Shown piece after piece: positions 1-5,897 of a stretch of DNA of 5,897 nucleotides. The stretch lies in IMG/VR virus record IMGVR_UViG_3300002546_000025; one strand, given 5' to 3'. The stretch's first letter is position 1; each line of letters starts with the position of its first letter. This stretch comes from a virus. The position numbers and the translations under genes were made by a program. The notes under the pieces are model-generated. The model ran no database searches, had not been told where the DNA came from, and saw only the letters and a program-made list of their open reading frames with translations.

Positions 1-93
1 CCTCGCCGGATACCTGACCGTCACCCAGAATGGCCAGCCGATCCGGCAGGTCTCGTTCCGCGACCTGACCGACGCTGGCTACACCATCACCTA
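1..93. repeat. Left copy of the 93-nt exact terminal redundancy (circular-assembly overlap).
   Basis: Base-by-base comparison shows it is identical to 5805-5897. It lies inside coding sequence and preserves the frame. Confidence 0.95.
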
Positions 94-211
94 CGAGTCA
101 CCGACCGTCATCGCGCTCGAATACAAGGGCTTTGACCTGGGATATGTCATATCCGCGCTGCCGACCGTATCGCTCGCCAGCAAGACCCCTGACAAGGCCG
201 TAGGCGGATAA
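1..211 (+). CDS. 3' end of the Zot/gI-like assembly ATPase gene (continuation of 4867..5804). Codons are phased at 2, 5, 8..., with stop TAA at 209-211.
   Basis: This frame reads LAGYLTVTQNGQPIRQVSFRDLTDAGYTITYESPTVIALEYKGFDLGYVISALPTVSLASKTPDKAVGG*. Its first 31 residues duplicate the last residues of the ORF that runs off the window end. The joined gene is 938+211 = 1149 nt, or 382 aa. Confidence 0.85.
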   Translation, partial: LAGYLTVTQNGQPIRQVSFRDLTDAGYTITYESPTVIALEYKGFDLGYVISALPTVSLASKTPDKAVGG

Positions 212-220
212 CTGGGGGGA

Positions 221-278
221 GTCCGCTTGCGGACGGGACCCGGTTTCCGCCAAGGCCGCAGGCAGGACCATTCCTGCC
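221..278 (+). other. Cluster of GC-rich stem-loops in the intergenic region downstream of the zot-like gene. It could be a terminator, packaging signal or minus-strand origin.
   Basis: Inverted repeats are GTCCGC(221-226)/GCGGAC(229-234), CGG(241-243)/CCG(247-249) and GGCAGG(261-266)/CCTGCC(273-278). An alternative pairing is GCGGA(229-233)/TCCGC(246-250). No in-frame start codon precedes 312 in the open frame here. Confidence 0.4.
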
Positions 279-311
279 GAACGAACCGCATTCGCCACTC
301 TTGGATATTCC

Positions 312-443
312 ATGGACGACATGTCGCAATACACCGATGACGAGCTGCGCGAGCTGTACAACTGGCTAACCACGCAGCATCGTCTCGTTGAAGATGAACT
401 TGCTTGGCGCTCACGCTGTGAAGACCTTTACCAGGACAGATGA
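312..443 (+). CDS. Hypothetical 43-aa acidic, helical microprotein (MDDMSQYTDDELRELYNWLTTQHRLVEDELAWRSRCEDLYQDR).
   Basis: ATG is at 312 and TGA at 441-443. It is on the same strand as the structural operon, and the first half uses GC-rich third positions like rep. There is no clear Shine-Dalgarno motif. It sits in the zot-to-regulator slot that carries cargo genes in other inoviruses. Confidence 0.35.
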   Translation: MDDMSQYTDDELRELYNWLTTQHRLVEDELAWRSRCEDLYQDR

Positions 444-462
444 GGCGTTACACCCCCACTTT

Positions 463-480
463 ACCCCGGATTCCCGGGGT
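463..480. other. Perfect 7-bp stem / 4-nt loop hairpin between convergent genes. It may be a bidirectional terminator or a structural element.
   Basis: ACCCCGG(463-469), loop ATTC, CCGGGGT(474-480). The right arm abuts the stop codon of the minus-strand regulator (480-482). There is no U-tract on either strand, so terminator function is uncertain. Confidence 0.4.
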
Positions 481-689
481 CACTCGGTCTCTATCACCAC
501 ATCGCCAGATGCATTGATCTGCACGTAAGGCACTGATCTATCAAGGATTTTGTGCACAAGCTCGCTGTCCCGCATCGGCGGCATGCCGCGCTTCACGAGT
601 AACTTGTTGATTTCTATGCATTTTTGCCGGATCGCCTCTTGTTCGGCGTTTGTAAGGCGGATCGTTGCTGGCATTTTCAATTGGTCCAT
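480..689 (-). CDS. Small ribbon-helix-helix-like transcriptional regulator (putative phage repressor or copy-control protein), 69 aa counted from ATG 689.
   Basis: It is the only supported minus-strand gene and is divergent from rep. The sequence MDQLKMPATIRLTNAEQEAIRQKCIEINKLLVKRGMPPMRDSELVHKILDRS fits a beta-strand (ATIRLT), helix, turn, helix RHH pattern. A GGGTG motif lies 5 nt upstream of ATG 689. Alternative starts are TTG 704 (track) and ATG 674. Confidence 0.6.
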   Translation of the reverse strand: MDQLKMPATIRLTNAEQEAIRQKCIEINKLLVKRGMPPMRDSELVHKILDRSVPYVQINASGDVVIETE

Positions 690-720
690 ATTGACACCCG
701 TCAATCAGCATACGTGCATG

Positions 721-747
721 CATGTGATTTGTGTTGACGCATGCAAG
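721..747. repeat. Copy 1 of a 27-bp imperfect direct repeat (putative operator). It overlaps the -35 element of the rep promoter.
   Basis: CATGTGATTTGTGTTGACGCATGCAAG matches 771-797 at 20/27 positions. The shared cores are ATGTGATTTG and GCATGCAA. A GCATGC palindrome lies at 739-744 and another just upstream at 716-721. Confidence 0.55.
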
Positions 748-761
748 TTCATCCGTATACA
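734..761 (+). promoter_or_regulatory. Sigma70-like promoter for rep and the + strand operon.
   Basis: TTGACG (734-739), a 16-nt spacer, then TATACA (756-761). It is about 50 nt upstream of the rep start and is flanked by the two repeat copies. Confidence 0.5.
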
Positions 762-770
762 TTCCGCCTC

Positions 771-797
771 AATGTGATTTGCATGCATGCATGCAAC
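771..797. repeat. Copy 2 of the 27-bp direct repeat (putative operator). It lies between the -10 element and the rep ribosome-binding site.
   Basis: AATGTGATTTGCATGCATGCATGCAAC. It contains the 14-bp perfect palindrome GCATGCATGCATGC (781-794). It is offset by exactly 50 bp from copy 1. Confidence 0.55.
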
Positions 798-810
798 AAG
801 GGGAGCAGGG

Positions 811-1941
811 ATGTTTATCGATTGGCTTACGGTGTCTCAAGAGCATCAGCACGACCTTCCGGTTGTGTGCGATGTGATGACCATCACGATTGATACGAAC
901 ACCAATGAAGTGCTCTCCACCCGCCAGCCTCGCTTCAAGCATGAGGCCAGCTATTCCACTTCGGTCACGATCCATGTGCAGGGGCGGAAAGTCCGTGTTG
1001 AAGGCAACCCAAGCCGGGTAGGGCGCCTGGACAACCTGTTCGGCTTCTCGACCATCGAGCAGTGCGTTTCGGTCTACAACCAGCTTCTGGCCGAGTACGG
1101 CCTGCCGGGCTTTACCCGCTGCACTCGCGTTGATCTGCGGGACGGCGCGTCAGGTGCAAAGACCGGCGATCGCGTGGCAGACGGCGCCAAGATCGAGCGG
1201 ATCGACCTGACCACGAACGTATCGGTAGGAGAGGGCAACGTCCTTGCCTACCTGCGCGGCGTTTCCTCCCAGCGCATCGGGCACAGCATCGGTTTCCTGT
1301 ATCCCAACGGCCGCACCGTTGCGTGGACCCCGAAGGGCAATGGCAAAGGCGGGCGCCTCCAGTACCGCAAGGCCTATGACAAGGCTTTCGAGCTGGACGA
1401 GAACCTGCTCCCCAAGATCAAGCGCCTCTACGGCGATGAATCCACCGAGTTCCTGTATGTGCAGCGCGTCCGCGACTACTGCGCCCTTCATGGCGTTGTT
1501 CGGATGGAGCAGGAGCTGAAGAACGAATTTTTGCAGCGTGAATGCTTGGCCTATTGGGGCCTGTTTGACGAACGGCGTTTTGCCGAACTCCACGACGAGT
1601 TTTTGAGAATTGACGAGCGACTGAAGGTGACCGCAATGGACATCGTTTCCATATCCGAACAGCTCTTGGCTGAGCAGATCGTAAACACCACCCGTGCTGC
1701 AAACACCACCGCTATGTATGCGATCCAGTGGATGCACGGTCAGCAGTTCGACTTCAACAAGTCCGCCGTCCAGGAACACGCCGCTCGCCTCAATCGCATC
1801 GGTATCAACATCCGCAACGCCTGCGACACCTCGCGCTTCGCCCCCGTCTTCGTTCGTCAGGCCCGCGAGATCACCAAGTCCACCGTGCTGGCCATCCCGA
1901 GCTGGTATCAGCGCCCGAACCATTTGCAGGTGGCGGCATGA
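811..1941 (+). CDS. Rolling-circle replication initiation protein, gpII / phage CRI-like, 376 aa.
   Basis: The N-terminus MFIDWLTVSQEH resembles the (I/F)D(W/M)L(T/V) N-terminal motif of filamentous-phage gene II/CRI proteins. It is the largest ORF after gIII, lies upstream of the ssb, and is GC3-rich. GGAG (802-805) lies 5 nt before ATG 811. The track start at 787 sits inside the GCATGC palindrome and has no SD. Confidence 0.8.
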   Translation: MFIDWLTVSQEHQHDLPVVCDVMTITIDTNTNEVLSTRQPRFKHEASYSTSVTIHVQGRKVRVEGNPSRVGRLDNLFGFSTIEQCVSVYNQLLAEYGLPGFTRCTRVDLRDGASGAKTGDRVADGAKIERIDLTTNVSVGEGNVLAYLRGVSSQRIGHSIGFLYPNGRTVAWTPKGNGKGGRLQYRKAYDKAFELDENLLPKIKRLYGDESTEFLYVQRVRDYCALHGVVRMEQELKNEFLQRECLAYWGLFDERRFAELHDEFLRIDERLKVTAMDIVSISEQLLAEQIVNTTRAANTTAMYAIQWMHGQQFDFNKSAVQEHAARLNRIGINIRNACDTSRFAPVFVRQAREITKSTVLAIPSWYQRPNHLQVAA

Positions 1942-2012
1942 ATTTCGCCCGCTTCATGGTTTTTTTCATGACTGCTTTTGCTATCGCATTCATTTGGAAG
2001 TTCTCCCAATGA
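1938..2012 (+). CDS. 24-aa hydrophobic single-TM microprotein (MNFARFMVFFMTAFAIAFIWKFSQ).
   Basis: Its ATG overlaps the rep stop as ATGA (1938-1941). An AGGTGG motif lies 4 nt upstream. Its stop overlaps the next ATG, again as ATGA. Confidence 0.5.
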   Translation: MNFARFMVFFMTAFAIAFIWKFSQ

Positions 2013-2095
2013 TCGCCGCGACCGTTTCCCTGCTCGCAACCCTCGCCGGTGGCGCCATCGCGCTCTACCTCGTGCGTTTGGAGTTCCGCCCATGA
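2009..2095 (+). CDS. 28-aa hydrophobic single-TM microprotein (MIAATVSLLATLAGGAIALYLVRLEFRP).
   Basis: There are ATGA overlaps at both ends (2009-2012 and 2092-2095). GGAAG lies 8 nt upstream. Confidence 0.5.
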   Translation: MIAATVSLLATLAGGAIALYLVRLEFRP

Positions 2096-2322
2096 GAACC
2101 GTGAGCTTCCAAGGCACCCAGCTCACCAGCGGCCAGCGCCGCCGCCTTCAAGAGCAACAGCAGGCCCGGCCATTCGTGAACCCGGTTCTGCAACAGCAAG
2201 TAAACGAAACCCTGGCAGCGCTCGAAGCTCGCCAGTCCCAGGGCATCAAGCCCGAACGCCAATGGTTCTTGGAACGTCAAGAGCGTGGCACACCCTGCGT
2301 TGCCGACCTGTTCGGCTTTTAA
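2092..2322 (+). CDS. 76-aa hydrophilic Q/R-rich protein of unknown function (MRTVSFQGTQLTSGQRRRLQEQQQARPFVNPVLQQQVNETLAALEARQSQGIKPERQWFLERQERGTPCVADLFGF).
   Basis: It has an ATGA overlap with the preceding micro-ORF, and GGAG (2080-2083) lies 8 nt upstream. It ends 12 nt before the ssb start and fills the gap exactly. Confidence 0.55.
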   Translation: MRTVSFQGTQLTSGQRRRLQEQQQARPFVNPVLQQQVNETLAALEARQSQGIKPERQWFLERQERGTPCVADLFGF

Positions 2323-2334
2323 GAGGCAATACCC

Positions 2335-2622
2335 ATGGCTATGACTATGAAGATCGAAACCACCGGCAACTTCCGTACCGGCATCGCTGCTAAGTCGCAG
2401 AAACCCTATTGGATGGCCGAAGCTTTCGCGCATCTGCCGGGCGTTCCGTATCCGCAGAAGTTCAGCTACTACGCCGCCTCCCAGCAGGAAGTGCTGCCAG
2501 TCGGTCATTACGAGTGCGACGTTTCTTGCTCGATCAAGGATGACCGCATCCACTTCGAGGTGGACCCGCGTCAAGCCCGCCGCATTTCCGCTCCTGCTCC
2601 TAAGGCAGTAGGTGCTAACTAA
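2335..2622 (+). CDS. ssDNA-binding protein, gpV-like, 95 aa.
   Basis: The position (downstream of rep) and size fit gpV. Several segments align by eye with M13 gpV: SQKPYWMAEAF with QGKPYSLNEQL, PYPQKF with EYPVLV, and PVGHYECDV with APGLYTVHL. AAGAGG (2321-2326) lies 8 nt before the ATG. Confidence 0.75.
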   Translation: MAMTMKIETTGNFRTGIAAKSQKPYWMAEAFAHLPGVPYPQKFSYYAASQQEVLPVGHYECDVSCSIKDDRIHFEVDPRQARRISAPAPKAVGAN

Positions 2623-2753
2623 TGGACACCTTTGTCTGCGACGAATGCGGCGAAGATTTTGATGAAGATTCAGATGGATCGGAGTTCGCTGTTGTTGACG
2701 ATCCTGAAGCCGGCACCCTTTGCGCTTTTTGTAATTCAGAAGTAACGGAGTAA
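2622..2753 (+). CDS. 43-aa highly acidic CxxC-N24-CxxC (zinc-ribbon-like) microprotein (MDTFVCDECGEDFDEDSDGSEFAVVDDPEAGTLCAFCNSEVTE).
   Basis: It is below the ORF-track length cutoff and was found by manual translation. Its ATG overlaps the ssb stop (TAATG, 2620-2624). AGGTG (2610-2614) lies 7 nt upstream. It has 15 D/E residues and no K/R/H. Four Cys form two CxxC knuckles. Confidence 0.55.
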   Translation: MDTFVCDECGEDFDEDSDGSEFAVVDDPEAGTLCAFCNSEVTE

Positions 2754-2760
2754 CAAAACA

Positions 2761-2892
2761 GTGGATTGCACCGCACAACTTACCGCCGAGTGCGTAACTA
2801 CGGTGTTTTCCGCTGGCTTCTTTCTCACGGTCACATGTTGGGGCCTGGGAATAACCCTCGGCGTCGCTATCGGCGTCATTCGCAAACTGTAG
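2761..2892 (+). CDS. 43-aa hydrophobic membrane protein, a candidate minor virion-cap protein (gVII/gIX-like), with a GTG start.
   Basis: The translation is (M)DCTAQLTAECVTTVFSAGFFLTVTCWGLGITLGVAIGVIRKL, with a TM segment and a basic C-terminus. GGAG (2747-2750) lies 10 nt upstream. Stop TAG (2890-2892) sits within the AGGAG SD of the coat gene. Its position directly 5' of the major coat gene matches gVII/gIX in Ff phages. Confidence 0.5.
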   Translation: MDCTAQLTAECVTTVFSAGFFLTVTCWGLGITLGVAIGVIRKL

Positions 2893-2903
2893 GAGTAACA
2901 AAG

Positions 2904-3038
2904 ATGACTGAGATTTTCGGAGCTGTTGACCTTTCGACCGTTGCCACCTGGGTTGGCGCTACTGGTGTGCTGATCATCGGTATCACCATGGCGTTCAAAG
3001 GCATCGACCTCGGCAAGCGTGGCGTGAAGAAGGCCTAA
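2904..3038 (+). CDS. Major coat protein (gVIII-like), 44 aa, with no cleavable leader.
   Basis: MTEIFGAVDLSTVATWVGATGVLIIGITMAFKGIDLGKRGVKKA has an acidic N-terminus, a hydrophobic core and a basic C-terminus (4 K and 1 R in the last 13 residues). A strong AGGAG SD (2891-2895) lies 8 nt upstream, and a hairpin terminator follows. Confidence 0.85.
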   Translation: MTEIFGAVDLSTVATWVGATGVLIIGITMAFKGIDLGKRGVKKA

Positions 3039-3041
3039 CGG

Positions 3042-3079
3042 CCCTCTTCGGGGGAGGGGCTTCGGCCCCTTCATTCATT
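3042..3079 (+). terminator. Intrinsic-terminator-like hairpin(s) directly after the major coat gene.
   Basis: AGGGGC(3055-3060), loop TTCG, GCCCCT(3065-3070), followed by the T-rich TCATTCATT. An alternative upstream stem is CCCTC(3042-3046)/GAGGG(3054-3058). Ff phages also place a strong terminator after gene VIII. Confidence 0.7.
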
Positions 3080-3202
3080 ATGGAAGAAGCGCAAATAGCA
3101 CTTACCGCAGCGGACCTGGCGATGCTCGCCTATTCGCTCGTATTCATTGGCGGAGTATTCGGCGGATGGGCATTCATCACTGGAGTAAATCAGCGGTTCT
3201 AA
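3080..3202 (+). CDS. Possible 40-aa TM microprotein (MEEAQIALTAADLAMLAYSLVFIGGVFGGWAFITGVNQRF) that overlaps the gIII start.
   Basis: The ATG at 3080 comes immediately after the terminator, and the stop is TAA at 3200-3202. It has a clear hydrophobic helix but no SD, and it overlaps the gIII signal-peptide codons by 37 nt in another frame. Confidence 0.3.
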   Translation: MEEAQIALTAADLAMLAYSLVFIGGVFGGWAFITGVNQRF

Positions 3203-4527
3203 CTCTCCTGGTCGTACTCTCAATCGGCCATGCCCATGCGGCAACTCGCAAAACAGTTTCCATGCCTTCAGATGGTCAAGTGATCGGCTCCGGTAATGGT
3301 TCGTCCAGGAGCGGTGACACACTGCACGTTCCAGGCGACGGAAAGACCGAATATATCCCGTCTTCTTACGGCGGTGGTTCCAAGGGAACCAAACTACCAA
3401 TCAAGCCAACTTATGATTATTCGATACCTCGAACTGTCAAAGGCATGACAACGAATCTTCGGGGCGGTGTTTACGGCGCTGTCCTTGGAATCGGTCTTCA
3501 GTACATGCTTGATGCTGTTGATGGCGTCATAAAGGACGGTCAAGTCCTTGTTCCGTCTATGCAAGAGGTGCCGGGTGATTTCTTTTGGTCCGCGGGTGCT
3601 GGTGAGCATTCTACGCCCGCCGCTGCATGTGAGGCATTCCATAAGACCATCCCGCTCTATCCCCCTCATAGGATTGAATCTAATGGCGCGGGCGGCTTTA
3701 GCTGTTACGGCATATCGTATCGCTGGGGTCCTGGTGAGGAAGTTAAGAACGGCACTGCTCAACGCTACGGTACCGGTCAGTGCCCGGACGGTGCGCAATA
3801 TCAACCTACTACAGGTACATGTATAACGTCCGTCCTTGCGCCGGCATCCGATGCCGATTATGACCTGATGGAAGCGGCGGCAGCGGTCAAGGATTCCGAG
3901 TGGCTTAAAGAGCGTCTTCGCGAGCATTGTGAAGGCGGCCTAAACCCGCAAGCCTGTTACGAGTCTTTACGCGATAGCGTCAGGCTCGAAGGTCCGTCCA
4001 GTGTCACTGAGCAGGGTCCAACTAGCACAACTACATCACCAGCCGGCACCACGACGACAACTGGAAACACCAGGATCGACATTACATACGGTGATAACTA
4101 TTACGACTACCGCAAGACCAAAACAACGATTGTCACCAAGCCAGATGGAACTACTGAAACCACAACAGAAACCGAACCTGAAACCGAGCAGCCGCGCGAA
4201 GAGGAAGAGCAGGACATAAACTTCTCTGATAGCGAGTTTCCCCCCGTTGAGCCGTTCTATCAGCAGAAGTACCCTGATGGACTCGAAGGTGTCTGGCAGG
4301 ATGCGCAGTCTAAATTCGATAACAGCGAATTCATGTCGTTCCTTCATTCCTTCGTTCCTCAGTTCTCTGGATCGTGTCCTTCCTGGTCTATGTCATTCAA
4401 CATCGCCAGTTGGGCAAGTTACGGCAATGTCCCATTCGTTAACCTCTGTTACGTCTTCGACTTCATAAAAGTCATCATGCTTGTTACTGCGCTATTCACG
4501 GCGCGTGCTATTACGTTCGGGGGTTGA
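3166..4527 (+). CDS. Minor coat / host-adsorption protein, gIII-like, 453 aa.
   Basis: The N-terminal signal peptide is MGIHHWSKSAVLTLLVVLSIGHAHA|A. There are 8 Cys, Gly-rich segments and Thr-rich/acidic linkers (aa 285-300 and 317-350). The C-terminal module, with 2 Cys and the hydrophobic anchor FIKVIMLVTALFTARAITFGG, resembles the pIII C-domain. It sits between the coat gene and the gVI-like gene. Confidence 0.8.
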   Translation: MGIHHWSKSAVLTLLVVLSIGHAHAATRKTVSMPSDGQVIGSGNGSSRSGDTLHVPGDGKTEYIPSSYGGGSKGTKLPIKPTYDYSIPRTVKGMTTNLRGGVYGAVLGIGLQYMLDAVDGVIKDGQVLVPSMQEVPGDFFWSAGAGEHSTPAAACEAFHKTIPLYPPHRIESNGAGGFSCYGISYRWGPGEEVKNGTAQRYGTGQCPDGAQYQPTTGTCITSVLAPASDADYDLMEAAAAVKDSEWLKERLREHCEGGLNPQACYESLRDSVRLEGPSSVTEQGPTSTTTSPAGTTTTTGNTRIDITYGDNYYDYRKTKTTIVTKPDGTTETTTETEPETEQPREEEEQDINFSDSEFPPVEPFYQQKYPDGLEGVWQDAQSKFDNSEFMSFLHSFVPQFSGSCPSWSMSFNIASWASYGNVPFVNLCYVFDFIKVIMLVTALFTARAITFGG

Positions 4528-4528
4528 T

Positions 4529-4867
4529 ATGGCTGCCATCGGTAACTTCTTTACAGCGCTGCTAGCCAAGATCGTTGGCTTCGCTAAATGGTTTCTGTCT
4601 GTCTTCACGCAGATATTCAAGGACATCTGGAACATGGCAACGGACCTGGGCTGCTGGTTCGTAGATGGCATGCTTTCCGTGGCCGCAACAGCGTTAAACG
4701 CAATAAACATACCGTTCGATCCTCAGACGTATTACTCAATGATCCCGCCCGAGGTCGGCCAGATGCTCGGCGCAATCGGAGTTACTCAGGCGATAACGAT
4801 CATCGTCGCTGCCCTGGTAATCCGATTCATCCTTCAAACCGTTCCGTTTGTTCGCTGGGGTTCCTGA
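4529..4867 (+). CDS. Minor coat protein, gVI-like, 112 aa, multi-hydrophobic-segment membrane protein.
   Basis: ATG 4529 comes 1 nt after the gIII stop. Its size equals that of M13 pVI (112 aa). It has hydrophobic N-terminal and C-terminal segments, and its position between gIII and gI is canonical. The track's TTG 4481 start would overlap gIII by 47 nt. Confidence 0.7.
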   Translation: MAAIGNFFTALLAKIVGFAKWFLSVFTQIFKDIWNMATDLGCWFVDGMLSVAATALNAINIPFDPQTYYSMIPPEVGQMLGAIGVTQAITIIVAALVIRFILQTVPFVRWGS

Positions 4868-5897
4868 TGATCAACCTGATGCTTGGCCAGCCCGGTGGCG
4901 GCAAGTCGCATGAAGCCGTTGTCTTTCACCTGATCCCCGCGCTTAAGCAAGGGCGCAAGGTCATCACAAACCTCGCCCTGGTAATGGAGAAGTTCCAGGC
5001 TTACTACCCTGAGTATTGCCACCTGATCGAGATACGCGAGCCTTACACCGAGCGCTACATTGACCCGAAGACCAGGGAGGAGGGCAGCCGCCTCGTTCGG
5101 CCGTTCAGCCAGGAGAGCCACTACGGTGACCCATGGCGACAGGAGGAAACCGGGACAGGCCCGCTCTACATCATCGACGAATGCCACTTGGCCCTGCCGG
5201 TTCGTGGAACGCCAATCGAAGTTGAAGAGTGGTACTCACTGCACCGTCACGAAGGCGCTGACGTCCTGTTGATTACCCAGAGCTACGGCAAGATCAACCG
5301 GGCGATCCGCGACCTCGTCCAGGTGGTGTATCGCTGCAAGAAGGCCACCGCGTTCGGTTCGAATGATCGCTACATTCGCAAGGTCCAGGACGGGCTACGC
5401 GGTGAGGTCGTAAACACCTCGATCCGCCAGTACGAGAAAACCTATTTCGGTTTCTGGAAAAGCCACACGCGATCTTCATCAGCCGCTGCCGAGCTTCAGG
5501 CCAACGATATTGTTCCGATCTGGAAGCGCTGGCCGTTCAAGGGCGCAGCCATCATGTTCACGATTGCGGCCTGCATGATCGTCTGGAACCTCAACCGCGA
5601 CACCGGTAAACAACCCCCGCCAGTCAAACGTTCTGAGCCGGCTCCCGTTGTCCAGGTGCAGCAAGAACCCTCTGCGCCGCCTGCCGAAGTCGCTCAGCCT
5701 CGCGGACCTGAGCAGCAGATACACCCGTATCAGGGTTATCAGCTCTTCCTATCGGCAGTTATGAAGGGCGACCGCCCAGACCAGGATGGCAACCTGCGCC
5801 CATACCTCGCCGGATACCTGACCGTCACCCAGAATGGCCAGCCGATCCGGCAGGTCTCGTTCCGCGACCTGACCGACGCTGGCTACACCATCACCTA
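4867..5897 (+). CDS. Zot / gI-like P-loop NTPase (assembly and export ATPase). It is truncated by the window end and continues at 2..211, giving 382 aa in total.
   Basis: It is absent from the ORF track because there is no stop before the window end. Its ATG overlaps the gVI stop (TGATG). Walker A is GQPGGGKSH (aa 7-15) and Walker B-like is LYIIDECH (aa 100-107). A TM segment GAAIMFTIAACMIVW (aa 226-240) is followed by a Pro/Gln-rich linker and a C-terminal domain. This is the Zot-family architecture. Confidence 0.85.
   Translation, partial: MINLMLGQPGGGKSHEAVVFHLIPALKQGRKVITNLALVMEKFQAYYPEYCHLIEIREPYTERYIDPKTREEGSRLVRPFSQESHYGDPWRQEETGTGPLYIIDECHLALPVRGTPIEVEEWYSLHRHEGADVLLITQSYGKINRAIRDLVQVVYRCKKATAFGSNDRYIRKVQDGLRGEVVNTSIRQYEKTYFGFWKSHTRSSSAAAELQANDIVPIWKRWPFKGAAIMFTIAACMIVWNLNRDTGKQPPPVKRSEPAPVVQVQQEPSAPPAEVAQPRGPEQQIHPYQGYQLFLSAVMKGDRPDQDGNLRPYLAGYLTVTQNGQPIRQVSFRDLTDAGYTIT
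5805..5897. repeat. Right copy of the 93-nt exact terminal redundancy.
   Basis: It is identical to 1-93. Confidence 0.95.

Follow-up and report, generated by a model that had tools for sequence, protein, structure and literature searches.

In the Ff phages (M13/f1), the gene V-VII-IX-VIII block contains small hydrophobic genes with overlapping stop and start codons, and re-initiation is the logic of their expression. The micro membrane peptides PfsE and PftP4 of Pseudomonas filamentous phages act on pilus function and superinfection and also influence quorum sensing and the viability of the cell (PMC8764522, PMC11769263). PfsE (PA0721, orf30 of Pf1) is a 30-aa inner-membrane superinfection-exclusion protein of Pf phages that binds PilC; its gene belongs to the main operon, is conserved and is dispensable for virion production (PMC8764522). 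PftP4 (PA0726.1) of Pf4 is a 33-aa membrane-anchored toxic peptide with one TM helix. Its micro-ORF, once unannotated, starts with an ATG that overlaps the zot stop, is co-transcribed with this core gene and is not needed for phage production (PMC11769263).

The locus analysed here is the interval between rep and ssb of a circular inovirus of Pseudomonas type, 5,804 nt long and contained in a window (the whole stretch of DNA that was analysed) of 5,897 nt. Its lineage, which includes the P. aeruginosa phages WX_Y and 17897, is marked by an RstA/pII-type Rep and a Pf3-type ssb. The sequence places the phage among the small Pseudomonas/Stutzerimonas-type inoviruses, with the rep-ssb interval as the predicted promoter-proximal stretch of a rep-to-coat operon, and the relatives suggest a Pseudomonas host. 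The interval and its surroundings hold the following features.

734..763, + strand: promoter-like site 5' of rep (TTGACG, 18 nt, TACATT); consensus match only
811..1941, + strand: rep, rolling-circle replication initiator, 376 aa from MFIDWL (Pfam Phage_CRI, 1.2e-8; G2P_X_C, 2.3e-20)
1928..1933, + strand: AGGTGG, SD-like motif lying within the final codons of rep (QVAA), with 4 nt between it and the next ATG
1938..2012, + strand: orfA, 24-aa hydrophobic micropeptide of cassette family F8; sits in a hypervariable slot immediately 3' of rep, where it is rare and swappable
2009..2095, + strand: orfB, 28-aa single-TM micropeptide of family F0, conserved and unannotated
2092..2322, + strand: orfC, 76-aa soluble Q/R-rich protein (phrog_7248), core gene of the inovirus lineage
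2335..2622, + strand: ssb, ssDNA-binding protein, Pf3-type (Pfam PF17878, 6e-26; phrog_2866)
3053..3072, + strand: terminator-like GC hairpin with a T-rich tail, 3' of the major coat gene; consensus match only

An earlier note on this DNA held that such a set of micro-ORFs has no textbook counterpart, which is too strong given the two published micro membrane peptides of Pf phages, PfsE (PMC8764522) and PftP4 (PMC11769263). Like PfsE, orfA (24 aa) and orfB (28 aa) are predicted to be single-TM peptides of roughly 30 aa from a Pseudomonas inovirus, and PfsE offers a plausible functional model for both. However, PfsE is encoded after ssb whereas orfA and orfB lie between rep and orfC, and the phage lineage differs in its Rep and ssb types. 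BLASTP gave no alignment of orfA or orfB with PfsE, and the YxWGW motif found at residues 16-20 of the 30-residue Pf1 orf30 peptide is absent from both. With the PftP peptides they share a start codon placed over the upstream stop (ATGA at 1938 and 2009) and one predicted TM segment, but PftP4 follows zot while the orfA/orfB chain follows rep, and BLASTP aligned neither peptide with PftP (PftP1 is MIDWEFLVPVAMGWALHHWWSVMTALAAVGVPP). The Ff block likewise joins tiny hydrophobic proteins through stop/start overlaps. Its genes are, however, structural, invariant and placed after gene V, whereas orfA and orfB are variably present, lie upstream of ssb rather than between ssb and the major coat gene, and coexist with separate ORFs in the pVII and pIX positions.

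Junctions and expression signals of the rep-ssb interval

The 3' end of rep reads ...GGCGGCATGA, where the ATG of orfA (1938-1940) overlaps the TGA of rep (1939-1941). The same arrangement recurs at the ends of orfA and orfB, giving ATGA overlaps at 1938-1941, 2009-2012 and 2092-2095, and the three ORFs tile the rep-ssb interval. As the earlier note had described, these overlaps and the tiling can be read directly from the sequence, as can the SD-like motifs AGGTGG (1928-1933), GGAAG (1996-2000) and GGAG (2080-2083). orfA, orfB and orfC are thus daisy-chained through overlapping stop and start codons, with the geometry of a translationally coupled chain. This geometry is a general style of the genome and is not special to the rep-ssb interval, as stop/start overlaps also join ssb to the next ORF (TAATG, 2620-2624) and pVI to pI (TGATG, 4865-4869).

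The further statement that the tiling is very unlikely by chance stands only in part. The ATGA of rep was kept fixed and positions 1942-2334 were shuffled 40,000 times with dinucleotides preserved, upon which an ATGA-only ORF chain spanned the interval in ~3% of shuffles and a three-ORF ATGA chain arose in 4 of the 40,000. Loose rules (gaps of ≤15 nt, ATG or GTG starts), which are too permissive, tiled 11% of shuffles. Taken alone, the tiling is only moderately unlikely in GC-rich DNA, and the decisive evidence is comparative.

The first and third SD-like motifs lie within codons that are conserved in the upstream gene, and both are seen again in relatives. GGTGG occurs in 46 distinct post-rep junction contexts regardless of which cassette comes next, and GGAG, which before orfC is carried by the LEF codons of orfB, occurs in 29. 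The motif between orfA and orfB is weak, and an SD-like word is absent from 24 of 177 junction contexts. The ATGA overlaps together with the weak or absent SD motifs suggest, from geometry, a model in which ribosomes ending on rep, orfA and orfB would start again at the AUG overlapping the stop. Expression of the small genes would then be tied to low-level Rep, and translation would re-start at ssb from its own SD. Since ssb begins at 2335, 12 nt past the end of orfC, and has its own AAGAGG, it probably initiates independently.

On the + strand of the window, only the site at 734-763 matches a promoter consensus; TGCATGCA palindromes flank it at 708-799. The hairpin at 3053-3072 has 8 pairs, 6 of them G-C, and likely ends the putative rep-to-coat operon that contains orfA, orfB and orfC; a weaker 5-pair terminator match (2801-2815) falls within a 43-aa TM ORF. 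This ORF (2761-2892; its phage 17897 counterpart carries the annotation 'gp7-like') and a second TM ORF of 40 aa (3080-3202) occupy the pVII/pIX-like positions flanking the coat gene.

Three genes of different status

Relatives were compared across ~110 related loci, and the presence and junction counts refer to 108 rep+orfC loci. In 80 IMG/VR loci Rep identity ranges from 76 to 100%. Conservation of the frames, a check that the earlier note had proposed, favours coding, as the frames are kept and 204 of the 213 junctions in the rep-to-orfC chains of the 108 loci are -4 overlaps (ATGA or GTGA), with a further 7 being -1. The pattern of synonymous and non-synonymous change, also proposed there, points the same way: orfB has a pooled dN/dS of 0.13 and orfC one of 0.21, compared with 0.13 in rep and 0.135 in ssb, and values in the remaining two frames exceed 1.4. 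Judged by their sequences, orfA, orfB and orfC are all genuine genes. They do not form one inserted unit, as had been supposed, and each is of its own kind: orfA encodes a membrane peptide of 24 residues that is swappable and alone acts as an insertion, orfB one of 28 residues that is widely conserved but unannotated, and orfC a core protein of 76 residues, likewise conserved. Kyte-Doolittle hydrophobicity supports one TM segment each in orfA and orfB, in agreement with the earlier description of both as single-TM microproteins, and none in orfC. Neither orfA nor orfB matched Pfam or PHROGs.

Each of the 108 rep+orfC loci has orfC after rep, with Rep identity falling as low as ~48%, and in 47 of them rep and orfC are joined directly by ATGA. 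It matches phrog_7248 over residues 1-76 (positions 1-77 of the 78 in the profile; E 4.8e-36, 124 bits) and is thus a full-length member of this family, whose members in phages 17897 and WX_Y likewise sit after rep. A 42-nt indel in the orfC leader is a multiple of three and so in-frame, and the orfC frameshifts show as single 1-nt gaps in a BLAST table. On this distribution, orfC can be described as a lineage-wide core gene of the replication module.

The orfB protein (MIAATVSLLATLAGGAIALYLVRLEFRP; Kyte-Doolittle 15-residue maximum 2.14) is encoded in 50 of the 108 loci and missing from 58. A pattern search recovered 43 loci with 42 distinct nucleotide sequences, always 28 codons long, in which third positions vary at 25 of 27 codons and the pooled dN/dS of 0.13 compares with 1.8 and 4.2 in the other frames. 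The peptide is 26/28 identical beside a Rep that is just 51% identical. It is also present, unannotated, in the P. aeruginosa phages WX_Y and 17897 and in Pseudomonas sp. PA15, and was missing from the annotation in each of the three GenBank records examined. By these comparisons orfB is conserved across Pseudomonas inoviruses and appears to be an ancient, dispensable and strongly constrained 28-aa peptide, predicted to reside in the inner membrane. Positive-inside charges predict an N-out/C-in topology, and an AGG small-residue motif in mid-helix is suited to helix-helix contacts. Gene finders do not normally call an ORF of fewer than 30 codons. Annotation routinely misses the micro membrane peptides of filamentous Pseudomonas phages, and this second Pseudomonas inovirus lineage (including WX_Y and 17897) carries its own unrelated set of them.

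The orfA protein (MNFARFMVFFMTAFAIAFIWKFSQ) is very hydrophobic and aromatic-rich (Kyte-Doolittle 15-residue maximum 2.32). Homologues were found in only two relatives, L009 with 1 aa different and L038 with five conservative differences, and orfA is absent or replaced in every other. Against L038 there are 7.8 synonymous versus 7.2 non-synonymous changes (pS 0.56, pN 0.12; binomial P ~0.004), where the coding evidence amounts to three sequences and effectively one divergent comparison. The substitutions are conservative, from hydrophobic to hydrophobic (pN/pS ~0.22). A degenerate-pattern search for more copies returned only the two known contigs from IMG/VR and none from JGI metagenomes. In silverpheasant213 orfA is missing through an exact 71-nt ATGA-to-ATGA indel, and unrelated cassettes replace it in phages with 97-100% identical Rep.

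A hypervariable accessory slot behind rep

Across the relatives, the rep-to-orfC interval holds 0-4 cassettes of at least 19 families in combinatorial orders, and even at >97% Rep identity rep and ssb lie anywhere from 238 to 948 nt apart. The flanks around unrelated cassettes are 93-98% identical in nucleotides, which makes the post-rep site a hot spot where cassette families turn over among otherwise nearly identical phages. Hydrophobic micro-TM peptides account for 8 of the 19 families; Cys-rich proteins also occur, one family is a DNA methyltransferase (phrog_757, E 3.8e-65), and another resembles RMF (PF04957, 1.7e-5), though with a score that falls short of the curated cut-off. The arrangements suggest two slots, that of orfA between rep and orfB and a second between orfB and orfC, at which promoter-less cassettes appear to be exchanged. 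Since 47 of the 108 loci join rep straight to orfC and 58 are without orfB, both orfA and orfB are dispensable for the basic life cycle. That these are real coupled genes of three different statuses beside an accessory slot is in our judgement probable, as a structural and evolutionary statement and not one about specific functions.

By analogy only, the slot may be likened to integron cassette arrays and to the hot spots at which temperate phages collect morons or accessory genes: there too, small genes with no relation to one another gather at a fixed site, their number and order varying while the flanks stay conserved. Unlike those, it has no cassette promoters, attC-like repeats or integrase, and its cassettes are joined in line by 4-nt ATGA joints through what would be translational coupling. 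One could imagine, although this is a doubtful extrapolation, that the rep-orfC stretch is a dedicated array of promoter-less cassettes, a minimal integron-like exchange for ssDNA phages of ~6 kb in which each ATGA joint would double as a re-initiation signal and a recombination seam. orfB would then be a new and widespread class of 28-aa inner-membrane effector, and the TM peptides of 24-38 aa (orfA, F6, F7, F12) would be fast-turnover specificity variants in phage-phage or phage-host conflict. The cassettes provide a cheap panel of short synthetic genes for finding exclusion, anti-defence and membrane-targeting activities, and the locus is a natural system for how translational coupling recruits promoter-less genes. 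No established view is overturned.

Possible roles of the membrane peptides and of orfC

Among the roles considered for orfA and orfB, we tentatively favour that of membrane-acting effectors directed at the host or at competitors, by analogy either of the PfsE type (pilus block, superinfection exclusion) or of the PftP4 type (membrane perturbation). A receptor-matched form of exclusion finds no support in the receptor-binding pIII, as the type of cassette in the first slot shows no association with the pIII N-terminus (0.27 vs 0.26 identity, a weak negative with pIII starts called crudely) and the three orfA carriers have differing pIII N-termini. A reading that overlaps with the effector explanation and differs from it in the target alone would make both peptides small membrane toxins of an addiction or lysis type (PftP4-like, type-I-toxin-like) and not exclusion factors. 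The 33-aa PftP4 of Pf phages is itself ATGA-coupled and permeabilises membranes (PMC11769263), and orfA is short, aromatic-rich and very hydrophobic, but neither peptide has sequence similarity to PftP, no antitoxin candidate was seen, and a potent toxin constitutively coupled to rep would be costly in a chronic, non-lytic phage, which leaves this reading unlikely. It would also be rather improbable that orfA, and perhaps orfB, were selected merely as open frames that carry ribosomes from rep to orfC, with functionless peptides. Nearly all inserted segments keep an uninterrupted ORF with ATGA joints whatever their extremely diverse content, the many junctions without an SD make it plausible that downstream expression depends on upstream translation, and the direct rep-orfC joins in 47 loci show that the peptides are not required. 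A relay, however, needs only an open frame, yet orfB is fixed at 28 codons with a dN/dS of 0.13 and third-position variation in 42 sequences and stays nearly identical beside a strongly diverged Rep, and the changes in orfA preserve hydrophobic residues.

Size, hydrophobicity and predicted N-out/C-in topology agree with pVII and pIX, and the small cap-protein genes of Ff are likewise translationally coupled. A reading of orfA and orfB as counterparts of pVII and pIX, moved to the replication module and acting as minor proteins of the virion or of its assembly, is nevertheless very unlikely, as the canonical positions are taken by the 43-aa ('gp7-like' in 17897) and 40-aa TM ORFs, the 58 relatives without orfB keep the same structural module, and soluble Cys-rich proteins, the methyltransferase and other cassettes replace orfA in the same slot. 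A mainly non-coding cis element (origin, packaging signal, structured RNA), with ORFs incidental to GC-rich sequence, could draw on the frequency of chance tiling in the shuffles and on a 278-aa antisense ORF (2065-2901), which shows the ease with which long ORFs arise here. This ORF is broken in silverpheasant213, however, and an Rfam search of the whole window gave no match. The indels are in-frame, the codon-position pattern and dN/dS fit the annotated frames only, and wholesale replacement between near-identical phages would not be tolerable for a cis-essential element; the explanation is effectively refuted.

For orfC, membership of phrog_7248 gives no function, and a Pfam search gave no match. 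An AF2 model of moderate confidence (pLDDT 70, pTM 0.34) places helices at residues 13-24 and 31-49, consistent with a helical, soluble protein, and a Foldseek search of the PDB with this model returned zero matches. The alignment of orfC with designer PPR proteins in a PDB profile search was rejected; it sums weak repeats with no stretch significant and is an artefact of the KEQG-x-KPE helix-turn motif. The likeliest role, offered with low confidence, is that orfC partners Rep or ssb in an accessory or regulatory capacity. RstB and RstC of CTX-phi sit at the same place as orfC, after an RstA-type Rep; PHROG and Pfam gave no link between them. In an HMM search of 1.84 billion protein representatives, the orfC family comprised 85 small clusters at 50% identity. 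The ten members read carry no informative domain fusion; all are small, and some extend ~50 aa further at the N-terminus.

The rep-to-coat operon of the window

Because positions 1-93 are an exact repeat of 5805-5897, the window represents an inovirus genome that is circular and 5,804 nt long, with the following genes.

811-1941, plus strand: rep (Pfam Phage_CRI, G2P_X_C)
1938-2012, plus: orfA, 24 aa
2009-2095, plus: orfB, 28 aa
2092-2322, plus: orfC, 76 aa
2335-2622, plus: ssb (PF17878, Pf3-type)
2622-2753, plus: CxxC ORF, 43 aa
After the CxxC ORF, plus: TM ORF, 43 aa
After this TM ORF, plus: major coat protein, leaderless, 44 aa
After the coat gene, plus: TM ORF, 40 aa
3166-4527, plus: pIII-like ORF
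After the pIII-like ORF, plus: pVI (DUF2523)
From 4867 across the circular junction to a stop near 208-210, plus: Zot/pI
480-704, minus: divergent repressor-like ORF, 74 aa (phrog_5642)

The single promoter-like match on the plus strand (734-763) and the main terminator-like hairpin (3053-3072, 3' of the coat gene; a weaker match lies at 2801-2815) place the three small ORFs between rep and ssb inside one rep-to-coat operon. Palindromes of the TGCATGCA type, clustered together with a direct repeat of 25 nt (722-746, 772-796), flank the promoter-like site upstream of rep; this cluster, at 708-799, adjoins the divergent 74-aa ORF, an arrangement that looks like an operator/repressor switch.

The three ORFs and their three ATGA overlaps are exactly as an earlier note read them. 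The SD-like words that it placed before each ORF are all present, but the one preceding orfB is weak; those preceding orfA (AGGTGG, within the rep codons QVAA) and orfC (GGAG, within the orfB codons LEF) recur in relatives. In shuffled versions of the interval some ATGA-only chain arises in about 3%, a three-ORF ATGA chain in 4 of 40,000, and tiling under loose rules in 11%. ORF tiling by itself is not very improbable in such GC-rich DNA, and overlapping stop/start codons occur elsewhere in the genome too (2620-2624 and 4865-4869).

Constraint at the protein level

Substitution patterns bear out the claim that all three ORFs are real genes. The 42 distinct nucleotide sequences of orfB are every one 28 codons long, with the third position varying in 25 of 27 codons and a pooled dN/dS of 0.13 in frame versus 1.8 and 4.2 out of frame. 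Pooled values are 0.21 for orfC, 0.135 for ssb and 0.13 for rep, with wrong frames above 1.4 for all. The evidence for orfA comes from three sequences only, whose single divergent pair carries 7.8 synonymous differences where 2.9 are expected (P about 0.004) alongside 7.2 non-synonymous ones, the replacements being conservative. There was no Rfam match. A 278-aa antisense ORF (2065-2901, minus) spans orfC, ssb and the next genes; in the phage silverpheasant213 it is in pieces, so GC-rich codon usage probably accounts for it.

Over its full length orfC belongs to phrog_7248 (E 4.8e-36); it has no Pfam domain, and its homologues are labelled 'hypothetical' or nameless in their sources. The closest proteins come from Pseudomonas and Stutzerimonas, and the gene follows rep in two P. 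aeruginosa phages, 17897 and WX_Y, as well as in prophages whose Rep identity falls to about 48%. The family is small: at 50% identity it falls into 85 clusters. Ten of its members were read; all are small proteins, and in some the N-terminus is longer by about 50 aa. AF2, run on a 49-sequence alignment, models orfC (pLDDT 70) as two helices plus extended, conserved termini; the model has no neighbour in the PDB. Given this family and its place after rep across the lineage, orfC is a core gene of the replication module rather than an insertion. Among five related loci with a disrupted orfC, four (L015, L018, L022, L090) carry indels relative to the window, several near a GGCATCAAGCCCGAA stretch, and the fifth (L003) aligns without gaps and is cut by a stop codon; either assembly errors or truly defective variants could account for these.

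orfB encodes a hydrophobic peptide of exactly 28 aa with a consensus of roughly M-I-A-(A/P)-T-x3-L-x2-L-A-G-x7-(F/W)-x-R-(S/P). It is found in WX_Y (1134-1220, ATGA on both sides), in 17897 (GTG start at 2645), in Pseudomonas sp. PA15 and, with 26 of 28 residues identical, in a MAG with a Rep identity of only 51%. It is annotated in none of the three GenBank phage genomes inspected (MZ474491 1767-1853; OQ354711 1134-1220; OR621025 2645-2731).

Modular cassette exchange after rep

Relatives occur in many Pseudomonas species, as prophages or as episomes. GenBank has only one close phage, silverpheasant213 (MZ474491). Over window 811-2585 it aligns at about 85%, and orfA is missing from it through an exact indel of 71 nt running from ATGA to ATGA; its orfB is identical at 25 of 28 residues with both ATGA joints kept, and its orfC is extended in frame by 42 nt at the N-terminus. 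Scanning IMG/VR by Rep yielded 80 loci (76-100% Rep identity) and a GTDB genome scan 33 more, mostly Pseudomonas. Across the scanned loci rep and ssb lie 238 to 948 nt apart, a spread seen even between phages whose Rep is more than 97% identical.

When ORF chains were parsed, rep and orfC were both recovered in 108 loci, and orfB is present in 50 of these. orfC is joined directly to rep in 47 and the order is rep-orfB-orfC in 12, the rest having between rep and orfC one to four cassettes that belong to 19 sequence families. Of 213 junctions, 204 are overlaps of 4 nt (ATGA or GTGA) and 7 are overlaps of 1 nt. The window's order orfA-orfB-orfC was found again only in locus L038, and in L009 with an extra cassette. 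Around unrelated cassettes the flanks retain 93-95% (rep 3' end) and 95-98% (orfC) nucleotide identity, so cassette turnover is fast relative to point divergence. The trio was earlier taken for one insertion; it is instead heterogeneous, combining a core gene (orfC), a conserved micro-gene (orfB) and a swappable cassette (orfA).

Other micro-TM peptides in the first slot, directly after rep, are families F6 (29 aa), F7 (28 aa) and F12 (38 aa), and non-membrane occupants comprise Cys-rich zinc-ribbon-like proteins, a basic 49-mer, a DNA methyltransferase and an RMF-like 50-mer. The methyltransferase (208 aa; phrog_757, E 3.8e-65; HPPC motif) is ATGA-coupled on both sides in L025 and L028; carried by an inovirus of roughly 7 kb, it points to an anti-restriction function. 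The RMF-like cassette (50-61 aa), similar to ribosome modulation factor, lies between orfB and orfC in L022 and after rep in L101; it scores below the Pfam RMF cut-off (E 1.7e-5, 25.2 bits against 27.9) and may be a phage-borne mimic of the hibernation factor.

A 14-aa leader (MIQMTESKPGEGMT-) stands ahead of orfC in 90-aa variants (L001, 1850-1891), occurs in further loci (L005, L012, L024, L027, L042, L046, L060, L090) and also heads unrelated cassettes, namely Cys-rich proteins of 63-71 aa and F1-family proteins of 94-96 aa. Its DNA includes GGGGAGGGCATGA, a strong SD with an in-frame internal ATG; candidate explanations for the leader are a portable initiation module and a recombination scar. 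An 84-90-aa ORF (phrog_6290; motif FLTFRRxP...PSWAY), absent from the window and close relatives, is conserved between orfC and ssb in a more distant clade and in P. aeruginosa phages; carriers include L048, L054, L082 (3062-3325) and L083 (1456-1719).

Published models and other variable sites

The arrangement had been thought to have no textbook counterpart, yet micro membrane peptides of Pseudomonas inoviruses are already published. In Pf phages of P. aeruginosa, the 30-aa PfsE binds PilC and blocks pili and superinfection (PMC8764522), and the 33-aa PftP4, which permeabilises membranes, starts at an ATG overlapping the stop of zot (PMC11769263). By analogy these are the best models for orfA and orfB; however, neither of the two is similar to PfsE or PftP4 or carries the YxWGW motif of PfsE, and they are thus not members of the PfsE or PftP families. 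We propose that the small ORFs would be expressed by termination/re-initiation tied to Rep translation, that orfA and orfB would be inserted in the inner membrane, and that their role may be an accessory one in host or competitor interaction, such micro-TM peptides plausibly modulating the host or excluding competitors, as the note suggested. What is new here is the hypervariable ATGA-linked cassette slot after rep and the widespread unannotated 28-aa gene, orfB.

We also set the window's pIII-like ORF (3166-4527) against the corresponding ORFs of 37 loci whose Rep identity is 85% or higher. Between phages sharing 88-100% Rep identity, the first 200 residues of pIII average only about 25% identity, making the presumed receptor-binding domain a second hypervariable module in the lineage; a crude test found no linkage of cassette type to this equally hypervariable N-terminus.

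The 43-aa CxxC ORF at 2622-2753 is acidic (CxxC...CxxC), overlaps the ssb stop by 1 nt (TAATG) and has weak, sub-threshold zinc-ribbon matches only. At its position silverpheasant213 encodes a different, 46-aa poly-Asp CxxC protein, so the position after ssb may be another variable micro-gene site.
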